Shown one piece after another: positions 1 to 64,000 of a stretch of 64,000 bases of DNA; the first letter of the stretch is position 1; every line of letters begins with the position of its first letter. The stretch is from the NCBI GenBank assembly GCA_963797555.1, contig CAWCPV010000004.1:128001-192000 (forward strand), given 5' to 3'. The DNA comes from an uncultured Gammaproteobacteria bacterium (GTDB taxonomy: Bacteria > Pseudomonadota > Gammaproteobacteria > CAWCPV01). Made by a program: the position numbers and the translations under genes. The notes beneath the pieces are model-generated. The model saw only the letters and a list, made by a program, of their open reading frames with translations. It searched no databases and was not told where the DNA came from.

Positions 1-154
1 CTAACGAGGCTTCGCCTCAGACCGTCGAGGCATGGGGAGCACAGACGGAGGGTTCCGAGTGTTGCAGAGCGTGGTAGGGTGTACGCGCTGCGTTAGATCG
101 CTCAAGCGATCGGACCCTGTGGGTCAAGGAAGTGACACTCGGAGCCCAGGAGCC
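1..154 (+). ncRNA. Putative structured RNA/ssDNA leader (multibranch fold)
   Basis: 16-bp stem 50-65/132-147 with three G-U wobbles, enclosing hairpins at 68-89, 96-111 and 113-125. Further stems at 6-18 and 22-26/44-48. Ends at the AGGAG RBS (148-152). Confidence 0.5.
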
Positions 155-1198
155 ATGATAGCCAAAAACGTTGCGGAGCTGATCCGAGATCATGTGGTGC
201 TGGAGGTCGAGAGCCTCGATCGGCTGTACCTCAACGGCTATGTGCCTGGGCTGCAGAGCGAAGGGGGCTTTGTGCATTTCGTGCGCAGTCACCTTGGCTA
301 TCCCATCGCCTCCACCGCGGTGATCGCCCCCATGACCGAGGCGTTCGTCCGCTCCATCGAGCGGTTTGCGCAGGAGAGGCGCATTGATGTGGTCGCCTTC
401 GAGAAAGGACAGCGCAAGGACGATGTGGCGAAGGAGTACCTGGCAAGGTGTGCTTTCTCCGAAGGGGTATTGTTCATCGGCAAGGCCCAGGAGAAGGCCT
501 CGGTGTTCCGCACCACCGGCAGGAAGCACCCCGAGACCGGCCAGCGCTATCCTTGGATCACGCGCGGCTCGGCCCTGCCCAACCACTATTACTTCTACCT
601 CCTGGATGAGGACTTCGGGCCGCTGTTTATCAAGTTCTGCTCGTACTTCCCCTATGCGGTCAAGGTGTGCCTCAATGGCCACGAGTGGGTCAAGCGCCAG
701 CTCGCCAAGGAGGGCATCGCCTTCACTGCCCTCGACAACGGTGTGCTCTGGTGCGAGAACCCCCAGCGGCTGCAGCAACTGTGCGCGGAGCTGGACGCCG
801 AGAAGATCGAAGCGGTGTTTGGCAAGTGGCTGGCGCGGCTGCCTCACCCCTTTCGCCCGGAGGACCGGCAAGCGGGTTACCGATACGCGCTGTCCATCCT
901 GCAGGCCGAGTTCTCGCTCACCCAAGTGCTCGATTGCCCCCGAACGGGCCGGCAGTTCTTCGAGGAGGTCATCCGCGAGAACCTCGACCTCGGCCGGCCC
1001 GACCGGGTGCAGCTCATCTTCGGCCGCAAGGTCACCCGCCGCACCCCGGGGACGTTTCGCACCCGCGCCCATGCCCGCTTCTTCCGGCTCACCTTCGCCC
1101 TCGACGGACCCATCAGCCCCGCTCGGGCCACGCGCGCCTTCCTCCAAGCCAGCAGCGCAGTGGACCGGCTCATCGAAGAGGTGAAACTCGCCGCTTGA
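155..1198 (+). CDS. Putative transposase of unclassified family (347 aa, likely missing a central/C-terminal block)
   Basis: AGGAG RBS then ATG155. Motifs DRLYLN, GKAQEK, HYYFYLLDEDFGP, FCSYFPY, NGHEW, QAEFSLTQV, RENLDLGRPD. C-terminus KLAA. Confidence 0.6.
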   Translation: MIAKNVAELIRDHVVLEVESLDRLYLNGYVPGLQSEGGFVHFVRSHLGYPIASTAVIAPMTEAFVRSIERFAQERRIDVVAFEKGQRKDDVAKEYLARCAFSEGVLFIGKAQEKASVFRTTGRKHPETGQRYPWITRGSALPNHYYFYLLDEDFGPLFIKFCSYFPYAVKVCLNGHEWVKRQLAKEGIAFTALDNGVLWCENPQRLQQLCAELDAEKIEAVFGKWLARLPHPFRPEDRQAGYRYALSILQAEFSLTQVLDCPRTGRQFFEEVIRENLDLGRPDRVQLIFGRKVTRRTPGTFRTRAHARFFRLTFALDGPISPARATRAFLQASSAVDRLIEEVKLAA

Positions 1199-1310
1199 AA
1201 ACTTGACTCAAGATCCAAGAATCAGTCGCACTCAAGGACTTCTAGCGGCTGCTGGGCCAATCGTTCACCCAGACGAGCCAGTCGGGTAACGCTTCGTAGG
1301 AGGGGTGCCG

Positions 1311-1796
1311 ATGGAGGAATTGCCGCTGCAATTGGAAATCGTGGGGCTGCCCGCGCATGTTGAGAGCTGGAGCGTTGCAAAGATACCCGGCTTCGTGCTT
1401 GCGGTGCTGAAGCGCTGGCGCAGAAACCAGGTTCGGCTGCCGCGCACTTTCAGCATGCTCATGTGCCCCCAAGTGGAGGTCAACGCCGTTGGCGGCTTGC
1501 CGCCCAGGGTCGTGGAGCTGACCGACCCCAAGCTCCGCTGCCGGCACTTCACCGGTTGCCACAAGCCCTATCTGGTGGTGCTCTTCACCGGCGAAGATGC
1601 GGAGGAGCGCCGGATCGAGGCGCAGGCGTTTCTCTCTTGGTCGGAAGGGTACAACGTGGAGCTGACACCCGATACCGTGCGCTTGACGTTCGCCGCGGCC
1701 AGCGAGGAGACGATCCACGAACGCGGCGATTTTCCGCCACCGCGGACCATACAGGAGTTGCTCGCGACCGGCGAGCTGGTGAGCATCTTGTCCTAG
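1311..1796 (+). CDS. Hypothetical protein (161 aa)
   Basis: AGGAGG at 1298-1303, 7 nt before ATG; open frame with protein-like composition; no recognised motif. Confidence 0.55.
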   Translation: MEELPLQLEIVGLPAHVESWSVAKIPGFVLAVLKRWRRNQVRLPRTFSMLMCPQVEVNAVGGLPPRVVELTDPKLRCRHFTGCHKPYLVVLFTGEDAEERRIEAQAFLSWSEGYNVELTPDTVRLTFAAASEETIHERGDFPPPRTIQELLATGELVSILS

Positions 1797-2166
1797 GGCA
1801 CCGCAACGGGCGGCAAACGCCTGCAAGCCTCGACGGGGTGTCTGTCGGCACCGGCGTTTTCCCATGCCCCGCTGTGACCCGGTGTCCTGAAGCTCGACTC
1901 TGTCGACACCTTATTCACTTTCACGATCGAGGCAGGCTGAGCCCCTCCAGTGGGCACCCCATTCCGTGTGGCCTTTGGGGCTTGCTGGCGCGGGGCGCTC
2001 AAGCCGGGGGTGAAAGACATCCCAGGGGGTGCACCGAGTCGGGTCAGACGCTGATATACCCATTTAAGGGCACCTCGAATAATCCTAGAAAGCTCAGTCG
2101 ACCAAGTGCAAGCTGCCTGGGAATCAGGCAGGCTGTGGGTTTCGAGGCATTGAAGGGGGTCACCCG

Positions 2167-3619
2167 ATGGGTGAGTCGAGACTGGAGCCGGTGGGGGCGC
2201 AAGAAAGGATTGCATCGTGTGCCGGGGTGCAGACGGCTGGGGGCCGGGTGCAAGTGCGCTGGGAGACCGAGAGCGCGGCCACGCCGATGGGCCAGCTTGC
2301 GTACTTCATCGAATTTCTCACGCTCACTGGACTGTGGTCGCGCTGGCAAGAGGGCTACCCGTTGCGTTACGTGAGTCCCAATGCGCCGAGCAAGGCCGAG
2401 GTGCTTGGCACCTGGATGCTGTCGATTCTGTCCGGTCACAGGCGCTATGCGCATGTCACGGCGATCCGCTGCGATGGCGTCAATCCGGGGCTGCTCGGCA
2501 TGAACAAGGTGATCAGCGAGGATGCCCTGCGCCGGGCGCTCGCCGCGAACCCCCGAAGCCGCAGGCGTCGCCTGGCTGGACCGGCACCTGGAGGAAAGTG
2601 TGGCGCTGTTGCTCGATGCGCCGTGGATTCTCGACATCGACATGGCGGGGCTGCGGCTGGTCGTCGGCGCCGAGGTCAAGGCGGGCGATGCGCACTCGGG
2701 CAGCCACAGCCTGCCGGGGCTGCTGAAGATACTCGACGCCCTCTCGCCCCCCAGACGACCGAAGCTGGTGCGCGGCGATTGCGGTTTCGGCTCCGACACC
2801 CTCATGGCTCCGCTGGAGGAGCGGCAACCACCCTACCTGTTCAAGCTCAAGCTCTCGAAGAACGTCAAACGTCACATCGAGCGCATCTTCTGGGGCAGCG
2901 GCTGGTCCGATGCCGGTCAGGGCTGGGAAGGCAAGGACGGCAGCCTGCGTCTGTGTGGCTGGCAGGCGCCGCGGCGCGTCGTGGTGTTGCGCCGCCCGCT
3001 CCAGGGCAAAGTGCTGATTGCGCAGGACCATAACGGCCAGCAACTGCTGGGTTTCATCGAGGCGGACCGAAAGGCGGGTAAGAACATCACCGGCTACGAG
3101 TATGCCGTGCTGGTGACCAATACCGACTACGAGATTCGAAGCCTCGGCCAACTCTACCGGGACCGGGCCGACGCCGAGAATGCCTTCGAGGAGCTGAAGA
3201 ACCAGTGGGGTTGGGGCGCCTTCACCACCCACAACCTGCACCGCTGCCAGCTCTCGGCCCGCGCCGTGGCGCTCATCTACAACTGGTGGAGCCTGTTCGT
3301 CCGCCTGGCCCACCCCAAGGCCCGGCGCGAGGCCATCACCAGCCGGCCGTGGTTGCTCGCCTCGGTGGGACGCAAGACCGAACATGCCGGCCAGACCACC
3401 CTGACGCTCACCGGATTGCATGCCCATTTCGGTCAAGCCAAAGCAGCCCTGATGCGTGTCTCTGCCTTGTTCCAGACCTGGACAGCCTACGCTGCGGAGC
3501 AGTTGAACCCGACCTCCGTCTGGCACCTCGTCTGCGACCATCTCAAGCGCCTCCTCGCCGGCGTTAAACCGCCTCCCCACCGTCGGGCTATCGAAAATCA
3601 TACGTGCGCCATCGGCTAA
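2167..3619 (+). pseudogene. IS1380-family transposase, frameshifted (~2550) with an apparent internal deletion after WILDID
   Basis: ORFs 2167..3033 and 2522..3619; motifs LDID, VRGDCGF, YRDRADAENAFEELK. Confidence 0.8.
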
Positions 3620-3632
3620 CTGCGGTTTTTAG

Positions 3633-5640
3633 TCCGACTTCGCGGATTCGCGGGGTAGGGATAGCGTAAGTGGTTGAAATTGCGAGAGGGTGCCTGGCAA
3701 GGTCTGCACTACATCGCGGCGGCTGAGGCAGTGTGGGCGGTGCTGATTTTCGGAGCTGGTGGTGCGGGCAGTTCGAGCTTCAACTGCGCGAGGAGCAGTT
3801 GCAGTTCTGGCTCAGGTTGGGTGTAGCGGGTGAACGTCAATTCGCGCCCATCGGTGGTCGGCACCGGTACGTCGACCATCTGCACGGCGGCGAATTTCTC
3901 CAGCACGCTGCGCGTGGTTAATCCAGGCGCGAGCGCATGCAAACGTCGCCCGAGCGTGACATGCAGACAATAGGCAAGAAAGGCAATGAAGATATGGGCT
4001 TCGATACGCTCGATGTGTTGATGAAAGATTGGCCGAATGGCCAAATCCCCCTTGAGATTCTTGAATGCTTCTTCCACCGCCACCAGTTGCAGGTAAAACC
4101 CCCATAGCTTGGCGGGATCGGTGTCGGTGAGATTGGTGCGCAGCAGATACCGTCCTTCGCGCCGGCGCACTTCACGCAGCTTATCGCGGCGCAGGCGGTA
4201 GCTAAACGTGGCGTCCTTGGGGTCGACCTCCAGTTGAACCAAGCGCCATACCGCCGGGCCGTGTTGGCGCGCCGCACCGAGCTTCATCAGCAGCTGCTCG
4301 CGGGTGAGCTGCATGGTCGCGAGTTTCTTCAACCGCGCCCATAACCACTTCAGCTTGCGCCGTCGTATCGCACGCTCCTTCGCCACGCGCTGTTCACTTT
4401 GCGCGTACACATACAGCTCCCCATCCTGCGCCAACAGTTTCACGGCTACGCCGGGGCGCGCTTCCCGCCACGGCTTGAGCAACAGCGCGCTCTCCAATTT
4501 GCTGAGCCGCCCCTTGGGCGTGCCCACCAGGTCAGTGCACTGGCGGGCGACTTGCGCGCATCTCTTCCAGCACCGCTTCGGTCGGAATGCCGCGGTCCAT
4601 CACCCAAATCCGCTGCGCTCTTCCGTACTGACGCTCAATGCGCGCGAGGAACTCCTTCAACGTCGTCTTGTCGGCCGTATTGCCCACCAACACTTCATAG
4701 GCCAAGGGCAAGCCTTCCGGGGTCACCACCCAGGCGATCACCACCTGCACACAGTCCCTGCGCTTATCGCGCGAGTGGCCGAATCGTCGTTTGTCCTGCT
4801 CCGACTGCGGGGGCTCACACTCAAAGTAGGTGCTCGTGAGGTCGTAGAGCAGCACCTCGAAGGTGGCATTGAACAGATCCCGCCACCGCCGCACCAGATG
4901 GTCAAAGACCGCCGCCTTGTGCTCCAGCAAGCGGTCGTGACAGACATACAGCCGGTGGCTGTCGGAGAGCGCCGCATCCGCTCCGAGCAAATCCGCCAAG
5001 GCCGTACGGCCAAACCACTCCCGGTGCAACCGCCACTCGCTGCCCGGTGCCAGCAACCGATAGGCCACGAGCACGAATAACACCTGATCCCACCGAGTGC
5101 CCTTGCGACTCGGCGTTAACCGTTCCCACCAGAAGCGATCTAACTGCAATTCCTCCCACAGTTGCAGCGCCAGCCAACACGCACCCCACTGCCGCGGTCG
5201 GCACAGCCGCAATTCTTTCAGCCGCAAACGTACCACCGAAGCATCCCTCGACAGCTCTTCAGATCGCTCCTCGGGAAACAACGACATCGTGCGCGGTGTC
5301 AGCGCCCCGTCTTCGAACACCTCAATGGATTTGCGCCACGCCAACTCCTGCGAGGAGTTGATCTCACCCAAATACAGCACATGCCGTTGCAGCACGCGCC
5401 CACCGCTCAGGCGCCTATTCTCGACAATACTCCAGTAACGGTGCTCCTTGCCGTCTTTCTTCCGCGTCGTGGCCCTTAGAAACATGATGGAACATCATTA
5501 TCCGCAGATTTTTCCCCTTGAAAACAAGCAAGGTCTTCACTACAGCGCGTTTCAACCCTTTTTGGCTCACCACGGTCCCCACAAACAATCACTTACCCCT
5601 GGCCAGCGGGCCAATCGCCGTGCGAATCCGCGAAGTCGGG
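3633..5640 (-). mobile_element. IS1634-family element
   Basis: 19-bp IRs TCCGACTTCGCGGATTCGC / GCGAATCCGCGAAGTCGGG; TTAG duplication at 3629-3632 and 5641-5644. Confidence 0.9.
3709..5485 (-). pseudogene. IS1634-family transposase, split at ~4530
   Basis: ORFs 4532..5485 and 3709..4527; motifs LYDLTSTYFE, GHSRDKRRD, MDRGIPT, VEEAFKNLK, RPIFH. Confidence 0.85.
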
Positions 5641-5781
5641 TTAGGATAATTGGTTTTGGCGCCGGTCGGTCCCTCTGATCGAGTCACGGATGGGGGAATT
5701 GGGGCGAAACGGGTGGATTTTAAGGGGTTTTGGGAGGGCGCCCGTGGCCTTGCGGGCGCCGGGCGGAGGCTCCGGCGGCGA

Positions 5782-6798
5782 TCAGGCCGGTGCCGGCATC
5801 GGACCTTTACCGCCTGAGCTGACCAGGTAGCTCAGCCGGGGCATGTTGTAGACGAGATTCATGAGCCCTATCTTGGCCCTCGCACGCACCCCTCCGATGG
5901 TTCGCACGAGCTTGCCGCCTTGCTCGTTGTGCTGGGAGCCGAAGACATGCTCGACGCGCACCCGGATGCTTGAGCGGCGCCGGTTGAGCGCTTGCTGGTA
6001 CACGCTGAGCGCCTTGTGGCGGTGACCCCGACGGTGAATCCGGCTCCTGAGCCCCTTCTTACGCAGCAGCCGCTCGGTCTCCTCGGAGCGGTAGGCGCTG
6101 TCGGCCCAGACCTCGGTGCTGGTGTTGGCGCGATCGAGCAGCGGCTCGAAGACCTACCTGCGCACCCGCTTGTGGGCAGCGTCCACGCTCAGGTGGTTCT
6201 TGTACCCGTAATAGCTCTTGCCATGTTTCTTGGTCCAGCACGCCTCGGTGTCCTTTTGACGAAGCTTGGCGGGCTTGTCCTTCCAGGACTCGGGCGTCTC
6301 GCCCCGCTTGAGGGCGTCGTTCTCTTCCCGGCTGTTGCGCTGCTCGGGAGCGGAGACGATGCTGGCATCGATGATCTGTCCCTTGCGGGCGATGAACCCC
6401 CGCCGCTCGATCTGCTGGTTGAAGGCCCGAAACAGCTCTTGCACGGCGTTCTCCTTCGCCAGCGCCTCGCGAAACAGCCATACGGTGGTGGCATCGGGCA
6501 CCCGGTCCTCGGGCAACAGCCCCAGGAATCGGCTGAAGGAGTATCGGTCCCGAATCGGGTACTCGACGCTCTCGTCACTCACGTTGTACAGGTGCTGCAG
6601 AACGAGCACCTTGAACATGAGCACAGCATCGTAGGGCTTGCGCCCCGCGTTGCTCTTGCGCGGCCTGTCCCGCAAGCACTCAAGCCGGGGGCGAAAACCC
6701 TCCCAGTCAACCACCTGCCGGATGTGCACCAGGGGGTCACCGAGCCGGCTCAGACGCTCATAGCGCTCATCGAGGTCGAAGAATCCGGGCTGGGGCAT
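5782..6798 (-). pseudogene. IS5-family transposase, disrupted
   Basis: MPQPGFFD..., IIDASIV, YGYKNHLSVD, WADSAY, RVRVEHVFG; stop and apparent short deletion at ~6155. Confidence 0.85.
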
Positions 6799-8068
6799 CG
6801 CGCTGTTCCTCATCGGCCACGAACTGGCGCCAGTCTACCGGGCAGCCGCCCCCAGTGCCAATTTTTCGAGGTGCCCTTAATACCAAATTTCGGTTTTTCG
6901 ATTGCCGAGGATTTGGAAGTTCTCCGTCAATAAGGAACGCAGTTGCGTGGCATATGTGGTGGCGTTGCGGAAAAACCGTTCGCAGGTCCTGCTGGAAGTC
7001 TTTGAAGCTTTCGTAGTAGGAGTCGTAGAGAATTCGCTTCTTGAAGAATTTCAAGAAGCGCTCAATCAAGTTTAAGTTCGGCGAATAGGGAGGTAGAAAA
7101 ACGAGTTCGATCTTGGAGTTATCCGTGAACTCCCGAACGTCCCTGGATCGGTAGTAGCTGGCGTTGTCGCAGATGACGAAGATCCGTTCGGCCTGGGAGT
7201 TCGCCTCTTCGAGCTGCCTGAACAAGGGCTCTTTCCGGAATCGTGTGGGTAGCAATGCCTATGGCGCGGGGGCATCTGCCTGATCTCTGACACCAGCGGG
7301 TGTGTTGAGCAGCGAGGCGGGCAGGTGGGCGAGATTGCCGGCGATGAGGTAGGCGATGGTGATGAGCGAGTGCGTGGTGCGGTAGCCCCGGGCGCGAGCC
7401 TTGGCGGCCTGGATGAGGGAGTTGATGCCCTCGGCGCGGCCGTTGGTGAGGCCCGAGTGGAATGCGGCGAGCACGCCGTCCCAGTGCTCTTTCAGGGTGG
7501 TGGCGAGGCGTTTCATGGGCTGCAGGCGGCTACGCCGTGCCCAGCTATACCAGCGCCCGAGGGCGCTCTCGGCCTGCTCGAGGGGTGCTGGCCGTGGCGT
7601 AGATATCGCGCAGCGCCTCCTTGAGGCGCCAGGCACGGGCGGTCTTGAGGCGGGCGCGGGAGAGCCAGTGCAGAACTCCTGACTTGGCGCTAAATTCAAT
7701 GCGACTGGACGGTGTCGTAGACCAGGCGCAGGTGGGTGCCAGGGCATTTCATCTGCTGGGTATTCAGATATTCGCAAAGAGCGATGAGAGCTTGTTGAGA
7801 TCGATTATTGGCCAAGCCGTAGAGACGCACCCGCAATTCATGGCGCTGGTAATCCGGGATAATATCGCCGGGTAAGCAGAACACGGCTTTGAGGAAGGCG
7901 CGAACTTCGTCGTCGTGGCGCACGAAAAAGGGTTCGACAATGCTCGCGAGACAACTCTCACTGCGATAAGCGACGACCTTGATGAGCCGGGTAATGGTTT
8001 TTCGTTCGCGTTCGTGATGTACGATCTTGTCCGCCTCATAAATGCTCTTCAATGGCACGCGCTTTTCC

Positions 8069-9583
8069 GGCTCTTTCGGTAATTGTGTGGATCGTGGTGG
8101 TCGAGTAGCATCCGTTCTGAGCAATCGTCTATCACAACATCTTGTGGTTGGGCCTGTGGGGTTGTGGGCGAGAGGCCCGCGAGTGTGGGCAACCGGGAGG
8201 TTGTCCACACGGTCCTTGGGACGCGGGCCGCTCCGCAGGACTCGTCCACAAATCCACAGGCCATCAAGGGGGGAGCGCCATGGAGCCAACGCATCTATTC
8301 ACGACGGCACTGGGCCTCACGGCGCCTTGGGAAGTCACCGGCGTACGCTTTGACCCCGAGGCTGGGCGCATCGACCTCGAGGTGGCCTTTGCCAAGGGGA
8401 GCCGCTTCGCCTGCCCGGCGTGCGGAGTGCCAGGCCAGCCGGTGCATGATACCCGCAAGCGCAGCTGGCAGCACCTGAGCTTCTTTAAGTCGCGGGCAGA
8501 CCTGCACGCGCATCTGCCGCGAGTGCGCTGTGAGAGCTGCGGCAAGACGACTCAGGTCGAGCCGCCGTGGGCGCGCGCACAGAGTGGCTTCACGGCGCTG
8601 ATGGAGGCACTGGTGGTGACGCTGTGCCAGGCGATGCCGGTGGCGACCGTCGCCCGGCACCTGGGCGTGGGCGATGAGCGCCTGTGGGGGGTGCTCGAGC
8701 ACTACGTGGAGGCGGCCCGCGCCCAGGAGGACCACTCCCCGGTGCGCGCCGTGGGCCTGGACGAGACCGCCGCCCGGCGTGGGCAGCACTACATCAGCCT
8801 GTTCCATGACCTCACGGGCAAACGCCTGCTGTTCGCCTGCGAGGGCCGCGACCAGAGCACCGTGGCGGCCTTTGCCGCCGACCTCCAGGCGCACGGGGGC
8901 GACCCGCAGGCCATCGAGCAGGTGTGCATCGACCTGTCCGCCGCTTATCTCGCCGGGGTGACCAAGCATCTGCCTAAAGCCACGGTGAGCTTCGATGCCT
9001 TCCATGTCATCCAGCTCGCCAACCAGGCCGTCGATACAGTGCGCCGCGAGGAGGTCAAGACCGAGCCCGCCCTCAGGGGCACCCGCTGGACCTGGCTCAA
9101 AGACGCCCACGACTGGACCTGGGAGCAGCTCACCGACTTTCACTGGCTCTCCCGCGCCCGGCTCAAGACCGCCCGTGCCTGGCGCCTCAAGGAGGCGCTG
9201 CGCGATATCTACGCCACGGCCAGCACCCTCGAGCAGGCCGAGACCGCGCTCACGCGCTGGTATAGCTGGGCACGGCGTAGCCGCCTGCAACCCATGAAGC
9301 ACCTCGCTGCCACTCTGAAAGACCACTGGGACGGTGTGCTCGCCGCGTTCGACTCCGGCCTCACCAACGGCCGCGCCGAGGGCATCAACTCCCTCATCCA
9401 GGCCGCCAAAGCCCGCGCCCGAGGCTACCGCACCACGCGCTCGCTCATCACCATCGCCTACCTCATCGCGGGCAACCTGGCCCACTTGCCGGCCTCGCCG
9501 TTCAACACACGATCTTGTGTCAGACCTCAGGCAGAGGCTGCCGCAGCGTAAGCATATCTACCCACACGATTCCGGTAAGGACC
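8069..9583 (+). mobile_element. ISL3-family element (subtype A), intact
   Basis: IRs GGCTCTTTCGGTAATTGTGTGGAT / ACCCACACGATTCCGGTAAGGACC; GCTTTTCC duplication at 8061-8068 and 9584-9591. Confidence 0.95.
8280..9551 (+). CDS. ISL3-family transposase (423 aa)
   Basis: Uninterrupted ORF from MEPTHLF; CPAC/CESC zinc finger, GLDETA, IDLS, FDAFH, TNGRAEGINS. Confidence 0.92.
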   Translation: MEPTHLFTTALGLTAPWEVTGVRFDPEAGRIDLEVAFAKGSRFACPACGVPGQPVHDTRKRSWQHLSFFKSRADLHAHLPRVRCESCGKTTQVEPPWARAQSGFTALMEALVVTLCQAMPVATVARHLGVGDERLWGVLEHYVEAARAQEDHSPVRAVGLDETAARRGQHYISLFHDLTGKRLLFACEGRDQSTVAAFAADLQAHGGDPQAIEQVCIDLSAAYLAGVTKHLPKATVSFDAFHVIQLANQAVDTVRREEVKTEPALRGTRWTWLKDAHDWTWEQLTDFHWLSRARLKTARAWRLKEALRDIYATASTLEQAETALTRWYSWARRSRLQPMKHLAATLKDHWDGVLAAFDSGLTNGRAEGINSLIQAAKARARGYRTTRSLITIAYLIAGNLAHLPASPFNTRSCVRPQAEAAAA

Positions 9584-12500
9584 GCTTTTCCATCGCGTTG
9601 ACGCGTTCGCTGAGTTGCTCGCATTGCCTTTCCAATCGTTCGATGGCCTCTGTCGCCTTCTCTTGCTTCGCCGTCGATGCCCTGTTACGTTGGTGCTTGC
9701 CACGCTGGGCGTAGGCTCTGCCGAGCTTGCGCCTTGGTTGCCTGGAGCGATTTTATCAGCGCTCGGCGCTCAGGATTGGGAACCATCCGCTCAGGATCGG
9801 CTGGTTCGGTGGCATAGGTGCTCAAGTGGTCGATGTTGAATTCGTCCTGCAGGTATTTGAAGAAGTTCTCTTGGCGCCAACGGCCGAACATGCGATGGGC
9901 GATCTCTGCGGCAGGTAAGTCCTGCCGGGTCGTCAGGATCGCGCTCTGATGTCCGTTTTTGCATAAGCGGCGGATCTCGCGCATCCACAAGGCGGGTTGT
10001 TTGCGATTGGCAGCGATGACCTGCACGCTGCACTCGGCCAGACTATAGGTCACAGACTTACCGTGGTGCTCGACGCTTAAGGGGCGGAAGTCCTCCGGGT
10101 CCCAGGGCGTTTGTTTACCCTTGCGATACGTGATGACTTCGGCCCCTTGGCTGTGCCACTGCTGGAAGGACTGGGGGCTCCAAGCCTCACGGTCAAACAC
10201 CAAGGTCAGCGTCCGGTCGGGGCCGATCTGCTGGCGCGCCTGGGGAATGACCTCCTGCTCGATCAGCGCCAAGAGGTGTCCATTGAGGGGGCTGGTGACG
10301 AAGAACACCGGCTCGGCCGCTCCGTTATGCACCCAAACATCCGTCGAGGCGGGCAGACACTGGCGGCGTTTCTGCACCAACGTCTTAGGCAGCGGATGCT
10401 TGCGCCCCGTGTAGGCATGGACGTGACCGTCGACGTACAGTATGCCCAGCTCATCGGGCTCCCCCTGCGCCCACTGGGCGGTCAACGCCGCGGCTAGTTG
10501 CGCCGCCTGTTGGCGAACTCCCAGTTGCGCGAGCTTACGCCGCAGCGTTTTGACTTCCGGCACGCGATCCAGTCCCAGCAAGATGCCCAGCTCACCAGGC
10601 GCTCAATGCTCTTGATGCGCAACAACGCCATCATGACCAGGCACCACAGGATCGAATGCAGACCATAGAACCCGGCTTTGAGCGGCGCGTAAACACGCTC
10701 GGCGTGGCACAGCAGACCTTCACCAATCATGGCCGGTAAGGCAAGCAAGACGCCGGCGTTCGCCACGCCCTCCGCAGGCTCAAAGTGGGGGGCTGCTTCG
10801 CCGAGCATCCCTTGGCAGGCGAGGACGCGTTCCTCCAAGCGTTTGACCGCGGTACCCGCCCCGCGGGCCTGCGCGGCGTCACGCTCAGCCCGCTCGCCTG
10901 GCAAGAGCGCGGCGCGGTGTTGTCGAGGCCGCTGGCGGCGCAGCCGTCCGGTCTTGATCGCATGGCGCACCGCCGTCTCACTCACACCGAGCGCACGCGC
11001 GGCCTGCGACTGCGAGCACCCTTGGTCCAAGCACGCCTGAGCGATCGGCAAAACCTCATCGGTGAGCTTAATGCCCACGACGCGGCGCACCATGGCCTCG
11101 GCCATCGCGTATGGCATCAAGACCCCCTTCGCGATACAGCGTCTGGTTGCGAAATACCGTCGAGCGGTGAACACCCAACACCGCCGCCAAGTCCTCACCC
11201 TTCGCTAAACCCTGCGTCATGAACACCGCCCCGAGGTAACGCTTAGCCGTCGTATCCGTACGCGCGCAGCTCATCAACGGACCGGAGGCATTCATGAACA
11301 CGAGTTCCTTGGGCGTTTCGATGACCGTCAACCGCAAACCCAATGTCACAGCCTGTTCGGGCAGCAGGGGAAGCTCAATGGTGCCTGGCATAGCATTCCT
11401 CTGGTCTCGTATTTATATTTCGATACCAGCATCGATTATAGCGCCTTCTCAATCGGTTAGGTAGCGCATGTCAGGAGTTCTGCAGTGGAAGTCAGTGAGC
11501 TGCTCCCAGGTCCAGTCGTGGGCGTCTTTGAGCCAGGTCCAGCGGGTGCCTCTGAGGGCGGGCTCGGTCTTGATCTCCTGGCGGCGCACCGCGTCGACCG
11601 CCTCGTTGGCGAGCTTGATCACGTGGAAGGCATCGAAGCTCACCGTGGCCTGGGGCAGGTGCCTGGCCACCCCGGCGCGGTAGGCGGCGGACAGGTCGAT
11701 GCACACCTGCTCGATGGCCTGCGGGTCGCCGCCGTGCGCCTTGAGGTCGGCGGCGAAGGCCGCCACGGTGCTCTGGTCGCGGCCCTCGCAGGCGAACAGC
11801 AGGCGTTTTCCCGTGAGGTCATGGAACAGGCTGATGTAGTGCTGTTCACGCCGGGCAGCGGTCTCGTCCAGGCCCACAGCGCTCACCTGCGAGTGGTCCT
11901 CCTGAGCGCGGGCACTGCCTACGTAGTGATCGAGCACCCCCCACAGGCGCTCATCGCCCACACCCAGGTGCCGAGCCACGGTCGCCACCGGCATGGCCTG
12001 GCACAGCGTGACCACCAGCGCCTCCATCAGCGCCGTGAAGCCACTGTGTGCGCGCGCCCACGGCGCTTCGACCTGGGTCGTCTTGCCGCAGGCCTCGCAG
12101 CGCACCCGCGGCAGATGCGCGTGCAGGTACGCCCGTGACTTAAAGAAGCTCAGGTGCTGCCAACTGCGCTCCCGGGTGTCGTGCACCGGCTGGCCTTGCA
12201 CTCCGCAGGCCGGGCAGGCAAAGCGGCTGCCCTTGGCAAACGCCACATCGAGGTCGATGCGCCCAGCCTCGGGGTCGAAGCGCACGTCGGTGACCTCCCA
12301 AGGCACCGTCAGGCCCAGTGCCGTGGTAAACAGATGCGTGGGCCGCACGGTGCTCCCCCCCTTGGATGACGGCCTGTGGATTTGTGGACGAGTCCTGCGG
12401 AGCGGCCCCACGCGAGGGCCTCTCGCCCACCACCCCAACCACAAGATGTGTTGTGATAAGCGAAAGCAGATGCTACTTGACTACCACGACCCACACAATT

Positions 12501-13410
12501 GCCGAAAGAGCCTGAACAAGCCCACGGTCGAGGCGGCGTTGATGGTGTCGTGCGAATCGCACCACCGGCGCCAAGCGCTTGAGGTCAATCGCCCCATTGA
12601 TGTTGAGCCGGCGACGCCCGGTGTTGCTCGGGATGGCACGCTCCTCGCCGCGCTTGATCCAGCCGTAGCCCAACACCGGATTGTGCTGCGGGTGAACAGC
12701 ATCGACGAAGTAGATCGCATCGTTCGGGCCTTGGTGCTCCTTGAGGCGCGCGTAGTCATCGAGAAACGCCCGCTGGGCTCCAGCGTCGGCCTTGCCCGGC
12801 AACTAGCTTGGGCTTTTTATAGACGTAGCCGAGGCGGTGCAGCAGGGCAGTCATCCCGCTTTCGCTGTAGCACACGCCAAAGTGCTGCTCGACCCAGTGC
12901 GCCACCTCCTTGGCCGTGAGGTAGAGCGTGCACTGCAAGTGGGCGTCTAAAAGCGCTCGCTCGGCGCTATCCAGCCACGCCTCACCCCCACTGTAGGCCA
13001 TGTGCACCAGATGCTCGATGCCGCCCTCTTGGTAGCGCTTGAAATAGGCCCTCGCGGTATCGGCTTCCATCAGCAAAGCCTCCGCTGCCTGTTCGGCAGA
13101 CCAGCCGGACCCAAGCAAAATAACGACATTGAGTCGATACGCCGCGCGCTTGTCGCGCGTACGTCGGTGTTCAGCACGCAGTTGCGCAAAGTTCTGATTG
13201 CCCTAACCGGTAGTCGATCATGCCCACAAGCATACACTCACTTTCAGTGACTTACATCCTCTGTCTAAACCGAAGTCTGGAATGAGACTGGTATAGCGCT
13301 CGTCGAAGTCGAAGAATCCGGGCTCGGGCATCGCTTCGTTCCTCGTCAGGGACCGACTGGCGCCCGTCTACCGGACAGCCGCCCGCAGTGGCAATTTTTC
13401 GAGGTGCCCT

Positions 13411-15231
<1,821 letters not shown>

Positions 15232-15280
15232 GGGAGAGCAGTCGGTGCCGGGAACCCCTTATTGTAATCCAGAAAGACTC

Positions 15281-15305
15281 GCTCACGTGAGCTTTCACGT
15301 GAAAG
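15281..15305. promoter_or_regulatory. Tandem perfect palindromes with CACGTG cores upstream of typA (second is parS-like)
   Basis: GCTCACGTGAGC (15281-15292) and CTTTCACGTGAAAG (15292-15305); possible -10 TACAAT on the minus strand at 15261-15266. Confidence 0.4.
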
Positions 15306-15533
15306 AAACGGCTTCCTGGGCGTGAGGGGCGTGGCCGATGAAGGCTACGGCGGAGTGTAAAGCGTTCAGGCTGGGGCTGGCAGGAAGCCGCAGCGCCTCA
15401 AGGACTCGATGTGACTCAGGGGCAAGTGACGGCCCAGGCTGTTGCGCTCATTCCTTCAGGCTGTCAGTCGCCCTCAGGCACTCCCGACGGCCCAGTCCAC
15501 GACCCCAGCAGCAGATTTGTGCGACAACTCCGT

Positions 15534-16470
15534 TCAAAACCAGAAGGAGGTCCCCTTGAGTAGAAACTCCACATAATGCATGTAGTGCGATCCGTCGCAG
15601 GAAAAGGTCAAGCTAACCATACCGTTGAAGATATTTATCGAAGACGTTCCGCAAATAGATCGTCTCGTCGGCGATGCGCAGCTCCCGCATAGTGTCCAGA
15701 ATCCGGGCTATGTCTGGTGGTCGTATCAACGCATCGGCCGGATAGGGCCGCACCGGGTAGACCAGACAAATGTCCGGGTCTGTCATCGCTTCGCGATCCA
15801 GTATTCGATAGCGGAAGGGATCGTCCACCACCCAGATCGTGGCCTGGCTGCTTGAAAAATGAACCTGACACTGGAATACTCCGCGTTCCCTCACCAGTTC
15901 CTCGAGGATGGATAACGCCAGATCGAGATTGCGGTCCATCGGACTTTCGACTCGGGCCTGTTGAAAAACAGTCCCCCTGATGGCAGGGTCACCCTTGACC
16001 TGCCGCCAGTAGCCCGGTTCCTCATAGAGCTCCGACGTTACGGGCAGATTACGCAGGTCGAAATCCGCGCCCAGATAACCCAGAGTGCCAGTGTCGGAGC
16101 GAACGATTTGCAGCGCGGTGAGTGACGGCCGCCGCTCGGACAGGCTGATGTAGGCGTCAGACAAGAGGTAGCCCCAGGGGGGGATTGGCTCGTTCATATA
16201 GGGGCGCTGCGACCGGTCGCGTCCGTGATGCTCGCGCAAGAGTCCTGAGCTGCCCACGTTGTCGCTGATCTGTACGCCGTCGGTCCCGATCACATACAAA
16301 TACGTACAATAGGGAACGCCCGAGAATCCGTCCACGAGGATCTCGTTCAGCTTATCCCGCTCGCCCCAAACTGCAGCGCATCTCTCAGCCAGCCGTGTCA
16401 GCGGTTCGCGAAGGATCCGCGCCAGTTCTTCACGTTGCCGATAGATACTGTCTTTCCATGAAAGTCCCAT
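15534..16470 (-). pseudogene. PDC/Cache-like sensor-domain conserved protein, frameshift near C-terminus (~15648)
   Basis: GRDRSQRPY, SDAYIS, LGADFDLR motifs; a shifted frame continues SSINIFNGMVSLTFSCDGSHYM to a stop at 15534. Confidence 0.6.
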
Positions 16471-17352
16471 CACCTTATCCTGACATGCGATATTGTTGCC
16501 ATTGCTTCTCATCGGTCTGCATCACGGGGCCGGCCGACGACACGTGACATGAAATCAGAGCCAGACGTGGAAGCGTGCCGCCGAATGCTCCAAGGCCGCG
16601 ATCAGAGACTGATTGACGAGACGAAGCTATACGCGCTATCGCCGCGCTCACAGACACCCCTCCCTGGGCAGAGGCCCAAGGGGCGGCGAGGCACCTCATC
16701 AAAGGCCGCGGCAGACGGGATGCCGGCTGGGGGTACCCCAGCGCCTGCAGGGCTTCCACCAAGGCGTGAATCAGCGCCGTCGACGCGAGTGCCGACTGGG
16801 AGCTACGGGAGCGCACACCAAATACATGAAGCAGCACCGCCGCGCGGAGATCACCACCATTCTGGCCGCGGTTCTCAGCTATCGACTATATTCTTGGCTC
16901 TATAAGTCGACCGCAATCGGGCGATGACAATCATTAGGCATTAGGCAGGACCAAACGATAATGGTTCCCTGCGCTTCATCCGGGCCTCGGCCGCAGTGCT
17001 GCGGGATGCATCGCTAGCCTCGTCCCTCGTAGTCGAGACGATGTGGGACGAGATCGCGCCGGCCCCGTACCGCGCGGGGAATAGAGGCAGAGGACGCGGG
17101 TCCCGTAACATGACTTGGGGCGGGGAACTGTGCTGGTTCCAAGTCAGACTGTGCACGCGCCCCTCGGCGCAACGATTTCCCCGCGGCGCCGGACACCGGC
17201 AATGAAGAACGCTGAAACGACCGTTCACGCCCTACTTCCTGACCACAGGGGTCGGCCTATCCGAGGAGTAACGACCCTCGTCGTCAGGCAAGGCACTCTG
17301 CACCGCCTCGACGAAGGGCAACGTCAGCGCACCAAACCGCGAGGAAGTAAAG

Positions 17353-18868
17353 GGTTCTTACCGGAATCGTGTGGGTAGATATGCCTTACGCTGCGGCAGC
17401 CTCTGCCTGAGGTCTGACACAAGATCGTGTGTTGAACGGCGAGGCCGGCAAGTGGGCCAGGTTGCCCGCGATGAGGTAGGCGATGGTGATGAGCGAGTGC
17501 GTGGTGCGGTAGCCCCGGGCGCGGGCTTTGGCGGCCTGGATGAGGGAGTTGATGCCCTCGGCGCGGCCGTTGGTGAGGCCGGAGTCGAACGCGGCGAGCA
17601 CACCGTCCCAGTGGTCTTTCAGGGTAGTGGCGAGGTGTTTCATGGGTTGCAGGCGGCTACGCCGTGCCCAGCTATACCAGCGCGTGAGCGCGGTCTCGGC
17701 CTGCTCGAGGGTGCTGGCCGTGGCGTAGATATCGCGCAGCGCCTCCTTGAGGCGCCAGGCGCGGGCGGTCTTGAGCCGGGCGCGGGAGAGCCAGTGAAAG
17801 TCGGTGAGCTGCTCCCAGGTCCAGTCGTGGGCGTCTTTGAGCCAGGTCCAGCGGGTGCCTCTGAGGGCGGGCTCGGTCTTGACCTCCTCGCGGTGCACTG
17901 TATCGACGGCCTGGTTGGCGAGCTGGATGACATGGAAGGCATCGAAGCTCACCGTGGCTTTAGGCAGATGCTTGGTCACCCCGGCGAGATAAGCGGCGGA
18001 CAGGTCGATGCACACCTGCTCGATGGCCTGCGGGTCGCCCCCGTGCGCCTGGAGGTCGGCGGCAAAGGCCGCCACGGTGCTCCGGTCGCGGCCCTCGCAG
18101 GCGAACAGCAGGCGTTTGCCCGTGAGGTCATGGAACAGGCTGATGTAGTGCTGCCCACGCCGGGCGGCGGTCTCGTCCAGGCCCACGGCGCGCACCGGGG
18201 AGTGGTCCTCCTGGGCGCGGGCCGCCTCCACGTAGTGCTCGAGCACCCCCCACAGGCGCTCATCGCCCACGCCCAGGTGCCGGGCGACGGTCGCCACCGG
18301 CATCGCCTGGCACAGCGTCACCACCAGTGCCTCCATCAGCGCCGTGAAGCCACTCTGTGCGCGCGCCCACGGCGGCTCGACCTGAGTCGTCTTGCCGCAG
18401 CTCTCACAGCGCACTCGCGGCAGATGCGCGTGCAGGTCTGCCCGCGACTTAAAGAAGCTCAGGTGCTGCCAGCTGCGCTTGCGGGTATCATGCACCGGCT
18501 GGCCTGGCACTCCGCACGCCGGGCAGGCGAAGCGGCTCCCCTTGGCAAAGGCCACCTCGAGGTCGATGCGCCCAGCCTCGGGGTCAAAGCGTACGCCGGT
18601 GACTTCCCAAGGCGCCGTGAGGCCCAGTGCCGTCGTGAATAGATGCGTTGGCTCCATGGCGCTCCCCCCTTGATGGCCTGTGGATTTGTGGACGAGTCCT
18701 GCGGAGCGGCCCGCGTCCCAAGGACCGTGTGGACAACCTCCCGGTTGCCCACACTCGCGGGCCTCTCGCCCACAACCCCACAGGCCCAACCACAAGATGT
18801 TGTGATAGACGATTGCTCAGAACGGATGCTACTCGACCACCACGATCCACACAATTACCGAAAGAGCC
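17353..18868 (-). mobile_element. ISL3-family element (subtype A), intact
   Basis: Near-identical to 8069-9583 in inverted orientation; AAGTAAAG duplication at 17345-17352 and 18869-18876. Confidence 0.95.
17386..18657 (-). CDS. ISL3-family transposase (423 aa)
   Basis: Uninterrupted ORF, only a few substitutions relative to 8280..9551. Confidence 0.92.
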   Translation of the reverse strand: MEPTHLFTTALGLTAPWEVTGVRFDPEAGRIDLEVAFAKGSRFACPACGVPGQPVHDTRKRSWQHLSFFKSRADLHAHLPRVRCESCGKTTQVEPPWARAQSGFTALMEALVVTLCQAMPVATVARHLGVGDERLWGVLEHYVEAARAQEDHSPVRAVGLDETAARRGQHYISLFHDLTGKRLLFACEGRDRSTVAAFAADLQAHGGDPQAIEQVCIDLSAAYLAGVTKHLPKATVSFDAFHVIQLANQAVDTVHREEVKTEPALRGTRWTWLKDAHDWTWEQLTDFHWLSRARLKTARAWRLKEALRDIYATASTLEQAETALTRWYSWARRSRLQPMKHLATTLKDHWDGVLAAFDSGLTNGRAEGINSLIQAAKARARGYRTTHSLITIAYLIAGNLAHLPASPFNTRSCVRPQAEAAAA

Positions 18869-19130
18869 AAGTAAAGGCGCGGCTGAAACTCCGCCAGGAG
18901 GCGCAAGGAGTCAGCGCTTGTAAGAAATCGGCGCCCATGAGGACATCAAGCATCCTCATGGGCGCGTGTCTCCGCCATGTGCACGTTGGCGCGTGCGCAT
19001 GCTCCTGTTACGCTCGGCCTCCAGCCGTCCAACAGTCGGTGGCATAGAAGCCTCACCGATCCAGTTTTCGGAAAGTACAGACAAAGTCATTCGTATACCA
19101 CCCCGACGGCGGGCGGGCACGATTAACGCG

Positions 19131-19451
19131 CTAGCTGGCGGCTAATTCCTCAAGGGACTTGTCCGAGGCCAGCCACTCCTTGATCCAATTAGGCTGCCGG
19201 CCTTGCCCAGCCCACGTCTTGTTGGGGTCCTCGGGATGGCGATACTTCACGCGTTTTTCCGGACGCCCTTTCGCCTTGCCGACGCGTGAGGGTTCGACCA
19301 GCTCGCTCAGGGAAAACCCGTGCTGCTGGGCGAGCTTCTTGATCTCGGCCAGAGTCTCCTTCTTGCTCTCCTTGCGCCGTTTCTTGATCTCGGTCTCCGC
19401 GTCTTGGGCAAGGGCTTGCAGCTGTTTAATGCTCAGCTTGGATAAGTTCAT
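19131..19451 (-). CDS. hns: H-NS family nucleoid-associated protein
   Basis: N-terminal coiled coil and C-terminal KYRHPEDPNKTWAGQGRQPNW (TWxGxGRxP core); AAGGAG RBS. Confidence 0.9.
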   Translation of the reverse strand: MNLSKLSIKQLQALAQDAETEIKKRRKESKKETLAEIKKLAQQHGFSLSELVEPSRVGKAKGRPEKRVKYRHPEDPNKTWAGQGRQPNWIKEWLASDKSLEELAAS

Positions 19452-19591
19452 GACGGCTCCTTCTTGAAGGTTCTCGGGTTTGCTGAACAACGCAGTGAGG
19501 TTTTATTCTAAATCGAAACGGCAGATTTGCAAGGGTATCCACCGAGGTCCTCAGCAGGACCACGCGGGAAGATTGACTCAAGGTGATTAGT

Positions 19592-21034
19592 GGCTCTTTC
19601 GGCAATTGTGTGGGTCGTGGTAGTCAAGTAGCATCTGCTTTCGCTTATCACAACACATCTTGTGGTTGGGGTGGTGGGCGAGAGGCCCTCGCGTGGGGCC
19701 GCTCCGCAGGACTCGTCCACAAATCCACAGGTCGTCATCCAAGGGGGGAGCACCGTGCGGCCCACGCATCTGTTTACCACGGCACTGGGCCTGACGGTGC
19801 CTTGGGAGGTCACCGACGTGCGCTTCGACCCCGAGGCTGGGCGCATCGACCTCGATGTGGCGTTTGCCAAGGGCAGCCGCTTTGCCTGCCCGGCCTGCGG
19901 AGTGCAAGGCCAGCCGGTGCACGACACCCGGGAGCGCAGTTGGCAGCACCTGAGCTTCTTTAAGTCACGGGCGTACCTGCACGCGCATCTGCCGCGGGTG
20001 CGCTGCGAGGCCTGCGGCAAGACGACCCAGGTCGAAGCGCCGTGGGCGCGCGCACACAGTGGCTTCACGGCGCTGATGGAGGCGCTGGTGGTCACGCTGT
20101 GCCAGGCCCTGCCGGTGGCGACCGTGGCTCGGCACCTGGGTGTGGGCGATGAGCGCCTGTGGGGGGTGCTCGATCACTACGTAGGCAGTGCCCGCGCTCA
20201 GGAGGACCACTCGCAGGTGAGCGCTGTGGGCCTGGACGAGACCGCTGCCCGGCGTGAACAGCACTACATCAGCCTGTTCCATGACCTCACGGGAAAACGC
20301 CTGCTGTTCGCCTGCGAGGGCCGCGACCAGAGCACCGTGGCGGCCTTCGCCGCCGACCTCAAGGCGCACGGCGGCGACCCGCAGGCCATCGAGCAGGTGT
20401 GCATCGACCTGTCCGCCGCCTACCGCGCCGGGGTGGCCAGGCACCTGCCCCAGGCCACGGTGAGCTTCGATGCCTTCCACGTGATCAAGCTCGCCAACGA
20501 GGCGGTCGACGCGGTGCGCCGCCAGGAGATCAAGACCGAGCCCGCCCTCAGAGGCACCCGCTGGACCTGGCTGGGACCAACTCACCGACTTCCACTGGCT
20601 CTCCCGCGCCCGCCTCAAGACCGCCCGCGCCTGGCGCCTCAAGGAGGCGCTGCGCGATATCTACGCCACGGCCAGCACCCTCGAGCAGGCCGAGAGCGCC
20701 CTCGGGCGCTGGTATAGCTGGGCACGGCTAGCCGCCTGCAGCCCATGAAACGCCTCGCCACTACCCTGAAAGAGCACTGGAACGGCATCCTCGCCGCGTT
20801 CCACTCGGGCCTCACCAACGGCCGCGCCGAGGGCATCAACTCCCTCATCCAGGCCGCCAAGGCCCGCGCCCGGGGCTACCGCACCACGCACTCGCTCATC
20901 ACCATCGCCTACCTCATCGCCGGCAATCTCGCCCACCTGCCCGCCTCGCCGCTCAACACACCCGCTGGTGTCAGAGATCAGGCAGATACCCCCGCGCCAT
21001 AGGCATTGCTACCCACACGATTCCGGAAAGAGCC
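19592..21034 (+). mobile_element. ISL3-family element (subtype B), frameshifted transposase 19755-21002, no matching TSD
   Basis: Both IRs present; near-identical to 7227-12512; small deletions at ~20572 and ~20727; flanks TGATTAGT and CAAAGATC differ. Confidence 0.9.
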
Positions 21035-21835
21035 CAAAGATCTCATGGCGATAAAGACATGCCCGCGCGTTCTGGGGGCTTTGCGCACAAAGATGGGTCT
21101 GACTTCCAAGAAGCCGGTCTTGAGCCGTCTGAAGTTGCGCTCCACGGTTTGGAGATCTTTGTAGCGGTCATCCTCTTACTTGGAAGCCGAGCAAAACGAG
21201 CTTGGGGCCTATGGCTATAATCGTGATGGCAAGAAAGGCAAGCAACAGATCGTTATCGGATTGCTCGCCGCCAAAGATGGCGAGCCCCTCAGCGTAGACG
21301 TCTTCGATGGCAATACCACCGACCCCCAGACGCTCGGCTCTCCAGTGCAGAAGCTCACCGAGCGCTTCCACGTGAAAGAGGTGGTTCTAGTGGGCGATCG
21401 GGGCATGATCGGCCCAAGGCAAGGAGCGCCTGAACCAAGCGCATCTCAAGTACATTACGGCACTCACCGACCCGCAAATTCGCAAACTCATCAAGCAAGA
21501 CGTCCTTCAGCCCGATCTCTTCGATGAGCACGTGGTGGAAGTCCGTTACCAGGACAAGCGCCTGATTTTGCGTCGTGATCCGGCGACCCAACACAAGGAG
21601 CGTCATCGCCGCGAGGACAAGCTGCAGCGCTTGATGGGGCTGGTGGAACAGCGCAACGGCTTCGCTTTCAATACAATAACAGCCGTCCAGTAGCTCGGCG
21701 TCCTGCTTGGCTTGCGCATCGATTTGTAATTCGAGGGTTCGGCCGTTCGGTGTCAAGTGGACAAACCCGGCGTTGCGCAGTCGCCCCGAGCCAAGCCCGA
21801 GGCGGGATTGAAAAACCTGCAAGGCTGGGCACGTC
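21035..21835. pseudogene. Scrambled IS1634-family transposase remnant
   Basis: Plus strand 21171-21662: SSYLE, GYNRDGKKG, VGDRGMI. Minus strand flanks: LLDGCYCIES and DRYKDLQTVERNFRRLK...RPIFVR. Confidence 0.75.
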
Positions 21836-21836
21836 G

Positions 21837-22490
21837 TCATAAAATCGGCATTGGAAACACAGCACGAAGTCGTCGATGTAGCGCACCAGGTAGGCTTCGC
21901 CCCGCAACCGGGACTTGACCACCCGCTCGAACCACAGGTCGAGCACATAATGCAGGTACACGTTGCGAAGCCCCACGCTGATCGACCCCCCTTGCGGTGT
22001 CCCCTCCTCGTTCGGACGGCTTTCCCCGGCTTCCAGGATGCCCGCTTTCAGCCAACGCCGTATCAGGCTCAACAGGCGCGGATCTCCGACTCGATGCTCG
22101 ACGGAAGCGGAGCAGCCATCCGTGGTCCAGACTCCCGAAGAAGTTCTTCAAATCCGCCTCCAGCACCCAGTTCACCTTGCGCCCAGCAACCACCTCTAGT
22201 AGAGGGTGGCCAGAGCGTGGTGAGGGCTCAACCGAGGTCGTCCACCGAAGGAACACGGCAGGAAATCCTGCTCGTAGATGGCGGACAACACCTGGGCGGC
22301 GCTGCGCTGGAGCGCCCGGTCAGCGACACAGGGCACGCCCAGGGGGCGCTTCTCCTGCTTGGCCTCACTTGGGGATATACACCCGCCAGATGGCCGGTGC
22401 ACGATACCCCTGGCGGTGCACGGCCTCGAGCATGGGCTCAATCCAGGCCTCGAAGCTCTCCTTCGCCACCGTCTGGCCATCGCCATGCCG
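21837..22490 (-). pseudogene. Group II intron-type reverse transcriptase remnant
   Basis: Across several frames: RVYIPK, KRPLGVPCVADRALQ, YEQDFLPCSFGGRP, EADLKNFF, GTPQGG, NVYLHYVLD, RYIDDFV; truncated after YIDD. Confidence 0.88.
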
Positions 22491-22938
22491 GCGGTACAAA
22501 CCCCGGAAGCACCCCAGGACACTCGCCAATGCGCGCCCTGGGATTTCGCCTTCCCCATAGAGAGACTGGGTCGGCTGCTTCGACCACGTTCGATTTCGGG
22601 GACCTTACCGTCGAAAAAGGTTGTGTCGATCCGGCCGTCGAGCTTATCGACGTACATCGCGTCGACGCGCTAGACGATCCGCCAACATCAGGACGCCAAC
22701 CAAGCCTACCTGGACGAGGGTATCCCTGGAACTGGCGCAGAGAGCCGGCACTTTGTTTCGGTAACAGTCACCGGCCGAGAAAGCCCACTTCTTGGGTTCG
22801 CACTACCGAACTGTACCTGAAAGAACGGACGACTGACAGCGCAGTACCGCCAACCTTTTGATCTGTTTGCGAAAAACGTGGCCGCTTTCGACAAGAAGGA
22901 GCGGGCTGAGTGGGGCTCAGACCCGCGTTTTTGACACT

Positions 22939-23014
22939 TGGCTCCCCGGGACGGGCTCGAACCGCCGACCTAGTGGTTAACAGCCACCCGCTCTACCGAC
23001 TGAGCTACCGGGGA
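22939..23014 (-). tRNA. tRNA-Asn (GTT)
   Basis: TCCCCGGTAGCTCAGTCGGTAGAGCGGGTGGCTGTTAACCACTAGGTCGGCGGTTCGAGCCCGTCCCGGGGAGCCA; 76 nt, GTT anticodon, encoded CCA. Confidence 0.97.
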
Positions 23015-23174
23015 AAACGCGCTCATGATACTGAGCGGCGTTGTGCACGGTCAATAGGCCGTGGGACGGGCTTCTGTTATCCTAGACGAGTGGGCAAGCA
23101 AGGTTGGGCTGGAGTGCAGCCCGGGTTCCCATGTTGGCGGTTCGCTCGGTAGCTATATATAATTAGCACTCGCA

Positions 23175-23200
23175 AGTGGGCCTCTGGCCCATTTTTTGTT
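23175..23200 (+). terminator. rimP leader attenuator-like hairpin
   Basis: TGGGCC-TCT-GGCCCA followed by TTTTTT directly upstream of rimP; the position known for the NusA-responsive rimP leader. Confidence 0.7.
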
Positions 23201-23210
23201 TCTGAGCGTC

Positions 23211-23684
23211 ATGAATACAGGTATCGGCAGGTCGCCGTTGGTTGGTCGAGTGCAGGCGCTCCTGGAGCGGGTGGTCGAGCGGATGGGTTATGAGTTGGTT
23301 GGTGTCGAGTACGTGCATCAGCACGGTCGGCCGATACTTCGGATATACATCGACAAGGCGGAGGGAGTTACGGTGCATGATTGCCAGATGGTCAGCGAGC
23401 AGGTCGGCGCGTTGCTGGACGTGGAGGATCCACTGCGGCGTGCGTACTACCTCGAGGTTTCGTCTCCGGGGATCGAGCGGCCACTCTTCACGCGCGAGCA
23501 GTTTGCGCGCTTCATTGGTCGGCGTGCCCGGGTCCGGACCAGCCTGGCCATCGAGGGGCGACGCAACTTTGTGGGAGTCATCGCGCGGGTAGACAGCGAG
23601 GTGGTCCTGCTGCTGCCGGACGGGCATCTCGTGGCACTGGCTGTCCCGCAGATCGAGAAGGCCCGTCTTGTTCCTGAGGAGTGA
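23211..23684 (+). CDS. rimP: Ribosome maturation factor RimP
   Basis: LRIYID, DVEDP, YYLEVSSPGIERPL; upstream of nusA. Confidence 0.95.
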   Translation: MNTGIGRSPLVGRVQALLERVVERMGYELVGVEYVHQHGRPILRIYIDKAEGVTVHDCQMVSEQVGALLDVEDPLRRAYYLEVSSPGIERPLFTREQFARFIGRRARVRTSLAIEGRRNFVGVIARVDSEVVLLLPDGHLVALAVPQIEKARLVPEE

Positions 23685-23710
23685 GCATCGGGTCGTTGGA
23701 GGTCGCGTTT

Positions 23711-25225
23711 ATGAACAAGGAGATCTTGCTCGTGGTGGACGCGATGTCCCACGAAAAGGGTGTCGAAAAGGCTGTGATCTTCGAAGCGATCGAGGCCGCT
23801 TTGGCGACCGCCACCAAGAAACGCCACGGGGGCGATATCGATGTGCGGGTGGCGATCAACCGCGAATCAGGTGATTACGAAACATTTCGGCGCTGGGAGG
23901 TGGTACCGGACGAGGATCCGATGGAGGCGGCGGAGAGGCAGATGCGGTTGAGCGATGCCAACGCTATCCGATTGGGGATCGAGGTCGGCGGTTTCATCGA
24001 ACAGCCCCTGCCCTCAGTGGAGTTCGGCCGGATCGCTGCCCAGACGGCCAAACAGGTGATCGTTCAGAAGGTGCGGGAGGCGGAGCGGGCCAAGGTCATA
24101 GAAGCTTATCGCGGCCGGGTCGGTGCGCTGGTCATGGGGATCGTCAAGCGTACGGACCGTAACGGTGTGATGTTGGATCTGGGCGGCAACGTAGAGGCGT
24201 TCCTTCCCCGCGAGCAGCTGATCGGTAAGGAGGCCGTTCGGCCGGGTGACCGCTTGCGCGGCTACCTTTACGAGGTCAGGGAGGATATGCGCGGGCCGCA
24301 GCTCTTCCTGAGCCGCTCGGTGCCCGAGTTCCTGGTGGACCTTTTCAAGCTGGAAGTTCCGGAGGTGGGGGAGGGACTTATCGACATCGTTGCTGCCGCC
24401 CGCGATCCGGGATCACGGGCGAAGATCGCGGTACGGTCCAAGGACGCGCGCATCGACCCGGTGGGAGCGTGTGTGGGCATGCGGGGACTGCGGGTCCAAG
24501 CGGTGTCCAACGAACTGGCGGGAGAGCGCATCGACATCGTGTTGTGGGACGAGAACCCGGCGCAGTTTGCGATCAAGGCCATGGCACCGGCGGAAGTCAA
24601 GTCTATCGTGGTGGACGAGGACAGCCACAGCATGGACATCGCCGTGGCGGCGGAGTACCTCTCGCAAGCGATCGGCCGTGGAGGGCAGAACGTGCGGCTC
24701 GCCAGCCAGCTGACAGGCTGGGAACTGAACGTCATGAGTGAGGAGGAGGCCGAACAGAAGAGCGAGGTCGAGGCGCAAGTGCTTCAAGCGATGTTTATGC
24801 AGCAACTGGATGTGGACGAGGAGGTGGCTTCCATTCTGGTTCAGGAGGGTTTCTCGAGCATCGAGGAAGTCGCGTATGTTCCTGCTCAGGAGATGCTGAG
24901 CATCGACGAGTTCGACGAAACCATCGTGCAGGAGATCCGTAGCAGAGCCCGCGACGTCCTGCTGACCAGAGCAATAGCCAGTGAGGAGCAGTTGGGGCAC
25001 GCCCAGCCTGCGGCGGACCTGCTGGAGCTGGAGGGCATGGACGAGGATCTCGCGCGGCGCCTGGCGGAACAGGGCGTAGTCACGCGCGAGGATCTCGCAG
25101 AACAAGCGGTAGACGATGTCAAGGACATCGACGGAATGGGTGAGCAGCGCGCGGCGCAACTTATCATGAAGGCGCGAGAGGTGTGGTTTACCGACGCGCA
25201 AGAGGCGACCGACGGACAACAGTGA
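23711..25225 (+). CDS. nusA: Transcription termination/antitermination factor NusA
   Basis: FGRIAAQTAKQVI, ARDPGSRAKIAV, AIGRGGQNVRLASQLTGW; acidic C-terminal repeats. Confidence 0.97.
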   Translation: MNKEILLVVDAMSHEKGVEKAVIFEAIEAALATATKKRHGGDIDVRVAINRESGDYETFRRWEVVPDEDPMEAAERQMRLSDANAIRLGIEVGGFIEQPLPSVEFGRIAAQTAKQVIVQKVREAERAKVIEAYRGRVGALVMGIVKRTDRNGVMLDLGGNVEAFLPREQLIGKEAVRPGDRLRGYLYEVREDMRGPQLFLSRSVPEFLVDLFKLEVPEVGEGLIDIVAAARDPGSRAKIAVRSKDARIDPVGACVGMRGLRVQAVSNELAGERIDIVLWDENPAQFAIKAMAPAEVKSIVVDEDSHSMDIAVAAEYLSQAIGRGGQNVRLASQLTGWELNVMSEEEAEQKSEVEAQVLQAMFMQQLDVDEEVASILVQEGFSSIEEVAYVPAQEMLSIDEFDETIVQEIRSRARDVLLTRAIASEEQLGHAQPAADLLELEGMDEDLARRLAEQGVVTREDLAEQAVDDVKDIDGMGEQRAAQLIMKAREVWFTDAQEATDGQQ

Positions 25226-25256
25226 TTGTCGGAGGCCGTAGCGGAGGACGTTGCAA

Positions 25257-27803
25257 ATGGCAGAGCTCACGGTAAAAGAGTTTGCGAGCGTGGTCGGGGT
25301 CCCGGTCGAACGGCTGTTGTTACAGCTAGACGCAGCGGGCCTGCCCATCAAGAACGCCGAGGAGACCATCAGCGACAGGGAGAAGTTGCAACTGCTGAGC
25401 TACCTGCGCCAAGCCCATGGTGGGGAAGAGCCTCCCGTCGCGACGGAGCCGAAGCGAGTCACGCTGCGCCGCAAGACGGTGAGCGAGATCAAGGTGCCGG
25501 GCGGCCCCGGCAGGGCCAAGACAGTCAGTGTGGAGGTGCGTCGCCGCCGCACGTATGTCAAGCGCAGCGCGGTGCCGGGCAAGGAAGCCCTGGAAGAGGA
25601 CATGCATGGGGAGGAGATCAAACGCGCCGAGGCTGAAGAGCGTGCCCGCGAAGAGGAACGAGTACGCATGGAGGAGGCCGGGCGCCAGCGGCAGCTCGAA
25701 GAGCAGCGTCAGGCGGAGGAGGAAGAGGCACGCCGCAAGGCCGAGGAAGAGTCACGTCACAAGGCCGAGGAAGCCGTCAAGCTGCGCGAGCAGGTACAGG
25801 CCGGAGAGCAGCGTAAGGCCAAGACGGAAGAGAGGCCAGCGTCCGAAGCGCCCCCCAAGGCCGCAGAGAAGAAAGGGCGGAAACGGCTGACTCGAGAGGA
25901 GCGTGGCGGAGACCGGGAAGCCAAGGTCGGGCGGGAAGAGTTGCATGTAGCGCCGGACAAGACCGGCCGGCGCAGGAAGCCGAAGACCGCTGCGCGCCAG
26001 CCTGCGCTGCCAGCGACCCAGCACGGCTTCGTGAAGCCCAGTGCACCGGTGGTGCGCGACGTCGTTCTTCCTGAAACCATGACGGTGGCGGAGTTGGCTC
26101 AAAAAATGGCGGTCAAGGCCGCAGAGGTGATCAAAGTGATGATGGGGCTCGGCGTCATGGCCACCATCAACCAAGTCATCGACCAAGAGACGGCAGCCGT
26201 CGTCGTGGAGGAGATGGGGCATGTGCCCAAGCTCCTGCGCGAGAACGCCCTGGAAGAGAGCCTGGCTCTGGTCGAGGAGACCGAGGGGACAAGCAAGCCG
26301 CGGCCTCCGGTGGTGACCGTCATGGGCCACGTGGACCACGGCAAGACCTCGCTGCTCGACCACATCCGTCGGACACGCGTGGCCGCGGGCGAGGCCGGTG
26401 GCATCACGCAGCATATCGGTGCCTACCACGTGGAGACCCGCAAGGGCACGGTGACGTTCCTGGATACCCCGGGTCACGAGGCCTTTACCGCGATGCGTGC
26501 ACGGGGGGCCAGGGCGACGGACATCGTGGTGCTGGTGGTGGCGGCAGATGACGGCGTAAAGCCCCAGACCGTAGAGGCCATCCAGCATGCCAGGGCGGCA
26601 CGGGTGCCGCTGGTCGTGGCGGTCAACAAGATCGATAAGCCTGGTGCGGACCCGGACCGTGTACGGCAGGAACTGTCGGGCCAGGGAGTGATCCCGGAGG
26701 CATGGGGCGGAGACGCTATGTTCGTTAATGTTTCCGCGAAGACGGGCGAAGGTATCGACGAGTTGCTTGACTCTATCGTTACCCAGGCCGAGGTGCTGGA
26801 ACTGACCGCGGTGGAGGACGTCCCGGCGCGCGGAGTCGTTCTCGAATCGACCCTGGACAAGGGACGCGGTCCGGTGGCCACGGTGCTGGTCCAACACGGT
26901 ATCCTGCGGCGCGGTGAAGTGCTGCTTGCGGGTCAGGAATATGGCCGCGTGCGCGCGCTGCTGGACGAGAACGGCAAAAATGTCGAGGAGGCGAGAGCGT
27001 CCACGCCCGTGGTGGTGTTGGGGCTCTCCGGTACACCGGCGGCGGGGGACGAGACCATGGTCGTGCCCGACGAACGCAAGGCTCGGGAGGTGGCCCTCTT
27101 CCGCCAGGGCAAATACCGCGAGGTCAAGCTGGCGAGGCAGGCAAAGCCCAAGCTGGAGGATGTGTTCTCCAGGATGCAGGAAGGTGAGACCCGTGCCCTT
27201 AACATCGTTCTAAAGGCGGACGTGCAGGGCTCGGTCGAGGCACTGAGCAGCGCACTCACACAGCTTTCCAGCGCAGAGGTGCACGTGCACATCGTGGGTT
27301 CCGGGGTCGGCGGCATCACCGAGTCCGATGTCAATTTGGCCGCTGCTTCCAACGCCATCCTGATCGGCTTCAACGTGCGCGGCAATTCCGGTGCCCGCAG
27401 GCTCATCACAGAACAAGGTGTAGACGTGCATTACTACAGCGTGATCTACGACGTCATCGACGAGGTCAAGCGCGCCATCAATGGCATGCTGGCGCCGGAA
27501 ATCAAGGAGGAGATCATCGGACTGGCGGAGGTGCGCGACGTGTTCCGGTCGCCGAGATTCGGCACCGTCGGCGGGTGTCTGGTGCTGGAGGGGGTGGTAC
27601 GGCGCAATCGCCCGATCCGCGTACTGCGCGACAATGTCGTCCTCTTGGAAGGTGAGCTGGATTCGCTGCGTCGCTTCAAGGAGGACGTGGCGGAGGTACG
27701 GGCCGGTACGGAGTGCGGCATAGGCATCAAGAACTTCAGTGACATCCGGGCAGGAGACCAAGTCGAGGTGTTCGAGCGCGTCGAAGTGGCGCGGGCGGTT
27801 TAG
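25257..27803 (+). CDS. infB: Translation initiation factor IF-2
   Basis: [38 protein letters not shown]. Confidence 0.97.
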
Positions 27804-27805
27804 CG

Positions 27806-28186
27806 ATGCCACGCGAGTTCCAGCGCACCGAACGTGTCGGCGACCTCCTGCAGCGCGAGCTGGCGGTGCTTCTTGAGACAGAGGTTCGGGACCGAGGGCT
27901 GGGTTTGGTGACGGTGTCGGGAGCGGAGGTGTCGCGGGACTTGGCGCATGCCAGAGTCTATGTCTCCGTGCTCAACAGTCCGCGCGACATCGCGTCGGTC
28001 ATCAAGATGCTTAACGAGGCGGCAGGACATTTGCGGCACCGGCTCTCCCAACGCCTTCGTCTTCGGTCTGTGCCGCGCCTGCGATTCGTGTATGACGCCT
28101 CCATCGCCCAGGGCGCCAAGCTGTCGGAACTCATTGACGCTGCAGTCGCCGCGGACGAGAGCAAGCACAAGGAGACTCATGGGTAA
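27806..28186 (+). CDS. rbfA: Ribosome-binding factor A
   Basis: [34 protein letters not shown]; synteny. Confidence 0.95.
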
Positions 28187-29115
28187 GCGTCCGACCAGAG
28201 GCCGCGACGTGCAGGGCATCCTGCTACTGGATAAGCCTCCCGGAATCAGCTCCAATGCTTCCTTGCAGGAGGTCAAGCGACTGTATCGCGCACGCAAGGC
28301 GGGGCATACCGGCAGCCTGGACCGCATCGCCACCGGGATGCTTCCCGTCTGCCTTGGGGAGGCGACGAAGCTCTCGGGCTTCTTGCTGCACGCGGACAAG
28401 CGCTACCGGGCGGTGTTCAAGCTCGGGGTGCGGACCACAACCGGGGATAGTGAGGGACGGGTGGTGGAGACAAGGCCCGTCTCGGTCCTAGGCGAACGGG
28501 CCGTGCTGGAGGTGCTCGGTCGATTCATCGGCAGCATCGAGCAGGTCCCGCCTATGTTTTCGGCCGTCAAACACCAGGGCCAGCGGCTCTACCGTCTCGC
28601 CCACCAGGGGGTGACCGTGGAGCGGGAGGCGCGCGTGGTTAACGTTCACGAGCTCAATCTCCTGCGCCTGCAGGGCGACGAGATGGAGGTAGAGGTTGCT
28701 TGCTCCAAGGGAACGTACGTGCGCACTCTGGCGGAGGACATCGGCGAAGCGCTGGCTACGGGAGTCTCACGTGAGCAGTCTGCGTCGCCTGGGGGTCGGA
28801 CCCTTCCAAGAGCAACAGATGATAACATTGGAAACCTTGGGCGAGGTTGCCGTACGGGGCCTGGAGGCACTGGATGCCGTGCTGTTGCCGTCCGATGCGG
28901 CGGTGCTGCAGTGGCCCGCGGTTAAGCTGTCCGGAGATGTGAGCTACTACCTTAGGCTCGGACAACCAGTTATGGTACCGCACGCGCCGACCGACGGTTG
29001 GGTTCGGCTCTATGGCAATGGCGCTTTTCTGGGGGTGGGGGAGGTTTTGGATGACGGGCGTATCGCGCCGCGCCGACTGGTGGATGTCGCGCCCCACACC
29101 ACCAGCTTTCCATAG
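28179..29115 (+). pseudogene. truB: tRNA pseudouridine(55) synthase TruB, frameshift at ~28760
   Basis: [26 protein letters not shown] in one frame; HVSSLRR and PUA-like tail in another. Confidence 0.88.
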
Positions 29116-29174
29116 GCTGGCATTTACAATAGAATGCCTTAGTTTGGGCGGAAGGTTTGCGCGAGGAATCATGC

Positions 29175-29444
29175 ATGTCCATGAGCACGGAGCGGAAACG
29201 CACGATCATCGAGGAGTACCAACGCGTCAGCGGTGATACCGGCTCCCCCGAGGTTCAGGTCGCTTTGCTGTCAGAGCGCATCCAGCATCTCACCGGTCAC
29301 TTCAAGGTGCACGCCCACGACCACCATTCCCGCCGAGGCCTCATGAAGATGGTGGCCCAACGCAGAAAGCTTCTGGATTATCTGAAGGCGCGTGACGCCG
29401 ATCGATATAAGGAGCTTATCGCGCGGCTTGGCTTGCGTAAGTAA
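29175..29444 (+). CDS. rpsO: 30S ribosomal protein S15
   Basis: [25 protein letters not shown]. Confidence 0.97.
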
Positions 29445-29459
29445 ATCGAAGGTACGCCT

Positions 29460-31565
29460 GTGGCTCCCGTCCAGAAGACTTTCCAATATGGCCCCTATAC
29501 CGTCAGGCTAGAGACCGGAAACATTGCCCGCCAGGCGAGCGGTGCGGTGATTTCGAGTATGGGCGACACCGTGGTCCTGGTGACCGTGGTGGGTCTCAAA
29601 CAGGCGGTCGAAGGGCGCGATTTCTTTCCGCTCACGGTCAACTACCAGGAGCGTACCTATGCCGCAGGGCGCATTCCCGGGGGGTTCTTTCGTCGGGAGG
29701 GGCGCCCCAGCGAGAAGGAGGTGTTGACCTCGCGGCTCATCGACCGGCCGTTGCGACCGTTATTCCCCAAGGATTTCAAGCGCGAGGTCCAGATCATCGC
29801 GACGGTGCTGTCGGTGGACGATGACATCGACCCGGATATCCCGGCCATGATCGGGGCGTCCGCCGCACTGGCGGTGTCAGGGATTCCGTTCAGGGGGCCG
29901 CTGGGTGCCGCCCGAGTTGGCTACCTCGACGGCGAGTACTTGCTGAACCCGGGCTTCAGCCAGCTCAAGCGCTCCGTCCTGGACTTGGTCGTGGCCGGGA
30001 CCGATGATGCCGTGCTGATGGTGGAGTCAGAGGCCAAGGAGCTGTCCGAGGAGGTGATGCTCGGGGCTGTCATGTTTGGGCACCACCAGATGCAGGCGGT
30101 GATCCAGGCCATCCGGGAATTAGCGATGGAGGTCGGGCCGGCGCCGTGGGGGTGGCAGCCTCCGCCTGGGGATGACGCTCTTCGTGCGGTCGTTGCGCAA
30201 GCGGCGCAGGCGGACATCGACGAAGCCTACCGGTTGCGTGATAAACAGCCACGGCTGCAACGGCTGGCCGAGATTCGGGCCGCAGTGGTGGCGCGGCTGA
30301 GTTCGGAGGAGGGGGGTGGCTGGGCGCCCGACGGAGTTTTGCATGCCGTAGAGAGCTTGGAGAAGAAGGTGGTGCGCGACCGTATCCTCAACGGCGAGCC
30401 GCGCATCGATGGGCGCGATACGCGCGCCGTGCGTCCGATCGCGGTGCGCACCGGGGTGCTGCCTCGGACTCATGGCTCGGCGCTGTTCACGCGCGGCGAG
30501 ACGCAGGCGCTGGTGGTGACGACGTTGGGCACAGAGCGCGAGGCTCAGACCATCGACGCGCTGGAGGGGGAGCGTCGGGAACCATTCATGCTCCACTACA
30601 ACTTCCCTCCCTACAGCGTCGGGGAGACCGGCTTGGTCGGCTCGCCCAAGCGTCGGGAGATCGGCCATGGACGGCTGGCAAAACGCGCCTTGCTGGCGGT
30701 CATGCCGGGGCTTGATAACTTTCCGTACGTGATCCGGGTGGTTTCCGAAATCACCGAGTCCAACGGATCGAGCTCGATGGCCACGGTCTGCGGGGCCAGC
30801 CTGTCCCTCATGGATGCCGGCGTGCCTATCAGCGCACCCGTGGCGGGCGTTGCGATGGGCCTCATCAAGGAGCAAGAACGTTTTGCTGTCCTGACCGACA
30901 TCTTGGGGGACGAGGACCATCTGGGAGACATGGATTTCAAGGTGGCCGGCACCGTCCACGGGGTGACCGCGCTGCAGATGGACATCAAGATCACCGGCAT
31001 CACCCGCGAGATCATGCAGGCCGCACTGGGGCAGGCTCGGCAGGGGCGGCTGCACATCCTGGAGGCCATGAACCGGGTGATCGCGGCGCCGCGCAAGGAC
31101 ATGTCCGTCTATGCGCCGCGCATCGTGACTTTCAAGATTCCGCCGGACAAGATCCGAGATGTGATCGGGAAGGGCGGGGTGACCATCCGCGCTATCACCG
31201 AGGAAACGGGCACCAGTATCGACATCGCCGACGACGGGACTGTGAAGATCGCCTCGGTGGACAGGGCGGCAGGCGAGGAGGCGCGTCGGCGCGTCGAGGA
31301 GATCACCGCGGAGGTGGAAGTGGGCAAGATTTACCAGGGACGCGTAGCCAAGCTCATGGACTTCGGCGCCTTCGTGACCATTCTGCCCGGGAAGGACGGT
31401 CTCGTGCATATCTCCCAGATCTCCGAGGAACGCGTCCAGAACGTCAGTGACAAGCTGACGGAGGGCGATATGGTCCGCGTCAAGGTCCTGGAGATCGACA
31501 AGCAGGGGCGCATCCGCCTCAGCATCAAAGCGGTCGGTCAGGAGGGCGGGCAGGAGCAGGGATAG
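29460..31565 (+). CDS. pnp: Polyribonucleotide nucleotidyltransferase
   Basis: [37 protein letters not shown]; KH and S1 domains. Confidence 0.97.
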
Positions 31566-31569
31566 CGGC

Positions 31570-32052
31570 GTGCCCTCCTTCAACGTCGTCTCGGAGGTCG
31601 ACAGCCACGAGCTGCGCAACGCGGTGGACCAAGCCAACCGCGAGGTCGAGCAGCGTTTCGACTTCAAAGGATCCGCGGCGCGCATCGACCAGGAAGGCTT
31701 GGTGCTGACCCTGCATGCTGCGACGGAGTTCCAACTCAAGCAGATGGCGGACGTGTTCCACGCCAAGCTGGCGCGGCGTGGCGTGGACCTGGACTGCTTG
31801 GCCCCCGATGCGCCCGAGATAAGTGGCCAGCGCGCGCGCCAGCGCGTCACCGTTCGCCAGGGGATAGATGCCGAGCTGGGACGAAGGATCGTCAAGCTCG
31901 TCAAGGAGACCAAGCTCAAGGTCCAGGCCGGTATCCAGGGCGATCAGGTGCGTGTGAGCGGGAAGAAACGCGACGACCTGCAGGCTGTCGTCGCGATGCT
32001 GCGAGGCGCCGAGTTGGGTATCCCGCTCCAGTTTATCAATTTCCGCGATTAG
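31570..32052 (+). CDS. yajQ: YajQ family nucleotide/c-di-GMP-binding protein
   Basis: MPSFNVVSEVD, RFDFKGS, VRVSGKKRDDLQ, LQFINFRD. Confidence 0.95.
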   Translation: MPSFNVVSEVDSHELRNAVDQANREVEQRFDFKGSAARIDQEGLVLTLHAATEFQLKQMADVFHAKLARRGVDLDCLAPDAPEISGQRARQRVTVRQGIDAELGRRIVKLVKETKLKVQAGIQGDQVRVSGKKRDDLQAVVAMLRGAELGIPLQFINFRD

Positions 32053-32132
32053 TCCGATTAGTCCCGTACCCCAGACGAGAGAAGGGCGCCCGTTGCGTTC
32101 GGTTTCTCGTCGTTCTCGAGGAGGAGGATGCC

Positions 32133-32864
32133 ATGATGGCAAAGTCGTTCCTGTTGCTGCTCTCGCTCGGACTCACGCTTCCGGGGGCCTACGCTGCCGA
32201 CGATGTGGGGCGGATCAAGGCCGCGCTGCAGCGTCTGGTTCCCCACGGGGAGCCGGACAGCATTACCCCCTCGCCCATTCCCGGCCTCTACCAAGTCGTG
32301 TATGGAACCACCCTGGTGTATGTCACCGGCGATGGGCACTACCTTCTGCAGGGAGACTTGGTAGACTTGCAGCAGCGCAAGAACCTGACCGAGCACGCGC
32401 GCGCCGCGACACGGCTGGCCGCGCTCAAGGATCTGGATCAGCGCAATCTGATCGTGTTCGCGCCGGAGCACCCCAAGCACACCGTCACGGTCTTTACGGA
32501 CGTCGACTGTACGTACTGCCGCAAATTCCACAGCGAGATCGCCGAGTACAACAAGCTGGGCATCGCGGTCCGCTATGCCGCGTTCCCCCGCACCGGGATC
32601 GGTTCACCTTCCTACGACAAGGCCGTTTCGGTGTGGTGTGCGACAGACCGTAAGGCAGCCATCACCGAAGCCAAGGCAGGCAAAGAGGTGGAGCAGAGGA
32701 CCTGCGACAACCCGGTCAAGGACGAGTATCTGTTGGGTCAGCGTCTCGGGGTGAGCGGCACGCCCACCATCATTCTCGAAGATGGGAGCGAGCTGCCGGG
32801 GTATGTTCCGCCGTTGCGGCTGAGTCAGCTGCTCGACCGCGCGGAGGCGCAGCCGCACCCATAA
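32133..32864 (+). CDS. dsbC: Thiol:disulfide interchange protein DsbC
   Basis: Signal peptide, VFTDVDCTYCRKFH, GVSGTP. Confidence 0.92.
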   Translation: MMAKSFLLLLSLGLTLPGAYAADDVGRIKAALQRLVPHGEPDSITPSPIPGLYQVVYGTTLVYVTGDGHYLLQGDLVDLQQRKNLTEHARAATRLAALKDLDQRNLIVFAPEHPKHTVTVFTDVDCTYCRKFHSEIAEYNKLGIAVRYAAFPRTGIGSPSYDKAVSVWCATDRKAAITEAKAGKEVEQRTCDNPVKDEYLLGQRLGVSGTPTIILEDGSELPGYVPPLRLSQLLDRAEAQPHP

Positions 32865-32962
32865 CTCGATCTGCCCCGGGCGGCGGGGCAACCTCCGTTG
32901 GCACTGTGGGCGGACAGGTGTATGCTTGGGACCGTCCTCTGGATGACGCGAGCAAGGTGCCG

Positions 32963-34072
32963 ATGAGTCAAGCCGCGTGGCTGCCCCGCATCCGATTCCA
33001 AGCCCTGCTGGACGTGCTGCGCGCTGCGGGATATCGCTGCATCGGTCCGCAGGTCCGCGACGATACCATCGTCTATGATGCTCTGGACACTGTCCAGCAG
33101 CTTCCCACGGGTGTGCGGGACGCGCAGCGCCCCGGTGCGTACCGCCTGGAGGCGGCCGCGACTTCCCGCTCCTTCGCGTGGGCGAATGGCCCCCAGGCGC
33201 TCAAGCCACTGACCTTCGCTGGCCGTGAGGGGTTGTGGCGCGCGCAGCGTTCCGACGGGGTGGCGGTGCACTTCCAGGCGGTGGAGCCGCAGGTGGAGCG
33301 GCTGGCCGTCATCGGAGTCCGCGCCTGCGACCTGGCGGCTCTCGCGATCCAGGAAATGCACTTCCTTCGGGGAGCATTTCCCGATCCTTACTTCAAGGCG
33401 CGACGCGAACGCCTGTTCCTGGTGGCGGTGGACTGCACGCATCCCGCGCAGACGTGCTTTTGCGCCTCCACCGGCGACGGTCCACGGGCCGAGCGCGGCT
33501 TCGATCTGGCGCTCGGTGAGCTGGACGACGGGTTCATCGTCCGCGCCGGGAGCGACGAGGGAGAGCGCGTCCTGGGCGAGCTACCGGTGGAGGAGACCTC
33601 GGAACCCCAGTGCCAGGCTGCAGACGCTGCCGTCCAGGAGGCGGCCCGCATGCAGGTGCGCGGCCTTCCGTCGCGCAACCTCCGGGACCTCCTGTTCGCA
33701 AACCTCGATCACCCGCGCTGGAATGACGTGGCCGGCAGGTGCCTGTCCTGCGGCAACTGCACCTCCGTGTGTCCCACCTGCTTCTGCCACAGCGAAGCCG
33801 AGCAGCCCAGTCTGGACGGTCGGCACACCGAGCACTACCGCCAGTGGGACTCCTGTTTCACGTCGGGCCACAGCTACTTCTCCGGGGTCGTGGTGCGGTC
33901 GGATACGCGGCTGCGCTACCGTCAGTGGCTCACCCACAAGCTCGGGAGCTGGCACGACCAGTACGGCCGCAGCGGCTGTGTCGGCTGCGGTCGGTGCATT
34001 ACCTGGTGTCCGGTGGGTATCGACATCACCCGGGAGGCGGCGGCGATCTATGCCGGGGGCGCCGATGGCTAA
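32963..34072 (+). CDS. hydB: Group 3b [NiFe] hydrogenase beta subunit (4Fe-4S dicluster, AsrA-like)
   Basis: [39 protein letters not shown]. Confidence 0.88.
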
Positions 34073-34898
34073 TCCGTACCTGCCCTACGAAGCGGAGGTG
34101 GTGGATCGAGTGCAGGAATCCGCCTCGGCGTTCACCTTGCGCCTGCGTTTCACCGATCCCGAGGTTCACAACGCTTACCGCTTCCAGCCCGGGCAATTCA
34201 ACATGCTGTATCTGTATGGGGTGGGTGAGGTGCCCATCTCCATCGTGTCGGATCCCGAGGACGAGCAGATCCTCGATCACACCATCCGCGCCCTGGGGCG
34301 GGTCACCAATGGACTGAGCGGCCTGCGTGTCGGCGACCACCTCGGAGTCCGCGGCCCATTCGGGCGGGGCTGGCCGTTGGAGGAGTCCGAGGGCCGCGAC
34401 GTTGTGGTGGTCACCGGGGGGCTGGGATGTGCCCCGGTAGTGTCGGTGATCAACTACCTGGTGAAGCGGCGCCAGCGGTTCGGAGCGCTCACCATCCTGC
34501 AAGGCGTCAAGCACACCGCCGACATGATCTGGAGGGAGCGATACGAGCGGTGGGCGCGGCTGCCTCGCACCCAGGTGCTGCTGGCCGCCGACGTGGGCGG
34601 TCCCGGGTGGTCGTGGCACGTGGGGCCGGTGACCGTGCTGTTCGACCGGATGGATCAGAGCCCGGCCCACAGCATCGTCATGATGTGCGGCCCCGAGGCC
34701 ATGATGCGCGCCGCCTCTCAGGATCTCATCCGGCGCGGAGTCTCCGAAGAAGCGCTTTGGCTGACTCTGGAGCGCAACATGCAATGCGGTGTGGGTCACT
34801 GTGGTCACTGCCAGATCGGCGGCCACTTCGTGTGCAAGGACGGCCCGGTGTTCCATTACCCCGAGATCAAGCCGCTGTTCGGTGTGCGAGGGTTCTGA
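34065..34898 (+). CDS. hydG: Group 3b hydrogenase gamma subunit (FAD/NAD(P)-binding)
   Basis: FQPGQFNMLY, RGPFGRGWP, GGLGCAP, ERNMQCGVGHCGHC, CKDGPVF. Confidence 0.88.
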   Translation: MANPYLPYEAEVVDRVQESASAFTLRLRFTDPEVHNAYRFQPGQFNMLYLYGVGEVPISIVSDPEDEQILDHTIRALGRVTNGLSGLRVGDHLGVRGPFGRGWPLEESEGRDVVVVTGGLGCAPVVSVINYLVKRRQRFGALTILQGVKHTADMIWRERYERWARLPRTQVLLAADVGGPGWSWHVGPVTVLFDRMDQSPAHSIVMMCGPEAMMRAASQDLIRRGVSEEALWLTLERNMQCGVGHCGHCQIGGHFVCKDGPVFHYPEIKPLFGVRGF

Positions 34899-34899
34899 G

Positions 34900-35682
34900 A
34901 TGACCAAGCCCAAGGTGGCGGTCCACAAGTTCAGCTCTTGCGACGGCTGCCAGCTCGCCTTCCTGAACCTGGGCGAGGACCTGCTGGCGCTGACCGAGCT
35001 GGTGGACATCGTGCACTTTGCCGAGGCCGGAGCCGTCGACTCCGAGGCCGCGGTGGACATCGCCTTCGTGGAAGGCAGCATCTCCACCGCCGAGGAGCAG
35101 GAGCGCATTCAGGCGGTTAGACAGAACAGCCGCTACCTCGTGACCATAGGCGCCTGCGCCACCGCCGGAGGCCTGCAGGCGCTGCGCAACCTGGCCGATG
35201 CCCAGGACTGGGTGCGCTCGGTCTATGCCCACCCCGATCACATTCGGAGCCTGGCGACCGCCACCCCCATCGCCCGTCATGTGCGCGTCGACCTGGAGCT
35301 GTGGGGCTGTCCCGTGAACAGCCGCCAAGTGCTGGCGGCGACCCGTTCGTTGCCGTTCGGGGTGAGGCCCGTGGATGAGGCGGACAAGGTGTGCATGGAG
35401 TGCAAACGTAGCGGCGCGGTCTGCGTGCTGGTCACCCGCGGCGTACCGTGCATGGGGCCGGTCACGCGCACCGGTTGCGGTGCCCTGTGCCCGCGCTTCG
35501 GACGGGACTGTTACGCTTGCTATGGGCCCGCGGAGAACGTCAATACCCCCTCGCTCGCGCGCCGTTTCCAGGGTCTGGGCTTACCGCCCGATGCAGTCGC
35601 TCGGCGTTTCCTGTTCATCAACAATAACGCGCCGGCATTCTTGGAAGAAGGTCGGCGCTGGAGGGGGCTGGCCGATGGCTGA
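34900..35682 (+). CDS. hydD: Group 3b hydrogenase delta (small) subunit
   Basis: KFSSCDGCQ, EGS, GACATAGG, GCP, Cys-rich C-terminus. Confidence 0.88.
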   Translation: MTKPKVAVHKFSSCDGCQLAFLNLGEDLLALTELVDIVHFAEAGAVDSEAAVDIAFVEGSISTAEEQERIQAVRQNSRYLVTIGACATAGGLQALRNLADAQDWVRSVYAHPDHIRSLATATPIARHVRVDLELWGCPVNSRQVLAATRSLPFGVRPVDEADKVCMECKRSGAVCVLVTRGVPCMGPVTRTGCGALCPRFGRDCYACYGPAENVNTPSLARRFQGLGLPPDAVARRFLFINNNAPAFLEEGRRWRGLADG

Positions 35683-36985
35683 GCCAGTGGGGCGGGAGCA
35701 CGAGATGGCCATCAAGGTCCCAGTGCTCGCCCGGGTCGAGGGAGAGGGCGCGCTCGAGCTGTACATCAAGGGCGAGCGCATCGAAGACCTGAAGCTGCGC
35801 ATCTACGAACCTCCACGCCTGTTCGAGAAGTTCCTGGAGGGGCGCGATTACTTCGAGGTGGCCGACATGGTGGCCCGTATCTGCGGGATCTGCCCGGTGG
35901 CCTACCAGATGTGCGCCGTGCACGCCCTGGAATCTATCTTCGGCGTGCAGCCCGGGCACTGGGTACGCGACATGCGCCGTCTCTTTTACTGCGGCGAATG
36001 GATCGAGAGCCACGCCCTGCACATCCACTTGCTGGCAGCGCCGGATTTTCTCGGCTACGGCAGTGCGCCGCAGATGGCCCTTGACCACCCCGAGGAAGTC
36101 AAACGTGGGCTGCGGCTGCAGGGGCTGGGGAACGACATCATTCGCCTGCTAGGAGCGCGCTCGGTGCATCCCGTGGGGGCGCGGGTGGGGGGCTTTCACC
36201 GGGCGCCGTCAGAGCACCAGGTCGCAGCGCTGCTGACCCGTCTGCAGGCGGCGCTCCCCGAGGCCGAGGCGCTGGTGGCCTGGACCGCTTCGCTGCCGTT
36301 ACCGGATGACGACCAGCAGTTCGTCAGCGTGGCGCTGCGGGATCCGGACGAATACCCGCTCAACGAGGGTCGGCTGGTCTCCAGCGACGGACTGGACATC
36401 GACATTGCCGAATACCAAGAGCATTTCGATGAGCAGCACGTCCCCCACTCCACGGCGCTGCATTCGCGCTTACACGGAGGCCCCTATCTGGTGGGGCCTC
36501 TGGCGCGGCTCAACCTGAACAGGGACCGCTTGCCTGCGCCCGTGCACACGGTGTTGGAGCGCACCGGCCTGCGGTTTCCCAGCCGCAACATGTTTCACAG
36601 CATCGTCGCCCGTGCAGTAGAGACTTACTACGCCCTGCTGGAGGCCATCCGGCTGCTGGAAGCCTACGGCGTGCCCGACTCCCCTTATGTGCCGGTCCTG
36701 CCGAGGGCCGGCGTCGGATTCGGATGCACCGAAGCTCCGCGCGGCATCCTCTGGCACCGCTATGAAGTGGATGGCGCCGGCCGCGTGGTCCAGGCGCAGA
36801 TCGTACCGCCCACCAGCCAGAATCAGGCGCGCATGGAAGAGGACCTGCGCCTGTCCCTGCAGTCCTTTGGACTGGGACGCAGCGAGCAGGAGTTGCGCCT
36901 GCGGGGAGAAACGGTGATTCGCAACTACGACCCCTGTATCTCCTGCGCTACGCACTTCCTGAAGCTGCACGTGCACCGGTCGTGA
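35675..36985 (+). CDS. hydA: Group 3b [NiFe] hydrogenase alpha (large) subunit
   Basis: RVEGEG, L1 motif RICGICP and L2 motif DPCISCATH followed by a short cleavable tail. Confidence 0.93.
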   Translation: MAEPVGREHEMAIKVPVLARVEGEGALELYIKGERIEDLKLRIYEPPRLFEKFLEGRDYFEVADMVARICGICPVAYQMCAVHALESIFGVQPGHWVRDMRRLFYCGEWIESHALHIHLLAAPDFLGYGSAPQMALDHPEEVKRGLRLQGLGNDIIRLLGARSVHPVGARVGGFHRAPSEHQVAALLTRLQAALPEAEALVAWTASLPLPDDDQQFVSVALRDPDEYPLNEGRLVSSDGLDIDIAEYQEHFDEQHVPHSTALHSRLHGGPYLVGPLARLNLNRDRLPAPVHTVLERTGLRFPSRNMFHSIVARAVETYYALLEAIRLLEAYGVPDSPYVPVLPRAGVGFGCTEAPRGILWHRYEVDGAGRVVQAQIVPPTSQNQARMEEDLRLSLQSFGLGRSEQELRLRGETVIRNYDPCISCATHFLKLHVHRS

Positions 36986-37500
36986 GACCGTTACGCGTCC
37001 TCGGCATCGGCTCGCCTTTCGGAGACGATCAGGTGGGCTGGCGCGTGGCCGAGGCGCTGCTGAGGTTTCCAGTTTTCGCCGAGGGTGCGCTAGCCCGGGC
37101 ATCGGTCGCGCTTTGCGACCGCCCCGGTGCGCGGCTGCTGGCCCTAGCCGAGGGGGCCGAGCTGCTGGTCTTGGTCGACGCCGTCCAGTCGGGGGCCCGC
37201 CCGGGGACCGTGCACCGTTTGGACGGCGATGCCGTCGCGGTCGGCGACTCATTGCTGTCGGCGCACGGCTTCGGCGTGGCGTCGGCGCTGGCGCTGGGGC
37301 GCGCCCTCGGTGTGCTGTCGGGTCGGGTGGTGCTGTACGGTGTGGAGATCGGCGTAGACTCGCTGCTCCTGGACGCTCCGCTGACCCCCGTGGTGGAGCA
37401 GGCCGTGCCCCGCGCTGCGGAACGGATAGCTTTCGAGCTTTGCACCTATCTCGGAGCTCCTGCCCCGGACCGGCGCGTCTACGGAGCCTGCCTGCAGTGA
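36982..37500 (+). CDS. Hydrogenase maturation protease
   Basis: GIGSPFGDDQVG, VDAV, SAHGFG; overlaps the large-subunit stop. Confidence 0.88.
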   Translation: MRPLRVLGIGSPFGDDQVGWRVAEALLRFPVFAEGALARASVALCDRPGARLLALAEGAELLVLVDAVQSGARPGTVHRLDGDAVAVGDSLLSAHGFGVASALALGRALGVLSGRVVLYGVEIGVDSLLLDAPLTPVVEQAVPRAAERIAFELCTYLGAPAPDRRVYGACLQ

Positions 37501-37511
37501 AGGCCGAGTGA

Positions 37512-38174
37512 TTAGGCCGCTGCCTCGCGCAGCAGTCGTTCTACCTCGCGCAGCAGGGCGCGCCGCTGCCACAGGAGCTTCAGCCGGGACCCGCCGTGCT
37601 GGCGCCACAGGATGGCCGAGCGCAGTCCGGCCAAGAGCAAGGCTCGCACCCGGTTTACGTTCTCCGGCTTGGACAGGTGGCCGTGGGAACCATACACCAT
37701 GATGCGCGGTCGCAGGGTGCCGGCGGTCTCGCTGTAAATGCCCGCCAGGCTCGCCGCCACGCTTGGATGGCTGGTGGAGAAATAGCGGGCCTGGGCCTCT
37801 GCGTGATCCAGGCGCTGGCGGATGAGATCCAGAAGGTCGCGTCGCCGCCACAGGCGGCGCTCGTGGTTGAGGATGGCGACCGCGTAGCGCGTCAGATGGA
37901 TGTCCCGCGGCTGGCCGTGCGGGGCGAGCTGGCGCTGCAACGCCCGAAGCCCCAGGGCGACGCCCCCCGAGCTGCCGTATATCGCCGCGGTGCTCTCGGG
38001 ACTGCGCACGAAGACGCTGTGGAGGCTCGCCGCGAACGCCGCGTCCTCGGCCGTCCCCTCGCGTGCCAACTGCTGGATCAGGCGGGCCGCTTGGAAGACG
38101 CCGCCCAGGGCCAGTGCTTGGTCACGCAGAGACCCGCCTTCCTCGGAAGGTGCGTGCGATGACCCCTCCACCAA
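37512..38174 (-). CDS. hflD: High frequency lysogenization protein HflD (start uncertain)
   Basis: ALALGGVFQAA, RPRIMVYG, RALLLAGLRSAILWRQ; downstream of mnmA. Confidence 0.9.
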   Translation of the reverse strand: MVEGSSHAPSEEGGSLRDQALALGGVFQAARLIQQLAREGTAEDAAFAASLHSVFVRSPESTAAIYGSSGGVALGLRALQRQLAPHGQPRDIHLTRYAVAILNHERRLWRRRDLLDLIRQRLDHAEAQARYFSTSHPSVAASLAGIYSETAGTLRPRIMVYGSHGHLSKPENVNRVRALLLAGLRSAILWRQHGGSRLKLLWQRRALLREVERLLREAAA

Positions 38175-39264
38175 TGCATTCCTCGCCGAGATAGAAGACC
38201 ACCGACTGCCCGGGCGTGACGGCCCGCTGTGGTTCGGTGAAGCTCACCCGGCAGCGGTCTGCCTGGACCCAGGAGATGCTGCAGGGCTGGTCGGGCTGGC
38301 GGTAACGGGTCTTTGCGGTGCAGCTCAGGGGCGCCGGCGGCCTTCGTCCGCTGACCCAGTTGAGCTGTTCGGCTTCAAGGGCAACGCTGTAGAGCAGCGG
38401 ATGATCGGCTTCCTGGGCGACCACCAGGGTGTTGCTCGCGATGTCCTTGTCCACGACGTACCACGGTCGCCCGTTGGCGCCGCGCCGACCTCCGATGCCG
38501 AGACCTTCCCGCTGACCCAAGGTGTAGAACATGGCCCCCTGGTGAGACCCTACCCGCGTGCCGTCCACCGCCCGCGTCTCGCCCGGCTGCTCGGGGAGGT
38601 ACCGCGCCAAGAACTCGCGGAAGTTGCGCTCCCCGATGAAGCAGATGCCCGTGCTGCCCTTTTTGGCGTAATTCCTCAGGCCGGCGGCCCGCGCTATCTG
38701 CCGGACCTCGCTCTTGCACAGCTCGCCCAGAGGGAACAGCACCCGCGCCAACTGCGCCTGGCCCAGCGCGTACAGGAAATAGCTCTGGTCCTTAGTGCCG
38801 TCCCTGCCCTTGAGCAGACGCAGCCGTTCCCCCTGCCGGTGTAGCCGTGCGTAGTGACCCGTGGCGACGAAGTCCGCCCCCTGGGACACGGCGTGCTCCA
38901 AGAGTTCGCCGAATTTGATCTCGCGGTTGCAGAGGATGTCCGGGTTCGGCGTGCGGCCCGCCCGGTGCTCTTCCAGGAAGTGGCAAAACACGCGGGTGCG
39001 GTATGCCTGGGCGAAGCTGATACGCTGCAGCGGCATCTCCAACGTCTCGCACACCGCACGGGCGTCCTTGAGATCCTGGGCGGCGGCGCAGATGCCATCC
39101 ACATCGTCGTCCTCCCAGTTCTTCATGAACAGCCCCCGGGTGTCGTGGCCGGCTCGGCGGAGCAGCAGGGCTGCGACTGCGGAGTCGACTCCCCCGGACA
39201 GTCCGATCACGACCTTGGTGCGCTGCGCGGAGGGCGCCGGCTGCACACGCACGGCCTCAGTCAC
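38122..39264 (-). CDS. mnmA: tRNA 2-thiouridine(34) synthase MnmA
   Basis: GLSGGVDS, TPNPDILCNREIKF, ATGHY, KDQSYFL, GICFIG, AVTPGQS. Confidence 0.96.
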   Translation of the reverse strand: MTEAVRVQPAPSAQRTKVVIGLSGGVDSAVAALLLRRAGHDTRGLFMKNWEDDDVDGICAAAQDLKDARAVCETLEMPLQRISFAQAYRTRVFCHFLEEHRAGRTPNPDILCNREIKFGELLEHAVSQGADFVATGHYARLHRQGERLRLLKGRDGTKDQSYFLYALGQAQLARVLFPLGELCKSEVRQIARAAGLRNYAKKGSTGICFIGERNFREFLARYLPEQPGETRAVDGTRVGSHQGAMFYTLGQREGLGIGGRRGANGRPWYVVDKDIASNTLVVAQEADHPLLYSVALEAEQLNWVSGRRPPAPLSCTAKTRYRQPDQPCSISWVQADRCRVSFTEPQRAVTPGQSVVFYLGEECIGGGVIARTFRGRRVSA

Positions 39265-39716
39265 GCCGGGGACGACCCCAGATGGATGAGCATGGACAGG
39301 GGGTAGCGTCGTCCAGCCAAGTAATCGTCGACGGCCCTCAAGACCATCGGGCTGCGCAGCTCGCGCGATCGGGCGAGCATCTCGGTGCGGCTCAGCCAAA
39401 GCACCTGCCGCACGCCAGCATCCAGGGGGCGGTCCTCCCGAGCCACGCAGTGCCCACAGAAGGCCACCCGAAAATAGGTGATTCCGCTCCCGGGATGGGT
39501 CCAGAGGTAGAAGCCGGTAACGGCTTCCGGCGCGAAGCGCCACGCAGTCTCCTCGAGCGCTTCGCGCTGCACCGCCTGCAGCAGTGTCTCGCCCGCGTCC
39601 AGGTGCCCCGCCGGCTGATTCAGCACCGTGTCACCGCCGATCTCCTCCTCGACGATGAGGAACCGGCCGTCGCGCTCCGCGATGGCGGCCACGGTGATAT
39701 GGGGTGTCCAGATCAT
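39261..39716 (-). CDS. nudJ: NUDIX hydrolase NudJ
   Basis: PHITVA, NQPAGHL...REALEET Nudix box; between rluE and mnmA. Confidence 0.88.
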
Positions 39717-40284
39717 CGCTAGACTTTATCACATCGGCCGCGTCGGCCCCCAGGACGCGCCATTGCCCCGGCGCGAGGCCGTTGAGCGTCCAGGGACCAA
39801 CCCGCCAGCGTATCAGGCGCAGCGTCGGGTGACCCACGGCTGCGGTCATCCGCCGGACTTGGCGGTTGCGTCCCTCGCTCAGCGTGATCTCGATCCAGGC
39901 CGTTGGAATGGCGCCGCGGAACCGGACCGGTGGGTTCCTTGGCCATAGTGTGGGCGGTTGGACAGGGCGTGCACGTGCGGGTGCCGTGCGGCCGTCCCGC
40001 AGCTCGATGCCCGTTTCCAGGCATCTCACCGCGCTGCGCCCGGGTACACCCTCTACTTGCACCCAGTAGCTCTTCGCGAGCTTCGCGCAAGGGTCGCAGA
40101 TACGCCGCTGCAGCCGCCCGTCGTCGGTGAGGACGAGCAGTCCCTCGCTGTCCGCGTCGAGGCGGCCGGCGGCGTAAACGCCCGGCACCGGGATATACTG
40201 AGCCAGCGTGGGTCGGCCCTCCTTGCCCGTGAACTGGCTGAGCACGCCGTAAGGCTTGTTGAACAGGAGGATCTTCCCCAGCAC
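39631..40284 (-). CDS. rluE: 23S rRNA pseudouridine synthase RluE-like
   Basis: [34 protein letters not shown]; divergent from icd. Confidence 0.88.
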
Positions 40285-40327
40285 CTGCGGTATCCTAGGG
40301 GCGTCTCGCCTGTGAGTGAAGACTTCC

Positions 40328-41587
40328 ATGCACTTTGACAAGATCGCTGTTCCCGTCGAAGGTTCCCGGGTCACGGTGAATCGCGACAATTCGCTCAACG
40401 TTCCGGCGCGTCCCATTATCCCGGTCATCGAAGGCGACGGGACCGGAGTGGACATCACACCGGTGATGCGCCGGGTGGTAGATGCGGCGGTGGAGCGGGC
40501 CTACCGGGGGGGGCGCGCGATCGCCTGGATGGAGATCTTCGCCGGGGAGAAGGCCAACCGCGTCTACGGGGGCGACGTGTGGTTGCCGGAGGAGACGCTC
40601 GCCGCCATCCGCGAGTTCGCCGTCGCCATCAAGGGGCCGCTGACCACGCCGGTAGGCGGGGGCCTGCGGTCGCTCAACGTCACTCTGCGCCAACTGTTGG
40701 ACCTGTATGTGTGTCTCAGGCCCGTGCGCTATTTTCCCGGGGTGCCAAGCCCCCTGAAGAGTCCGGAGAAGACCAATATGGTCATCTTCCGCGAGAACTC
40801 GGAGGACATCTACGCGGGCATCGAGTGGCCGGCTGAGTCCGCCGACGTCGCGCGGGTCATCGAGTTCCTCCAGGGGGTGATGGGCGTCACTAAGATCCGT
40901 TTTCCCGCGACCTCCGCCATCGGCATCAAACCGGTCTCCCGGGAAGGGAGCCAGCGCCTGATCCGCAGGGCCATCCGATATACCATCGACCAGGACCGCT
41001 CCTCCGTGACGCTGGTGCACAAGGGAAACATCATGAAGTTCACCGAGGGAGGGTTCAAGGGCTGGGGCTATGATCTCGCCAGGGAGGAGTTCGCGGCCGA
41101 GGATCTGGACGGGGGGCCATGGTGTCATCTGAAGAACCCACGGACAGGACGCGACATCGTGATCAAGGACGTGATCGCCGACGCCTTCTTGCAGCAAATC
41201 CTCCTGCGCCCCGAGGACTACAGCGTCATCGCGACGCTCAACCTGAACGGCGACTATATCTCCGACGCCCTCGCCGCGCAGGTGGGTGGAATCGGTATGG
41301 CGCCCGGCGCGAACCTCTCGGATCAGGTCGCGGTGTTCGAGGCCACCCACGGCACGGCGCCCAAGTATGCTGGTCAGGATAAGGTGAATCCGGGCTCCCT
41401 CATCCTGTCGGCCGAGATGATGCTCCGCCACCTGGGGTGGGACGAGTCGGCGGACCTGATCATCACGGGCCTTGGGGGGGCCATCGCCGCGAAGACGGTG
41501 ACCTATGACCTGGCGCGACTCATGCCAGGCGCGCGGGAAGTGAGCTGCTCCGGATTCGGCCAAGCGGTGATCGAGCACATGGGATAG
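40328..41587 (+). CDS. icd: NADP-dependent isocitrate dehydrogenase
   Basis: [48 protein letters not shown]. Confidence 0.96.
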
Positions 41588-41639
41588 GCCGTGGCCCTTG
41601 CACTTTGGGCTCTTCATGCGTCTGTTATAATTAGGGCCG

Positions 41640-41960
41640 ATGAGCGAGGGTGCGAAGCGGCAGCACGACGAAGGAGTAGTTGTCCAGGAGGCGAAGCCGG
41701 AGGTCAAGCCGCCGCCTCTGTACAAGGTCATCCTTGTGAACGACGACTACACGCCCATGGAATTCGTCGTGTATGTCCTCGAGCGCTTCTTCTCGATGGG
41801 GCGGGAGAAGGCTACACAGATCATGCTCCACGTCCACACCCGGGGCATGGGGGTATGCGGCGTGTACACCAGGGAGATCGCCGAGACCAAGGTCGCCCAG
41901 GTCAACGAGTTTTCCCGGCAGCAGCAGCATCCCCTGCTGTGTACCATGGAGGAGGCCTGA
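41640..41960 (+). CDS. clpS: Clp protease adaptor ClpS
   Basis: [24 protein letters not shown]. Confidence 0.96.
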
Positions 41961-42065
41961 TCTCGGGCAGGACGCCCGAAGGGACTGGGGTTGGCAGTAT
42001 CGGGGATCGCCAGGGGATAGCGCCCCGCTGCGGGCAGCGGGTTCACTGCAGATGAGGTTCCCACC

Positions 42066-44333
42066 ATGCTGAGCAAGGAGCTGGAGTACACCCTCAACAT
42101 CTCTTTCAAGAGGGCGCGGGAGAAACGGCACGAATTCATGACCGTGGAGCACCTGCTGCTCGCATTGACCGAGAACCCCGTGGCCGCGAGGGTGCTGCGC
42201 GCCTGCAGCGCCGATCTGGACAAGCTGAGGAAGGATCTCGCCAGCTTCCTGGAGCAGACCACCCCCTTGCTGGCCCCCAACGACGACCGTGAGACACAGC
42301 CGACACTCGCCTTCCAACGGGTGCTGCAGCGGGCCGTCCTACACGTGCAGTCCTCGGGAAAGAAGGAGGTTACCGGCGCCAATGTGCTGGTCGCCATTTT
42401 CGGAGAGCAGGATTCGCAGGCGGTCTACTTCCTCAGCAAACAGAACATTACCCGCCTGGATGTGGTGAACTACATCTCCCATGGCATCTCTAAGGTCCAC
42501 GGCGAGGAAGAGGGCCAGGGTTCGCCCTCACCGGCGGACGACGAGACCGCGGAGCCTGCCGGCAAGAGCGCCCTGGAGATGTACGCAACGAACCTTAACC
42601 AGTTGGCGCGGCAGGGCAAGATCGACCCGCTCATTGGACGCCGGGACGAGATCCAGCGCACCATCCAGATTCTGTGTCGCCGGCGCAAGAACAACCCCCT
42701 GTTCGTGGGGGAGGCCGGAGTCGGGAAGACGGCACTGGCCGAGGGGCTCGCCAAGATGATCGTGGATGGCGAGGTCCCGGAGGTGCTTGCCCACAGCACG
42801 ATCCATGCCTTGGACCTGGGTGCCCTCTTGGCCGGCACCAAGTATCGCGGCGACTTCGAGAAACGCCTGAAGGCGGTGCTGGCCCAGCTCAAGAAGGACG
42901 TGGGCGCGATTCTGTTCATCGACGAGATCCACACGATTATCGGCGCAGGTGCCGCCTCGGGCGGGGTGATGGACGCCTCCAACCTCATCAAGCCCATGCT
43001 GGCCTCCGGCGACCTCAAGTGCATCGGTTCCACGACCTACCAGGAGTATCGCGGCATCTTCGAGAAAGATCGCGCTCTGGCACGGCGCTTCCAGAAGATC
43101 GACATCTCCGAGCCCTCGGTGGAGGAGACCATCCAGATCCTGCAGGGCCTCAAGCCCCGCTTCGAGGAGCACCACAGCGTGCGGTACACGCGTCAGGCAT
43201 TGCGTACCGCTGCGGAGCTGGCCGACCGCTACATCACCGACCGACACCTACCCGATAAGGCCATCGACGTGATCGACGAGGTCGGCGCGCAGCAGCGCTT
43301 GCTGCCGCCCTCGAAACGCAAGAAGACGATCGGCGTCCCTGACGTGGAGAACATCATCGCAAAGATGGCGCGCATCCCCCCGAAGAGCGTGTCCACCTCG
43401 GACAAGGAGGTGCTGCGCAATCTGGAGCGCGACCTCAAGATGGTAATCTTCGGCCAAGACGAGGCCATCGAGGCGTTGGGATCGGCCATCAAGATGGCGC
43501 GTGCCGGCCTGGGGAACCTGCAGAAGCCGATCGGCTGTTTTCTGTTCGCCGGTCCCACCGGCGTGGGAAAGACCGAGGTGACGCGGCAGCTTGCCCATGT
43601 GATGGGTATCGAGCTGATCCGCTTCGACATGTCCGAGTACATGGAGCGCCACACTGTGTCACGCCTCATCGGGGCGCCGCCGGGCTACGTGGGCTTCGAC
43701 CAGGGCGGGCTGTTGACCGATGCCATCATCAAGCATCCCCACGCGGTGCTGCTGCTGGATGAGATCGAGAAGGCGCACCCCGATGTCTTCAACCTGCTGC
43801 TGCAGGTGATGGACCATGGCACGTTGACGGACAACAACGGCCGCAAGGCGGACTTCCGCAACGTGATCCTCGTCATGACCACCAATGCGGGAGCGGAGCA
43901 GATGAGCCGGGCCAGCATTGGCTTCACCTCCCAAGACCATGCCGCCGACAGCGGCGAGGTTATCAAACGCACCTTTAGCCCGGAGTTCCGCAACCGTCTC
44001 GATGCCACCATCCAGTTCAAGGCGCTCGACCCGGTCACCATCGGCCGCGTCGTGGATAAGTTCCTTATCGAGCTGGAGGCCCAGCTACAGGAGAAGAACG
44101 TGACGCTGGAGGTGGACGAAAGGGCGCGCCAGTGGCTGGCGGAGCACGGATACGACCCCAAGATGGGGGCGCGTCCGATGGGTCGGCTGATCCAAGAGCA
44201 CATCAAGCGCCCCATGGCCGAAGAGCTTCTGTTCGGGAGGCTCGCCGCAGGCGGCCACGTGCTTATCAGGGAGGAGGGCGGGCAGTTGCGGCTGGAGTTC
44301 GAGGGCAGCGAGGCCGCGGTGTCCCTCGGTTAG
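42066..44333 (+). CDS. clpA: ATP-dependent Clp protease ATP-binding subunit ClpA
   Basis: Two AAA+ modules (GEAGVGKT, GPTGVGKT), no ClpB middle domain; follows clpS. Confidence 0.96.
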   Translation: MLSKELEYTLNISFKRAREKRHEFMTVEHLLLALTENPVAARVLRACSADLDKLRKDLASFLEQTTPLLAPNDDRETQPTLAFQRVLQRAVLHVQSSGKKEVTGANVLVAIFGEQDSQAVYFLSKQNITRLDVVNYISHGISKVHGEEEGQGSPSPADDETAEPAGKSALEMYATNLNQLARQGKIDPLIGRRDEIQRTIQILCRRRKNNPLFVGEAGVGKTALAEGLAKMIVDGEVPEVLAHSTIHALDLGALLAGTKYRGDFEKRLKAVLAQLKKDVGAILFIDEIHTIIGAGAASGGVMDASNLIKPMLASGDLKCIGSTTYQEYRGIFEKDRALARRFQKIDISEPSVEETIQILQGLKPRFEEHHSVRYTRQALRTAAELADRYITDRHLPDKAIDVIDEVGAQQRLLPPSKRKKTIGVPDVENIIAKMARIPPKSVSTSDKEVLRNLERDLKMVIFGQDEAIEALGSAIKMARAGLGNLQKPIGCFLFAGPTGVGKTEVTRQLAHVMGIELIRFDMSEYMERHTVSRLIGAPPGYVGFDQGGLLTDAIIKHPHAVLLLDEIEKAHPDVFNLLLQVMDHGTLTDNNGRKADFRNVILVMTTNAGAEQMSRASIGFTSQDHAADSGEVIKRTFSPEFRNRLDATIQFKALDPVTIGRVVDKFLIELEAQLQEKNVTLEVDERARQWLAEHGYDPKMGARPMGRLIQEHIKRPMAEELLFGRLAAGGHVLIREEGGQLRLEFEGSEAAVSLG

Positions 44334-44366
44334 GCCGCCGGGGTCACCGAACCGCAGGCATCACTG

Positions 44367-44498
44367 CCAGCTTGGGAATAAGGCCGCTGCGCGTCACGAT
44401 AGCGCGTTGCGCGCTCGCCGCGTATTTACGTGATAGATTGCGTCGCTGCTTCCTGCGACTTCCTCTCGGGCCGCCCGCAACGATTTTTTCCAAGCCCT
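44367..44498 (+). repeat. Degenerate copy of the MITE-like element at 53231-53371
   Basis: Colinear similarity: agcttgggaataa...gctgcgcgtcacgatagc...cgtcgctgc...cgattttttccaagccct. Confidence 0.7.
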
Positions 44499-44505
44499 GA
44501 GTCGT

Positions 44506-45273
44506 TCACTGACCGGTGCTCGTCCGGGCTGCAGCCGGCTCCAGGGACTTCAGGAGCGAACGGTAGACCCGTCCGTCCTTTTCCGTATAGTCGATGCGCA
44601 CCGGCAGGTAGCCCAGGGTCGGGGCACACCACAGCGTGAACTGGCGCTTGCTCGACTCGTCCAGCCGCCGCAGTTCCAGCGCTTCATACGCGCCCGAAGG
44701 TGTGGTGACTTGCCCGGTCGCGACGACACGGATGTGGTACGTGCGGATGCTGTGTTTCCTCGCGTCCACGACCGGGTAGCTGAAATCCTTCCCGCCCTTG
44801 GCGAGGTCCTGCATAAGCGCGATCTGGAACACCAGCGGGTCCATGGTGCCGTCCGGGAGAGCGACCTCTGAGGCGGCGTGGTCTGTCGTGACATGAGCGA
44901 GATGGGCGCCCCAGTCGAATACCACGCCGATGGACCGCTGCCTGGAGCCGCCCTCGCGCCGATAGCTGTACTCCAGGGGACGGACCCGACCGCCCGCGTA
45001 CTCCCAGCGGCTGCTTTCGAGGATGCGATCGGGAAACAGATGGCCGACGAGCCCGTTGGCGTGGCTGAGCGACTGGAACACGAACTGGCCGCTACCGGCC
45101 GCGCGCAGGACCCGGCGCGCTTCTCCCAGATCCATGCCGGCGGTGCTGATAGCGTAGACCGCCGTGAAAGGCCGTACGCTGGCCTCCTCCCCCCACGCAA
45201 TCGGGACGGCTACGAGCCACAGCAGCCAGAGCGCCGTTGCGCGCCACCCTGCGCGATGGAAGCTCGACGGCAT
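44506..45273 (-). CDS. DUF3108-like exported protein
   Basis: Signal peptide, beta-rich body, WCAPTLGYLPVRI; downstream of purN. Confidence 0.75.
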   Translation of the reverse strand: MPSSFHRAGWRATALWLLWLVAVPIAWGEEASVRPFTAVYAISTAGMDLGEARRVLRAAGSGQFVFQSLSHANGLVGHLFPDRILESSRWEYAGGRVRPLEYSYRREGGSRQRSIGVVFDWGAHLAHVTTDHAASEVALPDGTMDPLVFQIALMQDLAKGGKDFSYPVVDARKHSIRTYHIRVVATGQVTTPSGAYEALELRRLDESSKRQFTLWCAPTLGYLPVRIDYTEKDGRVYRSLLKSLEPAAARTSTGQ

Positions 45274-45356
45274 CTCCGCACGGCGATGGCCTGTGCCGTC
45301 CCGGTTTGACGGCCCGGGCGCGCCGGGGAGTGCTCCCCACCCCTCGATGCGGTGCA

Positions 45357-46016
45357 TCATCGGCCTTGCTGCGCGACAGCCGGAGTGGGGCTGGGCAGAG
45401 GACGCCCGTCCAGCCAGGCTCGCCCGCTCGACAACGCCAGCCGGCCCTGGGCAAACCAGCGTATGGCCTCCGGGAGGATGCGATGCTCCTGCTCCAATAC
45501 GCGGGCGGCGAGGTCGTCGGAGGTGTCGCTCGGCAGGACCGGCACGCGGGCCTGGATGATGACCGGCCCGCCGTCCAAGTCATCGGTGACGAAGTGCACG
45601 CTTGCTCCGTGCTCCTGCACGCCGGCCTCCAGCGCGCGCCGATGGGTGTCCAGGCCGCGAAACGCCGGCAAGAGGGATGGGTGGATGTTGATGGCCCGGC
45701 CCCGGAAATGGGCGACGATCTCCGCACCCAAGATGCGCATGAAGCCCGCTAGCACCAAGAGGTCCGGGCGATAGCGATCGACCACTCCGATGAGAGCCCG
45801 GTCGAAGGACGCCCGGTCTGCGAAGCGGCGGTGATCCAGAACTGCTGTGGGGATGCCGGCGGCCCGAGCCCGCAACAACCCGTACGCATCCTCGCGGTTG
45901 CTGATTACGGCGTTCACCACCGCGGGCAGCTCGCCGCGAGCCACGGCATCGATGATGGCCTGCAGGTTGCTTCCCCGGCCGGAGATGAGGACTGCCACGG
46001 ACGAGGGCTTGGTCAT
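45357..46016 (-). CDS. purN: Phosphoribosylglycinamide formyltransferase
   Basis: [32 protein letters not shown]. Confidence 0.96.
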
Positions 46017-47056
46017 GACTCGAAGACGACCTTGGCCGGGCCCTCCCCGCGGCGCATCTCGCCGATGGGCCAAGCCGTTTCGCCCAGGCTCTGCAACAGC
46101 TCCAGCGCCCGCCCCAAATGTTCCGGAGGCAGGCACGCCATCATGCCGATCCCGCAGTTGAATGTGCGGTGCATTTCGTCGTCGGAAAGCCGTCCCTGCG
46201 CCTGCAACCAGTCGAAGATGGGTGGGCGCGGCCACGCCGAGCGCGACAGGTGAGCCATGGAGCCTTGCGGAAGCACCCGCGGCAAGTTATCCATCAGCCC
46301 GCCCCCGGTGATGTGCGCCAAGGCGTGCAGCGGGATCTCACGGGCTAGCGCGAGCAAGGATCGGACATAGATGCGCGTGGGCTCGAGCAGCACGTCCGCG
46401 AGTCGGCGCCCGTGAAAGGCTTGGACGAGGTCTGCGCCGGTGCGCTCCAGGATCTTGCGGATCAGAGAGTAGCCGTTGGAATGGGGACCCGAGGAGGCGA
46501 TGCCGATGAGCGCATCGCCCGGGAGCACCCTGCGTCCATCGATGATCCGATCGCGCTCCACGACGCCGACGCAGAACCCCGCCAAATCGTAGTCTCCGGT
46601 CTGGTAGAGGCCCGGCATCTCGGCCGTCTCCCCACCGACCAAGGCGGCTCCGGCCAGCTCACAGCCGCGGGCGATCCCTTCGATGACCTGACGTGCGACG
46701 TCCACGTCCAGCTTACCGCTGGCATAGTAGTCCAGGAAAAACAGCGGCTCCGCCCCGGTGACGGCCACGTCGTTGACGCACATGGCTACGAGATCGATGC
46801 CTATGCTCTCGTGTCGCCCGCTCGCGAGAGCCAGCTTCAGCTTGGTGCCCACGCCGTCGGTGCTAGCCACCAGAACGGGGTGCCGATACTGGGCGAGCGG
46901 CGCCTCGAACAGCGCAGCAAAACCACCGACCCCCGCCAGGACGCCAGGGCGTCGAGTGCGGGCCGCCAGGGGCTTGATGATGTCCACCAACCGATCGCCG
47001 GCGTCGATGTCCACACCCGCTTCGCGGTAGGTCAGCGGAGGGCGTTCGGAATCCAT
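46013..47056 (-). CDS. purM: Phosphoribosylformylglycinamidine cyclo-ligase
   Basis: [36 protein letters not shown]. Confidence 0.96.
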
Positions 47057-47277
47057 CTGTTGCACCTGCGCAGCCGTTGAAGCGACTAGCGCATGCGTCG
47101 GACTTTCCGCAACGGCCGGCCCCCGTTGGAACCGACGCTTGGTGCGGAGCCTCGGATGCGCGCACCTATGCTACCACGCCACGGTACTGGAGCCGCTATA
47201 CGGCCCTTCGGTCCGGGCACGGGAAGGTGTGCGTACGCCTTGACTTCGCGAGGCGAGCTGACTTAGCGTGCGCGGCT

Positions 47278-48315
47278 ATGTCGAAGATCCTGGCAGCCCT
47301 GTGCGCCCTGGCGTGCATGTCCGTGATCGCGCTAGGTGTACGCGCGGAGCCCAACGAGCTGTATGAGGCCGAGGTGCCGGTGAGCGGCCGCGATCCGCAA
47401 TTGCAGCCCGACGCCGTCCTGCAGGCACTCCTGGCGGTGGCGGTGAAAGTCTCCGGCCAGTCGCAGGTCGCCTCGCGGCTCAAGCCCGCGGTCGCCAACC
47501 CCGAGCGCCTGGTCCAGCAGTTCACTTACCGAGAAGGCGAGGGTGGGCGGACGATGCTGTGGGTGCGCTTTGAACCCCGCGCAGTGGACGGCCTGCTGCG
47601 GGCCCACGGCTTGCCGGTCTGGGGAAATCCGCGACCCACTGTCCTTCTCTGGCTCGGTCTCGAGGACCGAGGTCAGCGCATCCTGGTCGGCGCGGACGAG
47701 CGCCCCGATCTTCGGCAGGCGGCGACGGCAGCAGCGCGGCGGCGAGGCATTCCCCTGTTCATGCCGCTGCTCGACCTCGAGGACCAGACCCGCGTGCAAG
47801 CGGCGGACGTTTGGGCGGGTCGAATGGAGTCCCTGCGCAGCGCCAGTGCCCGCTATCACGCGGACGCGATCCTGGTGGCACATGTTGCGCCGGTTGCGGC
47901 GGACCACTGGGTCGGCGAATGGACGCTGCAAACGGGCGATGAGCCGACACAGTGGCGCACCGAGGGCAGCGCAACCGGCGTCGTCGAGGCGGGTGTGGAT
48001 GGTGCGGCCGATGCCCTCGCACGGCGCCGTGCCGGGGTCGGGGCCGGTGGCGGCGGCCCGGAGCAGCAGGCGCTGATGATCAAAGTCAAGGGCATCGGCA
48101 GCCTGCCCGAGTATGCTCAGGTGTTGCGTTACCTCGCTTCGCTGTCGCCGGTTAAGCAGGTGCGGCCTCGGCTGGTGGAGCCGGACAGCGTCACATTCAG
48201 CCTCGACGTGAGCGGTGGGCGTGCCGACCTCGACCAGGCGATCACGCTCGGTCACCTACTGGCACCGGTGCCATCATCCGCGGGAGCCGCGGCCGAATAC
48301 GGGCTGACACATTGA
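47278..48315 (+). CDS. DUF2066 domain exported protein
   Basis: Signal peptide, LYEAEVPV, WGNPRPTVLLWL, PLLDLED; typical position divergent from purM. Confidence 0.8.
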   Translation: MSKILAALCALACMSVIALGVRAEPNELYEAEVPVSGRDPQLQPDAVLQALLAVAVKVSGQSQVASRLKPAVANPERLVQQFTYREGEGGRTMLWVRFEPRAVDGLLRAHGLPVWGNPRPTVLLWLGLEDRGQRILVGADERPDLRQAATAAARRRGIPLFMPLLDLEDQTRVQAADVWAGRMESLRSASARYHADAILVAHVAPVAADHWVGEWTLQTGDEPTQWRTEGSATGVVEAGVDGAADALARRRAGVGAGGGGPEQQALMIKVKGIGSLPEYAQVLRYLASLSPVKQVRPRLVEPDSVTFSLDVSGGRADLDQAITLGHLLAPVPSSAGAAAEYGLTH

Positions 48316-48890
48316 CGCTGGCACACCTTCCGAACATCATCAGCCTGCTGCGTGTGATGCTGGTACTGCCCACGGTCTGGGCGCTGGTCCATGACCGTTA
48401 CGGGCTTGCCCTCGTCCTGTTCGCGGTTTGCGGTGCCTCCGACGCCCTCGATGGCTACCTCGCCAAGCGGTATGCGTGGACCAGCCGACTGGGTGCGATC
48501 CTCGACCCGCTGGCCGACAAGACCCTGCTGGTGGCGACCTACGTCACCTTGGCATGGCTCGGGGCGATCCCGCGCTGGCTGACGATCGCGGTGGTGGGCC
48601 GGGACCTCATCATCGTCGCTGGCGCGTTGGCGTACCATTTTCTGATCGGGCGCTTCGAGCTGGCTCCCACCTGGCTGAGCAAGGCGAACACACTGATGCA
48701 GATCGTTCTGGTCATGGCGGTGATGCTGGACCGCGCCGTGCCGGGCGTGCCGGCCCCAGTGCTCGTTTCTCTGATATATGGCGTGCTCTTGACCACGGTG
48801 CTGAGCGGGGTGGACTACATGATCATTTGGGGGCGGCGCGCGTGGCTGGTCGGACACCGTGGTGGCCCGGCCAAGAGCGGCGGCGGCTGA
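48312..48890 (+). CDS. CDP-alcohol phosphatidyltransferase
   Basis: LPNIISLLR and DALDGYLAKR...GAILDPLADK signature. Confidence 0.9.
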   Translation: MTLAHLPNIISLLRVMLVLPTVWALVHDRYGLALVLFAVCGASDALDGYLAKRYAWTSRLGAILDPLADKTLLVATYVTLAWLGAIPRWLTIAVVGRDLIIVAGALAYHFLIGRFELAPTWLSKANTLMQIVLVMAVMLDRAVPGVPAPVLVSLIYGVLLTTVLSGVDYMIIWGRRAWLVGHRGGPAKSGGG

Positions 48891-48954
48891 GGTCGGCGCG
48901 AGGCGGCCCGGGACGCCATAGCGGTCCAACGACCCGCGGCCAGAACGTCACGCC

Positions 48955-49650
48955 ATGGGCGTCCAGCTTCCCTTGAACATCCGCCTGACGGACGGGGCGA
49001 GCTTCGACAACTATTACCCCGGTCCTAACCGGGAGATATTGCATTGCCTGCGCCGCAGCTTGCAGGCGGAAGAGCAGTGCACGGTCTATCTCTGGGGCGG
49101 GGCGGGGGTGGGCAAGACGCATCTGCTGCAGGCCGCCTGCCGGCAGCTTACCAATCGCGGCGAGCCGAGCGTCTATCTTCCATTGGCGGAGGACACACCC
49201 CAGTCCATGCTGGACGGGCTGGATCAGATGGCTCTAGTCTGTCTGGATGATCTCCATGCCTGCACTGGCCGAGGAACGTGGGAGCATGTTCTGTTCGCCC
49301 TCTACAACCGCTGTCAAGAGGTCGGCACGCAGCTCTTGGTGGCCGCAAATGCGCCTCCGGGCTCGATTGGATTGGCGCTACCAGACTTGGTGTCGCGCCT
49401 CTCGTGGGGGCTGGTCCTGCACGTTCGGGGGCTGAGCGAACGAGACAAGGTGGCCGCTCTTCGGCACCGGGCCCGAGGTCGCGGGCTGGATCTGCCGGTC
49501 GCGGTGGCCTCCTTCCTGCTGAGGCGCTATCCGAGGGATCTGCCGTTCCTGTTCGGGCTACTGGATCGGATCGACTTGGCCGCGTTCACGGCGCACCGCC
49601 AAGTCACCATTCCATTCGTCAAGGGGGTGCTCGAATCCAGCGACCGCTGA
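48955..49650 (+). CDS. hda: DnaA regulatory inactivator Hda
   Basis: N-terminal clamp motif QLPL, SFDNY, GVGKTHLL, PDLVSRL, TIPFVK. Confidence 0.93.
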   Translation: MGVQLPLNIRLTDGASFDNYYPGPNREILHCLRRSLQAEEQCTVYLWGGAGVGKTHLLQAACRQLTNRGEPSVYLPLAEDTPQSMLDGLDQMALVCLDDLHACTGRGTWEHVLFALYNRCQEVGTQLLVAANAPPGSIGLALPDLVSRLSWGLVLHVRGLSERDKVAALRHRARGRGLDLPVAVASFLLRRYPRDLPFLFGLLDRIDLAAFTAHRQVTIPFVKGVLESSDR

Positions 49651-49664
49651 TGGAGCGGGCGCCT

Positions 49665-50614
<950 letters not shown>

Positions 50615-50719
50615 GGATCTTCCGGGGTGGGACGGGCATCAATTCTATCGTGCCTTTCCTTGACAGCCTACATACCTGGTGTTAGCTTCGCTTCGGATTC
50701 GCGTGGCTGGGTGACAGAT

Positions 50720-51340
50720 ATGCGTTGTGCCACAAGGTACACGGGGCTTCTGGCGGGGTGCTTTGCGTGCTTGCTGGTCGGATGCGCCAGCGCCCCGATC
50801 CAGCAAATGAGCGACGCCCGCCAGGCCTTGCAGGCTGCCGAGCAGGTGGGTGCTCCGGAGCTGGCCCCCATCGAGTTCAAGCAGGCGAACCGACATTTGA
50901 GGAAGGCCGAGCACGCCATGGAGGTAGCGGAGTATCGGAGGGCGCGAGCGGAGGCCGAGCAGGCGCAGGGGCAGGCCACCGATGCCCGATCGCTCGCGGT
51001 TGCCCTGCGGGCGGCTCATGACGCGGTCGAGCAAGGGAAGGCGATCGGGGCGCCATCCCCCGATGCAGGCTTATTCCTGGACCGCGCATTGCAGGCGGCG
51101 AAGCTGGGTCAGACAGAGCGGGCGCATGCGCTCGCGACGCAGGCGCACGATGTCGCTACCGCCGCAGCCGGCAAGTGGTATGCCAGCCAGGCCTGGCGTC
51201 TCATCGAGCGCCTGGAGGCATCCGCTGCCCGTTTGGAACCCGGTGAGCGCGCGCGCCTGGATAAGGCCAAGGAAGCCTATGAACGGGGCGACGGCAAGGC
51301 GGCCTACGATCTATTGAAGCCGCTCGCTAATGCTCCTTGA
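50720..51340 (+). CDS. DUF4398-like helical lipoprotein
   Basis: Lipobox LVGC, APIQQMSDARQALQAAEQVGA; Ala-rich helices. Confidence 0.7.
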   Translation: MRCATRYTGLLAGCFACLLVGCASAPIQQMSDARQALQAAEQVGAPELAPIEFKQANRHLRKAEHAMEVAEYRRARAEAEQAQGQATDARSLAVALRAAHDAVEQGKAIGAPSPDAGLFLDRALQAAKLGQTERAHALATQAHDVATAAAGKWYASQAWRLIERLEASAARLEPGERARLDKAKEAYERGDGKAAYDLLKPLANAP

Positions 51341-51453
51341 GGGGTGCGCCCACAGATGATTGCTCGGCGAATCGCCGCCTTGCCGCGCGAGCCTGGCATC
51401 CCCGGCGGCGGGCGAGCGGCCCTCGCTGCGGCGAGACCCGCCTCTGGCGCGTC

Positions 51454-52735
51454 ATGAGGCGGCAGGCCGCCAGGCTGATCGCGTACGGCCTGGCCTTCCT
51501 TCGTCACTTGTCCGCTCGCTTCTGTGCGGACCGCTGCCTGATCGCCGCGGCGGGGCTCTCCTATGCGACCCTGCTATCCCTGGTGCCACTCATGACAGTG
51601 GCCTTCGCCGCGCTGGCGACCTTTCCCGTGTTTCAGACCTTCGCGGCGGACATCCAGGACTTCATCTTCAAGAACTTCGTGCCCGCGTTTGGTCAGTTGG
51701 TAGAGGAGCACCTGCGCCAATTCGTGGACCAGGCCAAGGGCCTCACTGCCGTCGGTATCCTGTTCCTGATCCTCGCAGCACTCTTGTTGATGGCGGAGAT
51801 CGAACGGGCCCTCAACGACATCTGGCAGGTCCGACGCCGCCGCCGTGCTCTGTCCAGTTTTCTCGTCTGTTGGGCAGTGCTCAGCCTGGGGCCGCTGCTC
51901 ATCGGCATGAGTCTGGCCATGACGTTCCTATCTGGTTTCGCTGCCGTTATTCTCCAATACGGCCGGTGTGGGCGCCAAGGCACTGGTGTTTCGGACGATG
52001 CCGTTCCTGCTGACGACATCGGCGGCCACGCTGTTGTACACCGTCGTCCCGAACCGCACCGTGGGGCTGCGCTACGCGCTCGCCGGCGCCTTGGTCGCCG
52101 CGATTTTCTTCGAGTTGGCGAACCGCGGGTTCGCGTTCTATGTGACCCACTTTCCCGTTTATCGGATGATTTACGGCGCCCTGGCCGCCATCCCGGTGTT
52201 CCTGCTATGGATATATGTGTCGTGGGTGGTGATACTGCTGGGCGCTGAAGTGACCCGCGCGCTGATGACGTTCCGTCCCGAAGACGCGGGCGGGCCGAAG
52301 ACGCGGGGAGGCGTGGGATTGGTCGATGCCTACCGAATCGTCGGACATTTGTGGGACGCTCAGGCACAGGGCCTCGCCCTTTCCGAGCGGGACCTCTTGA
52401 ATCGGGAGCCCGAGATCGGGGAGTCGGGACTCGAGGCGTTGCTCGCCGAGCTTGAAGCCGGTCGGCTATTGCAGCGCACCGCTGCCGGGGACTGGATGCT
52501 GGCCCGAGACTGCTCTCGGCTGACGCTCGGCGACCTTTACGACTACTTGCCGTACCGGCTTCCGGAGCCGGACGCGGCTTGGCGGAATCGGGACGGGCGC
52601 AGTGGTGCTCTGTCGCGGCTGCTCTCGGCGACCCGTCACTGCCTGGACGAGGGCATGCACGTGCCGCTCGAGTCGCTATACCAGGACGCAGACGGTGCGG
52701 TTGGCGCCGCTGTCCGCAGAATTCCTGCGGAATAA
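51454..52735 (+). pseudogene. yihY: YihY/BrkB family inner membrane protein, frameshift at ~51930
   Basis: AAGLSYATLLSLVP in the first frame; IYGALAAIPVFLLWIY and a wHTH-like tail in the second. Confidence 0.85.
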
Positions 52736-53008
52736 CCGGGTACAGGTACTCGCCGCGGCACTCGCCGGCCCGAAGTCTGTGGCGGCCGTCGCGCAGAGCG
52801 TGGGCGGATACCGCCTCGCCAGCCTACCGCTGATAATCCGCAACGGGCGTCACTGGCCCTTCACGAGTGCCCGATGTGCAGCCGGATGCTCCCGCGCATC
52901 CGGCCACGTCCGGCCAGCGTCGTGGCCGTCTCGGGGCCGGCGCGGCACTGTTGTCCCGCGGGGCCATGCGAGAGTTCTCATCATCGTGCAGCCGAGGAGC
53001 GACAGCGC

Positions 53009-53230
53009 GTGACTGACAGGCAAGAGGAACACGAGCGGGCCACACTCGCGCAGGTGATCGCGGGGGTTCTTGCGGCTTTCTTCGGCGTCCGCCGACGCGC
53101 CAAACACGAGGAAGGAATGCGCAAGGCTACGCCCGGGCAAGTGATCTTGGTGGGGCTTATTCTCGTGGGCGGACTGGTCCTCCTGCTCGTGTCCGTCGTA
53201 TGGCTGGTTGTCCGGCTCACGGGGAGCTGA
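53009..53230 (+). CDS. DUF2970-like small membrane protein
   Basis: VLAAFFGV followed by a hydrophobic C-terminal helix; GAGGAG RBS. Confidence 0.7.
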   Translation: MTDRQEEHERATLAQVIAGVLAAFFGVRRRAKHEEGMRKATPGQVILVGLILVGGLVLLLVSVVWLVVRLTGS

Positions 53231-53371
53231 GAGCTTGTGAATAAATCTGCTGCGCGTCCCGATAGCCGCGTTGCGCGGTGCTCGCTCCTCGCCTATCTAC
53301 TTGATATGTCTCGTCGCTGCGCTCCGTGCGCCTTGCTCTCGGACCGCTCGCGACGATTTCTTCACAAGCTC
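53231..53371 (+). mobile_element. 141-bp MITE-like element
   Basis: Perfect 11-bp IRs GAGCTTGTGAA / TTCACAAGCTC; TGA duplicated at 53228-53230 and 53372-53374; internally self-complementary; no ORF. Confidence 0.8.
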
Positions 53372-53678
53372 TGAGAGCTTGAGAAAAAGCCAAAGGGCGC
53401 GACTTATCCCGCCGCGTGGAATGTCTGACCCTACCAGATCAACGCGTTATGCTGCGTACCCGGAAAGCAGGAAGACCTACGGCGTTTTATTCAGACGCCC
53501 CGAGGGCTGCGAGCGAATCGGAGAGTAGCTGTTTTGTGGAAAATGTGTATTATTGTGTGAAACGATGCCTAGACGCTTAGCGGCGTCGTGGTAGAAAAGT
53601 CAGGTCGGGCTGGTTCGCCCGGCCGGGTGATGAAGGAGAAATGTGACGGTGATCCACAGGTCGCTCGGGGTATGACGC

Positions 53679-55391
53679 GTGGCGGCCGTTGACCCCACCA
53701 TCCGTCTCGGCGGGCTTGCGCACAGGCTGGTAGAGGACGGTCTGCTCGCTGCAGACGAGGCCCGGACGGCCTATGATGAGGCGCGCAAGAAGAACACCCT
53801 CTTCGTAAGCTTCCTGGTCCGCGAGAAGGGCGTCAACAGCCTGCGACTCGCTCTGGCGGCTGCACAGGAGTTCGGCGTCCCTCTGCTGAACCTGGACGCC
53901 TTGGACTTCGACCATCTGCCGCTCGACCTCCTGAATGTAAAGCTCATTCAGCAGAGGCATGCGCTGCCCATCTTCAAGCGGGGCACCCGGCTGTTCGTCG
54001 CGGTCTCCGATCCCACGAACCTGCGCGCCCTGGACGATATCAAGTTCCAGACCGGCATCAATACCGAGGCGGTGCTGGTCGAAGAGGACAAGCTCATCAA
54101 GTACATCGAGCGCGTCGCCGAGGCCAAGGATACCACCCTGGCCGGCTTGGCCGATGTGGATCTGGACAATCTCCAGATCGAGGGCGGAGATATCGAGGCC
54201 GGCGCGGAGATTCGGGAATCCGATGTCGAAGATGCGCCCGTGGTCCGCTTCGTCAACAAGATATTGCTGGACGCAATCAACAAGGGCGCCTCCGACATCC
54301 ATTTCGAGCCGTACGAGAAGAGCTACCGGGTGCGCGTACGCATCGACGGGGTCCTATACGAAGTGGCTGCGCCGCCGGTCGCACTGTCGCCGCGGTTGGC
54401 GGCGCGGCTCAAGGTCATGTCCAGACTGGATATCTCGGAGCGCCGAATGCCCCAGGACGGCCGCATCAAGCTGCGGCTGTCTCAGACGCGGGCCATCGAC
54501 TTCCGCGTCAACACACTGCCCGCGCTGTGGGGCGAAAAGGTGGTGCTGAGGATTCTCGACTCCGGCACGGCGAGGATCGGCGTCGACAGCCTGGGATTCG
54601 AGGATGATCAGAAGCAGATCTTCCTCGGGATCATTCACCGGCCGCAGGGAATGGTGCTGGTCACCGGTCCCACCGGCAGCGGAAAGACGGTCACGCAGTA
54701 CACTGCCCTGAACATCGTCAACACCGTGGACCGGAACATCTGCACGGCGGAGGACCCGGTCGAGATCTACGTCAGCGGGATCAACCAGGTCAACGTCAAC
54801 CACAAGATCGGCCTGACGTTCGCGGAGGCTCTGCGCGCGTTCCTGCGGCAGGATCCGGATATCATCATGGTCGGCGAGGTTCGGGATCTGGAGACCGCCG
54901 ACATCGCTATCAAGGCGGCGCAGACCGGACACATGGTGCTGTCGACGCTGCACACCAACGACGCGCCCCAGACCCTGACCCGTTTGGTCAACATGGGCGT
55001 CCCGCCTTACAACATCGCGTCCTCGGTGTCTCTCATCATTGCCCAGCGCTTGGCCAGGCGGTTATGCGATCACTGCAAGAGTCCCGCCGATATCCCGAAA
55101 GCCGAGCTGATTCGTGAGGGCTTCCGGGAAGGCGAGCTGGCGGATCTGAAAGTGTACCGGCCGGTCGGGTGCGACCAGTGTACCAATGGGTACAAGGGCC
55201 GGGTCGGGATCTTTCAGGTCTTGCCCGTGACGGAGACGATCGGTCGTCTCATCATGGAAGGCAGCAATGCCATGCAGATCGCCGAGCAGGCTGTGCGCGA
55301 GGGCGTCGACACGCTGCGCCAGTCCGGACTGCGAAAGGTTCGGGCGGGCGTTACCAGTCTGACCGAGGTGAATCGAGTCATCACGGAGTAG
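53679..55391 (+). CDS. pilB: Type IV-A pilus assembly ATPase PilB
   Basis: GASDIHFEP, GPTGSGKT, LRQDPD, STLHTN, CDHC...CDQC. Confidence 0.95.
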   Translation: MAAVDPTIRLGGLAHRLVEDGLLAADEARTAYDEARKKNTLFVSFLVREKGVNSLRLALAAAQEFGVPLLNLDALDFDHLPLDLLNVKLIQQRHALPIFKRGTRLFVAVSDPTNLRALDDIKFQTGINTEAVLVEEDKLIKYIERVAEAKDTTLAGLADVDLDNLQIEGGDIEAGAEIRESDVEDAPVVRFVNKILLDAINKGASDIHFEPYEKSYRVRVRIDGVLYEVAAPPVALSPRLAARLKVMSRLDISERRMPQDGRIKLRLSQTRAIDFRVNTLPALWGEKVVLRILDSGTARIGVDSLGFEDDQKQIFLGIIHRPQGMVLVTGPTGSGKTVTQYTALNIVNTVDRNICTAEDPVEIYVSGINQVNVNHKIGLTFAEALRAFLRQDPDIIMVGEVRDLETADIAIKAAQTGHMVLSTLHTNDAPQTLTRLVNMGVPPYNIASSVSLIIAQRLARRLCDHCKSPADIPKAELIREGFREGELADLKVYRPVGCDQCTNGYKGRVGIFQVLPVTETIGRLIMEGSNAMQIAEQAVREGVDTLRQSGLRKVRAGVTSLTEVNRVITE

Positions 55392-55393
55392 CT

Positions 55394-56611
55394 ATGGCCA
55401 ATCAGGCAGCCGCAGAGACGGTATTTCGGTGGGAGGGCATGGACCGCCAGGGGAACCGCCTGAAGGGCGAGATGCCGGCGAAAAATCTCTTGCTGCTGAA
55501 GGCGGAGCTCCGGCGTCAGGGGATCGTCCCGGTGCGTGCGAAGAAGAAGTCGGCGCTGTTCGGCGCCCGCAAGAAGCGCATCAAACCCAAGGACATCGCG
55601 ATCGCCACGCGCCAGCTCGCGACCATGGTGCGCGCCGGCGTGCCCCTGGTCCAGTCCCTGGAAATGATCGGACGGGGTCACGAGAATCCCTCCATCCAGG
55701 AGCTGGTGATTGGCATCAAGAACGATGTGGAAGCCGGCAGCGCCTTTGCCGAGGCATTAGAGAAGCGCCCTCTTTACTTCGATGAGCTCTACACCAGCCT
55801 GGTGCGCGCCGGCGAGCAGGCGGGGGCGTTGGACGACCTGCTGGAGAAGATCGCGACCTACAAGGAGCGCACCGAGTCCATCAAGGCGAAGATCAAGAAA
55901 GCCATGTTCTACCCGACCGCGGTCATCATCGCCGCCACCATCGTCACGTCGATCCTGCTCATCTTCGTTATCCCGCAGTTCCGGGCGCTGTTCCAGAGCT
56001 TCGGCGCCGACCTCCCCGCCTTCACCCTGTTCGTCCTGTGGCTGTCCGAGGTGGTTCAGAAATGGTGGTGGGCGATCTTCAGCGTCATCGGTCTCGCAGG
56101 CTATGCCTTCTACGAGGCCAAGCGCCGCTCTCAGAAGTTTGCGCGCCTTCTGGGCCGCCTGTCGCTCAAGCTGCCTATTCTGGGGGACATCTTCGTCAAG
56201 GCGGCGATCGCCCGCTTTGCGCGCACGCTCTCGGTCCTGTTTGCGGCCGGCGTGCCCCTGGTCGAGGCAATGCAGTCGGTGGCCGGGGCCACCGGCAACG
56301 CGATGTACTCCGAGGCGGTGCAGCGCATGCGCGAGCAGGTTTCCACGGGTCAGCAACTGCAGATGGCGATGCGTGTCACCGGACTGTTTCCCAACATGGT
56401 GGTGCAGATGGTGCAGATCGGGGAGGAGTCCGGCTCCTTGGAGCAGATGCTGGCAAAGGTAGCCGACTTCTACGAGGAAGAGGTGAACAACGCCGTCGAC
56501 GCCCTGAGCACCCTGATCGAGCCCATCGTCATCGGCATTCTCGGTGTGGTCATCGGTGGACTGGTGATCGCCATGTACCTGCCTATCTTCAAGCTAGCGG
56601 CCGTGGTGTGA
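55394..56611 (+). CDS. pilC: Type IV pilus platform protein PilC
   Basis: TRQLATMVRAGVPL, GEQAGALD, GEESGSLE, MYLPIF. Confidence 0.94.
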   Translation: MANQAAAETVFRWEGMDRQGNRLKGEMPAKNLLLLKAELRRQGIVPVRAKKKSALFGARKKRIKPKDIAIATRQLATMVRAGVPLVQSLEMIGRGHENPSIQELVIGIKNDVEAGSAFAEALEKRPLYFDELYTSLVRAGEQAGALDDLLEKIATYKERTESIKAKIKKAMFYPTAVIIAATIVTSILLIFVIPQFRALFQSFGADLPAFTLFVLWLSEVVQKWWWAIFSVIGLAGYAFYEAKRRSQKFARLLGRLSLKLPILGDIFVKAAIARFARTLSVLFAAGVPLVEAMQSVAGATGNAMYSEAVQRMREQVSTGQQLQMAMRVTGLFPNMVVQMVQIGEESGSLEQMLAKVADFYEEEVNNAVDALSTLIEPIVIGILGVVIGGLVIAMYLPIFKLAAVV

Positions 56612-56810
56612 CGCGGCCGGCAGGGGCGCTGGACTCCCGGCGCGTCGGTGAGGTCCGATCGTGGGGCGTCGGCCGTGAGCTGCGGCCCCTCCCTCCTCGA
56701 TATATAGCCGAGGCGCGCCTTCCCCCGATGACCGCTCGCGACTAGGCAAGCGTGGTTCGTGACCGGTGGCCGGTGACGGCCCACCGTTGACGGATCACGC
56801 ATCACGAGCG

Positions 56811-57669
56811 ATGGAAGCCCACCCCGCGTTGCTGATCGCCGTCACGAGCGTGTTCGGCCTGATGGTCGGCAGCTTCCTGAACGTGGTCATCCATCGGCTT
56901 CCCATCATGTTGGACCGCGAGTGGCGCGCCCATTGCGCTGAGCTGCTGGGCAGCGAGGGTGCGGCTCCGCCCGGCGAGCCCTTCAACCTGGTGGTCCCGC
57001 GTTCGCGCTGCCCGAGTTGCGGGCATGCCATTGCCCCTTGGGAGAATATTCCCCTTCTCAGCTATGTGCTGCTGCGGGGCCGGTGCTCCGCGTGCCGCGC
57101 CGCCATCAGTGCGCGCTATCCCCTGGTGGAGGCGCTGACCGCCGTTCTGTCCGCCGTGGCGGTGTGGCGCTTCGGACCGCAATGGCAGGGACTGCTGGCG
57201 CTGCTCCTTACCTGGGCATCTGATCGCGCTGACCTTCATCGATCTGGAGCATCAGCTCCTGCCGGACGCCATCACCCAACCGTTCCTGTGGCTGGGTCTC
57301 GCTGTCAGCTTGTTCGGGGTTTTCGCGGGTACCCGTGCCGCAGTCGTGGGGGCGCTCGCCGGTTACCTCAGTCTGTGGGCGGTCTACCAGTTATTTCGGC
57401 TGGTGACCGGGAAGGAGGGGATGGGCTACGGGGACTTCAAGCTGTTGGCGCTGCTCGGGGCGTGGCTCGGCTGGCAGGGGCTGCCGCTGATCGTGCTGTT
57501 GTCTTCCCTCAGCGGAGCCTCCCTGGGGCTCGTCCTGATTCTCCTGGGTGTCCAGGACCGCAGCACCCCGGTGCCGTTCGGCCCTCATCTGGCGGCAGCC
57601 GGCTGGCTGGTTCTGCTCTGGGGGCGGGAACTCATCGACTGGTACCTGAGGCTGTGGGGTCCGAGCTAG
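56811..57669 (+). pseudogene. pilD: Prepilin peptidase PilD, frameshift at ~57217
   Basis: GSFLNVVIHRLP and two CxxC motifs in the first frame; IDLEHQLLPD and GMGYGDFKL in the second. Confidence 0.9.
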
Positions 57670-57685
57670 CGGCGGGTCGCTGTCG

Positions 57686-58288
57686 ATGCTGGTCATCGGT
57701 TTGACGGGAGGCATCGGAAGCGGCAAGACGACGGTGGCCCAGCGGTTCTCCGCGCACGGTGTGCCCGTTCTGGATGCCGACCGGATGGCGCACGAGCTGG
57801 TCCGCCCCGGGACTCCAGCGCTCGCCGGCATCGCGGAGGCCTTCGGGCCGGACCTCTTGGATGCGGAGGGTGCCTTGGACCGAGCCCGGCTCCGCCGCAT
57901 CGTGCTCCAGGATGCCGAACGTCGGAGGTGCCTGGAGGCGCTGCTGCATCCCCTGGTGCGCGCGGCGTTGGAGCAGCGCCTGGAGGCGCTCGACGCACCC
58001 TACTGTATTCTTTCGGTCCCGCTCCTGGTGGAAAGTCGCATGACGGATCTCGTCGATCGTGTCCTGGTGGTCGACCTTCCGGAGGGTTTACAATACCGCC
58101 GTGCCCTTGCCAGGGGCGGGCTGTCGGCGACCGAGGTCGAATCCATTATGGCGGCCCAGGCGGGGAGGGGGCGGCGGCTGGCGGCGGCGCACGATGTCAT
58201 AGCCAACGACGCCGACTACGACAAGCTTTATCGGCAGGTGGACGAGCTGCACCGGAATTACAGCCTGCTCGCCGAGCAACATGCCTGA
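57686..58288 (+). CDS. coaE: Dephospho-CoA kinase
   Basis: IGLTGGIGSGKT, LDRARL, LHPLV. Confidence 0.95.
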   Translation: MLVIGLTGGIGSGKTTVAQRFSAHGVPVLDADRMAHELVRPGTPALAGIAEAFGPDLLDAEGALDRARLRRIVLQDAERRRCLEALLHPLVRAALEQRLEALDAPYCILSVPLLVESRMTDLVDRVLVVDLPEGLQYRRALARGGLSATEVESIMAAQAGRGRRLAAAHDVIANDADYDKLYRQVDELHRNYSLLAEQHA

Positions 58289-58306
58289 CCATTGCTGGAC
58301 TAGCCC

Positions 58307-59122
58307 ATGTCCGTCACTCAAGTCGCTTCGCGGGGTTCCGCAACGAGAGCCGACCCGCAGCAGACGGTGCTCTACGAGCAGCCCCTAAAAGAGCGCATGC
58401 GCGTCTTCCTGAGGCTCGAGTTCCTCTTCCATCAGGTGCGCCACAGCCTCAACGGCGCTTCGGTGTGGGACAGCCGCGCTGCGGTCACGAGCCTGCTGGA
58501 CATTCACAGCTTCTTCGTGCGCATGGACATGAAGGGCGAGGTGCTGAAGGAGCTGGAACGGCACACCAGCAGCCTGATACGGCTGGAGCGCACTCCGGGG
58601 GTCGACACCGATCGCCTCGGCGAGGTCCTGAACCACCTCGGCTACATGATGGATGACCTGCACCGGCTCGACGGCCAGCTCGGCTCGTCGGTGCGGGACA
58701 GCGAGATGCTGAGCAGCGTCGGCAAGAGGAGCTGCATCTCTGGAGGGACTTGCAGCTTCGATCTGCCCCTGTATCACCACTGGTTGCAGCGGCCTCCTGA
58801 GGTGCGCGTGCAGCAGCTCAACGAGTGGATGGCCGAATACGAGCCGGTCCAGCGCGCGCTCGCCCTGATGCTCGGCCTGACTCGGGAGAGCGCAGTGGCC
58901 GAACCGGAGGTCGCCAGGCAAGGCTTCTTTCAACGCAACCTGGACCCGAGCATCCCGTGGCAACTGGTGCGGGTCGCGGTGCCGGCCGGCGTGTCCTCCT
59001 TTCCGGAGATCAGCGCGGGAAAGCACCGCTTCACGGTGCGCTTCATGCAGCCGATGGGTACGGGCCGCCCGGTCCAGACCGACGACAACGTCGAGTTCAG
59101 TCTCGCCTGCTGCGTCATCTAA
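58307..59122 (+). CDS. zapD: Cell division protein ZapD
   Basis: YEQPLKERMRVFLRLE, GGTCSFDLP, FPEISAGKHRF. Confidence 0.93.
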   Translation: MSVTQVASRGSATRADPQQTVLYEQPLKERMRVFLRLEFLFHQVRHSLNGASVWDSRAAVTSLLDIHSFFVRMDMKGEVLKELERHTSSLIRLERTPGVDTDRLGEVLNHLGYMMDDLHRLDGQLGSSVRDSEMLSSVGKRSCISGGTCSFDLPLYHHWLQRPPEVRVQQLNEWMAEYEPVQRALALMLGLTRESAVAEPEVARQGFFQRNLDPSIPWQLVRVAVPAGVSSFPEISAGKHRFTVRFMQPMGTGRPVQTDDNVEFSLACCVI

Positions 59123-59139
59123 GAGCGCGGGCCTGAAAC

Positions 59140-59175
59140 GCTGGTGAATAGATTTGCTGCGCGTCCCGATAGCGG
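59140..59175 (+). repeat. Partial (left-end) copy of the MITE-like element
   Basis: GTGAATAGATTTGCTGCGCGTCCCGATAGC versus GTGAATAAATCTGCTGCGCGTCCCGATAGC at 53237. Confidence 0.7.
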
Positions 59176-59329
59176 TGTTTGGGGCGCGTTGCCGTGTCCC
59201 GGTGGTCGCAGCGCCGGCAGGGCTACTGCAGAAGGTATCGAGTCTCTGCAGCCGAAAGGGCACCCGGCGCGGCGCGGGGTCTTTCCAATGCCGGGACCCG
59301 AGAACCGCCCAGACCTCCGAGGGGCGGCT

Positions 59330-60230
59330 AGATCAGGCGCCTTACAGCCGTTCCCAGAGGCCGGTGAACCGCTCTGCGACGGCGGCTGGACGCTGCAGCG
59401 TCCGGAATCCCTTCCACTTCTTCGGGTTCAATGACCGCTGCGAGCTGCAGCGTAGAGAAGGCCGGCGTCTGTCTCCCTCCCGCCGTAAGAGTGCAGCGCT
59501 GGACGCCCTCCCGCCCCTCGACGCGTATCTCGTCTCCGGCACAGTAGGTCAGCACACTGGGCACCAGGACCCGCGCGTGCCTATGGAGGTGTTGTCTAGG
59601 GAGCACGAGGCCGCCTACCGAGCTGTGCGCCCCAACGTCTGTGCGGGCTGGCCTGACAAGCACCGGCCTGGACTGGGGGTCAACCACTCCACCCTGGCCT
59701 CCAGCGGCTCGCTCTTCTCTTGCTTCAGCCACCGCACGACTCCGAGCATATGGCTCTGGCGCTGGTGCGGATCTCTCTGCTGCTGACCAACACTAACGCA
59801 CCCACCTTCACGTTGCCGGTGTCGTCCAGCCGCCACTGCACACGACAGCCGCCCAGACTGTGATCGATAGCCACGCAGTTGTGCGTGCGGGGTGAGCCTA
59901 GAGGGATCCATTCCTCCGGCTGCTTAGCCGGGTCGCCCGACGTTTCCCTGAGGTATTTTTCCGCCTCCGCCTTGAGATAGCGATGTATGGCATTGAGTCC
60001 GTCGATGACCTCCACAGACACCGGTCTGTCCGCCCGGTCTGCCTGTCGCCCGGGCCGCGCGTCCCAGCTCTGGATCAGGTAGGTGACCACGGCGTTAGAG
60101 GATAACGGCAAGGGTTCCAAGCCGTGCCGTTGCGCCGGTTCGTATGGCGGCTGGGCGGGCGTGGTCGCGACCGCCGTCCCCGGCCACGGCAATCCATGCT
60201 GGAACGACCGTCAGTCGTCGATTTGTGTCA
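59330..60230 (-). pseudogene. Decayed gene with C-terminal PilZ-like domain (FimW-like?)
   Basis: Fragments GLNAIHRYL, IDHSLGGCRVQW (DxSxGG), KVG, LGVVRWLKQ spread over shifting frames. Confidence 0.45.
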
Positions 60231-60240
60231 AGGGTACGAC

Positions 60241-60666
60241 TTATACCAGCTTGATGAGCGCCACGATGAAACCGGCCTGAAGGAACAACAGACCCACCAG
60301 CCACTTCAGGAGGTCGGCCTTGATCTCGGCCATGTCGCGGCGCAGGGTGATTTCTGACTCCTTGATTTCGTGGCGCAGTCTGGTCTCGATCTCGTTCATG
60401 TCGTGGCGCAGGCCGGTCTCAAGCTCCTTCATGTCACGGCGCAGGCTGGTCTCGAGCTCCTTGATGTCGCGCTTCAGGCTGGTCTCGAGCTCCTTGATGT
60501 CGCGCTTCAGGCTGGTCTCCCGCTCCGCCATCTCTCCCTTGGTGGCGAGCTGTTTGTCCACCACCTCAGCCAGAGCGCGCGCTTGGGCCTCGGCTTGGCT
60601 CTCCGAAAACCCGGCCTGCTTGAGCTTGTTTGCGTATTCCAACGTATCGAGAACGATGGCACTCAT
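60241..60666 (-). CDS. DUF1640/CCDC90-like coiled-coil membrane-anchored protein
   Basis: DTLEYANKLKQAGFSESQAEA head, LATKGE neck, repeat stalk, LLKWLVGLLFLQ transmembrane anchor; TATAAT on the minus strand at 60699-60704. Confidence 0.85.
   Translation of the reverse strand: MSAIVLDTLEYANKLKQAGFSESQAEAQARALAEVVDKQLATKGEMAERETSLKRDIKELETSLKRDIKELETSLRRDMKELETGLRHDMNEIETRLRHEIKESEITLRRDMAEIKADLLKWLVGLLFLQAGFIVALIKLV
60322..60519 (-). repeat. Six 33-bp tandem repeats encoding 11-aa (hendecad) units
   Basis: ETSLKRDIKEL x2, ETSLRRDMKEL, ETGLRHDMNEI, ETRLRHEIKES, EITLRRDMAEI. Confidence 0.9.
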
Positions 60667-61315
60667 GGCGCACACCTATGGCCGCACCCGCTGAGTCGAT
60701 TATACACAGCAAGCGGCAATACCGGCGCCTGTCCTGCCATACATTCCATCCAGCGCAGCGACAAATACATGGCATGGCCGCCGGCCGGGACCGGCACACT
60801 CTCCGATCTCGCTGCGCACATAGGCTGCCAGGTCCAGGACCGCGGCTTGGTGAGCCAAGGCAGGCGCAGGCGCCCATGTACTTGCCGACCGTGTAGCGGG
60901 TTTCTATGCAGGGCCAGGCTCGGTAGGGTCGGCTCGGCCGACCTCAGGCACTCCAAGCCGCCCTTGCGACCTTCAACGCTCCCGCGCCACGTTGACCGCT
61001 CCGTGCCTGGCCGCTAGACTCCCCCAGCCAAGGGCCGCTGCATTCTTGGGTGCAGGGGTGGCCGAACGGTGCCTGCCCGTCGGGGGTACCGGAAGGAGGG
61101 ATCGCGCGTGCAGTCGCGCCGGTTCCCATGCGGGTCGGGGCGTTCCGGTGACTTCCGCCACGAGCCGGATGGGTGGGAGCGGATCTGAATGTGCTCGCCC
61201 GCGGGAAAGGCACATCTTCGATTATTCCGAGTGCGCGTAGTGCACCCAAAGCTAGGCGGTCTGGTTCAACCTCGGGGCGGTCACGTTCCGGGAATGTCCC
61301 AGGGAAGAGGTCGAA

Positions 61316-61523
61316 ATGACCGGACCCCTCATCGTTAAGTGCCCGACCTGCGGCAAGCCGGTAAACTGGACACCGGAGGAGCAGTGGCGCCCGTTCTGCA
61401 GCGAGCGCTGCAAGCTCATCGACCTGGGGCAGTGGGCCGAAGGAGCGGTACCGCGTTCCCGCTGAGGATTTACCGTCGTCCGACGGGGGGCCGGACGGTA
61501 AGGGGGATGCCGATGAACGTTAG
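61316..61523 (+). CDS. yacG: DNA gyrase inhibitor YacG (absent from the ORF track; frameshift at ~61442, as-read stop at 61465)
   Basis: [16 protein letters not shown]...[18 protein letters not shown]; a shifted frame continues ERYRVPAED. Confidence 0.9.
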
Positions 61524-61640
61524 TCCGGTGCAGGGCACCGTTTGTCGGAAGGGCCGCGACAGCGCGGGTTTGCGGTACTAACCTTTCCATTGGCGAATCA
61601 GATTGGGCACGGACTGAGTTCCGAACTGTAGAACAGGGCT

Positions 61641-62180
61641 ATGACTCCGAGGATGGCAAGGGTGCCCGCGGCGATGATCGGCTTCACCCTGATAGAGCTG
61701 ATGGTGACGGTCGTTATCGCCGCGATCCTGCTTACGGTGGCGGTCCCCACATTCCGCGACGTGATCCAGAATAACCGTCTGGCGACCCAGGCCAACGACT
61801 TGGTGACCGCCTTCAATCTGGCGCGCAGCGAGGCCATCACGCGCGCGATACCGGTCAGCGTCTGCAAGAGCACGGACGGGCTTGCCTGCACGGCGTCAGG
61901 GCGCTGGGACCAAGGTTGGATCGTGTTCGTAGATCCGAACAGCAGCCGCACGGTCGATGCCGGGGACGCGATCCTGCGAGTACATGGTGCCTTGCCCACA
62001 GGCTTTACGGCGAGTGGTCCGACCAACTCCCCCCAAAACCAGGGGGTCACGTACAACGCATCCGGTGCAACCCCGGGCTTTAACCAAACCATAACGCTGT
62101 GTGATCCCGAGGGAGACCTCCGGCGCGCCCGCGGGGTCATAGTCTCGGTCGGTGGGTCGCGTGAGGATGGCGGTGGATAG
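61641..62180 (+). CDS. fimT: FimT/FimU (GspH family) minor pilin; possible frameshift in the last codons
   Basis: G|FTLIELMVTV class III signal, LARSEAITR, WDQGWIVFVD. Confidence 0.85.
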   Translation: MTPRMARVPAAMIGFTLIELMVTVVIAAILLTVAVPTFRDVIQNNRLATQANDLVTAFNLARSEAITRAIPVSVCKSTDGLACTASGRWDQGWIVFVDPNSSRTVDAGDAILRVHGALPTGFTASGPTNSPQNQGVTYNASGATPGFNQTITLCDPEGDLRRARGVIVSVGGSREDGGG

Positions 62181-62222
62181 CAACGGCGATGGCGTCAGGG
62201 ACGTTAGTGGAACCAACCTAAC

Positions 62223-62734
62223 ATGCCCATAACGAAACACATCGGCTCCGCCGACCGCAACGTGAACGGCTTCAGCTTGCTCGAGGTCTTGATTGCTTTG
62301 CTGGTTTTGTCTATCGGCCTCCTGGGTCTCGCCGGGCTGCAGGGGACGGGGCTTCGTTACAACCACAGCGCCTACCTCAGGAGTCAGGCCACTTTTCAAA
62401 CCTACGACATGGCTGACCGCATGCGCGCCAACTTGAGGGGTGTGCAGCAAGGCGACTACAACAATGTTTCTGGGATCCCCACTGATCCGGGATGTACCAC
62501 GAACATGCACCCCCGCTAACATGGCCTTGCACGATGTCGAGTGAGTGGAACACCCAGAATGCGGCCTTGCTGCCTTCCGGGCAAGGCACGGTGACGGGTG
62601 CCGGCGCCGGGTCCGTGTTCACCGTCACGGTCATGTGGGATGACACCCGCTCGGGCAAGACGGGCACGGGCTGCGACCCCAACAACACGGACGACCTGAA
62701 ATGTTTCCGCATCACCTTCCGGCCATTGCCGTGA
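62223..62734 (+). pseudogene. pilV: Minor pilin PilV, frameshifted at ~62505
   Basis: G|FSLLEVLIALLVLSIGLLGLAGLQ, MADRMRAN; the tail LLPSGQGTV...VTVMWDD lies in another frame. Confidence 0.85.
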
Positions 62735-62787
62735 CCGCCGACGAACTTGAGAGCGTGATGTCACCTGCGTGCTGGGCAGAGCGGCGG

Positions 62788-63828
62788 ATGAAGAGCGTGG
62801 TGCGGCTCGCTCCGCTCGCTCAACGCGGCCTGACGCTCGTGGAGCTTATGGTGGCACTGGCTCTGAGCCTGTTGCTCTTGGCCGGAACGATCCAGATCTT
62901 CATCAGCAGCAAGCAGAGCTACCGTGTCCAGGATGCCCTGTCGCGGCTTCAGGAGAACAGCCGGGCTGCGGTGGACCTCCTGTCTCGAGACATCCGCGCG
63001 GCGGCGTTACCGCGGCTGCCTGAGCATCGACCCCAAGGTCACGAACGTACTGCCCAGCCACACGACCGACTACGCGCAGAATTTCGACAACCCTGTCGAA
63101 GGGTACGAGGCTATCAGCGCTACAGCCTGGAACCGGACGCCCGATTCGAGTATCGTTTCTCCCTTGCCGGGGAACGACATTCTGACCGTGCGCGGGAATC
63201 TCGGGCCTCCGCTCGCTGTCACTGCGCAGATGGCAAGCGGAACCGACCGCATCCAGACCGCAGGAGGTCAGCCCGGCGCCGCTCGCGGCCGGCGACATCG
63301 CTTTAATCAGCGACTGCCGGGCGGCAGTGATCTTTCCGGTAACAGGCTACAGCGCGGGAACCGTTTCTCACAACACGACGGATCTCGGTCGCACCGTTCG
63401 ACGTGGGTTCGGACATCGTGCGCATGGGGACCACCAGCTATTACCTGCATGACAGATCGGCCGGAACGGGCCCGGCCCTGTGGCGCAAAGTGGGAGCGGA
63501 TCCCGCACAGGAACTGATCGAGGGCGTGGAGGGCTTTCAGGTCCGGTACGGCGTGGATTCCGACCATGACACGTATCAGTCGGCGGATCGCTACGTAGCC
63601 GCGGATAAGTTTCCGGCAACGGTCCCGTCCGGCAGCGACTGCGTCTCCAGCAATAGCTGGTAGGATGTGGTGAGCGTACGGGTGAGCCTGCTCCTCCGGA
63701 CGCTGGAAGATAATCTTGCGCTCTCGCCGCAGCCTTACATCTTCAATGGGACAACCACGACGCCGACGGACCACCGGCTGCGTCGCGTGGTCACGACGAC
63801 CGTAAACTTGCGCAACGCGGTCCAATAG
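62788..63828 (+). pseudogene. pilW: Minor pilin PilW, several frameshifts and an in-frame TAG at 63661
   Basis: G|LTLVELMVAL, LQENSR, ELIEGVEGFQVRYGVD, VVSVRVSLL, TVNLRN. Confidence 0.85.
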
Positions 63829-63840
63829 GGAAACGCAGCC

Positions 63841-64000
63841 ATGCGCAACACCAGGTTCATTGAACAGATTCCCGCCGCTCAGCGCGGGGCCGTGCTGATC
63901 GTGAGTCTCATCATTCTCCTGCTGATGACCATCATCGGCGTCACGGCGATGACCACGAATACCCAGGAAGAGAAGATGGCCGGAAATGCTCGCAACCGCG
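63841..64000 (+). CDS. pilX: Minor pilin PilX (5' part, runs off the window)
   Basis: QRGAVLIVSLIILLLMTIIG...EKMAGN. Confidence 0.85.
   Translation, partial: MRNTRFIEQIPAAQRGAVLIVSLIILLLMTIIGVTAMTTNTQEEKMAGNARNR

Follow-up and report, generated by a model that had tools for sequence, protein, structure and literature searches.

A widespread insertion-sequence family without terminal inverted repeats, inserted at CTAG and encoding a predicted TBP-fold protein

The first 1245 bases of the window, by which we mean the whole stretch of 64,000 nucleotides from an uncultured gammaproteobacterium analyzed here, hold one open reading frame behind a strongly folded leader. They raise the question whether this DNA is a mobile element and, if so, by which mechanism it moves and what the leader contributes. 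The original prediction regarded it as an element without terminal inverted repeats whose leader can pair with its own terminus, and proposed an RNA- or ssDNA-guided transposition system in analogy to IS200/IS605 and IS110. The coordinates of all features are collected in Table 1.

Table 1. Features of the element at the start of the window, with positions on the forward strand.
Feature	Position (strand)	Description or basis
CTA, left part of the CTAG target	1..3 (+)	Empty-site contig; divergence of three paralogues directly upstream
Conserved left end	1..36 (+)	Proposed nick site CTA^R, 5-bp hairpin, conserved box (AGACCGNCGAG.CATG)
Inserted element	4-1244 (+)	1241 bp; deletion derivative of a ~1.8-kb element
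Subterminal hairpin GAGGC-TTC-GCCTC	6..18 (+)	Covariation and DNA fold
Multibranch leader	50..147 (+)	Closing stem 50-65/132-147 around hairpins ~64-90, 96-111 and 113-125
CGTTAG, reverse complement of bases 1-6	91..96 (+)	Sequence
GGAG Shine-Dalgarno	141..144 (+)	3' strand of the closing stem
Second AGGAG	148-152 (+)	
ORF, 347 aa	155..1198 (+)	Residues 1-305 of a ~531-aa protein fused to its C-terminal ~42
Right end	1199..1244 (+)	Box AAACTTGACTCA at 1199-1210, TCAAG at 1232-1236, terminal CTA at 1242-1244
G of the CTAG target	1245 (+)	Empty site; CTAG ends 54 of 57 distinct right borders

The base at which the window opens is an arbitrary cut in the contig (C4:128001) that coincides by chance with a real left end. 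Three copies within the genome diverge exactly at this base, and contigs from two other metagenomes do so as well (place 1501, loose ends). Across 56 leaders of many phyla the left end hardly varies; the C14 copy has its right end at 1245 as well, and the right-end boxes are kept in the downstream regions of homologous loci. An empty site was found in one contig of one run (X3), stemming from a diverged relative in a related metagenome, and there the order is left flank, CTA, G, right flank. The joint runs from 1503 to 2784 with 38 letters in between, which are the G plus the diverged right flank; the true skip is therefore 1504-2744 in our locus L001, corresponding to 4-1244 of the window. 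Both ends of the span 1-1245 given in the original prediction are hereby confirmed, with the correction that the inserted DNA is 4-1244 and the rest is the CTAG target. The short motifs it had pointed out, CTAACG (1-6), CGTTAG and CTTCTAG (1239-1245), are all present.

Across 62 distinct sites the left border starts with CTAA (43), CTAG (17) or TTAG (2), and right borders mostly end in CTAG (Table 1). As left borders reading CTAA occur, a duplication of 4 bp is excluded. On the sequence, the CTA at 1-3 may just as well represent the left of two CTA copies, one at each border. No terminal inverted repeat was detected between the first and the last ~40 nt (21 inverted pairs were listed, none of them terminal). 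Hairpins at the right end that share loop and strand with those at the left end occur in actinobacterial clades only. Several genomes carry two to four near-identical copies each, with differing flanks, and full-length relatives measure 1784-1875 bp. We also collected 35 metagenome stretches that match a pattern for a right end followed by a left end: in 34 of these the ends share a single CTAG, and two full ends side by side occur in none of the 35. By our own reading a true right end lies upstream in 16 of the 35 junction stretches. Half of these 16 (8) show, still farther upstream, a segment resembling a left end, that is a mini-element beside a full one, and one (L122) consists of two full copies with 74% identity. 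For left ends of the CTAA type no such junction was found in viral contigs or in the loci collected here. Searching 40 genomes of the same class, none closer than class level, with each flank yielded no orthologous locus, and neither a circle nor a single-strand intermediate was seen.

The copy in the window is itself incomplete. Compared to a 531-aa relative (P0002; 94% identity over 88% of the query) its reading frame has lost 184 aa (residues 306-489) in frame near nucleotides 1069/1070, and a contig from an RNA library (run X16) contains ~545 extra nucleotides at this point. The window copy lacks the DNA-binding domain as well as the tyrosine presumed to be catalytic and, judged by its sequence, is dead, non-autonomous and internally deleted.

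Its full-length relatives form a large family of 12,089 clusters at 50% identity. Relatives occur in 232 of 423 candidate stretches from a one-genome-per-species collection, and members span more than ten phyla, some being carried by large plasmids. The absence of a recognizable transposase motif was borne out, as Pfam and NCBIfam returned no match for the ORF of the window, these two and PHROG none for the family protein, and five full-length members hit no Pfam family at E up to 1. A sequence-profile search of the PDB with the whole protein and with the N-domain returned nothing but weak MarR-type and ribosomal-protein S2 rows with E above 0.08. In the window's genome (84.6% complete) both PF02486 and PF25227 are absent. 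The Pfam and NCBIfam searches do pick up the neighboring IS1380- and IS1634-type genes with clear scores. All neighbors in the ESM Atlas are labeled “hypothetical protein”. Among the 25 plasmid matches listed, 23 fall on a hypothetical or uncharacterized protein only, on no gene, or on sequence without annotation; another falls on a hypothetical protein together with a gene that has no name, and a weak match (24.5% identity) is named an ArsR regulator. Some sources put HxlR or ArsR regulator labels on some members. Our literature search found no insertion sequence with a TBP-fold or Rep_trans-like transposase; ISfinder was outside this comparison and may list the family under some name. Passages of PMC8147514 did not clarify the ISDol1 group. 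The proposed mobile element lacking terminal inverted repeats is supported, and its family is named in none of the libraries searched; also supported is that the protein belongs to no characterized insertion-sequence family among those compared.

AlphaFold2 models of the family protein (pLDDT 87.8 and 87.6) suggest two parts, an N-terminal part of ~375 aa with a TBP-like saddle, which is the fold of the Rep_trans initiators, followed by a MarR-like winged helix. Comparing the N-domain alone to 48,161 chains gave whole-domain matches at Z 9.2 for an archaeal TBP (177 residues aligned) and at 7.2-8.1 for other TBPs, with the Rep_trans initiators 4cwc_A (Z 7.0, rmsd 4.8, 183 aligned) and 4cij_A (Z 6.8, rmsd 4.8, 191 aligned) on ranks 7-8 below the TBPs (Z 7.2-9.2); Z values of 7-9 are middling by the tool's own scale, and TBP, a non-enzyme, outscores the Rep proteins. 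Foldseek reported a probability of 0.89-0.94 and E of about 2e-3 against 4cij. Residues 2-376 reached Z 9.0 against TBP, and residues 381-501 Z 9.1-9.6 against HxlR/PadR/MarR winged helices. An RNase H fold does not appear among the structural matches, which is negative evidence only.

A further hint towards the chemistry arises from the conserved residues. D22, R23, E113, Y146, H176, E252, K324, Y326 and R334 do not vary among 26 diverse members, and E336 hardly does. These residues occupy alternating positions of the predicted strands, and Y326 is flanked by K324 and K328. Our guess is that Tyr326 could be the catalytic nucleophile.

The leader is the most conspicuous part of the element. 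The fold predicted for the 154 nt in front of the ORF, the 50-65/132-147 stem around three hairpins, was reproduced by RNAfold: bases 1-160 fold with -74.1 kcal/mol (z -4.47), a stability that 0 of 200 shuffles attain. DNA parameters lead to the same architecture (z -4.17), and the antisense strand folds more weakly (-62.2 kcal/mol). The three irregular pairs of the closing stem (U53-G144, U63-G134, G64-U133) are indeed all G-U. The expected covariation among homologues was also observed, with a conserved structure and compensatory changes. In the leader alignment 81.9% of the cells are paired, a share that 0 of 500 shuffles attain; the shuffles give 73.7%, and sliding the partners gives 32-50%; 22 pairs show double changes, and 12 of 14 closing-stem pairs are changed on both sides. 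The subterminal hairpin is paired in 99.6% of the cells; of 56 sequences, 38 have A-U and 17 have G-C at its pair 8/19. When the 56 homologous leaders were folded singly, 38 formed the three-branch multiloop, and in 47 the sense fold was better than the antisense fold. These per-sequence folds support strand specificity, whereas the fixed-column count of the alignment does not, since A-C/C-A cells (94) outnumber G-U cells (44). We tentatively attribute this excess to register shifts in the leader alignment.

A Shine-Dalgarno-like tetramer lies 5-10 nt upstream of the start codon in 52 of 54 leaders, and in each of these 52 pairing covers three quarters or more of it in the fold of minimum energy. 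On these modeled folds a 5' UTR that would hide the Shine-Dalgarno sequence, presumably with a regulatory role, is the better explanation of the multibranch part. An Rfam scan of bases 1-1400 with E up to 10 gave only four matches at chance level, and a scan for consensus promoters only two weak sites in the region.

Several known systems invite comparison. Elements of the IS200/IS605 and IS91/ISCR/Helitron groups move by HUH-type single-strand or rolling-circle reactions; they have no terminal inverted repeats, carry subterminal hairpins on one strand, use a fixed short target without variable duplication, and form head-to-tail arrays and short non-autonomous derivatives. The family elements also lack terminal inverted repeats and show head-to-tail arrays and short non-autonomous derivatives, and they may agree in one-strand hairpins and in a fixed short target without variable duplication. 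Pfam and NCBIfam find no HUH/Y1/Y2 domain as in IS200/IS605 and IS91/ISCR, the predicted nuclease fold is unrelated, and in contrast to IS200/IS605 and IS91 the same trinucleotide CTA precedes both proposed cleavage points. IS110/IS1111 elements, which use a bridge or seeker RNA, likewise have no inverted repeats and place a structured non-coding region in front of the enzyme gene; the family differs from them by the absence of a DEDD match in Pfam and NCBIfam, a fixed target, no evident target or donor loops and a terminus complementarity that is clade-specific. From DDE transposases the family is set apart by having neither a DDE family match nor terminal inverted repeats. Of the analogy originally drawn with IS200/IS605 and IS110, the single-strand side appears to fit (hairpins on one strand, a fixed site, apparently no variable duplication); the guide is not retained.

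Closer in predicted fold are the Rep_trans proteins (PF02486; pT181 RepC/RepD/RepDE, CTX-phi RstA and some ICE relaxases), characterized by a catalytic tyrosine with three acidic metal ligands, which resemble the family in the two-lobed TBP-like fold and in a proposed tyrosine nick beside a hairpin, repeated at start and end. The PF02486 profile was not matched at E up to 1 by five members, and hhalign of the N-domain profile (A3) against two Rep_trans proteins (from genomes G252 and G236) gave a probability of 0.1%, the template profile comprising only 2 sequences. The family domain is also larger, fused to a winged helix, and would work for an insertion sequence, not for a replicon or a conjugative element. 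The Rep-Arvir rolling-circle initiators (DUF7845) of archaeal viruses and plasmids are reported (PMC13107129) to have a TBP-like catalytic domain of ~300-375 aa and, behind it, a winged helix of MarR type; their catalytic Tyr lies in a K-x-Y motif, and acidic residues around positions 25 and Tyr+20 are essential. According to the paper, bacterial Rep_trans proteins do not show this fusion to a wHTH. Measured against this description, the family model has the same domain order of TBP fold and MarR-like wHTH, a K-x-Y strand, acidic residues near the N-terminus and about 18-20 after the Tyr, and a conserved hairpin in the cognate DNA site. It differs in that there is no sequence match (the DUF7845 profile, PF25227, was not matched at E up to 1), that its hosts are bacterial, and that it is a 1.8-kb multicopy chromosomal insertion with two ends instead of a virus or plasmid replication operon.

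We propose, with modest confidence, an insertion sequence that moves as a single strand or by rolling circle and whose enzyme is a TBP-fold tyrosine nuclease, with the terminal hairpin marking the nick and the leader acting as a translation-occluding UTR. The single protein of ~531 aa would be a metal-dependent tyrosine nuclease acting like the Rep_trans and Rep-Arvir initiators, the β-strands of its saddle bearing the invariant acidic, basic and tyrosine residues. One strand would be nicked at CTA^R at both ends, on the left 2 nt before the conserved hairpin and on the right after TCAAG-N5, and the element would move single-stranded or by rolling circle into the CTA^G of a CTAG without variable duplication. 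Bases 1-36 may then represent the end-recognition and nick module and bases 50-147 the 5' UTR, whose closing helix would bury the ribosome-binding site and keep translation low.

The guide originally envisaged, in which the leader as structured RNA or ssDNA pairs with its own terminus and/or the target and directs recombination, appears very improbable. In its favor the leader is structured, conserved and covarying, and a complement of the terminus occurs downstream in 19 of 56 leaders compared to a shuffle mean of 1.8. Of these 19, 16 belong to one clade, in which an exact inverted copy of the first 24-26 nt lies ~70 nt downstream and varies together with the terminal hairpin loop in three variants, each matching its partner. 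The window, L015 and L018 also carry a 6-nt complement. Against the pairing of nucleotides 1-6 with 91-96 as a family feature stand the 37 of 56 leaders without any complement, the lack of CGTTAG in two decayed paralogues of the same genome (C3 and C7), and the three complements outside the clade, which lie elsewhere in the leader and at differing structural positions (linker versus closing stem). In addition the hairpin loops have just 3-5 nt and no Rfam family matches. With CTAG as the constant target no site is left to be programmed, and neither an RNA nor a DNA guide is needed or indicated.

The leader might instead act at the DNA level, on the displaced or circular single strand, as a single-strand origin that primes synthesis of the complementary strand or as a folded protein platform; the element would then in effect be an integrating mini rolling-circle replicon. 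Small rolling-circle plasmids show the same order of nick site, folded region and rep-like gene; the identical architecture under DNA parameters, the strand-biased folding and the head-to-tail junctions sharing one CTAG point in this direction. We nevertheless regard it as unlikely, as a free circular form was not seen and the ribosome-binding site, canonically spaced in 52 of 54 leaders, is formed by the 3' strand of the closing stem, which points to a role at the RNA level. The two roles of the leader do not exclude each other. Slightly less probable again is a conventional double-strand cut-and-paste or copy-paste reaction by an unrecognized nuclease that targets CTAG and duplicates CTA (or TA), with the hairpins as protein-binding sites and the leader as a regulatory UTR. 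IS630-type elements target CTAG with duplication of TA, and CTA at both borders together with the single CTAG of the empty site is compatible with a 3-bp duplication. This scheme has to cope with missing terminal inverted repeats, with hairpins at the left end (and the actinobacterial right end) that lie on one strand in the same loop orientation, with a predicted fold that gave no RNase H-like match, and with the CTAA borders that rule out 4 bp. The least probable reading is that the ORF encodes a DNA-binding regulator or passenger and that the unit is mobilized in trans by another enzyme. While the HxlR or ArsR labels on some members and the mostly non-catalytic, DNA-binding nature of TBP folds fit such a role, the ORF is the sole gene of the 1.8-kb unit and has no co-occurring second gene, the ends are conserved over more than ten phyla, and the invariant Asp, Glu, Tyr, Lys and His on the sheet suggest catalysis.

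Returning to the TBP-fold tyrosine nuclease, we tentatively go one step further, here with somewhat more doubt than confidence. The family may represent a phylum-spanning, unnamed class of insertion sequences whose transposase, a TBP-fold tyrosine nuclease joined to a winged helix, is distinct from the DDE, DEDD, HUH, serine, tyrosine-recombinase and Cas1 types. One strand would move from CTA^R to CTAG, the leader might be translational lock and single-strand origin at the same time, and the family would link bacterial and archaeal rolling-circle replicons to transposons. Since its members are mostly unannotated, genome annotation misses a common insertion sequence, one that also breaks assemblies into contigs of ~2 kb. 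If the proposed chemistry is true, a new nuclease fold would be added to the ways of moving DNA, with a bacterial, transposon-borne counterpart of Rep-Arvir and a compact enzyme for site-specific (CTAG) joining of single-stranded DNA.

The start of the window at C4:128001 is an arbitrary cut, and the reality of the terminus was therefore checked. The original prediction had regarded the first six bases as an end of the element, and they are indeed a genuine terminus: with a query extended by 1 kb of upstream DNA, the matches to the copies on contigs C3 and C7 of the same genome open precisely at window base 1, next to unrelated flanks. Contigs from two other metagenomes likewise diverge at this base. 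The right end at 1245 is common to the copy on contig C14, and in agreement with the prediction no terminal inverted repeats linking the two ends were found.

We consider an empty site in public contigs the decisive piece of evidence for insertion. The locus itself was found in sequencing runs X1 and X2, in pieces with 0 differences. A contig of run X3 (depth 7.71), which stems from a relative, tracks the left flank up to the CTA at position 1503 of L001 (the window locus with its flanks), continues with 38 letters, and resumes at 2784. These letters are the G plus a diverged right flank (33 out of 39 positions agree, compared by eye), so that the true skip is window 4-1244 and the unoccupied site in this single contig reads CTAG, split in the window as CTA/G. 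Because CTA is present on both borders the cut may be drawn anywhere within three bases. We infer the long left part of the X3 contig from the same depth at the joint 1346/1420. The genome (assembly 84.6% complete) contains decayed copies only; the mini-derivative among them retains CGTTAG.

Features of the element, its family and its surroundings
Feature	Location	Strand	Remark
Window copy	window		decayed
Rearranged fragment	C5		copy in genome
Two left-end and two right-end fragments			copies in genome
Mini-derivative, ~130 bp	C11:12560-12800	minus	decayed; window 54-102 matches fused directly to 1192-1235 matches
Distant pseudogene of the protein	C17:12858-13538	minus	23% identity (residues 17-242); broken by three TGA codons
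IS1380-family gene	window 2167-3619		frameshifted; downstream of element
IS1634-family gene, C-terminal part	window 3709-4527	minus	downstream of element
MITE-like mini-elements	L123:126-436, L126:140-226, L129:414-500, L117:543-718		head-to-tail directly before full elements; one shared CTAG
Clade with inverted terminus copy	L020, L022-L026, L028-L031, L034-L037, L039-L042		first ~100 nt of each element

The element sits in a graveyard of insertion sequences (L001:1-1500, i.e. C4:126501-128000, and window 2167-4527). Upstream, translation read by eye indicates an apparent IS110-type fragment and an IS21 IstB-like ORF, and 752 bp from this region recur on C5 with 100% identity. The 163-aa ORF directly after the element (window 1305-1796, plus strand), into whose region the orthologous empty-site contig extends, has no match in Pfam or NCBIfam.

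For the family, borders were collected at 80 loci from a one-genome-per-species collection, in which 232 out of 423 candidate stretches encode a relative. Full-length elements measure 1784-1875 bp. The 62 distinct left borders start with CTAA (43), CTAG (17) or TTAG (2), and the 57 distinct right borders end with CTAG (54) or CTAA (3). No variable target duplication is visible among these loci, and in genomes with 2-4 copies the flanks differ at every copy. The left flanks of the 62 insertions exhibit a strong preference for A at -4 (four bases before CTA; 47 insertions) and a lesser preference at -5 (30 insertions), and target recognition therefore reaches beyond CTAG.

Metagenomes were further scanned for a right end followed by a left end. 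The pattern demanded CTAG before CG, which places junctions of CTAA-type elements outside the sample. In 34 of the 35 stretches one CTAG is common to both ends, in one there is a 3-nt gap, and in none do two complete ends lie side by side. A genuine right-end box, read by eye, is located upstream in 16 stretches; by our reading the others are left ends whose flank matches the pattern by chance. Eight of the 16 true junctions possess a left-end-like segment further upstream, forming mini-elements of ~85-310 bp head-to-tail before the full element, and L122 consists of two full copies with 74% identity. This suggests that the right end is a preferred target or that the arrays are products of the mechanism. 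At locus L040 the whole ~44-bp right end is tandemly duplicated 3' of the ORF, unit one ending in CTAA and unit two in CTAG.

The 347-aa window protein is up to 94% identical to 531-aa proteins over its first 88%, with an in-frame loss of residues 306-489 relative to the full-length homologue P0002; a contig from RNA library X16 contains ~545 extra nt at the deletion point. Lacking Y326 and the winged helix, the window copy cannot be autonomous. The X16 metatranscriptome contigs span the whole element (L001:1503-2775), leader included, of a ~90-95% identical full-length relative, which can give neither start nor strand and may reflect DNA carry-over. All 8000 scored candidates in a 90%-identity set pass E 0.001, and the family has 12,089 representatives at 50% identity. 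Pfam, NCBIfam and PHROG gave no match. Among the 25 plasmid hits listed, 23 are hypothetical or uncharacterized proteins, no gene, or without annotation; the remaining two are a hypothetical protein plus unnamed gene and a 24.5%-identity hit named ArsR.

AlphaFold2 reached a pLDDT of 87.8 (alignment of 26 diverse members; N-domain alone 87.6). In the model residues 381-501 adopt a winged-helix fold, with Z 9.1-9.6 to HxlR/PadR/MarR proteins. Compared with 48,161 chains, the modeled N-domain has whole-domain matches solely to TBPs (top Z 9.2, the others 8.1-7.2) and to two Rep_trans initiators, 4cwc (7.0, 183 residues aligned) and 4cij (6.8, 191 aligned), all moderate values; Foldseek gave 4cij a probability of 0.89-0.94 at an E of about 2e-3. 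Sequence-profile searches of the protein found no relation, and hhalign against two Rep_trans proteins yielded a probability of 0.1%. D22, R23, E113, Y146, H176, E252, K324, Y326 and R334 are invariant, E336 nearly so, and these residues occupy alternating positions on predicted strands.

The sequence features listed in the original prediction are all present in the window. The proposed multibranch leader was reproduced, as the RNA fold of bases 1-160 (-74.1 kcal/mol, z-score -4.47, equalled by none of 200 dinucleotide shuffles) is a 16-bp closing stem (50-65/132-147) enclosing three hairpins; its three irregular pairs, U53-G144, U63-G134 and G64-U133, are all G-U. The architecture is unchanged under DNA parameters, and the antisense strand folds less stably (-62.2 kcal/mol). 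We aligned 56 non-redundant leaders, from 59 distinct ones after removal of the mis-anchored L045, L052 and L085. The first ~36 nt are almost invariant, and a pair in hairpin 6-18 switches from A-U (38) to G-C (17). The alignment supports conservation and covariation of the leader fold: with the window's structure projected onto it, 81.9% of cells are paired compared to 73.7% after shuffling (reached in 0 of 500) and 32-50% with slid partners, percentages that are not probabilities since the leaders are related. Double changes occur at 22 out of 30 pairs, including 12 of the 14 in the closing stem; the misaligned third hairpin has a low score (53%). Folded individually, 38 leaders form a three-branch multiloop, 14 have two branches, two have four and two none. 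The sense strand is stabler than the antisense in 47 out of 56 (mean -4.3 kcal/mol), whereas the fixed-column count points the other way (94 A-C against 44 G-U cells). Of the 54 leaders with a recognisable start, 52 have an SD-like tetramer 5-10 nt upstream of the start codon, in the closing stem's 3' strand; in each of the 52, at least three-quarters of it is paired. Burying the SD is the simplest role for this stem.

The suggested complementarity of terminus and leader is present in the window, whose linker CGTTAG (91-96) reverse-complements bases 1-6, but it is not a family feature: an exact 6-nt match lies downstream in 19 out of 56 leaders (in shuffles 1.8 on average and 6 at most). Sixteen of these come from a single clade whose leaders carry their first 24-26 nt again, in inverted orientation, ~70 nt downstream. 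This copy follows three variants of the terminal hairpin loop and is therefore real, though clade-specific; it puts a further potential nick site on the opposite strand. The remaining three are the window, with the match in a linker, and L015 and L018, where the closing stem contains it. The complement is absent from L016, L017, all actinobacterial and CTAG-type leaders, and the C3 and C7 paralogues. For the window, chance or a vestige is the best reading of the match. The element is not a bridge-RNA system.

The data are compatible with a tyrosine nuclease that cuts a single strand. At either end it would cleave after CTA, its winged helix would recognise the hairpin on the left and the box on the right, and the cut strand would be rejoined into CTA^G; catalysis, strand and form of the intermediate are inferred parts of this model. 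In its favor, both borders are preceded by the same trinucleotide, hairpins occur on a single strand, unlike copies form head-to-tail arrays with a single CTAG, short derivatives retain the ends only, and the predicted fold is Rep-like. According to PMC13107129, the archaeal Rep-Arvir initiators share the architecture of this protein; their catalytic residue is Tyr283, within K-H-Y-Y, E25 and E303 are essential, and the origin is a hairpin. The same paper states that a wHTH fusion has not been observed among bacterial Rep_trans proteins. The resemblance of the element's protein to Rep_trans and Rep-Arvir proteins is one of fold and architecture and does not extend to sequence. The element would work similarly to IS200/IS605 and IS91, yet without their defining HUH enzyme. 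No description of such an insertion sequence was found in the literature, a search to which ISfinder was external. We file the element with the single-strand/rolling-circle transposons, as a variant not previously described, and there is a fair chance that it represents a new transposase class.
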